From contig BCIN01000002.1 in NCBI GenBank assembly GCA_039545335.1, positions 695,118 to 759,117 on the forward strand: a stretch of 64,000 nt of DNA, written 5' to 3'. A program made the position numbers and the translations under genes. This DNA comes from Kondoa subrosea (taxonomy: Eukaryota). The notes under the pieces are model-generated. The model ran no database searches, was not told where the DNA came from, and saw only the letters and a list, made by a program, of their open reading frames with translations. Shown here piece after piece: positions 1 to 64,000 of the stretch. Numbering within the stretch: position 1 is the stretch's first letter; every line of letters begins with the position of its first letter.

Positions 1-403
1 TAATGACCCAAACCATGTATTTTACATTGGAAGCGCTACAAATCAATGAACAACTACATGCCTACCCGCCCAGAAAGAAGCAGAGTCTATCGATTGGCTC
101 CTCTTCTCCATTTCTTTCGCCCTTCCTCAAGATCGAAGTGCCATGCTATATGTCACTCATCAGCTTGCTTACTTTCGACAAGCGGATAGCACACCTTCAT
201 CGAGCTTCGTCTTCGATTTGTACTCTTCTCGAGTCTCTTTGACTAGCGTGAACCTATCCATAGTGATCAGTCTGGTCCCAATTTCAGCTCAAGGAAGACT
301 TACTCAGAATTCTCATCCTCGGCTATACAGTACCAGCGCGTCGCATTGATCGGATCAGAGAGTTCATTGGCCATAGGATAGTTGCCTTTGATGCATCAAC
401 ACC

Positions 404-2208
404 TCACACAGCGTGTTCCAGGTCAGAATCACCTTCTAAGATAGTTTGCATTTCTGGCGCAACGCCAAACGTCTCTTGTACTCTTAGACCTGTATTAGCC
501 CATTAGGTAACGTACGTGAGCTGTTTAGGAGGTACTGACGGAAATCTCTCAAAGAAATATGGCGAGGTATGCCTGTGATCGACAATTTCTGTGTCAGCTC
601 GAATAGAGCATACAGAAAGTATCCATCACCTGTGATTTCCTTGTGTACCCATCCACCTTCGTCCTTATACCTCATCCGAATTCTACTATCAAATCTAAAC
701 ACAGCTTGAAGTCAGACAAATTCTCTTTGCCCTTCTCGGTCTGAGCGCACTTCTGAGGAATTAGCCGCAACTCGATCTTCGCTTGTTTCGAGCAAGACAT
801 GTCTTGTCCAGGTGCAGGATATTCAAAGTCCGCTTTCTCACACCAGCGACTGCTCGATTTCCACTATTGTCAGGGTACAATCTTCCCTTTCCTTGCAATG
901 CAGGACTCACGTCAACCGATAATCCAAGGGTGATACAATGATACCCATATCGTGTAATCGATCATAAACATAAGTAGTTCGATCTTTCCATCTCGCACCG
1001 GGAATGATAATCTTGCTACGATTCTGATTAGGTACGTCAATGAGTTGAATAGTGAATTTTTGTCTTTGTTTGACTGGTATAGAATTGATATCCCTAGCTC
1101 TGTACGTATTCACTCAACGAAAAGTCAAAGTTGACTGAATGAAGTCGAACGCGTACCTTGAACGTGAGAGGAATTCCAACCGGTCTGAAAGGTTAAATGA
1201 TCCAATCTCAGTTTCGTCGGCTTGATGCACGTCATCAGACAAGATCCAATAAATGGATTGACCCGTTTTCTTTTCGATAGCGGATTTCAATTCGCCAAGA
1301 GTAGTTGTGTGAGTAGGAGAAGCTGATAGTAGGCCCTTTGAGCAGATGATTTATAAGGAGAGAAGAACCATTCGCCCACCTTTCTGTAATTTCCCGTTAA
1401 CCTCAAAGTTAATAGATAGCCTTTCCTCTACATTCGATTCGCTCGAAGTCGCTTGATCCGAACCCGAAGCGTTAGGAGTAGTATCAGGCGTCTCAAAATT
1501 TTGGAAACACTGCGAATCCGAAGGCGAGCTCCTACTTGAGTCGAAAAGATCATTATCCAATCTAGCTGATTTCCTCTGTCGCGACGAAGGTAATTTCTTT
1601 CGATCTCTGCCTCTTTCTACTAGCTTCGGGTGTGGTAGGTAGATTGTTATCAAGCGAAGGCAGAAGCAGGAGAAGTATAGGCCGTTGCAACTTCAGATAG
1701 AGTAGAAGGATCGGTAGAAGTAGGTGCAGATGAGGCAGGAAAAGAAGATTGAATGCTAGTCTTCGAGCGAGTAGACGGTGTAGTCATAGAAGCCGCAGCT
1801 ACTCCCATGTCAGCAATAAGCATAACTGACTTCCGCTCGCACTCACACATTTTGGTCCTTCTGGGTCCGAAAGCTTGATGACCAATCCGAGGTGGCTCAG
1901 GTTTGACTATCTGAGGTTTCTTGGGTACATCTGCACTGAGCACATCCTCCATGATAAGATAAACTTTATCTCCCTTGTCCAAAGCTTGAAACACATCTGG
2001 CTGCAATACAACCCATTCTCCTTCGTCGCCTCGAAGACAGAAACGGAAAGATGCTCGAGATAAGGACAAGAGCGCAGGCCAGAGAGTGACAGCGCGATCA
2101 ATTAACGAATCCCAAGTTGGAGCAGTGTGAGCGGAGGTGTTGACTGACTGCTAGAGCTGTGTGGGCACTGTGCGCTCCGCAGTGATTGTACAATTGGACA
2201 AGGGGCAT
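404..2208 (-). CDS. Multi-exon hypothetical protein, possibly with beta-grasp/PB1-like segments and a central Ser/Pro-rich linker
   Basis: Consecutive minus-strand ORFs (1650-2069, 1351-1653, 907-1113, 484-702) flanked by plausible splice sites. Segments FRFCLRGDEGEWVVL and IRMRYKDEGGW loosely recall PB1 acidic motifs. Both ends uncertain. Confidence 0.4.
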
Positions 2209-2548
2209 CCCAAGCGTGGTATCTGAAGGCTAGAGGTATAGTGGCAGTTGCAGGTCTAAAGGAAACTACGTGATTCCGACACTGTTGCTGGTCTCTAAAC
2301 ATGATTTCGCGCCTTAAGACTGGCGTTCAGCTCGAAAGAGATGGAATTCTGTCAAAACCAGAAAACAGCCCGCGCTGCCGGAAAGAGTCGTTTGAGTAAA
2401 GTTGGCGTATGCATAGCGATTATAAGCTTAAAACGAGGTACCAAGCTGAACGCCTTATATTCAATTGTTCAATCTCTGGGCAACAGCTGGTGGCATGGGC
2501 GGAGCTGGCAACCAAATGATTTGTCGCTGTTGGAATACCAGATCAATA

Positions 2549-4084
2549 TCATCTTGCGGCTGGCGCTGGAGAACCTACAGCAGCTTCAAAGGGATTGACA
2601 AAAGGAACATGATTGGTGGCATCATCCAGTCCCCAAGCGTCCAATTTCCAATCATCGCAGATAATTTGGCGAGTAATCTCCTTCTCTGCCTTGATCACCA
2701 TTNGAAAAGCAATCTTATCACCTCCATCTAGAGTACGATTGTTGCCAAATGCGTCGTGAGGAGCATGCATAATGGCCGACAACTTGAGTGCCAGCGTATG
2801 CTTCTGCGACTCGCCCGACACTTCAAACGTTTTGAAAACCATGCCTTCATCAGAATGATCAGCGCAGCGGACGTTAGGCTGAGTCCAAGAGTGAGAGGTT
2901 GACAAGGAGTAAGACATGTTCAGATTGGCAGTTGGAGTCGACCCGAAGAATCCAACATCTGCGCCCAGATTGAAGCTCGAGCCAATCTGATGAGTCTCTT
3001 GAGTNGTAGACTCGGTTGGTGAGGATTCAGAGAATGTGACTTCCTGTAGAGTTGCCAACTGTGGCTTACTAAGTTCAGCGCCTTTCGTTAAATAATCTCA
3101 AGGTTGGACACATACTGCTGGCTTTCCAGCGATGGCTTCGGCAGCATTCACACAAGTCAATTCAACAATGTATCGATCCACCCCATGCTTGGCAGCTCCT
3201 GCGCGAGGAATGACTTGCAGATGAATATTCAAAAGTGCAACATCGATGGCTTTGCGATTATTGGCTGGATCTACTGTTGATACGGCTACCCCAGAGATCT
3301 CGCCAGTGACGTGTATCTCGTAGCTGTTGTCCCAGCCTTTGTCATGGATGCGGTCGAAGACTGTCAAGCATGTCAAGGCTCAAAATCAGCATATACTTGA
3401 ATGGGGATAACGGAAGCCTACCTTTCTGCCTGTCTGCATCACCCCATATCTGCCAGGCTGTCATCGGAGATCCCGCCTGCAGAGCTAGTCCAACACCGTC
3501 AAAGAATCTTGCAAAACCGTGTCCAACTTTTGCTCCAGTGCTTGGTGTAGGCCAGAGCACGTCTGGTACAGACGTCGCATATGATTCCGCATGGACCTAG
3601 ACGCGGCAGTGCTCGAAACTTACGACTGTTACTCCAGCTTGGCACTTCACCCTCTAATCCTCAATCAGCTCGGATTGCTTGCCTTTGTTCTCCTCACGTA
3701 CTCATCTTTGTGTGTTCCGGAACATAATGAATTACCTTTTCAAACTCGTTATACAAATTCTTTGATTCTGAAGCGGTTGGCATTGTCGATTTGTCTTGAT
3801 ACCTCTAGAAGAGACAGAAAAGGTCATGCATTGGGTCTATATACCTGGGCGTCCAAGATTCATTGCATTACCTCGGAATGAGCCCATGAAAGTCTGTGTT
3901 ATTCTGTCCATTCAATCGTTTTAAGATGATCATTGATCAGCCCACGAATATATTGCATTCGCCCCGCAGGTATCGGCAGCTCCTCTTCCGCCCATAGAAT
4001 GCGGCCATTCGTGAGACTTCTCAACTCTTCCTTGATTGCATTTGACCCGCAAGCATTAATTCTCTTGTACTCCTCTGCCTCCAT
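2549..4084 (-). CDS. Putative beta-pore-forming toxin-like protein (alpha-hemolysin/leukocidin-type stem)
   Basis: Exons ~3596-3423, ~3361-3115 and ~3058-2549 join in frame through GT-AG introns. The last exon has SPTES.TQETHQIGSSFNLGADVGFFGSTPTANLNMSYSLSTSHSWTQPNV, an alternating polar/apolar Gly/Ser/Thr-rich hairpin. The 5' end (3600-4084) is unresolved. Confidence 0.5.
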
Positions 4085-4190
4085 TCCTCCTACAGTGATA
4101 CATCTCGACTCAATAAGCGGTACGCTGCTTCACTTGCAGTAGCTGTTTAACAGTTGTCAATTTTTGTGTCCGCAGTATCACGTCTACAAC

Positions 4191-5674
4191 ATGAATGGAC
4201 TTCTTCGCTTTGCTTCGGCACTGAAGAAATTGGGAACACCTTCATACAACCTACCGCGCAAGTATTCAGCGGCTATCTCTGATCCAAAACAAATCAAGAT
4301 TGATTTGGATCCAATGCTACTCTTAAAGTCTTCTTTACCGAAGTCAATAAGGGCGATCAAAGTATCAAAGGCACGGTGGAATGGATTCGCAATCAAGATC
4401 AAATGATTGGTCATTACCTTAAGAACTTGTTCGATGAGGCTGGAAAGAAAGGAGAAGATTCAGTCCAAGCCTTACGCAACACCACTTTCTTGATCATGAC
4501 TCCAGAAGGCGCTTTGAATCGATTCGAACGAGAAGAGGTTTGGTCTGACGGAAACTCAACGACCATAGAACATCCTGTTTCCGGTGCGCTTCTACGAAAT
4601 ATATAATGTACTTGATCTGAATTTAGCCTGAAGGAAATGTCTGGAACATTGAGGACGCCATCGTTGTGAGATCTGCAGTCGCTAAATCAGCTAATAGTAC
4701 GTCTTATACATTCTTTCTTGAATCTGCTAATCTGCGATCTAGCTTTGAGCTACTTTGGCGCTCCTGTCTACTGGTGCCTCAACTCCGTTGTGTATCGATA
4801 TGATCTCGATGACACTACGATCAAAGTCGACGAGAAAGGCAGGAAACAGATCGACAACACTAACTTCTTGACCAATGGGAGATTCGGTGTGGAAATCGCA
4901 AAACAGAAAGTCTCCCCTTCCACCGATGGTCTGAACTCAGACATTCATTTCATGCTTGAAAACGCTCCTTTCCCTAATGTGGAACTCAAAGAAGGCAAGC
5001 TTGTTGCAAGAGTCGGTATCTGTCTAGATGCGGTTCATCCGTCAAAAGACCAGTCGGAATCTCCCGTCCTCAACGTTTACTCTGCAAATGGCTTTCCGCA
5101 TTGGTGGCAAACCAGTTTTGACAATCCCAACGCAATAACCGTCGTCTGTGATGCTCAATCAGGTCGAGGTGGCATCTTTGTAAGTTCATCTTACATCCGG
5201 TCCTTCTTGGTTTGTGCTGAAAGAAAATGTTGTGACGCAGAAAATGACGGAAGTGAAGGACAATTTCTTCAAACAAGCTTTATCTGCTGTCATTAGTCTT
5301 TTGAGCTCCATGCAAAATAAGGCCAATGAAGTCGTCAAAGAAGATCCTGTTTTTGAGATGAAGAACATCAATAACGCTCACCTCATCGAGAACAAGGAGA
5401 AAGGTCTGCGCATCAAAGTGTCTGACTACATTCCTCTTCCTATACGCGCTACCAAACTGGAAAATCTCAATGTTCAGCGCATGGGTAATGGCAATCTCCT
5501 GCCTGATTATTCCAAGACTGGTAGTGAGATCACAGTGGCGAAGAGAAGCCTGATACCTTTGAAGCTGGTACAGAGACACGTGAACCGGGTGAGAGGTTGG
5601 AAATGGACGCTGCGTCTGAAGAACATGTCAGGGAGCATATGGCTGAGCATGTCTCTAAAGGAGGTCGCATGTAG
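4191..5674 (+). CDS. Divergent carbon-nitrogen hydrolase (nitrilase superfamily)-like protein
   Basis: Spliced plus-strand ORFs carry FLIMTPEG (Glu ~4505), EIAKQKVS (Lys ~4901) and RVGICLD (Cys 5021) in the order of the Glu-Lys-Cys triad. First intron is probably GC-AG. 3' end approximate. Confidence 0.5.
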
Positions 5675-5964
5675 GCAGCCATGTTATCGTTACTGGCTAA
5701 TGCTCGATCATCGCTGTTTGTTACCGCGGATAAGGACTATGACGCTTGCAATTAGAATTAATTTAACTCGTTGATCTTTGTTATGGCAACTAGTATAGCA
5801 TCATCGCAAAGGCTTTGACAACTCTCTTAAATAGTGAACGGAAACACAAAGAAATGATTGACATTCCGACTGGCACGAACTAGATTACCATGGAAAGTAT
5901 AATTCCATACGTAAATATTACTTCCAGACTTCACTTCTGGATATAGAGTGCCGACTGAGCTCAT

Positions 5965-6953
5965 CTAGTGAAATCTCCATTGCTTGAGATGCTCAAGCCT
6001 CATTTTTGATCTTCCTTGCCAATGCTAAAGCCATTAACTACAGAGATTTCGCGACACGAGAATTGAGAGATTGCCGAGCCGCCTTGATAGTGTTGATGGC
6101 AGAGGAAAGCTGCTGACATATTGCTATCAGCATCGAATTGCAAAAGGCAGTTGGTAGACGTGACAGTTTCGACAGATCGCGCTGTTGTAGACCGAGTGCG
6201 GGAGCTTCAAGTAGCTTTCCAGTTCATGGATGTGTTGATGAGCCGGTTAGGTGCATATGCAGCTACGCCAATGTCAGTCCATATCGCGCGGGAACCAAAG
6301 ACAGGATAGCATACCTTTGTCGCGGGCCAATCTTGAGATATTCAGATGACAATATAAAGAAGCTTCGATATACAGCTACAGTAGCTCGACCTTATAAGCA
6401 AGAAATCGCACAGGCTACGAAAGTGGTTTTACTCACCTCAATTTCACGTAGACTGTCAGCTCCCGCTCTGCCAGATAGCCTGACTTCTACTGAATCCACC
6501 GAGATTCCCTCTGCCCTTCTTGATTCGACTTTCCTCCTACGTTCCTGGCTGACCAGAGATCGATAATACGAGCCTAGTTCTTCTGAAAGCTGCCTACATC
6601 GCTCAGCATTCCCAGCTCCCACAGACCAGCTTGCAGAGGACAGATCCATGAGTTCTTTGAACTTTAAAAGGTCTCCGTTCTTAAAGCTGAAGGCATGCAT
6701 TGTCGATCGTGTATCCGCTTGCGTTCTGTCTGTGCCCTTTCCCTGCCACATGATCTCTACTGGTTCGGGGCTGGTAATGGAGGGAAACTTGAGCAGGAAG
6801 CCTGATGGATTGAGAGAGAGGTTGTCGGTTTCAAAGGTCCAAGACGGTTGGTAAGATAGCCAGCCAGGGTCTTCGCGCCAGGCTACAGAACTAGAGAACA
6901 GATTCATTATTAAGGACATGGTAGATTGAGAAAGAGAGAAACACCCTTACCAT
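5965..6953 (-). CDS. Hypothetical multi-exon protein
   Basis: ATG followed by GTAAG at 6953, a long exon within ORF 6392-6919, and further small exons. No recognisable motif. Confidence 0.4.
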
Positions 6954-7148
6954 TCGCGTTAGCTTGTTCCAAAACAACAATATCTGACGATGTCGGTTTC
7001 AGCCTCAACTGGCGAAACACAGCAAAATCAGACTGAGGGCTCTGTTCAAACGGACGAGATCACAATCGCAATCTCGCATCCAGTCCAGCAGCTGGCGACA
7101 CTGAATCCGTTACATCTCTACCGCTTGAAGCCTTTGTCGATCTTTCAA

Positions 7149-7505
7149 TCACTTCATAGCCGTCTCAACGCTTTCGCCCCATTCTTTCTGACCAGGCAAT
7201 CTCTCAATCCTCTTATTCTCCCAACCTCTTTCATCTTTACTAGCGCTCAACCGAAAGTACTCTTCCCTCAAATCGACTTTTTTCCTATCCTTGTTCAATT
7301 TCAAGTCTTCCGCTTTGGAAACAGTTTGCATTTGTGTGTCACGCAATTCGTAGCGTGTGTTGGTCAACGAGGATAAAGCGAAAGAGCCAATAACCAATGC
7401 AGAAATAAATGGTAAGCCGAAGAGAAAGAAAGGTTGCTTGCGGACTGATGAGAGGAAAGGAGCTTTGTTGCTGCTGCTCAGTGCTTTACGTGGTAGAACA
7501 GGCAT
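7149..7505 (-). CDS. COX16: Cytochrome c oxidase assembly protein Cox16
   Basis: PFFLFGLPFISALVIGSFALSSLTNTRYE transmembrane segment, followed by VDLREEYFRL and WENKRIER motifs typical of Cox16. Confidence 0.9.
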   Translation of the reverse strand: MPVLPRKALSSSNKAPFLSSVRKQPFFLFGLPFISALVIGSFALSSLTNTRYELRDTQMQTVSKAEDLKLNKDRKKVDLREEYFRLSASKDERGWENKRIERLPGQKEWGESVETAMK

Positions 7506-7785
7506 ATCTAGCGATTCGTGAGGGTATAGATTCGTGGTACAAGATCAAGCAAGAATTGAATACAAACGACGCGCATTGATGCAAATGTGCCACGCCGATA
7601 TCATTAAGACCGCTTATAGTTTTCATTACAGACACCACACCAAAGAGATACAGCCCTATTGACAATCAAGAAAAGACAGACTATTGAAACAGCTTTCGAT
7701 TTTGAGGCATTCGATTTGATTCGATACAGCACGATCTTGTAAGGCAGATGTTTAGAAAGGTGCAACTTTGTGTGACAATTACTCA

Positions 7786-9216
7786 CTACCAAGTGTTTGG
7801 AACACAGCACTTCTTGTGCTCGTCATAGTGCTCCTTCTGAGAAGAGAGTCAGAAATCAGCATTTTCCATAGCACAAGACACTAATACATACAGGGTTCTC
7901 GCAGTGAGGAGCAGGAGCAGGGGCAGGAGCAGGGGCAGGAGCAGGAGCAGGAGCAGGTTTATCGTAGCAAGCATTATCATGAGCCGAGTAGATCTTGCCA
8001 AGGTAAGCGCACTATGAAGGCTGGTCAGTAACCCCTCGAACCAATGATACAGAACACAGGCGTACGTTTGCGTCGCTGGGATGACGAGCTGGGTTGAAGC
8101 ATTTCATTGTCTTAGGATCGTAAATCAAACCCTGAAGAAGAAATCACAATCAGCTATCCACAAAAGAGAGGACAGTGTACACTTACCCATGGACAGTCTT
8201 GAGGCTTTGGAGCTGGAGCTGGAGCTGGCATGGGTGGTTTTGGAGCTGGGGCGGGTGCAGAATCATGCTTGTCGTAACAGACCATTTTGTGAGCATCGTA
8301 AGATTTGCCCAGATATTTGCACTGAAGAACAGATGCTTCATTACCGTTACCAGATAAAGTAAAGGAAGAACATACGTTATCGTCGGATGGATGTTTGGCT
8401 GGGTTATAGCACTGCACACAAAAAGCTCAGCCACTGAACGACGTTTATTGGCATAGTGCTTACTTTCATAGTCTTGGGATCGTAGCGTAATCCCTGTTCG
8501 CACAAGACTGATCAGCTAAGCATGGAAAAAGGCTGTGTGTACTCACCCAAGAGCAGTCTTGAGGCTTTGGTGCAGGAGGAGCTGGCATAGGTGGGTTTGG
8601 CTTTGGAGCTGGTGCTGGTGTAGAGTTGTGCTTATCGTAGCATACCATTTTATGAGCATCGTAAGATTTGCCTAAGTATTTGCACTGCAGACCCAATTGT
8701 CAATCATATTCATCGAAAGCCTTGAAGAAACGAACATTGTCTTCAGATGGGTGTCGAGCTGGATTATAGCACTGAGGGACAGAATGTTAGCACTTGTCGG
8801 GAAACATCTGTACGTAAGGAGTCAAGTGCTTACTTTCATGGTCTTCCAGTCATATCGCAGACCCTATTCCTGAATCAGATGTTTTCAGGCTCCAAATGAG
8901 CATAAACTCACTGAAGGGCAGTCCGTGTTATGAGCTGGTACTGGAGCAGGTTTATGCTCATCGACGCAGCACTTCTTGTGTTCATCGTAGTATTGACCCT
9001 GGAAATGATCGTGTGAGCAGATTGATCAAGTCATGAACATTACAGAAAAAGCTCACCTCCTTGCACCAGTGGTCACCGCGAGTCACGAGACCAGCTGTAG
9101 CGCACGAAGACTAAGCAGAGCACAAGGTGACTCTATACCGGGAACATACAGTCTGGAGTAGGTGCAGAGAGTGCTGGTAGCACGAAACTGGCTAGAAAGA
9201 CAAGAGAGAGCTTCAT
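7786..9216 (-). CDS. Secreted Cys-rich repeat protein with Pro/Ala linkers (12 coding exons)
   Basis: Signal peptide MKLSLVFLASFVLPALSA. Eight C-x2/3-G-x-x-Y-D-x5-C-like units reconstructed across GT-AG introns. Stop TAG at 7786-7788. Confidence 0.8.
7908..7958 (-). repeat. 6-bp tandem repeat (GCAGGA/GCAGGG)n encoding (Pro-Ala)n linker
   Basis: gcaggagcaggggcaggagcaggggcaggagcaggagcaggagcagg lies inside an exon of the repeat protein. Confidence 0.85.
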
Positions 9217-9453
9217 TGTGTAAATGCTGGTAGTCTTTATTATTGGAAGGGATGGTACGGGAAAAGAGAGGGAAGACTCAGAAAGTGCGAAGCGGGAAGT
9301 ACAGTGCAGGTCTCGCGGGCAGTGTGCCACCTTTTACCCACGCTATGTCAATGAGGAAATCAGGAGAATACACGTGCTGAGGCATGAGCACCCGAAGAGA
9401 GCACAAGTCTGGAGCTCCAGGGCAGAATGACCAGAGACAATGCGAAAAGAGCG

Positions 9454-9505
9454 AGCGGATCTTAGCGGATGTCGGAAATCTGCATGGCAGCGGATCTTAG
9501 CGGAT
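9454..9505. promoter_or_regulatory. Duplicated 17-bp element AGCGGATCTTAGCGGAT (CGG-N7-CGG); candidate Zn2Cys6 binding sites
   Basis: Exact copies at 9454-9470 and 9489-9505, ~240-290 bp upstream of the secreted repeat protein ATG. The function is inferred. Confidence 0.4.
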
Positions 9506-10272
9506 AGTAATTTATTTGTGACCTGACCCAGCGTAGACTGCTACTCAAGCAGGCTGCAGCAAAGTGCGAACACTCCAGCTGACCGTGAAAGTGGGTCTGA
9601 GACAATTGAACGGATGCAAAGACAAGAATGAAAGACAAAGCGGAAGATGCACGTTTTTGTGGTAGGCAAGCTATCAATAGAGTGCAGGCAGTGTTAACTG
9701 CACAACAGAGACGAGACGACACGCAAACATAAACCTTTCTGGCTTTGTGCAGACCGAAGCAAGCAAGTGGGCAGGGTCGACTTCAACGATAGCATCATAC
9801 ATGCTCATTCTGTCCCATTCTCAGATCGATATGCGCGTTGTTGACTTGATGACACGAGCCTTCCAAGACAAACAGCGAAAGGAGTATTGCACCACCACAA
9901 GCCTTCGCAGCTTCACTAGAATGGGCATGGTTCAGATCTGATCTTCGCCTTTCAGCGAGGCTTGTGTAATACTTTCACGGATCGCATAGTAGTGCTTCTT
10001 ACACATGATTTTGAAAAATTTGCACATCAGACTTGAAGAACTGAAGTTGCCAAACGTGTAGCCATAATCGCGAGGTCAACACAATTGGTGGCCTCCTGCT
10101 GTATCCAGATTGAAGAGCAGGTCGCTGCCGCGGATTTGGAAATGGAAAAGGGACAAAAGAAGATGCGCAGCATTTCACGATTACGTAAGCGCTCATACAA
10201 CGGGTATACAGCTAAATATGCAATAGGGAGCTACAAATAGCAACGAAACCGAGGAATGTTCAACCGAGCCAT

Positions 10273-11823
10273 CTACCTACCGAGACCTTGATGACCCTCT
10301 GAATGAGACAACGGAGTCAGCTTCCCAAAACCATCTTATTGCTTTGCGACTAACCAAAGTATGGATGCTGCAAAGCCTGCTTTGCGCTCAATCTCTTCGC
10401 AGGGTCATAAATCAGCATTCTCTGTTTGCGCGAGAAAATGCAGAATTAGTTCAAGGCTAATTCACCTTTGCTTCACGAACCTCCAGTAGATCAGCAGACA
10501 CATCATCCAAGCCATTGATGTTGTCTTGTAAGTTCTTTGCACTCCATTGTGGGAAAGTAGCTTTGAAATCCGGAAGTGTAGTTACGCCTGGCCAAACATC
10601 TTCATTCGGTGTGCCGAGAAGTCTATATGGCAAGACTCTATGTATGAGTCGATATTCACACAGTGATACTCTTGTGCATACCTGCAAATTCTGAAGATCT
10701 CATCAATTTCCGAATCGCCAGGGAATCTGGCGACACAAGAAAGTATGAGTAGCTTGCCTTTGCTCATGTGATCGTACACTCACAAAGGCGATCGACTAAG
10801 CATTTCCGAGAAGATGCACCCCACAGACCACATGTCGACCGGTGTGCTATAATGTCTCGAACCAAGCAATACTTCTGGTGCTCTGTACCAAAGCGTGACG
10901 ATTTCGTGGGTGTAGGTTCGAAGAGGAATACCGAAAGCTCGCGCTAGACCAAAATCTGCTAGTTTGAGTTCACCATTTCGATCTATTAGTAAATTTTGAG
11001 GTTTGAGATCTCGATGAAGAATTCGATGAGCGTGAAGATAGTAGACGCCTTTGATTAGTTGGCTGTTGAATAATATATGAGTACGATAGTAAGGAAGACA
11101 TGTATACTAACTATGTGAATTTCTGTACTTGACGGATCAGATGGCTGCAAGATATCTCGTAATGGACAAGCTGACCTTTACAATTTCTGGTCCAAGCCCA
11201 TCACTCTCTGCGCCAACCTTATCCATATAACGTTTCAGATCCATATCCAGGAACTCCATGACAAGGTATAGCTTTGTTTCTTGGTGCACAATATCGAGTA
11301 ATCTGTATGTGTCTCGATCAACATAGAACTCAGAGACTTGTCTCATTATTAGCATACCTGACTATATTAGGATCCTTCATCTCCTTTAACAGACTGATTT
11401 CCCTGACTAGTTACAAGATGAGCGAAATCAAGATGCGCGAAAAAGGAAACCGACTAGCTGTAGACGGTACACCTTCATCTTCTGCTTCGAGTCTGATCTT
11501 CTTCAGCCTGTGCATTCACGATCTGATCTCAGCTGCAGACAGCTAGTCAAGAAAGCTAACACACGCTACTATTTCGCCAGTCTTGTTGTCTCTTGCTTTG
11601 TAGACCACACCATAGGCTGCAGATACTCAGCAACGTCTGATCATTGGTGCAAATACACTCACTGCCTGTATCCAAAACGAGTGCGCCAGTCAAATCGAAT
11701 TGACCTTGAGCCAGCTCTATTGCATACCTTCGCCTACTTTTTCCTGGCAGAGCACGCGTCTAATGAGTCTTTGAAACTGTCCAGCTGCTTGAAGCGACTG
11801 ACTAAACGTGCGTAGGCTTCCAT
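10273..11823 (-). CDS. CDC28: Cyclin-dependent kinase 1 (Cdc2/Cdc28)
   Basis: Spliced [76 protein letters not shown] and [11 protein letters not shown]. Confidence 0.95.
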
Positions 11824-12096
11824 TTCAGAAATATAGCAAAAATCAACAAGAGTTCAGAAGGGCGCTTCTCGCGAAAGCTGCAAGAGTGCTGGAGATGAAG
11901 GCAGGTGAAGCTGTTAGTACAGCAGACGCAAAATAGAAAACCAGAGAAAATGAAGGGTTCAGAGCAAGCGAAGTCTCGAAACAACGAAATGACACAAACA
12001 GCCACTGCCGTGATGTCGCATGCAAAAGATACAGCTGGAAGACCATACTCATGTTGATATATAGATGCTATGTATATGGGAGCTGAAGAATTTGGC

Positions 12097-14371
12097 TCAT
12101 TTAGCGGCATTGATTAACTGTCCCATCTTAGTAGCCCATTGCGCATCATAACGTAAGCCTGTCAGCATCTTCTCGTTGATAGGTATAGGCCTAGGAAGTC
12201 CTGATGAGCTTAGGACATCGGTAGATCAGAAAGATCCTACGTAATCGCTGCATCTTCTTTGCCTGTTCCGCAAATCTGATAGACTACAACACAGCACTGT
12301 GAATAGACACCAGTTATTGCGTGTAATCCGAGATGAGATATTAACTTGCAGGAAGTACGCCTTTTCTCGTACCGACTCCATAGTGAACATCAGCTTGTTG
12401 CTTCTGCCTGACGAAACTTCCACCAGGCGGTGAATGCTGTTCCGTAGCCTGATCAATTATCATTGTTAGATAGTGATAAAGAGAACTCACGATCTTTTCC
12501 GCTTCCGACACATCGTGTAATGTATAAGCTAAGTACTCAAAAGGTTTCTTTCCGATCCGCTGCCCAGTAGGAGTTACGTAAACGGTGAGAATATGTTTAG
12601 CACCTGAGGAGGAATCTTCGTTGAGCTTGAAAGCAGAATAGGTGATTGAATTAGGAAGCTGACGCCTCCGATCAGTGTTTGCAATATCAAATCGTAAAGT
12701 AAGATTACAGGATACAGACCAGACGAGTTGACCCAGCCCACGAATTCTTGAGTCGACCACTCCTTGGGCAGAGGAGCTGGCAATATAATGAGTATAGCCT
12801 GCAAAAGCGCAGAATTAGGCTGACCTATAGGCTTTTCGAGCACTTCTTTGCATGCAACCTTGTGGCCACCTATAATCAGATAGTGATCAGAGTAAGCATG
12901 CAGAGCTACAGCAAGAACCATTTCAACCTACTCCAGTTGGCTTTTTGGCAGATTCTGTTGCAGTACTAGATCACATAAAGTATTAGCAAACAGAGTTGGG
13001 TTTCGATTTATGCAAACCCACTCCAGCTACTTTACACGCAGACTGATTGAACAGCTTAAAGTCAGCTCAAAAGTACTGGAGCTCGTAGGAGGACCGCACG
13101 CAGCGAAGAAGTGCAGTGTTTGCTGAATCTGAATGTTAGTCTGCTGAAAACAGAAGCTAGAGAGTGCAAACATGCGAGAAGAGCGACAATTTCGACAGAT
13201 TTGATCCTCTTTGATAGTGAGACGCGTACTGGTATATGATATAACTGTCGGTACTGGGAGATTCTTCATCTTGGCTTCAAAGATTTCCTGGAATCAAATA
13301 TTGGTGAATAGGTGGTGTGTGCAATGTGCATGCAGTCTACCTTCCAATTAACAGCTCCACATCCGTTTGCTCGACCCCGATGGAAATTATCAGCTGTATC
13401 TACTTGGTCGAAACAATTGGCTGTGACTGCGGCATCGCAAATTGTAAGCGCGAGTCAGTAACCGGATGAGCAATGCCTACAGCCAACAGGAGGAATAGCT
13501 TGGTTGATCAACATGTTGACGGAATTGAGTGAAGGTTTGCGTCTGTTATCTTCTTGCAACTTTTCCCTGAATTCCCTGGTGTGATCAAAGAAGGCACTTG
13601 CTCTCGTGACATCAATGGGATAACTTCGATCCAGATCAACTTTGAAATAGTCGGCTTTGTTAGACGATTCTGAAGGGATCACAACGAATCTGATCAGCAC
13701 AAGCAATTAGAGACATGGTCAGTAGGGCAAAAGATTGATCTCAACTGGTACATCTCCTTCTCAGCCCTTTCAGGATACAGGTAAAGCTGCATAGCATCTC
13801 TTGCAGCATCGCCACATGCAGCTCGCCGATCTGAAATTACAAAACATCAGGCCGTTGCTACAACCAGGAGAGAACAATTCACAACTGTTCCACTGCACGA
13901 GACGTTCAATTGTTGCATGATCTCTCATACTTCCCGGAGCTTGTAGTCTCCTTTCTTTCTCGCACTCAGATCTATGTCGAGCTGAGGTAGCCAGCATTAG
14001 CATCTCATCCTCACCGCGAGCAACTGATCACTCACGCCAGTCCCGAGTTTGACATTCGGTGCCTGTGCGATAGTTTGCTTAGGTGATATTAGCTTTGCTG
14101 CTCCGAGGAGACTCACTGCAGTATCTAGCGCCTAGCTTCCCTCCAATAGCACATCCTGCATGTGACTTACGTAAGCAATTATGTACGAAAGCAGTATGAG
14201 AGAGGGAGATGCTAACCTTGGCAGACGAGAAGACTACGGCCATCTTCACGGGAAGTAGCATTGCACTGAGAGTCGCTTTATCAGATTCATGCAAGTCATC
14301 CAAGTGCTTTTCGAGCTTACTCCGTCCGCACCGCAAAGGTACTGCGTGAACTTGGTAGGCTTGGTTGCCAT
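12097..14371 (-). CDS. Protein with two MYND-type zinc fingers (or two tightly linked MYND paralogues)
   Basis: Manual splicing gives CGADGC...LLVCQGC...RYCSTECQTRDWPRHRSEC (~14330-13965) and CRNC...LLRCSACKVAGYCNRICQKANW...HKVAC (~13200-12850). 3' end approximate. Confidence 0.7.
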
Positions 14372-14554
14372 TTGCCCAGCTCCGAGTCGGCTGTGGCCTT
14401 GCAACCACAGTTTATCACCAATTATGTGATGGAAGTTGTCGAACAACAGCGAGCTAGCGAGCTTTCTATTCTGCTGCTTCTCTAGCGAGACTCCTCCGAA
14501 AGTCCTTAATCCGTCTGTTTCTGCGTCTGGTCTCTGCTGCTGCATTACTCTACA

Positions 14555-15743
14555 ATGGCTCCGAAACTCGCCTGGCTCGGTACATGTGCTCTAATTAGCT
14601 CCTCCCTCTCTATCTCATCGTGGCCGGTACAGGGTTGGGCAATATCGGTAAAGGAATGGTCTCCAATCTGCACAAGAAGGGTCCGGAAGAATGCAAGAGC
14701 ATCATTATTTGGAACAGAACAGCTTCTAAAGCACAAGCATTGAACATTGGCACCGTTGCAAATTCGGTGACCGAAGCTGTCGAGAAGAGCGATATCGTGT
14801 TCACATGTCTAGGAGATGATGCTGCTGTGCTGGAGACGATTACTAAAGCGCTCGAGAAGGACATCAAGGGAAAGCTCTTCGTCGATTGCTCTACCATTCA
14901 TCCATATGCAACTGATAAGCTGGATGAGATGATTACTAAAGCTGGAGGTAGAACCTGTTCTATCGTTAGTTTCTTATTCGCTCACGTCCGTTCTTCTCCG
15001 CCTGCCAGGTTTCTTTGTTGCAATGCCAGTCTTCGGTGCTCCTGCAATGGCCGATTCTGGAAATCTAGTCTGCGTACCATCCGGCCCAGCTGATCAAATT
15101 GACCGAATCTTACCTTACACTGTCGGTGTGATCGCAAAAGCCAACATTCCTTTCAAAGATGCCAAGCCTTCTAAAGCTACTTTACTGAAGATCATAGGCA
15201 ATACTTTTATTCTCCAAATGGTTGAAGCTTTATCTGAAGGTCACGCTTTGGCTGAGAAGTCAGGTTTGGGTGTAGAAGCTTTGCAAATGTTTCTCGAAAA
15301 CCTTTTCCCTGCACCCTACCTCGCTTATAGTAAGCGTATGCAAAGTGGGGATTATTATCAGAGAGATGAGGTCAGTGAAGTGATTCAGATCGACGAGCGG
15401 TAGTGCTTACATGAAGCGAGAAGCCCTTGTTCGCTGTTGATCTAGCTAGAAAGGATGCTGGGCATGCTTTGGATCTAGCGGAAACTCACGGTGTCAAGAT
15501 GCGTAGTGTTGAAGTATGCGATGCACATTTGAAGATGGTCAAGGAGGAAGTCGGCGCAAAAGGTGACATTGTAGGTTTTCGTACATACGCAAAAGCACCT
15601 TACCGATTCGCTAACTTTTAATCAAGGCCGGGATCTACGGTGCTGGTAAATCTTGAAAAGTAATACAGCTTGGTTTTCGCTCATGGTCTTCGTTCTTAGT
15701 CCGCAAGGAAAGTGGGTTGTCGTTCGGCAATCAAGAGTCGTAA
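14555..15743 (+). CDS. NAD(P)-dependent beta-hydroxyacid dehydrogenase (3-hydroxyisobutyrate/6-phosphogluconate dehydrogenase family)
   Basis: Spliced MAPKLAWLGLGNIGKGM Rossmann motif, WNRT, FVDCSTIHP, PVFG, LLKIIGN, EALSEG and FAVDLARKD. Confidence 0.9.
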
Positions 15744-16795
15744 GACCATACAGATAATATCGCATAAACACGCACATGTGAGTCACTCACAGCGCTTCTG
15801 TTTGCATATCGGTCAAGCTGATACTTTGTCAGGTCCCAATGTATAAACTCGTGCTTCGCAGCTTCGACATCATTTTAGAACCGTATCTGGCCTGGTCATG
15901 ATGCAGTAATCTGATTTTCTACTAGATCAAATACTTGGACCATACAGAGCTGACTTTGTACCAGTCTGACTCGCGATGTTTGGATGAGCTTGGTTTTCGC
16001 TTTTCCCATTCCCCATTCTCTGGCTTGATCATATTTGCGACATGGTCCGAGCACTCAAAATCGCTGGTATGACGTTACTGGTTCCGTCTCGCCCAGTATT
16101 CGATCCAACAATCACTTCGCTGGCTTTAAAAATCTAGCAACTCCATGCAACATTGGCTCATAGTATGACTTGCACAATCACTCTACATTCTCAAGAAGAA
16201 GTGGACAAGGCGATTTCATGGAGCCAGTCGTTAAAGAAGTCCAGTCCAGTCACCGTTTGTCCACAATTTCTTCAATTCGCAATAATGAAGAAGTCTCTGC
16301 CCCATCTTTTGCCATCTGGAGCCCTGAATCCCCCAGCAGAGTCTACCGTTAGGCATACACCACCTACAGAAGGTACTGTCCCATACGATTTCGAGTGCCT
16401 CAGCCTATAAGACAAATGTTCATCGGAGAGCGATACTCAAAAAAAAATCCTTTTCTGGCTTTTCATCAAACATGCTGTCTGCCACGGCGCCGTCTATGTA
16501 TCACTGCTGCTCTCGCTTATCCAGTCTTGGCTGTTTAGCCGCCATGGAGTTTTCCTGGAACTGCGCTTTGTGTGCCTGGTCTAAAAGGCCAAGATCCCGC
16601 TCGCAGACTTTAAAATAACTACCGCGGCGGTCGATGAAGGTCGATGAGTCTAAAATCTCGACTCCCCCGCAACGCAAAAGCCGCTCTTAAATCCCCATTG
16701 CCGCTAATAAAAAATTTCTTATCAATCTTTCTCTTACTCCTCAATCTCCCTTTCTTCTTAACTTTTCCTCAAACCTTCTTTTTGCTACTGCTACC

Positions 16796-19426
16796 ATGGC
16801 TGGAGGATTTGCGAAGCCCGTCTATCGTAAGAGGCCCATATACATTGCTCAACATCGATTAACATCGATTTTGGGACAGACACTGGCAAATATCTTGAAG
16901 GCAAAGAGCTCATCTGGCCTATCTCTCTTATCATCAGTCTCTTTTTCCTCTGGGGCTTCTCTTATGGGCTTGTGGACGTGTGAGTTCAGAATGTCTTCCA
17001 CAACAAATCCTCGTTTGCTGAGTTTGCTGTTGGTATTAAAGGTTGAATGCTCATTTTCAGGTGGTCCTCGACATTACTAAGGTAGATTATTTCCGCACGC
17101 ATGTTTGCAGTAATAAACGGAATTTTTCAGCTTGAATCTACTGGACTGCAAGTGATGTACTTTGGAGGAGGCTATGTCTTCTTCAGGTCAGTTGATTACA
17201 AGTCGAGATCTACGCATCGAAGATATGCTGACACTTTTGTCGCAGTCCTATTGCTGCGGAAGTCTTGAAGAGATATGGTTACAAAAGTGAGTCTGGAAAG
17301 TTGGCCATGGCTTCGTATCAAACTTATATCACGTACAGAAACGATTCACATGGGGCTTACCTTTTAGTATGCGACTTGTCGACCTGCTTGATCGGATCGA
17401 TTTGCTCACCTGCTCAAATAGTTCACTCGGTGCTGTCTTCTTCTGGCCTGTCGCTCACTACACCACGGCAAACAACAAGAAGGCGGCCTTTGGCGGTTTC
17501 CTTGTCTGCACTCTCGTCATCGCATGCGGTTTGGCCACTCTCGAAGTAGGACCACTTCAGATCCAGACAGTGGAACTCTACTGACTTTGACTACTGCATA
17601 GACTGCTGCAAACTCCTATGCTAGTGTCATCGGAAATCCCAGAACGGCAGCGCGTCGGTTGCAGTTCTGTCAAGGTACATTCCACCGCCGATGCCAGATG
17701 CGAAACAGCTAATCAGATATGAAAGCTTGGAACGGTGTGGCTTCGTTTGTGGGCCCTTTAATAGCCTCACACGCTTTCTTCAACGTCAGTGATGTTTCCT
17801 TTACCACCAAACTCTCGATCTAAAAATTTCTTCTAGGGTGAAAACGCGAATAACTTGTAAGTGCGACCTCGGGCTTACATACCACCTGAGCTCATGAGTC
17901 TCTTCGATGAATCAGAACCAAGTGAGCTCCTTGTCTTGCCGCTATATCCACGCGAAAGACTGACACGGCTTTAAAGTGTTCAATACGTCTATCTTGCGGT
18001 AGCTATTGCTGGTCTTCTGGTCAACATCATGTTCGCTGGTGCGTTACACTCAGCCCAACATGTCATCTGCTAATACTCTTGGGCATACAGTCACTAAAAT
18101 GGTACGCGCGGCGCTTGTGCATCGCCAAATGCTGATCTAACGCCATTGTCTGTGTACAGCCTGAAGTACCCGAAGAAGTTCTAGAAGCAATGGCGAAGGC
18201 CGAGGAAGCTGAAGCTGGAACTGGGGTAGACCGTCCGCTATACAAACAGTATAACATGTCAGTTTTGAGTTTTACTTCTCTCGTCTACGAAAGCTGACAT
18301 ACGGTCATCAGGATCTTTGGAGCTATCGCACAATTCTGCTACGTAGGAGCTCAGGTTACCGTAGCTACCTTCTTCATCAATTGTGAGCTTCTCCGCATTG
18401 CACGATGTCTATGTCTCTGATCCTGTTTCAGACACCAACGAGACCGGAGGTGTACCCAAAACTCGCTCTTCTTTCCTTCTGTCCATGTCTTTACTTATTT
18501 TCACTGCTGCTCGAGTGAGTCTTCGTATTTTTCTATTGTTCTTGATGTAACGAATTGAGTTAGTTCATCGGTACTGGTATTCTCACATGGATCCAGCCAG
18601 ATTTCCTTCTCATGGTTTATGCCGCTGCTTGCATCGCTCTTTCTGCTGCTTGCACTGGAGTACATGGATCTTCAGCAATCGGATGCATTATGACCTTGTT
18701 CTTGTACGTTCCTGGGACAAATTCCTTATTCTCTCATGCTGACCTGATGATAATTAGCTTCATGTCTATCAGTAAGCTGAATTATTGGGCACTAGTTTTC
18801 TGCTGACGTCAACCGAATAGTGTATCCTATTATCTGTGAGGGCTTTGGCTGTGAATCACCTCAATGCTCATAATTCTTCTTTAGTCGTCATGGGCACCGA
18901 GAAACTTGGGCGTCATACTCGTCGTGGTTCCGGTATTCTTGTCATGGGTGTCGTGAGTCTGTCTCCTCACATCTTTTGACAAGTGTTTATGATTTCTTGA
19001 AGGGAGGCGGAGCTGTTTTCCCACCTATTCAAGGTGCTGTCGCCGACGCAGCATCGACCCACATCTCCTATATCGTACCTTGCGTTGGCTTCTGTGTGGT
19101 TCTAGCGTATACTACGACTCACTGGCTCCGTAACGGAAGGCATATCAAGCGAGTTGTCGAGGTTGTCAGCCCAGATATGGTCGAAGGCAATATGACCGCA
19201 CACACCAATGCTCTGTGAGTACTTCGCTTACAATCCAAATTCACCCTCTTATATGCTATGTGCAGTGGTGGAGTTAGAGGTGCTGAAATCTCGATGGTTA
19301 AGACCATCACGCGTGAAGACGCGATTGGGTGCGTGATGACTTTGAGTCCTTATACTCCTAAGCTGACTTAATCTTCGTCTTAGCGATAAAACTTCACACA
19401 CAGACGAGCTATACGAGAAGGTCTAG
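16796..19426 (+). CDS. MFS sugar transporter, L-fucose/glucose-galactose permease (FucP-like) family
   Basis: LFFLWGFSYGLVDVLNAHFQ, IACGLATLE|TAANSY, FCYVGAQV and VMGV|GGAVFPPIQG motifs, spread over more than 20 short exons. Confidence 0.88.
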
Positions 19427-19991
19427 ATTTGGCAAATCAAGGCTTGAAGGGTCAAAATATTTATAAAGGGTTTCTAGAGTCAGGGTTCATTTTCATGGGT
19501 ATCTTGCTGTTCATCAACGTATCAGAGCGTCATTACAAATGCATCGTATTAGACAAGCGAATTTGCGGCTATCCGAGTCGATCATCAAACTTCTCGCGTT
19601 CGTTCTTTCTTGAGGCACAACGTGACACCATATCAGCCCCGGTTAAATCTCTTCTCCCTCTTATGCTCTGTGCACACTTGACGTCGTTATCCTGTTTGCT
19701 TCTAATCACCAAAAACGCTACAAAGTGTATTGGCTGAAATTGTTCTCCCTCATCGCTGCTCAGCTGTCTTGCGTGTCTTTGCTTTGCTCCATCAAAAGCT
19801 TCGATCGCCTGTTGGACAACCATTAGCACACCGATTGGGGAAATAGACTCTGGCAGACATCTTGAACGCAAAAGCTTACTTGAACAGGCAAAGCCGCCTG
19901 CTACTTCTATGCAATTACAAAATTGGAAAGAGATAGAAAGTACAAGTCTTGATCCCCCCGAACGCTATTCACCATTCCAGTACTACCGAAC

Positions 19992-20442
19992 CTACTTCTG
20001 CAACACCCTTTGGAAAGCCTCTAAGCTTGTTGTGGGACTGGTATTGAAGCAGAGTTTCGTATCAGGAGCGTGCTCATGTGCAGCTTGAACAAAGCGTTCG
20101 AATATTTCGTTGACTTGAACGAGCAATTTCATCCCTGTCCAAAATTGTTCAGCGCTTGTCTCGAGGAGAAAGAATGAGAAACAGCTGACCAGCACCAATA
20201 CAAATCGCTTTGAAGGCTTCGTTCTCCTTCAAAAAGGCAATGAAACTCTCTGTAGCCCGATCCACACCCTCCTCTTCAAACATATACCAAATTGGCTCAA
20301 GCCCAGCTTCTCGCAGACGGATCGCTTCCTGGTCAATCATTCCCTTCACTTGGTCAGGTCGAATGCTGTTTATCCCCTTCGGTAGTGCTTGAAGAATGGG
20401 GTGAGTGGGCGCTAGACCGACAAGAAGAACCCGAGAAGACAT
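19992..20442 (-). CDS. Small conserved hypothetical protein (CIGAG...FE..V.A.HEHAP..KLCFNTSP)
   Basis: ORFs 20149-20442 and 19992-20198 join by one GT-AG intron into a ~130-aa protein. The motif recalls an uncharacterised bacterial/fungal family (from memory). Confidence 0.7.
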
Positions 20443-21049
20443 GTTAGTTTTAGAAGAGAGAGTTCGGCAGAAAACTTAAGACACAGAGAATTGAGGGACA
20501 CAGTCAGCACGGTTGGTCATTGAGCTTTTGCATCCGCTCAGATCACTTTTGCTGACTTGTCGTGGCTTACATAGCAATCTTGGCTTCGGCCGTAACAATC
20601 TGCCTGCTTCTGATTCACGGACTTGCTCGTCAAAGACTGAACACTGGCTCATGCAAGTATCTTGATCCTGGCAACCCAAAACTTTGTGGTATGACAAGCT
20701 TATATTGGTCAATTTATTTACGAAGGATTTCGAAAGGCTATATCTGCACGGCCATTATTATATTGTTCGTCAAGGCCGTAGACGCGCATACGAAATGCAT
20801 TGCAATGCATCATTTACTCCTGCTTGGCTTTCGATGTAGCTCGACCTTGACTAATCATGAATTTGATTTGTCTGCTTTTCGCTGCTCTTCTCTGCATGGT
20901 CTCGTTGTCGCGACAGCCGCTTCCGATAAAAGAAACATTGCAGCAGTTGGTCTTGCAAAGGAGTGTATATTGACAGCAAGGAGCCCAGCTCTGGTAGGGA
21001 TGTGTGCGTGAGCGAATGCCGATTAGTCTGATTGACGGTAGTCCGGTAG

Positions 21050-23728
21050 CTAGGTAGCAATATAGCACAATTTGTTACATTGATGATTAGAGTCTTTCAT
21101 CTCTTTCTCGCGCTCTATCTACCCTTTGGTAAAACAACAAGTATGCTGAACGATCAGGTACACCAGTGATAGAGCTAGGGAGGCTGAGACGCAGTACTTC
21201 CTGAACTCGATCAACTGCGACTTCCTTCGCTGTTACTTGAGTAATGACCGTGTCATCGAAGTTCAGCCATTGATCTTTCGTTTGCCGGATTGCTGCTGTG
21301 TAATGTCCACCTGTCGCCGACTTGCCATGGTGGTAGACGACTGCGACAGAGCTTTAACAATACATAAACCCCAGCTGAACGAACTTACCAGCTGTGAGTT
21401 GATATTTCACTGCTTTGGGTTGCCTTTTCGAGGCTGCGATAATGGCAGGTGAAATTTCCAGTGTTGTACCATAAGAGACAACTTTATGGTTCTTTATTGT
21501 TCCGCCAGCATTAGTGTAAGAGAAGCGTTTTAGATGAAGGACCAAAACGGGAGGAAGAGTTTCAAGGAAGAGTTGTTTCGTTGCTTCGACTTTGATGCCT
21601 CCGCGTACAATATAGTCAGAGACGGTTTCAGGTTGTGTGAGGTTGGCTAGTGCGTCTTCTATACTTTCCACGTTAGAGGGCTGTCAGACGATAACAATAT
21701 GGTATCAGCTCGAAGCCGAAATCATATGCGCTCATCTCACCTGTACATCTAGACCCAATGTCAAAAACGGTTCCACAATAGCAGAATCTTTCTGTCCAGG
21801 AGCTCTAAGCAAAGACCGCTGTTTCCCGCCGAATATCCTGGTCAAAGCTGAATCCTTGATCTCCGCTGTTCTAGTAGTTGCTGTCCTTCCTTTACTACCC
21901 ACTTCCAACCACTCGTCACCTTCATCTTGATTCACTCCATTGACTTTCTTGACTTCGTTCAATGCAAGCAATTCTTCATGCAGAGTATCAAGGAAGTAAC
22001 CCAAGAACTCTTGCGCATCTTCTTGTTGACCTGATTGCATGACTTCGAATCGTTTATTGGCTTTCAAAGCTTCGTACATGCCATCCGGAACAAAAGGTTC
22101 TGACCAATCTACTGTATCGGCTGATTTATCATTGGATTGAACTTTAAATTCCTGTATAAAGTTGATTCTGTGGGTTCGGTTGTCAATGTATCAGCACAAA
22201 GCTGACAATATACATGCGAACTCACGTTGCATCCATCAATCGAGTCTTCCGCAGATCTTGAGTTGTGTGTTGGCCGACCAAGCGAACGAGATTATAGAAT
22301 GGAGCGCAATAAAGGAGGACTTGCAGTATCTGTGCAAAAAACCCATGTATAAAGCCCACATAGACTGTGATTGTAAGATCTGCGCACCGAATTCTCAAAG
22401 CACATATTGCCCGTATTGATGATCCCTCGCGGAAAGATTGGTGGAGTAGTAGATTGCCATTCCACACCTTGCAGTACATCATCTAACGATGACTTTTCTG
22501 CTGTTGAAGGTACTGAAGATGCATGCGAAGTCCCATTAGTTATGGGTTTGCTGAAACTAGGTTGAGGTGGTAAAGGTTCATTGACATCAGTCGGTAAAGC
22601 AATCGAAACCCTTTTGGTTGAAGGTGAAGCTTGACCACGGAGTAGATCAGCCCAAGATTTAGGTTTCATTGCTGATTTAGGTGGACTTTGGGTTAAAGCT
22701 GAAGGTGGTAAAGAAGTAGGCGGTGAAGTTCGTTTGGAAGATTCTGCAGGCTTATCTTCGACCACCTCCAGAGGTTTTTGTTCTTCTTTTGTAGGTGTAC
22801 TGATTACCAGATCTTGCATATTCGGAGGTGGATCATCGCTGAACCTCAATTTGGGTTTTGTATTCCTTATTGGCGGACTGGAGCTGACAAAATCTCTCAA
22901 AGAAGCATTAGGAGGTGGTCGAAGACCTTTTGCGAAACTCAATGGAGGCTCAGGCTGGAAAGGTTGCGATAAAGAAGCAGAGGTTTTGCGAGTCTTGGAT
23001 GGCATAAGAGTAGCTTCGTTTGATATTGTCAACATACGCGGTTTGAGCGGAGAAGGTCCTTTAGATGCTTGCTCGACAGGTAAGACATTAGGTGTTATTC
23101 GAGGCTGAGGTGACAAAGCTGGTATTTGCGAAGGCACTCCACTTGCTTCAATTTTCGATGATTTAGGCGTTAAATCTTCTGAAGATTCAAGTGTATGTGA
23201 GATGTAAGGCTCTTCTTGAGGCTCAGGACTAGGTGAAGGTAATTTCGAAGTTGAAGGTTGAGGCGAAGCTACTGATTCTCCATTCTTGATGCCTGTTCTG
23301 GTCTTCGATGTCGGCTTTCGCAGCGATATCATATTCGCCGGAGCTTGTACTGTTCACATTGATAAGCAACGGTCTCTGTAAGGCACACTCTCCATAGCTT
23401 ACGGTGTTTCCTCGATTTCTGTTGAATTTGGTTTGAGACAGAGCCCAATTTGAGATGCAGGCAGAACTCACTTCAGCCATTGCGAATCCAATGTCCGTAT
23501 TGAATGAAGTAGGTGATGCGTTTGCAGGTAGAAGCAAGACAGGACTCTTGTGCATCACCTGATCGACTTGCTCCTGAGTAAGAACACCAAAAAGAATAGC
23601 TGTCGGAGGTTGTTGCACTTGACTATGTACAGCAGCGACAGACTAAAGCACGAGCAACAGGCAGGTATCTTAGCCAAATCCAGCGACAAAGATGTTTTTG
23701 CCTGGAAACATACTGACGAAGGCAGCAT
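21050..23728 (-). CDS. UBP3: Ubiquitin C-terminal hydrolase, Ubp3/USP10-like
   Basis: PKSWADLL motif, Cys box GIINTGNMCFENS|ILQ, GQQEDAQEFLGYFLDTLHEE, LPPVLVLHLKRF, His box HHGKSATGGHYT..WLNFDD and AYLLFY. Start and stop approximate. Confidence 0.88.
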
Positions 23729-24140
23729 GAAGCCAGAAGCCTTGACGAAGGTATCCAAGGGCCTTCAACACAGGATATTGACCAGAGCAGCAGCGGTGGC
23801 AGTCTCAGACCTTGAGTTCATCGAGATGCTTGTCTGAGGTTGACCACATTTGGTCATTTGTTTCACACATCTCTATGCTGCCTCGGTGGATCTTTGCAAT
23901 CTTCTGCCGTACTTAGTCCTTCAGTCATGCTATAGCTTGACTGCGACATTGCGAGCTGGCACGCTGAATATGTGTTCTCACGCAATCTGTATATATAGCT
24001 ATAGATGGGACTGCTGTTTTCTGTCTGCTTCAATATTCAAAGACTGCAACGAAGTCTAGGACATTTATTCTTTGATTTCGCTTTCCCTTTCCAGTCTACT
24101 ATTTTTCTACATGCGTCTATACTCTTCTCCATGTTGTGCC

Positions 24141-24899
24141 CTACAAAGCCGCGATTGCTTCAATCTCTACCAGAATACCTTCAACAGGCAAATTGCCGAC
24201 TTGGAAAGCAGCTCTAGCTCTGTTGAATGACATCCATTATGAGCTCCAGCTTGGACCTCAACGTGAATTTCGAACTCACGGCTTAGGATTAGGCACCATT
24301 TCAGCATATACAGCGTTCCTACAGAAAGTTTAAGAACATATTGGGTCAGTTCATGCCTTACTCACATAGCAGGTAGATCTGAAATGTCTGTGATGCAATG
24401 TGAGCAAATCTTTGAACTGCATTTTGGTGGTCACGAGCTTACTCTGCAATAGAACAGTCGTCTTCAAGACCCTGGACCAATCCGTGCCTGCTTCTTTGAG
24501 AATGGCTCCGATGTTCTCGAGACATTGAGCTAGACACAACAGGTACGTCATTGTACTGTACTGCTCAGAAGTTTGAACCGAACCTGTCTCGTTGGCAATG
24601 CCTCCAGGTACAATTGTACCGTTCAAGAATGGCACTTGACCGGACACAAAGACCAAGTTACCGAATCTAAAATGGTTATTAAAGTAAGCAAGATCGCCTT
24701 TCTTGAACCTTACTTGGTTCCACCAGCTGAAGGAAAGCTTATCAGCCAAGAGTGTCTCTTGCAACACTGATCAAGACTTACACAAAGTACGACCGACGTT
24801 GCCCAAATGGGTGATATCGTAATTCGCTCTTTTCGCAGGAGCTGGTGACGCAGCCACGAAAGCAGCCAACAAAGTAACGAAGAGTCCTTGGAAGAGCAT
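24141..24899 (-). CDS. Secreted Rid (YjgF/YER057c/UK114) family protein, putative imine/enamine deaminase
   Basis: Seven exons give MLFQGLFVTLLAAFVAASPAPAKR-ANYDITHLGNVAGGTKFGNLVFVSGQVPFLNGTIVPGGIANETAQCLENIGAILKEAGTDWSRVLKTTVLLQNISDLPAMNAVYAEMVPNPKPARAAFQVGNLPVEGILVEIEAIAAL. Rid motifs VSGQ, PAR and VEIEA are present. Confidence 0.9.
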
Positions 24900-25327
24900 G
24901 ATAAGATTTGGATATCGATCGAGGAAGAGATATGGGAGCAAAAGAATTTTGGTAGAAGAAGAAGAAGCGATGTCAAAAGTAGTTTCGATGCGAGGCAACA
25001 ACGAAGTTCACCCTAATTCTGCCTCCCGCATACCAAGCCCGACCTCAAGACTTTCACAGCCCTTTCTTGATGATCTATCCAGTCTTATCAGTAGTGAGCC
25101 GTCGGAGCGCTTACGGTTGATCAATTATGCTTGGTTTCGATCGCATTATAGTACGTGTTTCCCGCCGTTTTCATGTCTCACTTTGAGCTTGGTACTCTTC
25201 CCTCGTAGCCCAAGGCGGCTAGTGCTGATAAGAGATGGGCCACTCTTATCTATAGAAATTACAATGGCGGGCAGCAGAAATCTTCTCTTCTTCCTCTCAT
25301 CTCGAATCCTCTCGACTCATTTGCATC
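24900..25327. promoter_or_regulatory. Bidirectional promoter with GATAAG sites
   Basis: 428 bp between divergent ATGs. CTTATCA at 25084-25090, and GATAAGAG (25227-25234) / CTCTTATC (25243-25250) form an inverted repeat. Confidence 0.6.
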
Positions 25328-28300
25328 ATGCTCTCTGTATCCTTTGTACTTGCGTGTCTCGCAATCGCCCGTGCTTCTCCCGCTCCCTGGACTCCATCAC
25401 TCGAATTCTTAGGGTAATTTTTATGCATTTGTTAGCTGTTGATCTTGTCTGATTATCTTCTAGTCCCTTTGAAGCTCAAAGCAACAGCGCTCACAACATT
25501 CACGTTCAGTACATCACGCCTGAGACACTTTCTGGCAATCTGGTTTTCGCTTATGGCGACTGCGGAATCCCTCATCATTCTTCCGCGCATCATGAAGTTG
25601 GTCGCTTGAACATCGAGCAACATGCAAGTGAAAAACCAACTAGATTTGTTTGGCTGGTCAGTTTTGCGCTGTGTCTCGGATGCTATTCAGCTTATCGATC
25701 AATTAGACACCTGAAGAGATGCCTACTGGAGGATGTCTGCATGCTTTCAGTGATCTTGGCTTGGTCGGACAATCTCAACCCGTAAGTGTTAGCTTGTATT
25801 TGGGTCGAAGATTACTCATATTCTGTTGTCTGGAGATCGACGTCCGTCGACGTCCAGGCGTCAAGCGCAACACTCTTTCGGCCGTTGGTGACTCGCTAGG
25901 AGCATGGTTCGGTCAGTCTTCGTCGTGCTGTCAGTGATGACACTCTGAATGTTCGGCAGACGGAGTTGCATACTTGAAGACCAAAGAGCCCTCGGAAAGC
26001 TTTGTCGCTGGAAAGAAAGATCAGCGGATCGGTATTGTCGGTGCAGGAATGTCCGGTTGTGAGTCTGCTTTGGGAGTTTCGATCGTTGCTGAAATTTTCC
26101 TTAGTAATGTCTGGTCTATTGTTGGACTCGGTCGGCATGTATAACTGGGAGATCAGCGAATCCTCTAGCAGGATCGGAGGGTCCGTCTAGCTGATCATTG
26201 CCTCTGGTTCCTACTGATATGATGCTATAGTCGTCTGCACACTTCTTACCTGAACAATACAAAGCCCGAAGATTATCAATACCAAGAGTAGGTCTTCGCT
26301 TTTGACAATTTGTACTACTATTAACTGTTCTCTCTCGCAGAATGGGACCAATGAGGTTGGGCTTCGAGCAATTTCCTGACTTCTGCGCTGACATGTTCTT
26401 CTAGATTCCCCGTCAATGTTAGCTGGGAAGGCGAAACGCTCGAGATCCAAGATCACAAGATGGTAAAGTATACTTTTACTAATTACGTACACATCTTGAA
26501 TCGGGCAATTAGGTCTTTCAATTGGCCGACGTCCTGAACGAAATGAATGCGGACAAGGATCCAGCCTATCAAGTCAATTTTATTCCGTATGTCTGACGTT
26601 GTTAAGAAGAAAGCTACATCTGAACAACGTCTAGTTGGATCCAGGCGAGTCCTAACAATTATGCCTACACCGAAGGCCTACGCAACCCGGACGGCACCGT
26701 ACCCCGTCGCAGCGAAAGACCTGGTCTCGTGATACCTCAGAAAGAAGCCGCAAAAGAAGACGAAGACTTTGTTGCAGCTGAAGGCAAACTAGAGGAATTT
26801 ATCGGATTTGAGGACAAAGCCGTCCAGTCTGCTACCAATGTCTTCAGTGGGCCCTCTTCCTTCTCTCGCTATCTCTGCTGAACTGACGCAATTGACAGAG
26901 GCCCACAAGCAAGCCATTGAAGACGGTTTGATGGACTGGTCTGAGGCTTTGTACCTGCGTTACAACCAATCGTACGTGCAGAATTTAGCTTTTTGTTCGA
27001 AGCTAATTCGAGGTCACTCCAGTATTCCTATTTCAAAAACATCAGCAGCTTTTGGCACTGGGACTTTATGGGATGAGATATATGATGTAAGTCATTGGCC
27101 ATCATATTTAGATACACATATATTGAGCTTGAACGCAGGGCGTCTACTTCTCTGCTGCAACCTGGAAGACGATCGATAGAGGTCTCAACCGCATCGCAGA
27201 AGCTTTCCATCCTATTGTCGATGAGAGGATTACCTACAATAGACGCATTGAACGTTTGGACTACAATGAAGAAACAAAGAAGACGTCCATCTATTGGAGA
27301 GATAATGCTTATCAAGCCAAACAGCAATCCATTTCGTATGATAAAACCTTGGTTGCAGGTATGACAAGTTTTGAATCCACATCGATGAAGGCTGACAGTC
27401 TGTAGTTCCTTTCTCCGTTGTGAAGCTCTGGAGGTTACCTGAGCTCAGTCCGATTATGACTGAAGCTATTCAATCGCTTGGCTACTCTTATGCTTGCAAG
27501 GTCGCTTTGCTTTACGAGACAAGGTTCTGGGAGGTATGTCAAGAGCTAGTTTCTGGGTCTTTCAATCGACTCGTCTTACATGTTTGCTCCTAGCATATCG
27601 AGAAACCAATCTACGGAGGATGTGGATCGACAGATATCCCAGGAATTGGATCTACTTGTTATCCAGCCTGTGAGTTCACTTCCCAATACAATACAATCAG
27701 GGCTCTCATTGCTCTCTTGAAGACAATTTGAACGGTACCGGCGCCGGAGCGATGTTGGCCTCGTATACAAGTAAGTTAATTAATATATGGGTTTTTGTCA
27801 TGTGCAGTCCTGACGTAATCTGTAGCCGGGACTGGTCCATCTTTACAAGCGTAAGCATTCCTCTTATTGGCCATTGTGACCAATCTTACCTTGCTTTAGT
27901 ATGTCGGAAGAAGATCATGTCGCTCTCGTGGTCAATGCTATGATCGAAATTCATGGACCTATCGCAAAAGAGCAGTACACTGGCATCTATGACAGAGTAG
28001 TAAGTCTCATTTTGGGAATATATCCGGATAGTCTAATGTATTTTGCGCAACTCCTCAGTGCTGGGGTTTGGACGAAAATCAAGCTGGCTCTTGGGCTTCT
28101 CCTTATGTCGGACAACATGAGAGATATATACCAGAGTACCACACTACTCACAAAGGACATACTTTCATCGGCGAACATACTTCGGTTCTTCATGCTTGGA
28201 GTGAGTTATCCCCCGTCCACCTCTTCCGATCTTGTGTATTTGCTCTGATGATGTTTCTTCAATAGTCTTCTCAGCTCTTGAGAGCAGCGTCAGAGGAGTT

Positions 28301-28440
28301 GTCCAGATTTTACTTGATGATGGTTTGGTCGACGAAGCCAAGTTCATCGTTGACAAATGGATGGCTGTAAGTTTTCTGCTCAATATCTTCTCTCCGTATC
28401 GTCTGATGGCCGTCTTCTACAGAGGTGGATCAGTGTCTAG
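25328..28440 (+). CDS. Secreted L-amino-acid oxidase (flavin amine oxidase family) with N-terminal pro-domain
   Basis: Signal peptide MLSVSFVLACLAIARA-SPAP. Pro-domain NIHV..AYGDC..RFVWL|TPEEMPTGGCLHA and a KR site. FAD-binding IGIVGAGMSGL, ESSSRIGG|RLHT, QE|MGPMR|FP, ACKVALLYETRFWE, FIGEHTSVLHAW and C-terminal KWMA|RWISV*. Confidence 0.9.
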
Positions 28441-28613
28441 TGTTTGCAAGGTTCACCAAGAAGAAGATCATGATATTAGGGCTCATGCGGAATCGAAATA
28501 GATTAGGGCGATAAACGAATGTAGAATACATCACGAAATGGGCAATGCAACGAATGATCAGTCACGACTTCTCTATATAGTCACAAAAGCTGTCTCTTTT
28601 CTTGTTGACAACG

Positions 28614-31108
28614 ATGATGTCGAAACCCTCTTTAAAGCGGAGTTCTTCCAAAACAGAGCTATCCACCCCAGGTGCCTTCAAACTACAACGCACGCGTACT
28701 CCAAGCAGTAGCAGCAGTGCCTTTATCTCCAAAGCGAATGAAAGATTGGGAGCTTTATCATTCGAGCAACAACGCAGGAGATTGGAATCCCAGTTGAATA
28801 CTGCAGAAGCTACAATAGCTGAATATGAACAACGTGTGAGATTGGCTGAATCAAAAGTCAGCGAAAGGGAAGCAAGGATAGCAAGGCTGGAAATCGATAG
28901 GTCGAATTTAGCTGAACGAGAATTGGAACGTAAAGAAGACAGACAAGAGGCTGCTTCTGAGGCTTGGACAGCTGAAAAGGTGAGACATTTCACAATCCTT
29001 GCGATTCCATAGCAAGCAACTCATATTACTATTCAGAATCAACTTCTGTCTCAAGTCGATAATCTGCAGTCCGCTCTGAGCGATCTACAAGACTCTCATG
29101 ATGAATTGGAAACCTCTCATCGTTCACTTAGTCACTCCCATTCATTAGCAGAAGAGAAGCTATCACTGTCGCACAGAGCGCAAACGGATCTTCAAGCTGC
29201 ATTGGACGAGAAACAGTCCAGCCTCAATGAAACGCGTAATCGATTATCAGAACTACAATCCTCTTACTCTGCACTTGAAGCCAAACAAGTTTCTTCCACT
29301 TCGTCTTCTTCTTCTTCATCAGAGTATGATTTGATCAAATCTGAGCTCAATAGACAAGTGACCCACTTGAAATCCTTGGAAGCTTCCAACGCTCGCTTGA
29401 CTAGAGAAAACACAGTCTTGAAACAAAGAGATCTAGATTTGGATTTACTGAAAGAAGAAAAGAAGTCTTTGGAAAGTAAAGTTCGAGCTATGACTGGGTT
29501 GAGAAGAGAATTGGCAGAAACGGAGAATGAAGTTCAAAGGTTGTTGAGAGAGAAAGAAGAATGGACAGTTTATCTTCGATCATCAGATCAAGATGATGGT
29601 TCGATAAAAGGCGAAAGTCCTAGAGAGGTCGTCAAGAATCTCGCAAGAGAAAGAATTGCGAAAGTTGGTTTGGAAGAGAGGGTCAAAGAAATGCAAAGCG
29701 GAATGAAGAGAAGGGAAGCAATGATTGAAGAATCCGAAGATCGCATAGAAGAACTTGAGAAAGCTCTGCGCAAACAGAAAGAAGAGAAGAGTATTGTCAA
29801 TGATACCCTCAGGAGATCAAAGAACGAAGTTGGCTTGCTAGAGAAGGAAAGGCATTTCCTGAAAGCTCAATTGGTTCGTGATGCGATAATCATTTCAGCC
29901 TTACAGCTGATTATGTTATGGTATTTATGGACAGAACACTTATACTATCGAAGAATCGCAACTCATGTCAGCAGAAACCTACGATGCTCAGAAATCAGAA
30001 CGGATTCTTCAGCTCGAAGAATTGCTCAGCGTACATCAGTCTGAGCTGTCTGAAGCCAGAAAGGAACAAGATCGGCTCAGAGGCTTACTAGAAGTAGCCG
30101 GCGGCAATACTACTGTCCTGAATCAACCCGAAGAAGACGATACAGCTACAAGTCTCAAACTCAAGCAATCTTCGAGAGATTTGCTCCAAGCGATTGAATC
30201 ACTTCAACAAGGTAAGTCATCCCTTTCTTCTTTAGTAGTACGCTAGGTACTGATGATACACATTGTTGCATAGAACTTTCAGAACTTCAATCTTCCAACG
30301 AGATGCTGTCTCGCGATGTTGAATCTTACGAAACGCAACTCGAACGTCTACAAGACTTGGTAGGCACAGGTGCTTTCAATTCAGATACAACTCGTGTGCT
30401 CTCCTTCAAGGACAACCCAGCTTCTCTCGATCTAGCGATCCGTACCGAAACGCTCGACGGTCTGAAGAAAGAGAACGCTGCCTTGCTCGACCAAGTAGAT
30501 AAGCTCAAGCAATCTCGAGTATTGGAAGAGTCGGAACAAGCTACTGAGAAAGAGAAGACCATTCCCAGAGCAACTTACGATAATGCGGTTCTGGAAAGCC
30601 AGAGATTAACTGAAGAAATTAGCAACTTACAGAAAGCGAAGCTGAGATTGAACGAAGCTTTCAGAATCAAAGCGCAAGAAATGCGCGAAGCTGTCTCTAC
30701 GCTCCTTGGCGTAGGTATATTGTGCAACATTTGTGGATTTATGCTGATGTGAACTCTACAGTATCGTCTAGATCTAAGAGAAGGAGGTCGAATTCGTCTG
30801 ACCTCAATCTTTGCTCAATCCTCTTCTCATCACTTGATGTTTGAGCCTGCTTCAACAGCTGAAGGCGAAGCAAGGAGTAAAGAACTGGTTCTCGTTGGCG
30901 ATGGCGAGGGGATGACAGATGCAGAGAGAAGATCATTTCAGTTCTGGATTGCAGATCGGCATTCTGTGCCGGGCTTCTTGGCTAGCTTGCTGCTCGAAAA
31001 CTATGAGAACGCTACTGTGAGTTTTGCGAGCCCTTTTCCTCTGATCTAAGAGTGCTTACTTGTATTGATCAGCGAGGAGGAAAATTTGCATCCTTTGTTA
31101 AAGGCTAA
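28614..31108 (+). CDS. MAD1: Spindle assembly checkpoint protein Mad1
   Basis: Long coiled coil, Mad2-binding-like TRVLSFKDNPA, and C-terminal MREAVSTLLG|YRLD..IRLTSIF..VPGFLASLLLE. Confidence 0.88.
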
Positions 31109-31113
31109 GCACA

Positions 31114-32155
31114 TCAACCGAAGGCCCGCTCCAGTTGGCTGTATATAGCGAAGATCAAGGCCGAAGATGGAGCACTTCGCAACACCGTCACGCCGCATCC
31201 GCTGTACAATCCTCTCAACCCTCGATGCTTCCAAAGATCTTTTCCAGTAGCCAAGAAACTCTTTGGTGTCTTGCCTAGTTCTTCAGCTGTTTGGATCGTA
31301 CTCTTGATACTGTCCGCGGGGAAGAAGAGAACTGTGTAACCCGTTCCAGCTGCAGCCCCGCCAAGCATGAATTCGCCTGTTGATAAATCTTTCTTTGTGC
31401 TCCCTACACCTCTTCGTGCAACAAAAGCTCGAATAGCCAATTCAAATGAAAGAAACCAAGCCATTCCACCACCTGTTTCTCGCAAAAATGTCCCCGTTTG
31501 ACCTAACCATAATCCTCTTGCACCTTTTTCTTTGATTGTACTTCTTATCAAGGATATTGGTCCAGGAACGGCGCCTGATTGAGGAGAAGAAAGCATTTGA
31601 ACTTGCATTCGACACTTGATGAGTTCGATTGGGGTCAAGACAAAAGAAGTAGCTGCTCCTGCTCCTGCACTGGCTAAAAGAAGATGAGAAAGCGGTTTAG
31701 GTGTCTCTGGCGGGAAAGCGGAAGAGGGAAGGAGATGCTGGATCTGATTGTAAACCACAAACAAGGTTGCATTCTCTGCCATTGCGCCAATCACCGGCAT
31801 GGACAAGCCCTGCACTCTCGTGTCAGCGTTGACTACGGATTGTAGCTTGAACTTGCGCGATATAGACCAAGCAATCCTTCGTTGCGAGCTGTGCGAAGAA
31901 AGCAGTCGACTGGTCCTTTAAATTGAAGCGGTTTATTGTAATCTTGTGATTGCAGGCGTACTTTGACGAGATCCAAGGGGTGCTGCAGCCAAATTGAGCT
32001 AAATCTTTCGACAGCTCGAAATGTCCGTCACCTCATAGATCTTTGCAACCATGCCTGCGAACTGCAGCTACTCCTCAATATCATTCTTTGTCCAGGTTCT
32101 GTGATCAACGCACAGATCCATAGCCTACATCCCTCCAAGCTCTGTCCGAGCCCAT
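31114..32155 (-). CDS. ORT1: Mitochondrial carrier, ornithine/basic amino acid transporter-like
   Basis: Carrier signatures HPLDLVKVRLQ, TPIELIKCRMQ and FPADSIKS. AMAENATLF and GQTGTFLRETGG are typical of the Ort1/Arg11 clade. Confidence 0.8.
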
Positions 32156-32418
32156 CTCAACTTAGTCAATCTCGGCTGTCCTTCGCCTTGGTTCGAAGGA
32201 CACCTGCTACTTGGTGCGCTTGTGCTTCAGGAATCTCCACTATTCTTGCAAAACCAGAGCTTCAACTTCGATTGAAAGGAGACAAGCTGGAGAGATGTAT
32301 TATTGTGTATTTGCAAGGAAGTTAGGCAAAGCATCGGGATGCCGCAAAAGAGCAGGTTATATCTTCAATCCGCTTTCGTAGCTCAACAGACACACTATAT
32401 TGTGCACCCAGGGTATCA

Positions 32419-33930
32419 TCAAAGTAGAGCCCTAGCACCAAACCATTCCGTCAGCTTGTTTGCAATCTCTTCAGCCAGCTCATCCGGCGCTTCTTGAGCA
32501 ATGAGATGTCCAACCCCTTGCATCTGCTTAAGCGAAGGCTTCAAATGAGATGCTTGTTCCATAAGCATGCGAGCATTGATGCCTCTGCCAAATAGAACTG
32601 ATTCTTTGGCGTCTGCTAAGACAAGGTGACATTTGACTGTCGAAGGGACCTTGGCCAGTTTCTCCCAGGAGCCTCTTGCGCCTTGCAAGCGAGGATCCAT
32701 GAATGTGACCTGTTCCGTTCCACTTATGAGTCTTCTTTCGTTTTTTATGGTCCTGAATTAGTTGCACGCACAGCTTCTTGCTCTCTGTCCATCTTGAGCA
32801 CTACCAACCCATCTTTTGTATCCTTCAACCCAAAAGCAGCATACCGTTGCAAAACTTCAGGTGTCCATTTCCCAAAGAAGTTCTTATTCTTTTTCCAACC
32901 TTCCAAAGCTTCATTTCTACTCTTCCAAGCTTCTTTTCTCACTAAAGCTCCTTTAGTTAAAGGATAAACCGTTTTTGCATTGGCTAGACTTGGGGGAGTC
33001 AAGACTGGATCGACGAGGATGAGACCTTTGATTAAGCCAGGTGGAAGGAAAGAGTTGGCGACAGTCATTGATGCTCCGCCTATACTATGACCAACACAGA
33101 CTATTGATCTATTGCGCCAGTTTGTCACGTCTAGATTTGAGGGAAGTGTAGAAGGTTGGAGCTGCAGTAGAGCAGGTGACACCGGATGCGCTTCGAGTGC
33201 TGGAAGAGGAGTGCAATTGGTAGGCGGTAGATAGCGCAAGATGAAGTTGGCCCAGTCTCGACCGACATCGATCCAATCGACTGTAGAGATGCAATCGACA
33301 AACAGTCAGGAATGGCGACAATCTGTCAAAACTACCTACAAGCGTCTCCTAGATGGTGCAAATTCAACGTAGCGCTGTCACCTTGATTCACTACATCTAG
33401 CGACCAGATTTCCTCGATATCGACAGCTGAAGTCTTCCGCAATTGGATCAACAGCTCGTCAATCGTAGGCTCCCAGGTCTCTTCAATCGCGATCTTAGAC
33501 ACAGAAGGAGCGCGATCGGAAGCTCAGACCAACCTTTGTGCATTCCGTTCGCATGAGCCATAATCAATGTTAAGCCTTTGCCTTTGAGAGGTTTTCGTGG
33601 TACATAACGATTGACAGCGATGAAAAGAGGTGGGCCTTGAGGATTCGCTGAATCGTTGTACTGTGCTTCATTCTGCACTTGCTCCAGATCTGCTAGCTCT
33701 TGATCTACTTGAGATGCATCTTTCCGCTGTGGTGTAAGGCTGTAGGTCTTCTCTGGTCTTTGTGAACTGGTGCAGGGTAATCGAGAACGAGGATAGGCTG
33801 CTTGAAAGTAATGTTGAGAGCAGATCCAATCTTGCGATGGAAGAGCTCTCATCGTTCGCGAAGGCAAGACATTGCTTGGAGAGGCAACAGGAGTGTTTAC
33901 CAGAGGCAGCGTAGGCGTTATGTCTACCAT
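32419..33930 (-). CDS. Alpha/beta hydrolase (Lpx1-like)
   Basis: LIMAHANGMHK, N.GDSA, nucleophile motif VGHSIGG, LILVDP and GHLIAQEAP. Confidence 0.85.
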
Positions 33931-34005
33931 CTTTTTGGATGTACAAGAAAACAGCTTAATGACCGAAATAAGCGGAGGTGACAACGAAGCTTAAAATACA
34001 TCAAG

Positions 34006-37000
34006 TTAGAAAGAGAAGTCAGCAATGTCTAACATCGGTTCCTCTTCTACAAGCTCTTCTTCTTCTTCGTCACTTCCAATCAAAGCAGCAGGTGTTTTCG
34101 GTGCAACTCTCTTTGGACCTCCTCCACTCTCCTGACGCTGGTAAGCTTCTGCGAACTCTTGAGGTGTAGCTAAGATGGAGACTAATGGGTAGAACTTCGT
34201 GAGTAGCTCAATTCGGCTTACTAGCTTGTTCGATGCCTTTGTCATCTCGTAACCGCATGAATCGAGGAAAGCGAATGCTAAGACCGCGCTCTCCCGCTAT
34301 CAGTCCTTTTGCAGCTGGATACACGGGCCTGTGAATTCGCTTCAGTACTGTATTGTGTTCAAGCAAGGGAAACGTACGATAATGTGATGTCTTTAAAGAG
34401 GCAGTAAATATGGTCAGCTACTTATTGCCTGCAAACATGGCTGCTTACCAGCTCCTCTGATCTATGCCGTAAGAGACACAATTAATGCATCATTCGGCAA
34501 AGCGATCCATCTGACTTACCTCCCAAACTTCGCTCGGCTTGAAATACCATTGCGGCGTCAAGCCAGTCTGCATCTTCGCAAAAGGAACTCTTCCACAAGT
34601 CTCCGAGTCCTTTGGGTACCTTTCGTTCAGGTCCTTGTAGAACTGATCTGTAAAGCCAGAAATACACTTGCAAACCGCTTGATATTCTTCCGTATCTGGA
34701 TTATAAACACCAAGCAAGATAGGTGACCACCAAGATGCTTTTCTTCCTTGTCCGTGCCAAGCTCCAATTGGTACGAGATCGAGCGAATCACCTCCCGTTT
34801 CAGAATAATCTTTCTTGACTTTCATCCATGCATCGGCTCGTTTATCAGGCGTATATGAAGCAAGCAACAGTTTCTTTCGACTCTTCTTGGTAGGCGAAGC
34901 TTTCTTGCCTTTAGCTGGCGAAGCTGTTTCGGGCATATCGTCTTCACTAAACAAATCATCGGAATTCACTTCTTCTTTAGCTAAAGCTGGAGTGAAACCA
35001 TCTGCTGGGATTTCATGATCAAGTATCTTAATCATCAAGCCTTCACATTTGTTACTGATCGCTTCATCCATCCAAGCTTGAACTTCGGTCAAGTCTTCTG
35101 CAGTTGACAGAATGGAAGCGACATGACCAAACTTGGCCAGAGCTGGGTCTTCAGGTTCATAAGGTGGAAGATGTTTGTGCAGGAGCTCTCTACGAGTACG
35201 AAAGGTTTCGGTGAGCAGTGACTGTTCAATAATTTCAGGACGCAGCTTTGAAGGGCAGGTGAGTAGACTTACTCGCCCATTTAGATGCATCAGGTCAAAG
35301 GCAAAGATTTTTGCTTTGACTTTCACGTCACCGATCTGTACATCCTTGCGCGCTCGATTTGCCAGAGTCTGAAAGTTTTGAAGCGCGCCCGTTTCGGCAT
35401 CGATAGCGACGATCTGCGAGAATGTCAGATTAAGCACAAGAATGATAGAGAGACGAATGTACCTCAGCATCAGCTACGAACGATTCTACACCGCCTTCGG
35501 AAAGCAAGAGAGGAATCAGGCCCAAGATGTCAGGATATTTGTCCGTCATCTGCGGTAAAATAACAGATAAGCCCTTAGCAGACAAAACAGATATATCCAC
35601 TCACATCTTCCAGATGGCGACTGAAAAGCCTCACATACACGGACTGATTTTCACCAATCCATTTCCCGCCTTTGCCCTTCACTTTGACCGAAGTAGCGCT
35701 TTCGACTTCCGGTTTCTCTTCTCTGCCTCTAAGTCGAGCATGGATTTGAACACGTTGGCCATCATACTTCCATTCTGCCGCAAATTCTGCGTTGGGCTGT
35801 AATCGAGATTGTACGTCTTCGAGATTGCGTGTGATCTGACCCAACATGTTTGATAGAGGCGTACCGACTGAAAGAGGAACAGCTTCTTCTAGTCCAGCTA
35901 GACCGACTTTAAGTAGAGCGGGCTGTGAGTACAGGATATGAAAACACATTCAAACGGTGCAATCCCGCATTCACTTACTATGATATCAGAGTAATTAGCT
36001 GTGAGACATTGCATATGAAATATCAGCGAAAGACGGAGAGCCATATTGTCACGCTCACGATGTCTCACATAAACTTTCCTCATCAGCCCTTCAGCTTTTG
36101 CCAATTTCTCCATGACCGCTTTCCTTCTGGGATCATCTTTGCCTTCTTTTACAGTTTTAGCCACAGCTTTGATGCCTTCACATTCAGCAGGAGAAATGCT
36201 CAAGCCTTCAGCATCAGGTCCAGCAAGACAGAAACACCTTGCTAAGGCGTTGGTTACTGTTAAGCGGACTGCGCCAATTCGAAGATGAGCTACGAGCGTT
36301 CGACCAAGGTAGCGGACTTCTTCTCCTTTGGCAGCGACTCTGTTAGATTCATTCTCAAGGCATGAGTGCCAGACTCAGGGAACGAAAATGAACACGAACA
36401 GCATCTTCTGTACTAAAGCTGCTTTCTGATTTGTCACTCCGTTCCCTTTTAATGAGCAAATCTTCAGTAGAGTAGAGTAAACGCCAGAAATACTGAGAGG
36501 AGGAGTTGGTAACAAGGTTCGCTGTCAAAGCTTCAGTTCACTGTCACGGCTCGAAAGGCGAAGAGGAACGAAGACTGACGACTGAGCTTTTTGCATGAAA
36601 GGCAACATCTCCCATATCCCCTAGGCCTGAATCAGTATTTCCGGTGATGCTACGGTTGTTTTGGCTCACCATAGGTATTCCACAACTTCCCCAATTCCTT
36701 CGATGAGCGACCCGAAGAGTCTTTGAGTGCTTTAGAGAGGACTTGACTTCCTAGACCAAGTTCTACACCTTCGTATGCTGGAGCAACATGATTTGTGATG
36801 AGGTATACGGCTGAAAGAAGGACTTCAGGTTGATAAGTCAAGATCGTTCGAAGCGTGTTTGTAAGCACAGTAACGATAATCAATCTTGATCGAGTAGAGG
36901 AGATGAGAACGAAGGCAGCAGTAAGGAAAGAGTAAGGTATTTCTTGACCTGATTTGGGCCAGGAAGAGGAATCGATGTCGATGAGAGGATTGAAAGCGAA

Positions 37001-37474
37001 GATATCTTTGTCCAAAGGGTACACAACAGGTTCACCTTGATTCGTACTTGAATTGTGAGCGAAGCCAATCATGTTCTTCGGTAATGCTGGCTTGACATCA
37101 GGCTTTACATCTACTTGTTCTGCTTTCACTGATGTCTCCTTGCTGATGGAAGGCTTCATATCCTTTTCTTCTGCTTTCACACAACCCTTCTTGCTTTTGG
37201 ACTCGACCTTGATCTTGCTACTTGACGCAGGCAGTTTCGAAGTTGAAGCAACAGGTTTCTCATCGCTGGAGGACAGGTCGATAATCTCAATAGGCTCATT
37301 CACGACGGCCCTTGCTTTGCCTTTATCAACGCTAGACTTCTTTGAGCTCGAAGCTTTGGATGATTTCTTGAGTTTCTTTGGACTCGAAGGAGATTTGAAG
37401 AAAGAGTCCAGGCTGCCTTGCTCCTGCTTTCTCGGCGTCTCTTCATCATCCGACGCTGCTCTCTTCTTGCCCAT
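34006..37474 (-). CDS. ATP-dependent DNA ligase, ligase I family (Adl1-like fungal paralogue)
   Basis: Motif I EWKYDGQRVQIH, CEGLMIK, SYTPDKRADAWMKVKKDY, LDLVPIGAWHGQGRK and SIRFPRFMRLRDDK. N-terminal PIP-like QGSLDSFF. Confidence 0.9.
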
Positions 37475-37838
37475 CCTTTCGCTAGATGGGAAGGTCAAGG
37501 TTTGGTGTAAACAAGTGATAAATCAAATGACGATATGGGGAGACGACTGCTCTTGCTTTCAAAGGCTGGGAAGCAAACGATATCACACCGTGTCGATGCG
37601 AATCAAGCCTTCTTCCGCGAAGAATACATCTAGAATTACATTTCATTGCACACCATTCTGATGCGGCTTCTCTTTCGACAACCCGTTTTGCAAAGCTTGC
37701 TTTTGTCTTTCTGAGTCTGGTTTGCCACATAACAGTGCTTCTTTCTCCCGTGTAGGCGATGTTGCTGACTCTTTTGCTCTGTCCATTGCTCGCTTGACAG
37801 CATCTCTGAAAAATCACAGATCAGCTTTTGTTTCTCCC

Positions 37839-39154
37839 TTATGAGATAAGTTGATCGACATACGCATGTCTTTGCTCGAATTGCGAGTCTTCGATCTTGC
37901 GTCCTAGCTCTTCCAGGATCTCACGACCACCCAAATCAATCAATTTGAAAGCAACATCTTTTCCTAAGCATTCCGCTTCCTCTGAGCTCTCCACATCCCT
38001 CTCTAACATGGTCGTTATACTCCTATCTCCACTCAGAGAAGCAATAACCGCATCCATCTTCAGATGAGCCTTCTTGCCTTGCTCTATGGTAGTCCAAGTT
38101 GACCAAACACCAACAGGAACCGAACAACCTCCTTCTAATACTCTCAACATTTCTCTTTCAGCTAAGACAGTCCAACTTGATTCCCAATCTATAAGTTTGG
38201 AAACCATTTCATGTACTCTGGTATCGTCTGAACGGGTTTCGATAGCTAAAGCTCCTTGACCAACGGCATAGTATAAAGTTGGTGCTGTAAGATGACAGGT
38301 TATTCGATCGGCCATGTTTAAGCGAAGTAGTCCAGCTGTTGCTAGTATGATTGCTGTGAAAGGTCCTTCTGGGTCGTCGAGTTTTCGTAGACGGGTGTTT
38401 CTATCAAAACAATCAATTCATGTCGAAGTATAGAGCTAGCTACACATACAAATTGCCTCGCTAACGAGACATGTCAGCAAGAGTATGTACAGTGATAAAG
38501 ACGATGACTCACAACATCAGCGAATAATAATCTCGGAAAGGCTCTTCTAAGCTGAGCTACTCTCCTCACACTTGAAGTACCGACCACACTGCCATCTGGT
38601 AAATCTTCCAAAGTCTTGTACTCCTTGCCAGCTTTCACAACCAAACAATCTCTAGGATCTTCTCTTTTCAATATCGCACCCAATTCACATCCTTCAGGTA
38701 AAGAAGTTGGTACATCTTTGCAAGAATGCACAATCAAATCAATCGCTCCTTCCATTAAAGCTACTTCTAATTCTTGAGTCCACAAAGCTTTCCCACCAAA
38801 TAAATACAAAGCAGACGTTTGATTCTTGTCGCCTGCTGTAGTCATTGGAGCTATTGAGAATTCTTCTGCGTGTTCAGGGAAAAGAGAAGACAGAGTAGCT
38901 TGAACTAGATATGCTTGAGCGAGTGCTAAAGCTGAAGCTCTGGTACCAATGACTAGAGATTTGGCTGATGCTCGATTAGCTCGAATGAGATCCACTTCAG
39001 GTCGGATGCCTAAAGAAGTAGCTGAGGAAAGCAAAGCAGGTCGATGCGATTCGGTCATGCGTTTGGATTCTATATCTGATATAGAATGGCCGTTGATATG
39101 TAGTTTGGAGGTAGAGGCCGTTACAGCTGCCATGGCCAGAGGTGAAGAAGTCAT
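37839..39154 (-). CDS. HEM3: Porphobilinogen deaminase (hydroxymethylbilane synthase)
   Basis: IGTRASALALAQ, GKALWTQELE, IVHSCKDVPT, REDPRD, GTSSVRR, AVGQGAL and LEGGCSVPVG. Confidence 0.95.
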
Positions 39155-39494
39155 TGCTCGGTGCGGTAATTAGCGAACTCCAGAAAAATTGCTTATGCGG
39201 TGAGAACAGGTGGAAGGCAGGCAGATTTGAGCAGTGAGATGTGATAGATACTTGTGAGAGGCCAGACTTGAGGTTTGCGAAGTCAGCAGCCAATGAAATT
39301 GAGCCCAATTGAGGTGAGATGACGGTTTCGAGAAAGCAGCTCGAAGCTCGAATGTCCATGAATGCTTTCATCTATTCTCATCTAAAGTATTGTTACACCT
39401 ATCATCTCCCTTGCTACTGCCCCTTTCGTCGCCAAATTCCCACCTTGAGCACTTCAAAAGCGATAACAGACGAAAGAGTAGCAGATCAGAAAGG

Positions 39495-40101
39495 TCATTT
39501 ATGCCCACCGCCTGTTCCTCCAGGGCCTTGCAATGCTTCGGCTGCTTTCTTAGCTATAGCGGCCTGTCAGATGAAGAACCATGGATTAGCACTTGGGTGC
39601 CAGACTGAATTGTAAACGGACAGCATTCTTCTCGCGCATCTTTTGTGCATCCGCCTCTTGACGTGCCTGTACAGTACTTGAGCGTCGTACATAGTTACAG
39701 CTGAATTAGGCTGACCTTGAGCGAAGCAGCCGATTCATTGTTCTTAGCCTGTGCATTTTGGGATGGTTTGATCAGCGCAAAGCCGAACATCCATCATTCG
39801 TACGCACTTTAGGTTGCTATATGTTGGTCCACAAGGTCAGAGAGCCATGCAGAGCTTTCGCACATCCACAAACATTTTTGAGATTCTGCATGCGGAACGC
39901 GCTTCATTAGCTAGCTCGCCAGCATATATAGCACCCAAACATACCTTTTCTCTAGCTTTCTCTGCACCATTAAGCAATGAATGAGCCTTTCCAGATTCTT
40001 GTTGTTTTAACAATTTGCGAACCTCTTTGATTACCACCTGTCAGCACACAGAATATGGATCAGACAATTCTGATACCATGCTCAAAGTGCTCACGAGTCA
40101 T
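39495..40101 (-). CDS. SERF/4F5 family small protein (68 aa, 8 coding exons)
   Basis: Spliced MTRGNQREKAREKNLKNQPKAKNNESAASLKARQEADAQKMREKNAAAIAKKAAEALQGPGGTGGGHK. MTRGNQRE..R..N and DA..MREK are 4F5 hallmarks. Confidence 0.88.
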
Positions 40102-40537
40102 TTTGTGAAGCGAGCGAGACCGAAGTCTATATGGTAAGCACGAAGTCGTCGAAACGAATCAAAAGAGATTGACAAAAATGGCGACAAGCGACTCCGAAAG
40201 TTGGCGAATGCGAAGTTTATGCTGAAGGGGCGGTTCAGTGATGTTCTGGCGCGTGCAGCAGCTTTCTATGCGAGTATGACTATGCGTTAAGAGAAACAGC
40301 TGCAGAGACATTAAATTGAATAGCTGTTCTGCTCGACGACAAGGGTCTGGTCAGAACACGGGTAGAGGAGTTGAGGAAGGAGTGATTCGATTCGATGCAG
40401 CGAAGAGCATAACCGAATCAGCTTTCCAAAAGTTCAGGGCTTCGTCGCCGCGCAAGATCAGTACTATCAGTGCCCGTGCTTGACTACTCTCACGAGCACT
40501 TCTGCCTCCTCTTCTTACATTTTCTTCGCTTACCACT

Positions 40538-40913
40538 ATGTCTATCACGTTGTTGCAAGCCATCCTTTGCCCCTGCAGGGATTTAGCCTTATCATCCGAA
40601 ATCAATTCTTGAACCGCTCAGCAGTCCCAATAGCTTACAGCCCTCGCTCGGCTAGAGACTCATTGTACAATCGAGTTCTACAGTCGGAAAGGAACAAAGC
40701 AAGACACACTTGCTAGATAGAGGACCCAAAATCTTCCCATCCATTTCGCATGGAATGAGTGCTATCCTCCTGACAAGTAAGCTGAAGTATTGGCATGATG
40801 ACTCTAGAACTGGAGAGACACGGTCAGATCTGAGGTGCAATGCGAAGTTCTACGGATTGGAATCATTGGAAAGGGAAGTGCATAAGATGTTGATCGAGAG
40901 GAGACTGGAATAG
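40538..40913 (+). CDS. Possible small BTB/POZ (T1/KCTD-like) protein or fragment
   Basis: HLLDRGPKIFPSI...YW...DLRCNAKFYGLESL resembles the C-terminal half of a BTB domain. The N-terminal exon is not resolved. Confidence 0.3.
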
Positions 40914-41010
40914 CAAGAAAAGCGGACTAGAGTAGTGAGACGGGACACATGTGCGTAGAAGAGAGGAATACATGGCATAATGTAGGTACAAAAACATAGA
41001 GGGTTGGTTA

Positions 41011-43959
41011 TTACCAATAACCTTGCTGAGCATTTGGATGTTGAGAGTAGGCTGGAGTGGTTGCGCCACTTCGGCTAGGAGTATTGCTACCGCTGTGGAC
41101 GTACGAGCCGTAACGTCCGCCATAATTCTGATGCTCAGTGAATTGATCGGAGTTGTAAGCGGGGTGAGCGGGAGATTGAGCATAATGAGAGTAGGGGTCA
41201 TATGCACCAGTGCCTTCTGTAGGATAGTGCTGATGATTGGGCGCGCCGGTCGGCGTAGTCGCTCCAGAGTGTACATTCGAGACATTGTGATGAGCTTGAC
41301 TAGTCAATACTGTCATGCGGGCTGACAACTTCGCTTGCAGCTCCCATAGTGCGGCCAGGTTTGGGTCCTGTTGAGGGCATTCACGCATACGGTCGTGTAA
41401 CCATTCCACATTTTTTCCCTACATTGCATCAGCTTAAAAGTTCAATAACGGCGCCATGAGAGCACTCACCAAATCCTGTTCATTCCAATTCATATATTCT
41501 GTAGTGATGTGCCACATACCATAAGTGACCTGTAAAACAGATCTTAAGGGTGAACTTTCAAAGGGAGTGCGCAACTGACCGTGTATCTCGCCCTCATGGC
41601 TTCTAGCCGCCTTTGCAACGGTTTATAATGCTTTCCTGGGTTAGCTTTGGTTTGATGGAAACTCTTGAGCGAATTCTCCAGGGCTCGAAGACGTTTATCA
41701 TAGTCGGCCTTGAGTTTCCGTCTGCTTTCGAGGTATTCAATTTCATTCAGGAACCGCAACGAGTTCTATGCAAGTATACTTTCAGTGAGATTGGGCATCT
41801 TTCAAGCGCTTCTTCACTCCGTACCTGGATTCTAACGGCAAGCTTTTTGAGATACTCTTCGAGCCGCTGATCAGTCTCAGTCTTTTTTCTGGCACCCATC
41901 CGGTTCAATGACCGTATGCAACCGTTTACTAGCGGTTTCTCTCGAATCTGAATGCGGCTTAGAGATGCGAGTTTGCCCAAACGGGAATCTTACCAAGTAC
42001 TCCTTGCTCGGTACAGTGTAGTCGACGTATTGAGTCGTCACAGCGCGACAAGTATGCCAGCCCTGCCGCGAAAGGTCAGCGCGATTCAACCCTGTCCAAA
42101 GTACTGACCTTCCAGCGTAATCCCACATTTCTGACGCGAGTCGACAGACCAAAAGACGTATCCACAGTCGCTGTCTCTTCCCAAGCAGCCAGATCCTTGA
42201 CATTAGCTCGCAGGCCATCCTGTCTTCATTTTTAGAAAGTACTGAAGAAGCTCTGGTATAGATCCTACTAGCCGAAATAAGTCTAAGTTCTCCATGTCTT
42301 GCTTTTCGATGAAAAGAAGCTGCCTTTCCCTGGCTCTGCGTCTGTCCTCAGCCTTTTGCATCCGCTCTTTGCCTCTGTCTATAGCCTCTTGCTTTCTCTC
42401 GTCGCGTCGTTTGCTTGATGCCGCTTGCTCACGTTCACGATCGGCTCTCTCCTTCGCTGCGTTTTGCATAATTTTCTGCATTTCAGTGAGCTGCCAAACT
42501 AACGAAGGCATCGCAGGATTGTGTTGCGGTTGCGTCTCCGGGACTCTATATTCGCCCTCCACCTGGGTAGCATGATTCGGCTTTACAGCATCCAGAGCGC
42601 GCTCGACATCGACAAGAGCTTCTGGCTATTTTACTTGAGAAAGACAATCAGAAATCCGAGCAGAAAGCAAACCTGGAATTCCTCAGCCTCGTAGTATTTG
42701 TCCTCCATTTTGCGAAAGATGCAGCATACCTGATAGCTCGACTCGGTGAGCAATCACATAGCTAAAAGCAAAGCTTGAGGTTTTCTTAGACTCACCTCCC
42801 AGAACGTCATCAAGGATTTGGTGCGCTTTACCCAGGGTGCGTCCACCTTTACTCCTTGACCTGAATCTGTCTTGTACTCGAAACAAGGATGCGCCTTCTC
42901 TGCCCATGTGCAAAGAGCACCTATTTCCTTCCCAAGATAGTTCTAGCGATATAGCGTAAGTCTTCGGCTGTAATTAAGATTTGAGCATACCAAATCGGAT
43001 AATTTCATGCTTTCCAAGTGCCTCATTTTGAGACGGACAAGCTCGCGACCTTTCTTCTCGTTTTCGGTTCCATGCGGGACTTGCGGGACAGGTGGTTCGA
43101 GGTGTTCAGACACTGAAATGGGGCCTATGTTGGTGAATTCCTCATGGTTGGTACTTTTGTACCCCTATTCAGTATATCAGCCAAATCAGCCTGTGCAGGC
43201 CTCGCCCGACTCACATCAAGTATACCTTTCAGAAGGGCTAGCCGAATGAAATATATTTTATCTGTGAGTCCAGCACTGGTGCTTGCTATTGCTCCACAAT
43301 CTGAGTACTGTTCGTCCACAAGAATACTTTCCGCCATCTGGACAGGTTTGAAGACTGAATACGGATTGAAGCAAATAAAACGATACTGACTATATCTCTG
43401 ACAGCCAGTGTGTCGAGTACAGCCTTTGACCTCCCGACTTCGATCCAGCTCTTGAGTATATTCATATTGGCGATCGACGTGACACAAGTTCCGCCATGCG
43501 GCCATACTGGAGGCTCCAGACCAGAATATCAAGATCATTCATTATACGACAAGTCAGTACTAACCAGACCCTTCAAGTTGACAAGCTTCGTGTGAATATC
43601 AGAGACAACCTCTTCTACTGATGCTATTGTTAGGGGCCAAAGCGGCTTATGAGGGAAGTGCTCCACTATGGCCGGTATATGATCTGCCTGTCGATCTGAT
43701 CAGACAAGTCAGCGGGGACAGGTCTTCTGCCTCACGAAAAGTTTCTGATACCCTTGGAGCGTTCTGAATATCTAGAGGAGTATTAGTGAAATCATCGACT
43801 GAAATGTAAGAAGGAGCTAACTGGCTCTACTGTTTCAGCATCCATGAGTCTTCCCCTGCCGTCTCGATGGGACTTCGCAGCAGCAGTTAAGATTAGAACG
43901 CATTCTGCTTTATAATCCGCGACTAGCCAATCCAGCTTTTTCTTTAGCTCTTCTGCCAT
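41011..43959 (-). CDS. Large hypothetical multi-exon protein with charged coiled segment and His/Tyr/Pro-rich C-terminus
   Basis: Series of minus-strand ORFs with splice signals (43125-43538, 42203-42562, 41544-41759, 41011-41409). No family recognised. May be more than one gene. Confidence 0.45.
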
Positions 43960-44308
43960 TCTTACGGGTAAGATGAAGAGAAAAGATATAGAACTTTATG
44001 GTTCAAGAGCACAGGCTCAGGATATCTGCCTTTTTGAGGACGAAGGGGCGATGAAATCTGAACAAGACATCGAAGCAGCGTCAGATAAAGACTGTAGACA
44101 GCTTCTATGACGGCATGAAGCCTGTTGAAGCAGCGCAGCCTGAAAGCGACTTTCGGGGATCCGAAAGAGGAGAATCCATCCTCTTGCATATACAAAGGAG
44201 CAAGGCGATGACCCTATTATCGATTATGGAAAGGATCAGAAGAAATGCAAGCCATCAGGGATGCTAGATACTGCTAAAATCCAGCGTCAGTGGTATAAGC
44301 AGAACTTT

Positions 44309-45430
44309 ATGTCGAAAGTCTTTCAATCCTTCGCAGGTACAGCCCCGCAACCTGGTGTACTGCGCTGGACGACCAAGTAGCAACGAAAAGAAAGCTGATT
44401 TGAAGGGGAAATAGACGAAAAAGGAGGGTGAAGGTAGCATATAGCAACAGCACGATAGCGGTTCCTATTCTATCTCCAGAGACTGTCCATGAAAGGCCTT
44501 AATTCCAGCTGATCGCGTATCGTTGACCCGCAATTGGCTGCTAGGAGCGAGAACGCGAACTATCTAGACAGAAATTCCTTTGGAGAAGGAAGCCGAGGCT
44601 GGATGAACTAGCTGATTGCTCCAGGTCATATTTCCGCAGACTAGGTATAGGGTATATCCTTTGTGATATCGTGGGATCAGGAAGAGCGTATCTCAAGCTA
44701 CATGACCATTCCAATCTGAATCATGGAGTATCGATCTAAGCCCAGCTACGTTGCCTCACCTCGCTGTCTCTACGCGTTGAAAGCGAAGCTTTCCAAGACC
44801 ATCAATTGCAACCCGGATGAGAGCACTTGACTTTCTGCTCCTCTTCAGTCAGACCATCGTTGAGCAGACTCTGGATAGACAATCAGCTCTTTTCTTGCAG
44901 CGGTATAGCGTATATATTCACTGTCATGACATCCAACCAACAATCGGGCAAAGTTTTGCAATACAACTGTTTCCACTCAACGAATTTGTCAGTCTCTTCA
45001 TAAATAGCGCCGATAAGGTTGAGGACGCTGTCATTCGTCATAATCGTGTCACATGTTCTGATCCGGATTCTTCCTGCGGTAGGTCTAGGTGGATTTTCAG
45101 CAGGAAATTGGATGCGCAACTCGTCGTCCATATCAACCACAAGAAGTCGCATGAGCTTGCGAGTCGATTCTTGACTATTGTACTCCAGAACGCTTGTGAT
45201 GCATGTACGTCGCAATCCAGCTCGACCAAGCCATGCTCCAGCTACGAACTCGATGTCAGTACATCGCGCTTACCGATGGCTGTTTCATCAAGCTCACAGG
45301 CGAAGGAGATGATAAGATTACGAATATCATATTGCTAGCAACAAAAAATAACTATCAGCACGTCCATCTGAACAAGTCAATAGTTGACGTACTTTCTTGT
45401 GATTTTGCCAGAGCTGGTAATCTATCCTGA
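44309..45430 (+). CDS. Possible hypothetical multi-exon protein (strand uncertain)
   Basis: Plus-strand ORFs 44817-45338 and 45203-45430 with candidate splice sites. A competing minus-strand ORF lies at 44883-45215. Confidence 0.25.
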
Positions 45431-46047
45431 CAATCTCTTCAGATGACAAGGTACCTTTCTTCTTCTTCTTGAGCAGAGTTTTCTCGCAGCTGTCTTTGTG
45501 TCTGTAAGATGATTGAGTAAGTATTGAAATCTTCTCATCAGCGCAAAACCAACGACTTCTTCCAGTGCATAGCTTGACACTGGGTGCTCTATATCGGAGC
45601 ATCAGCGCCAATGCTCATAGACAGGATAAGATTTTAACCGCACGCAATAGCGAGTCCGACCATGACATCCGCCGCAAGCTAATAGGCGAGACACTGAAGT
45701 CATGTTAGCTCATACCGCCAAGAAACTGCAGGCTGCTCACTCTGACCATCTGCTTTCCGCTGCGGCATACTGTGACAATAGCTGCAATCCCTGTTATGCA
45801 TGTCTGCCAATAGCTTTACTACCGCTTTTCGAAAGGAGACAGCATCCGTGAGCGGTTGCATACTGTAACGTCGTTGTGAAAGGAAAGAGAATTGAGAAGA
45901 GAGATACGTATGAAACAGAAAAAAGCTAAATTCAGCAACAAATGAACAAACAGAAGAAGGTGCGAGAATTCGTTATACTGCGGTGAGAGATATGAGCCAT
46001 ACGAAGAGGAAGAAAGCAAATGTACAGATTAGTTGCAATAAAGTAGT

Positions 46048-48050
46048 CTATGCTGTCCAAGAATGCGAAACCAGCCTGTGCAAAGCAAGAAGAAAATATC
46101 AGCTACATGATGATATTTCCCTGTTGTTACGCACCTCTGCACCGCTATCAATGCTCTGAACTTCACATCCGCATCCTCGTACGTCATAAGCTGCATTACA
46201 AGTGTCTTGCCTCCCAAATCAGTCACGACCCTGTGCACAAAAGCCTTCCTCAGCTTTGCCAACAAGCTGATAGAATAGATGACGCACTTTCTACCATTCT
46301 CGACGTGTTTCATATACTGAGCAAGATCATTACAAGCAATAGCCAAAACCGTTGAATCTTTATTCCTTTTCAAAATGTCCAGCAGAGCTCTGTACGCGAT
46401 CGATGCGAATTTATCAGCAAAAGACTGATTATATGCGAACGACAATCGCACTTGATAATCTTCTTATCCTTGTTCTCTAGCTTCTTGGCATTTTCTCGCC
46501 AAAATTCATCATCCTCATGAGTAGGAGTAGACCAAGTAAGTAAACCACTTTCCACTTCTTGTTCATACTCATCGAAAGTTCTGTCCGTGTTAGTTATTCT
46601 CTTAAGCCAAAAATTGGGCTAAAGAAAGGCACGACGAACGTTAAGCCTTTCTTGACATTGTCCAATTCTTCTTTGAGGAAAGCTACATCTTCTTTCACTT
46701 CCTCATCAGACCATTTCTTACTTGCAGACAATTGTTTGAGCAGAGGTAAAAGTTTCGCAGAAAGTAAAGCAGGTAAATTCTCTTTCGGCGCTAAAGTGAC
46801 TAAATTCTGTAAGTTATCCAACCTGCAAATCAGTATTATACTGAATTAGAGGTAGCGATAGACGAACCCTGAAGGTAGCTAAGACAATGCGAACGACTTT
46901 CTCCTTTACTGCATTTCGAGCCAATTCGACCATCAAGGGAATAAACTGAGGATAAGATCTGTAAGATCAATCATCTCAACATCAACTTCATACGTTGATG
47001 GTAGTACGATAGACAACTCACTTTGCCAAACCCTGAGAAATTTCTTTCTCATAAGTAGCGATCCAATAACACAACCCTAAGTTATACTGCAATTGAGGTG
47101 GAGGTGCGTTCAATCCAGATCCAGCTGAGTTGAAAGTGTTTGGTGTAGCTGTTCCACTTCTAGATTCTCCTGATCCATTCGTTGATGCGCTTAGACCTTG
47201 ATTTGGTTGAGCCATCAAACCCGTTACTACAGCTTTCAAGATCGTAGCTAGTCTGTTCGACCACATCAATTGCCTCAGCTGATATACAGCTAAAAGCGCA
47301 AGGAAGACGAACGATTCAAAGACTTTTGGATCAGAAGTATTCGACTCCTTTTCTCTCCTCCATAATTCTTTCCTCCCCTCTGATTTCTTAGCAACAGTAG
47401 CAAAGCATTGAACAACAATTCCATGAACTTCTAAATCCCAATCATCTTCCGGAGCGTTCAATTTCAACAACTTGTTTAAACCATTGTACAAAGAAGAAAG
47501 AACTTGTTGAGGTGCTTCTGAATCTTGTGATAGGAAAATAGATAAGAGGGAAGCTGATTTTAAACGAATGAATTCGTCTGAGGAAGTTAAGAGTTGAATA
47601 AGGGCTTCATAAGGTTGCGCTTGAATGAAGAGCTTTATCCTTTCGTCGTGATCTGTTCGCCATATCGGCTCTTGTTAAACCACATAACGCGGCACAGTGA
47701 GATAATAGCGACGAACCAGCTAGCATGTCTCCAATGAGGACCAGGACATAGGCGATAGTATCATTTCTGTTCAACTTGAGTAACTTGACGTAGAGGGAAG
47801 CATAAGTGCTGCCTTCTTTCTCTCCATCCAGTTCTACTGCATTCTTGCCTGAAGCAGTAGTCACTCGCTGTACCAAGCTCACATCCGAAGCTGAGATCAG
47901 ACCCGCTCGAGAGTAGCCTATATCCCACAAAACATGAGATTCGACTATGCTGCTCACAGGCGAAATAGTATTACCTTCCCAGGAGATTGGCTTCTGTCTT
48001 GCTTTCTCAGCTAGCAAGTCTAGTTTCCTCGAGACGATAGTAGAGGTCAT
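46048..48050 (-). CDS. VMA13: V-type ATPase V1 subunit H
   Basis: KPISWEG|YSRAGLIS, QLQY, AVKEKVVRIVLATF, KWSDEEVKEDV, LTWSTPTHEDDEFWRENAKKL, LAIACNDL and DVKFRALIAVQR. Confidence 0.93.
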
Positions 48051-48286
48051 GGTTGAACAGGAGAGCGAGACAAATGAGTCGGAGTTTCGAATGGTGTCAC
48101 GACAGAAAGCGAAAGACGAGGTACACACACGCAAGGTCGAGCGAAGGAGGGAAATGAAAGTCTGAGATTTGCGCAAATTACAAATAAGAAGAGCCTGAAA
48201 ATCCCACAACTCTCGCTCGTCCATCATACGGTATCAAATCGTTTGCATCATTCTAATACTAGAAACTCTTGTCTCTCTCGTAACGC

Positions 48287-49522
48287 TTAGCAGCATCCAC
48301 CGGTAGAAGCTGAACGTGTATAAGCAATGACCACTTGAACCGAACAGGCAAAGGCTTACAGGTAGCCACGTTCTGACCAACGCTGACAGTCGACTTGTTT
48401 CCACCAGCAACAGTAGATGTTCCCATCCGGTCCCTACGAAACGTCGGACATGCTTAACAGTACGAATCTTATGTCACTTACTTGACTGTGAAAAGGTGCA
48501 AGCGATGATCAGTAAAAATACTGAAAGCCATCCATTGTGCCCACTCACTCTGCTTAGCCATGGTCAAGAAAGCTTGTTCAACATTTGTAGCGTTCTTTGC
48601 AGAAGTTTCCAAGAAAGGAATTGACAATTGATCAGCGAATTCTTTAGCGACCTGTCCGTTACCGAAGTCTGTCTATCAGCTTTATACTGATCAGAGAGTC
48701 AAGTGAAAACGAACGGTGTATTCAACGACTTTCTTCTGGGTTAAATCGGATTTGTTGCCAACTAATAATTTGTTGACTCCTTCAGTAGCGTAGCGATCAA
48801 TTTCTTGTAACCATTGCTTAACGTTGGAGAAAGTGTCTTGGTCTGTTACATCATAGACAACAATGATACCGTGTGCTCCTCGGTCTGCGAGCCACCCGCT
48901 GCCTTCAACATATGGAACATGTTAAAAGCGAGAGATGACTTGCAGTATGATGAAGTAATAGTCCTGAATCGTTCTTGTCCTGCTGTATCCCACTGTCAAC
49001 ACCAGGCATTCCAATCAGAACCATACTGATGTCTAGCGAATGACGGAAGACTGACAATCTGAAGTTTGACTGTTTTCCCTTCTAATTCAATAGTACGAAT
49101 CTTGAAATCCACACCGATAGTAGAGATGTATGATTCAGTGTAAGTGTCATCTGCGAATCTATTCGCACAAGATTCTCTCCTCATCAATATAAACTTGATA
49201 GCGGGAGAGTTATGACGAACCGTAGAAGCAAGCAACTCTTGCCAACACCTGAATCACCAATCAGGAGTAGTTTGAAGAGAAAATCTGTTTGCAAGAGAGC
49301 GGGATCCGAGCAGAAATATTGAAGTTTAATGAGGTCGGGCAGTGAGGAAAGGAATGAAGTGGATTAAAGAGTAAAGGTGAAATGGGAAGATAAGCTTGTT
49401 GGCCTATTCGCGTGCGTAAGGGGACAGTGACTGACCGTAATCTAATCGGACAAGGCAAAAGGAGGTTGAGCAATTCTACTTGAAATGTGTGATAATAGCT
49501 CAAACAAACCTGAGGAAGCCAT
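48287..49522 (-). CDS. YPT1: Rab1 GTPase Ypt1
   Basis: [71 protein letters not shown] and C-terminal GGCC. Confidence 0.97.
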
Positions 49523-50353
49523 CTTGTTAGGTTATGATAGAGCTGTGACTGAGAGTATAAGCCTCTGGACAGGGTATTGACGCGCAATTGCTTCGAACGC
49601 ACGAAAAGATGGTCAATGCAGCTCAAGCTCACGAGTTTATTTTGAACTCAAAGGACGACTCTTTCTCTATGTAGTAGGTGCTATGCGACATAGCCCTGCA
49701 AATAAATGCATACTTTGTCTTATCAATAAGAAATATCGCCACCTGTCCTTAGGCAGTAGTAACTTCTTCAGACTGTTCTTCTGCCATGCTCTGAACATAT
49801 GTGCGACCGTTGATAAGCAGATGACTGGAGAGAACCCTTTCTCGAGAGACCATGACTTCTTCCGTAAAACACAGCCGTTTACCGACTCAAGTGATGACCG
49901 CTTGTAGCCCAAATTTGTAAAAGCGAGGTGAGCTGCAAAGGAATGCAGATGAGTACTGAGGTCGTCCTCAATCAGAAACTCAGCCGAACATTGCGAATGG
50001 ATGCTAAGTTATGCACGTCATCCATGTAGAGCAGACGAAAACACCAAGCAGAGGAGTCCTCGTCCTAGAGCTGCAGCATCAGTAATGTCGGAGATGCATC
50101 CTCGAAGCAGCTGCTCACCAATTCAATACGAAGCAACTTCTTTTCGTGAAGACAGTCGTTAATCCAGCCAGGGAATCGATGTCTTGAAAGACTTGAATGT
50201 GAAAGACGTGCCCCTTGTACGAAATTACTTGCATATCGTATGAGCGAACAAAGGTAGGCATGTGTAGCCTGTACAGAGACATCAGCGTGCTAATTTACGA
50301 GTCAATGGCTAAATCGTACCGGTTCAAACTCTCAAGTACTAGAGCGACTTCCC

Positions 50354-50854
50354 TTAGATCCTCACGTACTCCGTAGTATGCGTGTAGTCCTTCTTGGGTC
50401 CTTGCACTCGATACTCGATCTTGAAGGCATCTTGACCAAAACGATATTTCGCTTCGTAGACATCCTATTTGACTTCGAATCAGCTCCGTTCAGCTCTGCA
50501 TGAATAGGAACTCACCTTGACACATAAATGAGAATCTGTTGATCCTTCCTTGTACGTCTTGTCGTTCAGGTCAAGTGATAGGAAGATATAATCCTTTTCC
50601 TCCGTTCCTCGTTTGATGAACCATATTTCCAACTTCTGATTCTCGGAGAAGCAATAGATGTAAGATTGAGTGAAAGAACAATTGCAGAAAGTACCCTTTT
50701 CGGAGTACACTAGTTCAGAGGAAGAAATTGGAACAAAGGAAGCGAAACCATCTTTTACTTCACCGGATGGTAATGAAGAGGTTTGCGAGATTATAAAGCG
50801 TGTGAAAGAGTAAGAAGAGTCTTTCAGAGTGGAATAGAGATCCATCGCATTCAT
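50354..50854 (-). CDS. Small DUF6314-like protein
   Basis: Two exons. LVYSEKGTF, SYIY, HLCVK|DVY and YRVQGPKKDY match the family pattern as recalled. Confidence 0.7.
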
Positions 50855-51210
50855 TAGATGACGTGAAACTTTTCGCCCCTATTCAGTTTTTCGGCTTACT
50901 TGCAATGGGCATGACTCACTTGTGTGTAGGTGATCATGAGTGGGCTGCAAAGCTTGCTATTTGCGAGGACGGTTGTCTGTTTTTGTCTCTCAGCCGAAAG
51001 TTGCCCAATGCGCGTTGGAAGGGTCCTTCTTTCCTCTTGTACCATCACCACATCTCGTTCTTCTCTTTCTTCTCGACAACGAACAACTCACACACACAGC
51101 TTGACGCTGCATCACCTTCGTTTTTCCCATTCCGCTTTACCACAAACGCGCTTTCTCTGCCAACTGCTTTTAACCGGTTTAAAAGACATATAACACAAAC
51201 TCTTACAAGA

Positions 51211-52893
51211 ATGAAATCCACAATCTTAGCATCAGTCTTCTGTGCCGTCGTCTTCTCAGTCGAGGCCTCTTCCCTAGGTCAACACGCTCATCATGGTTCT
51301 TTACTTTCTTACCGTTCACACAAAAGACACGCAGCTATGACCTCTTCGTCGTCAAACAAGATGATCAAGAAACGCAAGACTCCTGGGAACGGAGACTCGA
51401 TTACCGAACCTGCTAATTTGGCTCAAGGTTCTTATACTGCCAAACAAGGTTGCGCCGTCAGTCCATTTCTTCGCTTTATAACGCTCGATCCGCGGGCTGA
51501 ACGCGGAATACTTTGGTTGACAGATTTGGCACACTGTTCAAGATGGTGAAGTCTGCTTGGGTCTTATTGACAAATCTTCAGCTGGATTCGATCTGAACAA
51601 GTTCTTGAAATTCAACCCTTCCCTCAATGACGCTTGTTCCAATTTGGAATCCGGTCAAGCTTACTGTGTGGATACTGTTGGTCAGTCCTGTTTCTTCCAA
51701 CTTAAGTCAAGTTGTATTGAAACCCAGTGGGAATGACAGCTGGAAAAGCCGCTGCCGCACCTGCACCTGCTGCTTCCGACAATAACAAGACTACGGCTCC
51801 TGCTAAATCGCTCTTGGCTGGTGGTGACAAGCCTCAAGCTGATGCTCAGAAATCCTCAGCCGATGATGATGAAGATTGCGAAGGTCAGTTCTTTGATGTT
51901 CTTCACATAAACAGCTTCTGATTGTGTGCTTAACATAGATGATGAAGATGATTCTGCTGCTGCTGATGACGATGAGGACTGCGAGGATGAAGAGGATGAT
52001 TCTGCCGGTTCGTAACAGTCTGACTTCAGCCCCGAAAAGGAGCTCAGTCGAAGGATCCGTACAGACACCGTCATCACTGTCAAGACTCAATCCAAGAACG
52101 CTCAAGCACCTCAACAAAATGCACCAGCACCAGAAAAACAAGCTTCTGCTCCTCAAGCTAAAGTCCAAGTTCAAGTACCTAAACCTTCATCCACTTATGT
52201 AGCGCCTTCCCCTACTTATGAAGCTCCTTCTTCCGCCTATGTCGCACCTAGCCCAAGTTCAACTTATGTTGCTCCTTCTCCTCAGCCTAAACCTCAGGAA
52301 CCTGCACCACCTGCTGACAATGGCGGAGACAACAACGGTGGCGGAGGCGGTTCATTCCAGTACAACAATGCTCAAGCTACTTACTACAGTGAGTACACCT
52401 CTCTATTTACCATTTAATAAGGTTTTGATGGAGGGGTTTATTCACAGTGCAAAACGGCAATCGTGCGTTATTCTGCCACGCTCCAAGCTACGCAATTGCT
52501 TACCGCAGATCTTAATGTTGTAGCTGGTTCATGCGGTGATTACAACAACGACGGTGCTTTCATCGTAGCTATCAAGGTTGGTCTCTCTTTTTTCCTTCTT
52601 TAGAGAGGTCGCTGATTGCTTGTGCAGAGCGGAATCATGGGATCTAACCTTTGCGGCAAGACCGTCAGCATTCGCAATACCGCTACTGGCAAGACTGTGA
52701 CTGCCAAAGTCGCCGATACTTGCCCTACTTGCGAAGGCGGAGCCGGTATTGATCTCTCGCAAGGCTTGTTCGGAGCTTTATCTAATGGAAACTTCGGACT
52801 CGGTGCGTTTCTACATTCCTGCATTTCCTGCATATGCTTAAATTCTCTCCTTTTTCGACAGGCGTTTTGAACGTGGATTACTCTATTCTCTAA
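51211..52893 (+). CDS. Secreted LysM + RlpA-like double-psi beta-barrel (expansin/loosenin-like) protein
   Basis: Signal peptide. Fungal LysM (C..WHTVQDGEVC...FLKFNPSLNDACSNLESGQAYCV). Acidic then Pro-rich linker. DPBB (ATYY..QNGN.GSCG...CGKTV...VADTCPTC...IDLSQGLF). Confidence 0.85.
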
Positions 52894-53411
52894 AGCCGAT
52901 TATAAAAGGGACCTCAAAGCAATGATCTGAAAATGGAAGCTGGTTCTTCTATTCAACAGACATGCTTCATACAAAGCATAAAGGGGAAAAAGGACTTTTT
53001 CATAGTAGTAACTTGTTAGATAGCACATTAAAACTTTTCTGGGTAGAGTTTTTCATTCTTCGTTCGTCGTGCAATTTTAGCCATATGCATTTCGTAGTAT
53101 TCGGGTTGTGCTTCTTCTAGGTCTCTTAAGTCATCACCTGTGCTTCAACTGGGCTTCACTCGTCTGGAGGACGCTTCAAATGCGAATAAAGCAAGCGAGA
53201 CGAAGAGAGACATAACAGAGACAGAGCGGAAGAAAGGTCAAGTCTATGCAAACTTCGTAGAGTGAAGCAGTATACACATGATCAGATATGCTTGAACTTG
53301 TATTGTAGATCAGAAAGGAAGACGCGTTTCAAATGTAGGAGATTTTGCGCTAATGGAAGAAAATGAGAAAGCAAGCTTGAACACGATTCAACTGGGCTAA
53401 TAAAGAGCCGA

Positions 53412-55112
53412 TTACTGTTGTCTATAACCAGCCATATAGCGTAGCGCGGCCGAACTGTCAAGTTTCTTCCGGGCTGCAGCAGAGACAGGCTTGTAGGTTG
53501 CTGGCTTCGAGACAGCAGAAGATATAGATGGCTGAATTGAAGCCTGGCTTGAAGTTGGAGCAGAAGATTCGGGGGATGTGGGTGCTAATTTTTGAGCTAA
53601 TGCTTCTGTACGCTTTGCCGTGCGAGTCAGACCCTCTACATTTACTTTGGTGACGGCTTTCAGATCAGCCCCAATCATAGCTGGAGAAAGAGCTTGCTTA
53701 GGTGAATTGGCATAGAGCTTAGCTGCTGTCTTCTGAGCTTTAATAAGCGTTCTGAAGCCAAAAATATGGAAACTCTGCTTCTCCCATAAAGTCTCGATTC
53801 TTTGGGTTACATCTTCAGTGATGCCTAGCTTTCCTGTAATCATAAAAAGAATTGTCAGCCTTTGGCAGCTGTTCCTGCTTGAAATCTTACCACATTTGTA
53901 AATTCGTAGCTCCCCTTGAACAAGCCGAATAAGCGACGTCTCTTGTTCCACTTCTTGATTGGATTTTGCAGAGTCAGTAGCGAAGCCAAAATGCTCGTCG
54001 ACTCGCTGCGAACCAGCCAACTGGATCAAGTGCTTGACAGCGTCGGTCGCATGATTGAACGACTCTCCCGACATGATCGCCCAACGTTTTGTCGTTGCGT
54101 CTTGAACAACCGCAAAGGAATCGAGCTTCAAAGTCTGATGATCTTTTGACTGAGCTTTGATCAGCTTGCTGAGAGCGACTATGCTATCGGTGCGAGCAGA
54201 GGAAACCGCTTGATCTTGATACCATTTGGCAATCAGCGGAATCCTGATGAATTGATAGTAGCTCATATTGAGCATCGTATCAAGACAGCAGCATAGTCTG
54301 AGGAGTACATATCAAGCAAAGGAGCCAATGCAAAGCGAAAGCCTGCAGAATGCATCATACCTTTGCAAATCTTGAACGCGACAGATCCATTCACGAATAA
54401 TCCCTCTTGCTTTTCTAGGAGCCTTGAACCAGAAGCAAGATGCGCTTGTGTCTCTACTCATCTTTGCCATGCCTCGGATGCGATCTTCCATACATGCGTC
54501 TGTAATCGCTCCACCGCTTCTGCGCTGGTACTCCACGAAATGGACTGCCATGTGACTGCAGTCCGCCTTGCAGCTTCCATCGATGAGATAGTGCAGACAA
54601 CGATGCAGGCAGGCTTGAAGACAGTGGCAAGCTTCCAGAACTCTTACATGACCGCAAGTGTTGCCGCTTTCCGCTCTATAGTAATAAGAAACAGCCATAG
54701 AGAATTCTCCAAAGTCGCGTAACCGTTGCTTCTCGAGCATTCGCTCTGCTGTGCTCCGTGCTGTCGCATAGACTTGTTTCAGTTTCACTTGTGATGGCGA
54801 CCATTCCTTAGAGTCATTGGCAAAGGCAGTAGGATCCAGAGCGAGCAGATTCTGCATGTAGATTCTTTTGCTTAGAGGCGGATTGTAAGTGATCTTTCGC
54901 CTGATCTGCGGAATCTCGAAGAAATTCAAGGTATTGACGTCTAGCAATCGACATATGACTAATGTCAAGCAATGATCTTTTCCGCCATAGTCTACTCGAG
55001 GATAGAAGCCTGAACCCTCAGCAAAAGGAATTTCGTTGAGGGCTGCAGCAGTCCCTTCGTGGTCATAATGCTCTTGTCGCAGGATCCTGATGGCTGAAGC
55101 TGACGCTGACAT
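53412..55112 (-). CDS. Hypothetical multi-exon protein
   Basis: Two long ORFs (54312-55112, 53412-54275) containing candidate introns. No motif recognised. Confidence 0.55.
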
Positions 55113-55669
55113 TTGATTAGTTAGAAGAGGTCTGCTGAAAGGAAGAACTGATGATAGAAAGAGAAGAGAAAGCTATCGCTTCGCAAAGGTCATTGAAGAC
55201 AACAAAGGGAGTTTCGAAACGGATATTAGCAAAGCATGCAAAGGCCGTGATACCGATAGAGATGATGACATCGAACAAATGAGGTCTGCTCTCATACATA
55301 AGAACGGCATTGCCCCAAAGAGTGTTGAGTGAAGAAGTTTTCGAGATACAAGACAAAGAACGAACGCGTAACAGCAACTTGCAGACTAGGGATGCTCAGG
55401 GGGGAGAGCAAGATAGACGAATGACGCTGAAAGCAAACGCGAGCCAACTTGGGATGTTCGAGGCTATGAACTCATGGAATCGCAGATCTGGGACAGAAGT
55501 CGTCGAGCACGTCATTGCCTACCTATTCGCTGTCACAAGCTGATCATGGCCGTGTGAGAGCGATTATCAAGTAAATCCATCCAAGTTCTGGTTGCTCCGT
55601 TTCCGCGAAGCCGACAGGATAGATCTTATTCCTTCTTCATCCTCTAGCCTGGGCTAGCACATCTTCAAC

Positions 55670-57131
55670 ATGCGATCCTTACCTGCAGAATTGCTTCTCC
55701 AGATCTTCAGAGCCGGCCAAGGCTCGCTAACCTTCCCAAATTATCGCTTCTTCTACAACCTTGCACTTGTGTCGAGACAGTTCCACAATCTCGCTATTCC
55801 TCTGTTGTATGCATTGCTCGGTCATAGAGTCACAAACCTGGTGGTAGACAAGGGATGGCCTGGTAAGGCTCGAGGGCAGCAGTACACTCGGGAACTGCAA
55901 TTGGACTTTGGTTCGACTTCTTTTGTGGTGTATGAGGACAGTGACGGGGCGTCGGAGTACAATGATAATGATGCTGATCCACATGAAGCGGAGAGACGTT
56001 TCCTTAAGCTGTGGTCGGAGATGAATACTCATTGGCAAGGCTACAACAATGTCCAAGTGCTGGAGATTAGTACTTGGGGCTTAAATACCGAGGACTCGTC
56101 GGAAGAGAAGCTGACTCCTGGACAACAGCAGGATTACATTCGACAGGCTTTCAAAACAATTCCGGCCTTTTCTTTAGCGCAAGTTCATGATTTCAGAGTG
56201 GCTGGTGCTGGTCCCATGCGCTGGACCCAATGCACGGCGTTGATCCAAAATGTAATTCCCAATGTGAGGAAGTTGACTTTGGAAGGCGAGTTGCATCTGT
56301 GTTTCCAGCCAACTTGCTAATAGCAGACGAACAGATCCCGAGCATGAGTATATTTTTGAACGTTCCATTTCCGAATCTTCGCAAACTCCGCATGTGGCCA
56401 AGACCTATCGATCAGGCAATCCAAGCTTAGAGGCTGTATTCTTGCATCTCATCAACGATTATGGCTTTGAACTTGTCTCTGTGAGAAGCAGCTTATTTGA
56501 AAGCTTACAGACGGATCCGATTTTACCTTCAATTGTACCGATTTCGTCTCTCCGACATTTACAAATCTATGGTTTGGCCGAACCAGCACAGCTTCAAAGC
56601 TTCTTCGCTAAGCTCTCAACATTAACAGTACTTAAGCTAGCTGGTAGAGCAAAATTGAATGTTCAGTTCAGGCCTCGAGATCTTTCAGGCTCAACACCTT
56701 TCTCTTACTTGTCTCAGCAACCGTTTGCCAAATCTCTGCAAGTTTTGAGCTTGGATTATTACGAGTGGTCGGAGATTGAAGATTGGCCCGTCCTCTTCTC
56801 CGCCTTCCCTAGCCTTCTCGAATTTGATTACCACGAGCAGCGTCACGGCAGAATTACTTCCGAAACTCGATCGAATACAAGCATTGCGCTCGGTCAGATG
56901 TCTGCCGGTAGACCTGAAATGAAATGCAACTTCAAAATGTACTCCTTGTATAAGAAAGTTTTAGGTCCACCTGAAACTCCTTCCGTATGGGAAGGTGCTG
57001 GTACTATCGGTCTGAGCGTATTGAATGGGGAGTTGACCGTCGAACCTGTTCCGAAATGGCAGAGGAAAGGGCAACAGGAAGAGGGTTTTCTGGAAGCAGT
57101 AAAACTCCTGGGAGCGAGCGAAGGTGATTGA
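55670..57131 (+). CDS. F-box protein with RNI/LRR-like C-terminal region
   Basis: N-terminal SLPAELLLQIF...LALVSRQFHNLAIPLLY. LxxLxL repeats (VRKLTL, LRKLRM, LRHLQI, LTVLKL, LQVLSL). Confidence 0.75.
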
Positions 57132-57362
57132 TCTGTCTATCGCTCTATCATTTGAGCTGACACTTCCATAGACGAGATTGCGGTGCTTTTGTACCAGTGG
57201 AGGATTGAACATGCCGACTTGTGCAATGACCATGAATAAACACATCGGATGGGGACATGATTCGAGAGATCTGTCGAGACGACGATAAATAACTGATAAA
57301 TAGCATACATACAAAAGCAGCCTAATATTAAGCACATAATATCTACTATAGTGATAAACCCT

Positions 57363-59362
57363 CTATGCAACCTGTCTGAACCCTGACTCGGCCCATATAG
57401 TAGGTAAAAAGACAACGCAAGCCGTATAGAGCTGTTTCAACGAACATCAGCTTCAGTGGCTTTAAATCAGGACGAGCTCACGATTGAGAAACTCCTGTAG
57501 AACAGCGCTGGGTATTCCAATGGACTGGGTGCGCTTTTCTGACCTGATCGAGGCTGGGTAAACATCAGGTAGATGGAATAGAAAGCTACTGCAAAGAAGT
57601 GGTAGAAAAGCAGCGCCTGAGATGGTTTGAGTCTGTCAATGCCACAAGGCCGTCAGCTACAGTATAGCTTTGAAGACCTCGTCAACTGACCCTGATAAGA
57701 ACGAAACGGGATCCTCCACACATCGACCACCCTTTTCGAAATATTTGAAACAGCCCATCTTAAGAACCTCCAAGTTATCATCTGTCAAATGTGGGCTATC
57801 TTAGCTGCAATTCAGCTGTAAGAAATACTTCCACTGACCATCTGCGCCAAACAAGGAATACAGCGCCTGAGCAAGCACATTAATCGTTCCACTCAGTCCT
57901 TTACGTTTCCAGAACCAAGTTTCAGCCGCTTCCCTAACTTGAGAATTGACCCAATCTTGTTCGTCATCATTCAATTGACCTTCTTTTTTTAAACTAACGA
58001 AATCAATTGGTTTCTCTCTTGCTGCACCCAATAAATCCGTCAAGATTACTGCATCGTTTAATCCTACAGTCATTCCTCCTCCTGTAAGTGGATGACGCAT
58101 GTTCAATGCATCGCCAACGAGAAGACATCCGTGAGCTGTTGGAATTTGATGTTGAGGATAAGCGGGCAGAACAGAGTTCGGCATTGATCGTAGTCGACCT
58201 TCTGAGCTTGAGAGTGACTCTTGAGAAATGGCTGAAGTGAAAGATGGAATGAGAGAAGGTGGAAGACAAGGTAAGACGTGAGTTTTCAGGTGATTCTGTG
58301 TTTCACGTCAGCATTAAGTCAACAACAGCTTCGGAATGCTAGCTCACCTGCAGATCTCCATTACCTATTGACGGTAATTTGGCTCCAGGTACATCAACCA
58401 GCATTCGTGTATCATGTTTCGATAATTGATAGACCAACACTGGACCGCCTCTGCCAGAAGTAGCATTTGCTTCATCTGACAGAGCCGAGTCGTCTTTCAA
58501 GATGACGTGACCGTGACCAGGAGCTGGCAAATCTGCATCTTTCAACAACAAGGCGACAAAGTTTGATCGGACTACTGGTGTTGGTGCAGCTTGAGGTAAA
58601 ATCATTTTGCGAAACTTGGAAGCGTAGCCATCAATGATAAGAGTGAGAGGGGCCTTGAAATCGACAGAAGAAGGAGGGGATGAAGTAGAAGTAGAAGTAG
58701 TGGGGTAATTTGCTTTAGCTGATGGAGTTGTTCGAACACCAATGAATTGACCAGGATGAACTTCAGATCGAATCAGATCGTTTGCTGTGCCTTCAACTAG
58801 TGTAACGTTCGGGCAAGTAATGGCTTTCTTTCTCAAAGCATCCACGAAATGACCATGATGAAACGATCTTCCTTCAGCTTGATTCTCAAACTTGGCTTCA
58901 GGTCCATCTTCACCTCCACTCTTTCCGTCTTCACCAAAAGCGACTTTGACATTCTCTGGCCATTGAGGGTAAGGAATAGGTACATCTTTCGCTCCCCAAT
59001 AAACCTGATAACCTCTGCATACTCTTGAATCAATCTTGTCAAGACAATCCAGCATGCCTAGTTTGTTCAATGCGATACATCCAGCAGGTTGAAGCAGTTC
59101 GCCAACGATTCGATCTGGTACTGAGAGGTCCCTTTCAAGCAGAAGTACTCGACGTCCAGATTGGCCTAAGCCGTAAGCTAGACCACAGCCAACGATTCCA
59201 GCGCCAACAATAATGAAATCCTATTGAAAGCCCGAACTTTGAGCACTTGCAGGAGTATTGACTGAGTTCGGGGCTCACGTATTTCTTCTTTGCTGCTAGC
59301 GCAGGATCGCAGCTGACCAAGCGATCGTTACTGGTACTGTGAGACATCTCTGATGCTGCCAT
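57363..59362 (-). CDS. ERG1: Squalene epoxidase
   Basis: IIVGAGIVGC, PDRIVGELLQPAG, GRSFHHGHFV, GPVLVYQ, RSMPNS, GDALNMRHPLTGGGMTV and INVLAQALYSLF. Confidence 0.95.
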
Positions 59363-59618
59363 CTGAAGCGGAGCAAGACTTGATAATGTGTTGTTGGGAT
59401 TTTGAGCGATCAAGGCAAGTAGCTTAGGCGCAGATTTCAGGCGCCTTCAATCTTCCGTTGTGTCGTGAGCGAATTGCAATGCGATGCAAGGATATACCAG
59501 AGCTTGATCGTGGTATCAAGATGACCCTAATCAATTTTTGTTGTCAAAGCAAATTATGCGATCATCGAAAGCGAGAAAAAGGCAAAGATCTATAATACAC
59601 CTCAAAGAAGAGCCACCA

Positions 59619-61795
59619 CTACTGATATCTCTTCTTTCCAATAGGACCAGCATATCCACCTCGAGCAGTAGCTTTCTTGCCTTGGCCTCTTTGCCTGAAA
59701 TCTTCCTTCTCCTTCCTACCCCTAATCTTCTTTGGTGCTCGTCCATCCTCATCTGCACCTTCATCTGCTGAGCCGTTCTCGATGGGTTGACTTCTGGCAT
59801 GCGATCCAGCTGTTCGGCATGGTTTTTTCAGCAATGCAACCTGCTGAAAAAAACACATTCACGAACGAATGTTGACCGCTGGCGGTATCGGGAACCCAAA
59901 TGCCCTTGCTACTTTCGCTAGATCCAAATCATGCACGTTGAAGATCTTCTTGAGCGAATACGAAGCATAAGACTGAATATAAGCTCTATACCCATCTCGA
60001 GCTGATTGATGAAGGTAGTAGTTCTTCGAAATGAGTTTCTCGAGCTGTTACAGTAATTCAAAATCAGATAGAGATAGGAATTCGATAATAGACTTACTTG
60101 AGATTGGACATTTGCGATCTTGTTATTTGGGAAAGAATATTCGTTGAGCGGAACTTTGGCTACTTTGAGGAATCGAAGGAAGCCAAGTTCGGAAGGTAAG
60201 AGGAAAAGGAGTGATTTGCCTTTGCGACCTGCTCGAGCTGTCCGACCAACTCGATGAATGTAATCTCTTGGATCGTCTGGAGGATCGAATTGAATGATCC
60301 AATCCACTGCTGGGATATCGAGACCTCTCGCTGCCACATCTGTGCAGAGCAGAATTCCGGAAGGAGCATTGATGAATTCGAAGAAGGTGTTTGTGCGTTT
60401 CTGTTGCTTTTGCTTTCCCTGTCAATGCAAACGTCACTCCAAATCGGCCTTATACTGATGAGTAAACTGATGCCACTGACATGTAAGTCCAGCACGGGCA
60501 CGTCAACATAGTTCAGCAGTTCACCATGATATTTGACACTGTTACAACTCGAGAAGAAGACAATGATCTTTTTTCCGAGGTTCTTCTTGAGGAAAGTGAA
60601 GAGCAGGAGGAAGCGCTTGTCAGATTTGCACACGACATAACCTTGTTCAAGGCCTTCTGCTGTTGATGTTTCTTTATGCGAATCGACGTTGATGTATAAA
60701 GGACCAGGTCGAAGTGATATCCTAGCTAAATCTGCGACTTTGGTAGTTTGAGTAGCGGAGAAGAGCATAGTTTGTCGATTATCTGTTAGTTTCCTCAGTC
60801 GTCAAAGAGCTAGCCCAAATGACAGCAAGACTAACCTGAAGGTAAGATATGGATGATCTTCCGCATTTCCTCTTCGAACCCAATTTCCAGTATCCGATCC
60901 GCTTCATCAATGATCAAAGCTTTCAGGTTATCGAAAACAAATCCCTTTGTATTTTCCAGATGATCCAGAAGTCGACCAGGAGTAGCAATAAGAAGATTGA
61001 CACCTTTGAGCAGCTTTTCCACTTCGCTTTTCCTGTTCGCACCACCCATGACTATTGCAAAAGTTTGATGATGATGTTTGCAGAGCTCTTTCGCCACGCC
61101 AAAGGTTTGTAATGCCAATTCGCGAGTAGGTGCAATGACTATAGCTCCAGTACCTGTCATTCAAGAGGATGAGAAATCAGCGCTACGCCGAATATCATCA
61201 CCATCCCAAGCTGACCGTTTCTGGGCTTAAACTTAAGTTTGCTCAGCATTTCAATAGCAGGTAACAGAAAAGCGAGCGTTTTGCCAGAACCAGTTTTCGC
61301 AGCACCAAGCACGTCTTTACCAGCCATAAGCGGAGGTATACAACGAGCTTGAATTTCAGTCATTTGCTTGAACCCTAAGTCTTCTATTGCTTTTTTCGAA
61401 TGCAAAGTGAAATCTATTGAGTCGAATGAAAGATCCAACGGAGGACCGGATGATTGTGAAGGAGCATGTTGAGCTGCTAGAGCTGATGAGAAGGCTTCCA
61501 AAGATTCTTCCGCTGAGGCTCCATCGAATGCAGGTGTAGATACGTTTTCCATTGCTTCTTGTCGGTCTGGATGCATAGTAGAAGTACTGGCTACGGGTTG
61601 TTCAGTCTCAGAATCCTGCTCCTCTGACTCCTGTGCCGCAAACTCTTGCTCAATAGCAGGCTCAAGTCCATCCACTACAACATTTGCAGAAGTCGAGGCA
61701 GCCGACGGACGCTTCCTCTTGCGCTTGGTTAGGGTATCTCCATTCGATTGAGTAACTTTAGCAGGTCGCTTGCTCTTCGCCTTATCGCTAGCCAT
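59619..61795 (-). CDS. HAS1: DEAD-box RNA helicase Has1 (DDX18)
   Basis: [56 protein letters not shown] and [18 protein letters not shown]. Confidence 0.95.
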
Positions 61796-62032
61796 GACTT
61801 CTTGGAATTGGGAAAAGATTTTCGCTTTTTTTGCTTGACGCGGTTCAAAGGTGAAAGGGTGGCGCAAGGGTAACAAAGACAAATAGCATTTCCCATAAGC
61901 ATACACACAATTTTAATGAATGAGTCTAAATCTTGGACAAAACATGATCTCTTTCTAATACCCAACCCAACTCTTGGAATGATTCTACAAAAAAATTTCG
62001 ACGAGACGCAGCGAGACAGAAAGAGAGGTCGC

Positions 62033-64000
62033 TTAGGCGGAGGCAGAGATGGTTTGAGCTTGAGGAGCGAAACGAGTCGCCCTCAACGATCTCCTTGTCA
62101 TACTGCCAGCTGAAGGTAATCGTGATTCGGTCTGAGTGAGGAAGGCGTCGACATCCACAGCTGCTGCTCGACCTTCTTGTATGCCCTGCGTGCATCACAT
62201 CGTGAGTACAAATGGAGTGACTCTAAATCATCAAGAACTTACCCATACGATCAAGGATTGACCACGACGAGCATCACCAGCAGCGAAAACACCATCAACG
62301 TTGGTAGCGTATTTGCCCTTTGCGGTCTTGATGTTGCTTCGAGGATCTTGCTCAAGACCAAGAGTCTTGATCGCCGCTTCTTCGGGACCCAAGAAACCGA
62401 GAGCAAGCAAGCACAACTCGGCAGGGAAGACTATTGGAAGCAAGTTAGACCAATTGTAGCAAAGTAAGGTAAGAAAGGTGAACTTACATTGAGTCGAATT
62501 GGGCACTTCAGCCATCTTCCAAGCTCCACTGTGATCCTTTGTCCACTCGACACGCACAGTATTGAGACCCTTCAAGTTGCCTTCTTCATCCTTGACAAAG
62601 TCTTTGGTTGAAATGCAGTATTCACGAGGATCTTTGCCAAAGTGTGAAGCAACTTCAGTATGACCGTAGTCAACTCGGAAGATTCTAGGCCAAGTCGGCC
62701 AGGGGTTGTCAGACCCACGAGCAGCAGGAGGTTGAGGGAGGAGTTCGAAGTTGGTGACGGAAAGAGCACCATGACGCATTGATGTACCGATGCAATCGTT
62801 TCCTGTATCACCACCACCGATCACAATGACATTCTTGCCCTTTGCACTGATGTAGCGACCATCTTCGAGGTTTGAGTCAAGGAGACTGCGAGTGTTTTGA
62901 GTAAGAAGTTCCATTGCGAAATGGATTCCATTTGCTTCGCGATTGGCAATTTTCAAGTCCCGAGGCCATGTTGCACCAGTAGCCATGACCAAGGCGTCGT
63001 TGGATGAGCGCAGTTCATGTGGATCAAGATCCCTTCCGATATGAGTGTTGTTGACGAATGTGATGCCTTCATCAGCCATCAAGTCAAGACGTCGTTGAAC
63101 AACCTGTCCCATACGAGCGTCAGCGTTGTTCTGAGTTCCTCGTGACACAACACAACATACCTTCTTGTCCAGCTTCATGTTCGGGATACCGTACATGAGC
63201 AAACCGCCGAATCGGTCGTTTCGCTCATATACGGTAACCGAGTGACCAGCTTTGTTAAGCTGATCTGCACATGCAAGACCAGCTGGTCCAGAGCCGACAA
63301 TGGCGACCTTCTTACCGGTGCGGTAAGCAGGAGGCTGAGGTACCATCCAACCTTCTTCGAAACCTTTGTCGATAATAGCGCACTCGATAGACTTGATTCC
63401 GACTGGAGCTTCATTGATACCCACTGCCAACATGTCATCAGCATTGAATGATAGAAACAGTCAAGTATACATACAGACACAGGCACCTTCGCAAGGCGCA
63501 GGGCAAACTCGACCAGTGAATTCTGGGAAGTTGTTGGTCATAAGAAGACGATTGAGCGCATCTCTCCATTGACCCTTGAAAACAAGATCGTTCCAGCGAG
63601 GGATAATGTTGGAGATAGGACATCCGCTGTCGGACTGGCAGAAAGGAACACCGCAATCCATACATCTTGCTGCTTGAACTTTCAACTCGTTGTCGGTCAA
63701 GCGTGTGCTGAGTTCTCCCCAGTCTTTGGTACGCTTGCGAGGCTATTTCCACATGGTCAGCTCTGTACGCAAGCGAAGGCAAAGAAAGAACCTACGTTGC
63801 GGTATTTCTCAGACAACCGAGCATACTTCATGAAGCCTCTCGTTTTGTCCAGCTTCTCGGCCTTCTTCTTGGTCATTGTATCATCGACCATCGAGTCTTC
63901 GAGATCAACAATAGGAGCTTCGCTATAACCAGCCTTTGCGCCAGGGAATTCAGTACCAGTGTTGGCGGTAGTCTTGGACTTCTGTTCCAAGGTAGAGTTG
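62033..64000 (-). CDS. GLT1: NADH-dependent glutamate synthase, C-terminal part (gene continues beyond window)
   Basis: [63 protein letters not shown] and [13 protein letters not shown]. Confidence 0.96.

Follow-up and report, generated by a model that had tools for sequence, protein, structure and literature searches.

A divergent gene pair encoding a signal-bearing RidA-like protein and an L-amino-acid-oxidase-type flavoprotein in Kondoa subrosea, a candidate extracellular deamination module with linkage conserved in two fungal phyla

Introduction

A 64 kb stretch of the genome of the yeast-like fungus Kondoa subrosea (contig BCIN01000002.1; hereafter the window) contains a gene for a RidA-like protein and, head to head with it, a gene for a flavin amine oxidase of the fungal L-amino-acid oxidase (LAAO) type, and the locus raises the question of whether the two products act together on amino acids outside the cell. 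Assays of the imine-deaminase activity of RidA proteins are usually done in vitro, the imine being supplied by a foreign L-amino-acid oxidase. Here the pairing is a natural one, of two enzymes that are both predicted to be exported and are kept together in two fungal phyla, and it offers a simple genetic and biochemical system for asking if a faster hydrolysis of imines makes a difference in vivo.

A divergent Rid-oxidase gene pair

The genes occupy window positions 24141-28440 and are transcribed divergently from start codons 428 bp apart, and the gene models (intergenic region 24900-25327) confirm this arrangement as the preliminary description of the locus had given it.

24141..24899, minus strand: Rid gene, RidA-like protein with an N-terminal signal-like peptide; 7 exons, 146 aa
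24900..25327, no strand: shared divergent promoter region of 428 bp with four GATAAG sites, at 24900, 25084, 25227 and 25245
25328..28440, plus strand: gene for an L-amino-acid-oxidase-type flavoprotein; 22 exons, 671 aa

Both gene models are complete and match their orthologues end to end. The Rid exons (minus strand: 24899-24782, 24726-24714, 24666-24584, 24529-24443, 24387-24366, 24318-24280 and 24219-24141) are separated by six introns of 47-60 nt, and the 21 oxidase introns are 46-65 nt long; all are GT..AG. The spliced Rid protein is 68.6% identical to Filobasidium P0021 over the full Rid length, and the spliced oxidase is 69% identical to Filobasidium P0055 (680 aa) over 663 aa. Family, structure and database comparisons were made with exon-level pieces or with the Filobasidium orthologues of the window proteins, and Pfam was run on unspliced in-frame pieces.

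The Rid protein

The Rid piece at 24354-24770 (minus strand), which reads through two introns, matches PF01042 with 43.3 bits against a cut-off of 27.3, and full-length orthologues score 94-102 bits (Filobasidium 101.6 bits); these scores exceed the gathering score and place the protein in the Rid / YjgF / YER057c / UK114 superfamily. A PDB sequence search with the orthologue finds archetypal RidA structures with E-values of 3.7e-21 and downward, and the orthologue model (mean pLDDT 74) has the RidA fold, with TM scores of 0.62-0.75 by target length for the monomer. RidA proteins adopt a chorismate-mutase-like fold and assemble as homotrimers whose active sites lie between subunits.

24213..24215, minus strand: arginine codon (residue 123) of the P-A-R motif, the catalytic arginine position of RidA

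The P-A-R motif lies at residues 121-123 within a PKPAR sequence unchanged in 9/9 family members, and in the orthologue's alignment it falls on the PAR of PH0854 and that of rat PSP; we take its arginine to be Arg105 in the numbering of S. enterica RidA. The C-terminal glutamate motif (the E-I-E-A strand) is V-E-I-E at residues 138-141, and both glutamates of the E-x-E motif, E149 and E151 in P0021 numbering, are invariant across nine family members, so that the preliminary assignment of both catalytic motifs stands. The window Rid shares PF01042, the arginine, the C-terminal glutamate and, judged by its orthologue's model, the fold with PH0854, rat PSP, goat UK114, human p14.5 and S. enterica RidA, but its family differs from these archetypes in having a signal peptide, a basic processing site and conserved N-glycosylation sequons, including an N-G-T whose asparagine is invariant and which is kept as a sequon in 9/9 members.

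The family also departs from archetypal RidA in its N-terminal sequence. Four of its members fall just under the curated TIGR00004 (RidA) cut-off of 106.25 bits (P0021, 95.5; P0015, 87.9; P0207, 95.4; P0209, 100.5 bits), with profile positions 1-15 unmatched in each, and TIGR00004 is still by far their top NCBIfam match. The N-terminal G-P-Y-S-Q-A motif, whose conserved tyrosine has functional weight in RidA, is absent from the signal-bearing family, which has L-S-G-G or L-S-S-G instead, whereas x-G-P-Y-S-Q-A is present in most other Rid rows of the tree alignment. Because of the sub-cut-off score and the missing motif, the substrate range of these proteins may differ from that of RidA.

The oxidase

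Two of the seven unspliced oxidase pieces resemble PF01593, one (27396-27590, plus strand) with 22.2 bits against a cut-off of 19.8 and one (28032-28262, plus strand) slightly below it with 19.3 bits; the other five have no PF01593 match. The full-length orthologue scores 148.5 bits over residues 180-656, and PF01042 and PF01593, the families to which the preliminary description pointed, are therefore both found on unspliced pieces and on full-length orthologues.

26031..26057, plus strand: FAD-binding G-x-G-x-x-G motif (residues 168-176), aligning with that of Trichoderma viride L-lysine alpha-oxidase
26345..26405, plus strand: G-P-M-R motif at residues 223-226, interrupted by intron 8, with an arginine proposed to hold the substrate carboxylate
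25863..25868, plus strand: conserved dibasic site K128-R129, lying between the beta-rich N-terminal domain and the FAD domain and a candidate for propeptide cleavage

The sequence G-P-M-R-F-P at residues 223-228 aligns with G-A-M-R-Y-P of L-lysine oxidase, and M-G-P-M-R-F and GxGxxG are invariant across 16 oxidase homologues; we presume the arginine of G-x-M-R-x-P to bind the substrate carboxylate from its role in snake-venom LAAO. A PDB sequence search with the orthologue has L-lysine alpha-oxidase as its best match (7.9e-32), so that the best solved relative is a lysine-specific enzyme. Of the 28 matched sequences, L-lysine, L-amino-acid and L-glutamate oxidases fill the first 24 places, including vertebrate LAAOs and hcLAAO4 (9enh, 2.1e-19); a tryptophan 2-monooxygenase and an LAAO/monooxygenase come next, and amine-oxidase-type entries appear only at the bottom of the list as weak matches (2b9w, 1.4e-4; LSD1, 3.8e-4). 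By these sequence matches the nearest characterised relatives of the oxidase are amino-acid oxidases and not monoamine or polyamine oxidases, which together with PF01593 bears out the fungal LAAO assignment made earlier. Names given to relatives in their source annotations include 'L-amino-acid oxidase precursor', and such names make the Neurospora crassa enzyme a candidate for the nearest characterised one.

The T. viride L-lysine alpha-oxidase precursor (7d4c) aligns with the oxidase at GxGxxG, G-x-M-R-x-P and the C-terminal H-A-W-I, although with the orthologue only residues 170-235 and 401-674 are aligned. It is a precursor with an N-terminal propeptide (the entry is a 617-aa chain), compared with which the window oxidase family has ~80 extra N-terminal residues forming a beta-rich domain. 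This domain has no Pfam match; the orthologue model places it with confidence at residues 30-130, followed by a low-confidence linker at 131-167. The equivalents of K128-R129 fall within this linker (K134-R135 of the orthologue), where among 16 sequences the lysine is almost invariant and the arginine invariant, and we infer propeptide cleavage at this site.

Conserved linkage across fungi

The preliminary description had staked the pairing on linkage in other fungi, and such linkage is there, with the two genes side by side in species of two phyla. Judged by consecutive locus tags, the genes are neighbours in 11 named species: four Filobasidiales (Filobasidium floriforme, with tags FFLO_06188/06189, Naganishia cerealis, N. 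liquefaciens and N. vaughanmartiniae) and seven species of the Fusarium solani complex. The Rid and oxidase protein accessions of F. falciforme are also consecutive, and in one Fusarium genome the tags are non-consecutive (LCI18_013660 versus LCI18_013347). Among metagenome loci containing an oxidase relative a Rid gene is present in 16/62, always upstream and on the opposite strand. Because adjacency recurs in the Filobasidiales, the Fusarium species and these 16 loci, the pairing is not due to chance.

Of the 26 metagenome loci with 2.6 kb or more of DNA upstream, 13 are Rid-linked (12/22 after removal of identical loci) and the other 13 have no Rid within 5 kb of the oxidase. Since about half of these oxidase loci have no nearby Rid gene, the oxidase evidently functions without a linked Rid in many fungi. 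Linkage follows the oxidase tree, in which the basidiomycete clade is Rid-linked throughout (7/7) and one ascomycete subclade has 12 Rid-linked members versus one unlinked among those of known status, a degree of clustering matched in 0/500 label shuffles. The signal-bearing Rids form one group (SH-aLRT 87) whose basidiomycete and ascomycete parts have support of 99 and 95, both protein trees have the same basidiomycete/ascomycete split, and the divergent layout is kept across ~50% protein divergence.

Export signals

24849..24899, minus strand: Rid signal-like peptide, codons 1-17, uncharged and hydrophobic, from hydropathy and homologue conservation
25328..25375, plus strand: oxidase signal-like peptide, codons 1-16, ending in A-R-A before S-P-A-P, from hydropathy and homologue N-termini

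Rid residues 1-22 include no charged residue (maximum Kyte-Doolittle score 2.74) and are followed by K-R at residues 23-24. Cleavage of the Rid signal is proposed after V-A-A and before S-P-A-P, following the -3/-1 rule for signal peptides. The oxidase N-terminus carries one arginine (position 15), and its Kyte-Doolittle score peaks at 2.76. In both proteins A-SPAP ends the hydrophobic stretch, and the signal peptides first noted there are supported by hydropathy and by homologues: a hydrophobic N-terminus is kept in 29/30 Rid homologues, and a signal-like one in 13 of the 14 oxidase homologues shown, the exception being a gene model that is short at its N-terminus. Each of the 29 Rid homologues covering the region has an arginine before the mature N-terminus, as part of K-R or R-R in 15. 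Both proteins thus carry signal-like N-termini that would mark entry into the secretory pathway, a step that need not end in release into the medium. Similar features are reported, in the available text of PMC8364938, for the fungal FAD-dependent LAAOs ncLAAO1 (N. crassa), cgLAAO1 (Colletotrichum gloeosporioides) and hcLAAO4 (Hebeloma cylindrosporum), which have ER signal sequences and are N-glycosylated when secreted from Pichia; that text mentions no Rid partner for the three.

GATA sites in the shared promoter region

Of the 38 GATAAG sites in the window, four lie within the 428 bp between the two genes, against an expectation of 0.23 (Poisson 9.5e-5); no other stretch of that length in the window has four or more. 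At related loci the Rid-oxidase intergenic DNA (24.4 kb) has 2.0 copies of the motif per kb versus 0.34 elsewhere in the same loci, an enrichment of about sixfold for the window and 16 loci, and with 51 occurrences GATAAG ranks first among the 60 permutations of its letters (mean 12.1, sd 7.4). This enrichment in shared intergenic DNA points to possible nitrogen control of the pair. Co-regulation of Rid and oxidase is a prediction from these promoter motifs.

Proposed function

All elements of the preliminary interpretation that sequence analysis could address agreed with it. On evidence that is comparative and indirect, and with the balance tipping slightly in its favour, we propose that Rid and oxidase constitute a nitrogen-regulated, secreted two-enzyme module for extracellular amino-acid deamination, whose products would most likely be keto acid, ammonium and hydrogen peroxide. 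The predicted expression, localisation and two activities can be put together as follows. A GATA-type nitrogen regulator would turn on the 428-bp divergent promoter when good nitrogen sources are scarce, and both products would enter the secretory pathway by way of cleavable signal peptides. Both proteins would then probably be trimmed at basic sites, by which the oxidase would lose its N-terminal beta-rich prodomain. Beyond the plasma membrane, whether in the cell wall or in the medium, the FAD oxidase would, by its family membership, convert L-amino acids and oxygen to 2-imino acids and hydrogen peroxide, and the RidA-type protein, by family membership and its retained arginine, would speed hydrolysis of the imino acids to 2-keto acids and ammonium, the latter then being taken up by the cell. 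Imino acids also hydrolyse spontaneously, and the benefit of an extracellular Rid is therefore not self-evident. RidA proteins accelerate the hydrolysis of enzyme-made imines in vitro, according to the available text of PMC5619798.

The same chemistry would serve if the oxidase were secreted mainly for its hydrogen peroxide, directed against competitors or hosts, with Rid keeping the oxidase turning over or shielding the producer's wall and enzymes from reactive imines. All structural and linkage results fit this equally well, and PMC6149928, in the portion available, counts the LAAOs of other organisms among enzymes of defence. However, the GATAAG enrichment across 16 loci points to nitrogen control (though a GATA factor could serve other programmes too), and among the neighbours, which are housekeeping genes, there is no catalase, peroxidase or self-protection gene, nor one for nitrogen transport. 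We consider antagonism unlikely as the main role.

Somewhat less probable still is that the pair acts on amino acids or amines in an intracellular compartment (vacuole, ER or Golgi) or bound to the wall, and not in the medium. The N-terminal signal is the one targeting feature seen, and nothing marks a final destination. ER retention follows a C-terminal tetrapeptide rule, but the window proteins end in AIAAL and RWISV, neither of them of the ER-retention type. Related fungal LAAOs with ER signals were moreover chosen as naturally secreted enzymes, as the accessible text of PMC8364938 has it, which favours action outside the cell.

Comparison with known systems

In our search of the literature we found no description of an LAAO-RidA pair in fungi. 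The novelty is for fungi only, because pairs of this kind have already been proposed for a green alga and for bacteria, in the available parts of PMC10805672 and PMC5053998; the earlier remark that no description was known for fungi is in keeping with our search. In Chlamydomonas reinhardtii the gene for LAO1 is clustered with LAO2, a putative periplasmic RidA, and the two are drawn as acting in the periplasm (PMC10805672, text seen in part); the preliminary statement that eukaryotic RidA proteins are cytosolic or organellar had overlooked this example, as it had the bacterial cluster described below. Like the fungal pair, LAO1/LAO2 combines LAAO and RidA genes in one cluster, and as in the function proposed here both proteins work beyond the plasma membrane when nitrogen is limiting, turning external amino acids into keto acid and ammonium (same excerpt). 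The likeness is one of description. The algal system has a reported physical complex (M-alpha/M-beta, in the available text of PMC5053998), and the head-to-head layout and GATA-rich promoter are features described here for the fungal pair.

In Gluconacetobacter diazotrophicus PAL5 an LAAO-type flavoenzyme predicted to be periplasmic and a RidA are likewise side by side, in the lao-cccA-ridA cluster (GDI2456-2454), and another 19 bacterial genomes are said to share the lao-ridA pairing (PMC5053998, in its available part). That cluster is a one-direction, IAA-linked operon with a cytochrome c gene between the two, whereas the fungal pair has no cytochrome gene between or beside its members.

There is a stronger version of the proposal, which we hold only tentatively: an old secreted two-gene cassette, either co-inherited since before the ascomycete/basidiomycete split or moved between the two phyla as a unit, in which Rid is a necessary partner. 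It would either dock on the oxidase, like the M-beta subunit of Chlamydomonas, or govern how fast ammonium is released and protect enzyme and wall from imine damage. If so, fungi would have here their first clade of secreted RidA proteins, and one could measure in a natural setting, outside a cell, what the action of RidA on LAAO-made imines is worth physiologically.

The relatives with the pair are plant-surface and soil yeasts and plant-associated Fusarium, which would suit a pair that makes a specific keto acid, such as indole-3-pyruvate toward auxin, rather than one that mines nitrogen. Such a role is proposed for the two LAAO-RidA clusters in print, each of which is connected with the making of IAA from tryptophan (PMC10805672 and PMC5053998, available text). 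The secreted LAAOs of N. crassa and C. gloeosporioides nevertheless have broad spectra (PMC8364938, same limit), and the Chlamydomonas enzyme also scavenges nitrogen, so that such a keto acid is more a side product than a rival purpose; we judge a dedicated keto-acid function improbable.

Least probable of all is that Rid is functionally unrelated to the oxidase, acting on another substrate and sharing a promoter by an accident of genome history, as its TIGR00004 score, altered N-terminal motif and absence from half of the oxidase loci might suggest, since chance neighbours would not persist in divergent layout across two phyla, that degree of protein divergence, 16 metagenome loci and 11 named species, with the same split in both trees.

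As a nitrogen-regulated extracellular deamination module, the pair would give LAAO-based nitrogen mineralisation by Fusarium and by yeasts of soil and leaf surfaces a second component, and Rid co-expression might improve keto-acid production by fungal LAAOs.

The divergent Rid and oxidase genes

Between positions 23800 and 28800 of the window, a reading of the sequence together with a listing of open frames under the standard code reveals numerous short coding pieces interrupted by small introns, as is typical of fungi. Two genes occupy this segment, encoding a RidA-type protein (Rid) and an L-amino-acid-oxidase-type (LAAO-type) flavoprotein (the oxidase):

24899-24141, minus strand: Rid gene, 7 exons, 6 GT..AG introns of 47-60 nt, 146 aa
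25328-28440, plus strand: oxidase gene, 22 exons, 21 GT..AG introns of 46-65 nt, 671 aa
25464-25911, plus strand: conserved N-terminal beta-rich domain of the oxidase (residues about 30-125; residues 30-130 of P0055, the 680-aa Filobasidium floriforme orthologue), pLDDT 73-90

The Rid model, in which two introns have weaker donors, comes from direct reading of the sequence and was compared with homologues. Spliced Rid is 68.6% identical over its full length to its Filobasidium orthologue (P0021), and the spliced oxidase is 69% identical to P0055 across 663 residues; both gene models hold up in this comparison. Models built from the coordinates bear out the divergent layout proposed in the preliminary description, the start codons pointing apart with 428 bp between them, and translation likewise places the arginine of the Rid P-A-R motif (residues 121-123) at codon 24213-24215.

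GC content is even over 14-40 kb of the window (0.43-0.47), and this, together with the 21 and 6 short host-type introns, speaks against a recent horizontal transfer into the Kondoa genome; an older transfer is conceivable. The oxidase relative in an ascomycete-like metagenome locus (L015 4959-7034) is a single uninterrupted frame of 691 codons, whereas the window gene has 21 introns, and so large a difference in intron number between two orthologues is consistent with each lineage having had its gene for a long time. The stretch from 8 to 44 kb of the window, searched as 80 open frames, has no linked nitrogen genes, and the families found are all housekeeping:

10783-11106: protein kinase
14599-15090: NAD-binding dehydrogenase
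21357-22190: ubiquitin hydrolase (UCH)
29013-31046: MAD-type checkpoint protein
31117-31917: mitochondrial carrier
34493-37522: ATP-dependent DNA ligase
37842-39169: porphobilinogen deaminase

Single N bases are present at window positions 2703 and 3005.

Family assignment

Family and structure searches used either in-frame pieces of the window or the Filobasidium orthologues as queries. The Rid family profile PF01042 matches the window frame 24354-24770 (minus strand) with 43.3 bits (cut-off 27.3), and the Rid orthologue with 101.6 bits. Among solved structures the orthologue matches archetypal RidA proteins, namely PH0854 (3.7e-21), rat PSP, goat UK114 and human p14.5, and a fold search with its AlphaFold model (mean pLDDT 74) returns the same proteins. 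The RidA subfamily profile TIGR00004 is by far the top NCBIfam match of this Rid family, at 88-100.5 bits and thus below the curated 106.25, and at the N-terminus L-S-G-G takes the place of the G-P-Y-S-Q-A motif found in most other Rid proteins. Given the RidA matches, the sub-cut-off TIGR00004 scores and the changed motif, the window Rid is by sequence a RidA-like protein that retains the catalytic Arg and Glu, yet belongs to a separate clade. The best 150 Rid relatives also include very many proteins of 320-460 aa (P0193-P0206 and others), from metagenome or assembly sources, with three Rid stretches per chain and in one case (P0195) a signal-like peptide at the start; such a chain could form a single-chain 'trimer'.

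The amine-oxidase profile PF01593 scores 22.2 and 19.3 bits on two oxidase exons (cut-off 19.8), does not match five other pieces of the gene, and reaches 148.5 bits over residues 180-656 of the orthologue. Against solved structures the best match of the orthologue is Trichoderma L-lysine alpha-oxidase (7.9e-32), followed by vertebrate LAAOs, L-glutamate oxidase and hcLAAO4. In the alignment with the L-lysine enzyme, the GxGxxG, G-x-M-R-x-P and C-terminal H-A-W-I motifs coincide. The AlphaFold model of the orthologue is confident only in the beta-rich region at residues 30-130 and in parts of the FAD domain, and is too poor for a fold search because its mean pLDDT is 52. The first ~170 residues of the orthologues have no Pfam match, and an ESM Atlas look-up with the N-terminal domain gave no usable match.

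Putative export signals and candidate processing sites

The N-terminus of each window protein is a hydrophobic, uncharged stretch leading into A-SPAP, with Kyte-Doolittle maxima of 2.74 (Rid) and 2.76 (oxidase). Similar N-termini are present in 29 of 30 Rid homologues and 13 of the 14 oxidase homologues shown, the one oxidase exception being a truncated gene model. Ahead of the conserved N-x-D-I-T-x-L-G, with which the folded part of the Rid family starts, there is always an arginine, and it is within K-R or R-R in the window protein and 15 of 29 homologues. An N-G-T/S sequon is kept in all nine family members compared (9/9). The oxidase has a dibasic site in which, across 16 sequences, the lysine is nearly invariant and the arginine invariant (K128-R129 in the window); the model places it in a disordered, low-confidence linker downstream of the confidently predicted beta-rich domain. 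We infer that the basic sites in both proteins are propeptide sites of the secretory pathway. The beta-rich domain is probably a prodomain, by analogy with L-lysine oxidase precursors.

Conservation of the gene pair

The preliminary description had made its interpretation depend on conserved linkage in other fungi, and such linkage is present, both as consecutive locus tags in two phyla and as opposite-strand neighbours in metagenome DNA; the pairing exceeds chance. Locus tags were read from the source names returned with the homologues.

Basidiomycetes with consecutive locus tags (Rid/oxidase)
Filobasidium floriforme: FFLO_06189/06188
Naganishia cerealis: QFC19_008942/43
N. liquefaciens: NliqN6_5114/15
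N. vaughanmartiniae: QFC22_001246/47

In the Fusarium solani complex, tags are consecutive in F. solani, F. phalaenopsidis, F. lateritium, F. piperis, F. kuroshium, F. euwallaceae and Fusarium sp. AF-6, and in F. falciforme the two protein accessions are consecutive. The exception is F. solani-melongenae, in which Rid (LCI18_013660) and a 670-aa member of the oxidase cluster (LCI18_013347) are non-consecutive, perhaps through rearrangement or because the latter is a paralogue. For Dioszegia, Papiliotrema and N. friedmannii a Rid is among the matches but no oxidase is among the 120 of 430 oxidase matches listed, and those 120 include no other named basidiomycete beyond the Filobasidiales. The nearest oxidase relatives outside that order, again among the 120 listed, are ascomycetes or unnamed, with 48-54% identity. 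This patchy oxidase distribution could reflect transfer of the pair long ago or numerous losses.

Metagenome DNA offers evidence for linkage that is independent of annotation. A scan with the oxidase alignment gave 62 loci, which were then searched by tblastn with seven signal-bearing Rids. Rid is present in 16 of the 62, always on the strand opposite to the oxidase and upstream of it: in 16 of 31 loci with at least 1.5 kb of upstream DNA and 13 of 26 with at least 2.6 kb (12 of 22 without identical loci). Three basidiomycete-like loci have a gap of ~0.75 kb between the two genes, and in the thirteen that are ascomycete-like (L002, L006, L010, L013-L016, L020, L026-L028, L033 and L054) it measures 1.5-2.0 kb. 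A third gene in the longer gap was considered and rejected, the stop-to-stop ORFs in L015 and L027 being unconvincing (longest 119-186 aa, on mixed strands); in the ascomycete-like loci both genes share a long control region that is GATA-rich and conserved in length.

In the oxidase tree the Rid-linked sequences comprise the entire basidiomycete clade (7/7) and, among rows of known status, 12 members of one ascomycete subclade against one that is not linked; other ascomycete subclades, Aspergillus and Penicillium among them, are without Rid. Clustering of these labels is above all of 500 shuffles (500/500). The fungal proteins with a signal-like peptide group together in the Rid tree (SH-aLRT 87), with basidiomycete (99) and ascomycete (95) halves. 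The linkage and the agreeing trees therefore indicate that Rid and the oxidase share one history, with losses or Rid-less paralogues.

Candidate nitrogen-type regulatory sites

GATAAG is the core site of the fungal nitrogen GATA factors (AreA/NIT2/Gat1). Four GATAAG sites lie in the 428 bp between the two genes versus 0.23 expected, and no other stretch of such length in the 64 kb has four. Across 16 related loci the motif occurs at 2.0 per kb in Rid-oxidase intergenic DNA versus 0.34 elsewhere, and for the window plus 15 distinct loci it is the commonest of 60 letter permutations (51 versus a mean of 12.1, sd 7.4). This enrichment is the best available sign of joint nitrogen control, at which it hints. 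A look-up of sequencing runs containing this DNA gave two DNA entries from one study, probably the source sample, and no RNA run. The LAAO of N. crassa is probably under nit-2 control; no paper connecting the two turned up in the literature searched.

Proposed function and relation to known systems

Clustered LAAO and RidA genes, as in the fungal pair, occur in Chlamydomonas and Gluconacetobacter. According to the cited papers, the Chlamydomonas LAO1-LAO2(RidA) products are drawn as periplasmic (PMC10805672), the Gluconacetobacter lao-cccA-ridA cluster is said to recur in other bacteria and the algal enzyme to be an LAAO/RidA complex (PMC5053998), secreted fungal LAAOs are already known (PMC8364938), and RidA speeds hydrolysis of enzyme-made imines (PMC5619798). 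Our literature search, covering main texts of mainly open-access papers, found neither a fungal LAAO-Rid pair nor a secreted fungal RidA; the sole fungal secretome match for PF01042 concerns proteins without signal peptides. The LAAO-RidA module type is already known, and the fungal example is new.

The pair is a real feature, both conserved and coherent, and the mechanism suggested for it, drawn entirely from sequence, is well motivated. We regard a nitrogen-regulated, exported pair that deaminates external L-amino acids as the likeliest reading, at slightly better than even probability. Poor nitrogen would switch on both genes through the promoter they share, and their products would be exported; the oxidase would convert external L-amino acids to imino acids and H2O2, and Rid would speed hydrolysis of the imino acids to keto acids and ammonium. 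Counted against this are that the Rid family misses both the TIGR00004 cut-off and the tyrosine motif, that half of the oxidase loci are without Rid, and that imines also hydrolyse spontaneously. Predicted binding between the Filobasidium oxidase (24-680) and Rid (36-156) scored 0.00 twice, with controls not folded, and weighs neither for nor against a complex.

Rather than nitrogen release, the pair might serve H2O2-based antagonism or the making of one keto acid, such as indole-3-pyruvate, or might act within an internal or wall-bound compartment. That Rid and the oxidase are neighbours without a functional tie is hard to hold, since their arrangement is conserved.
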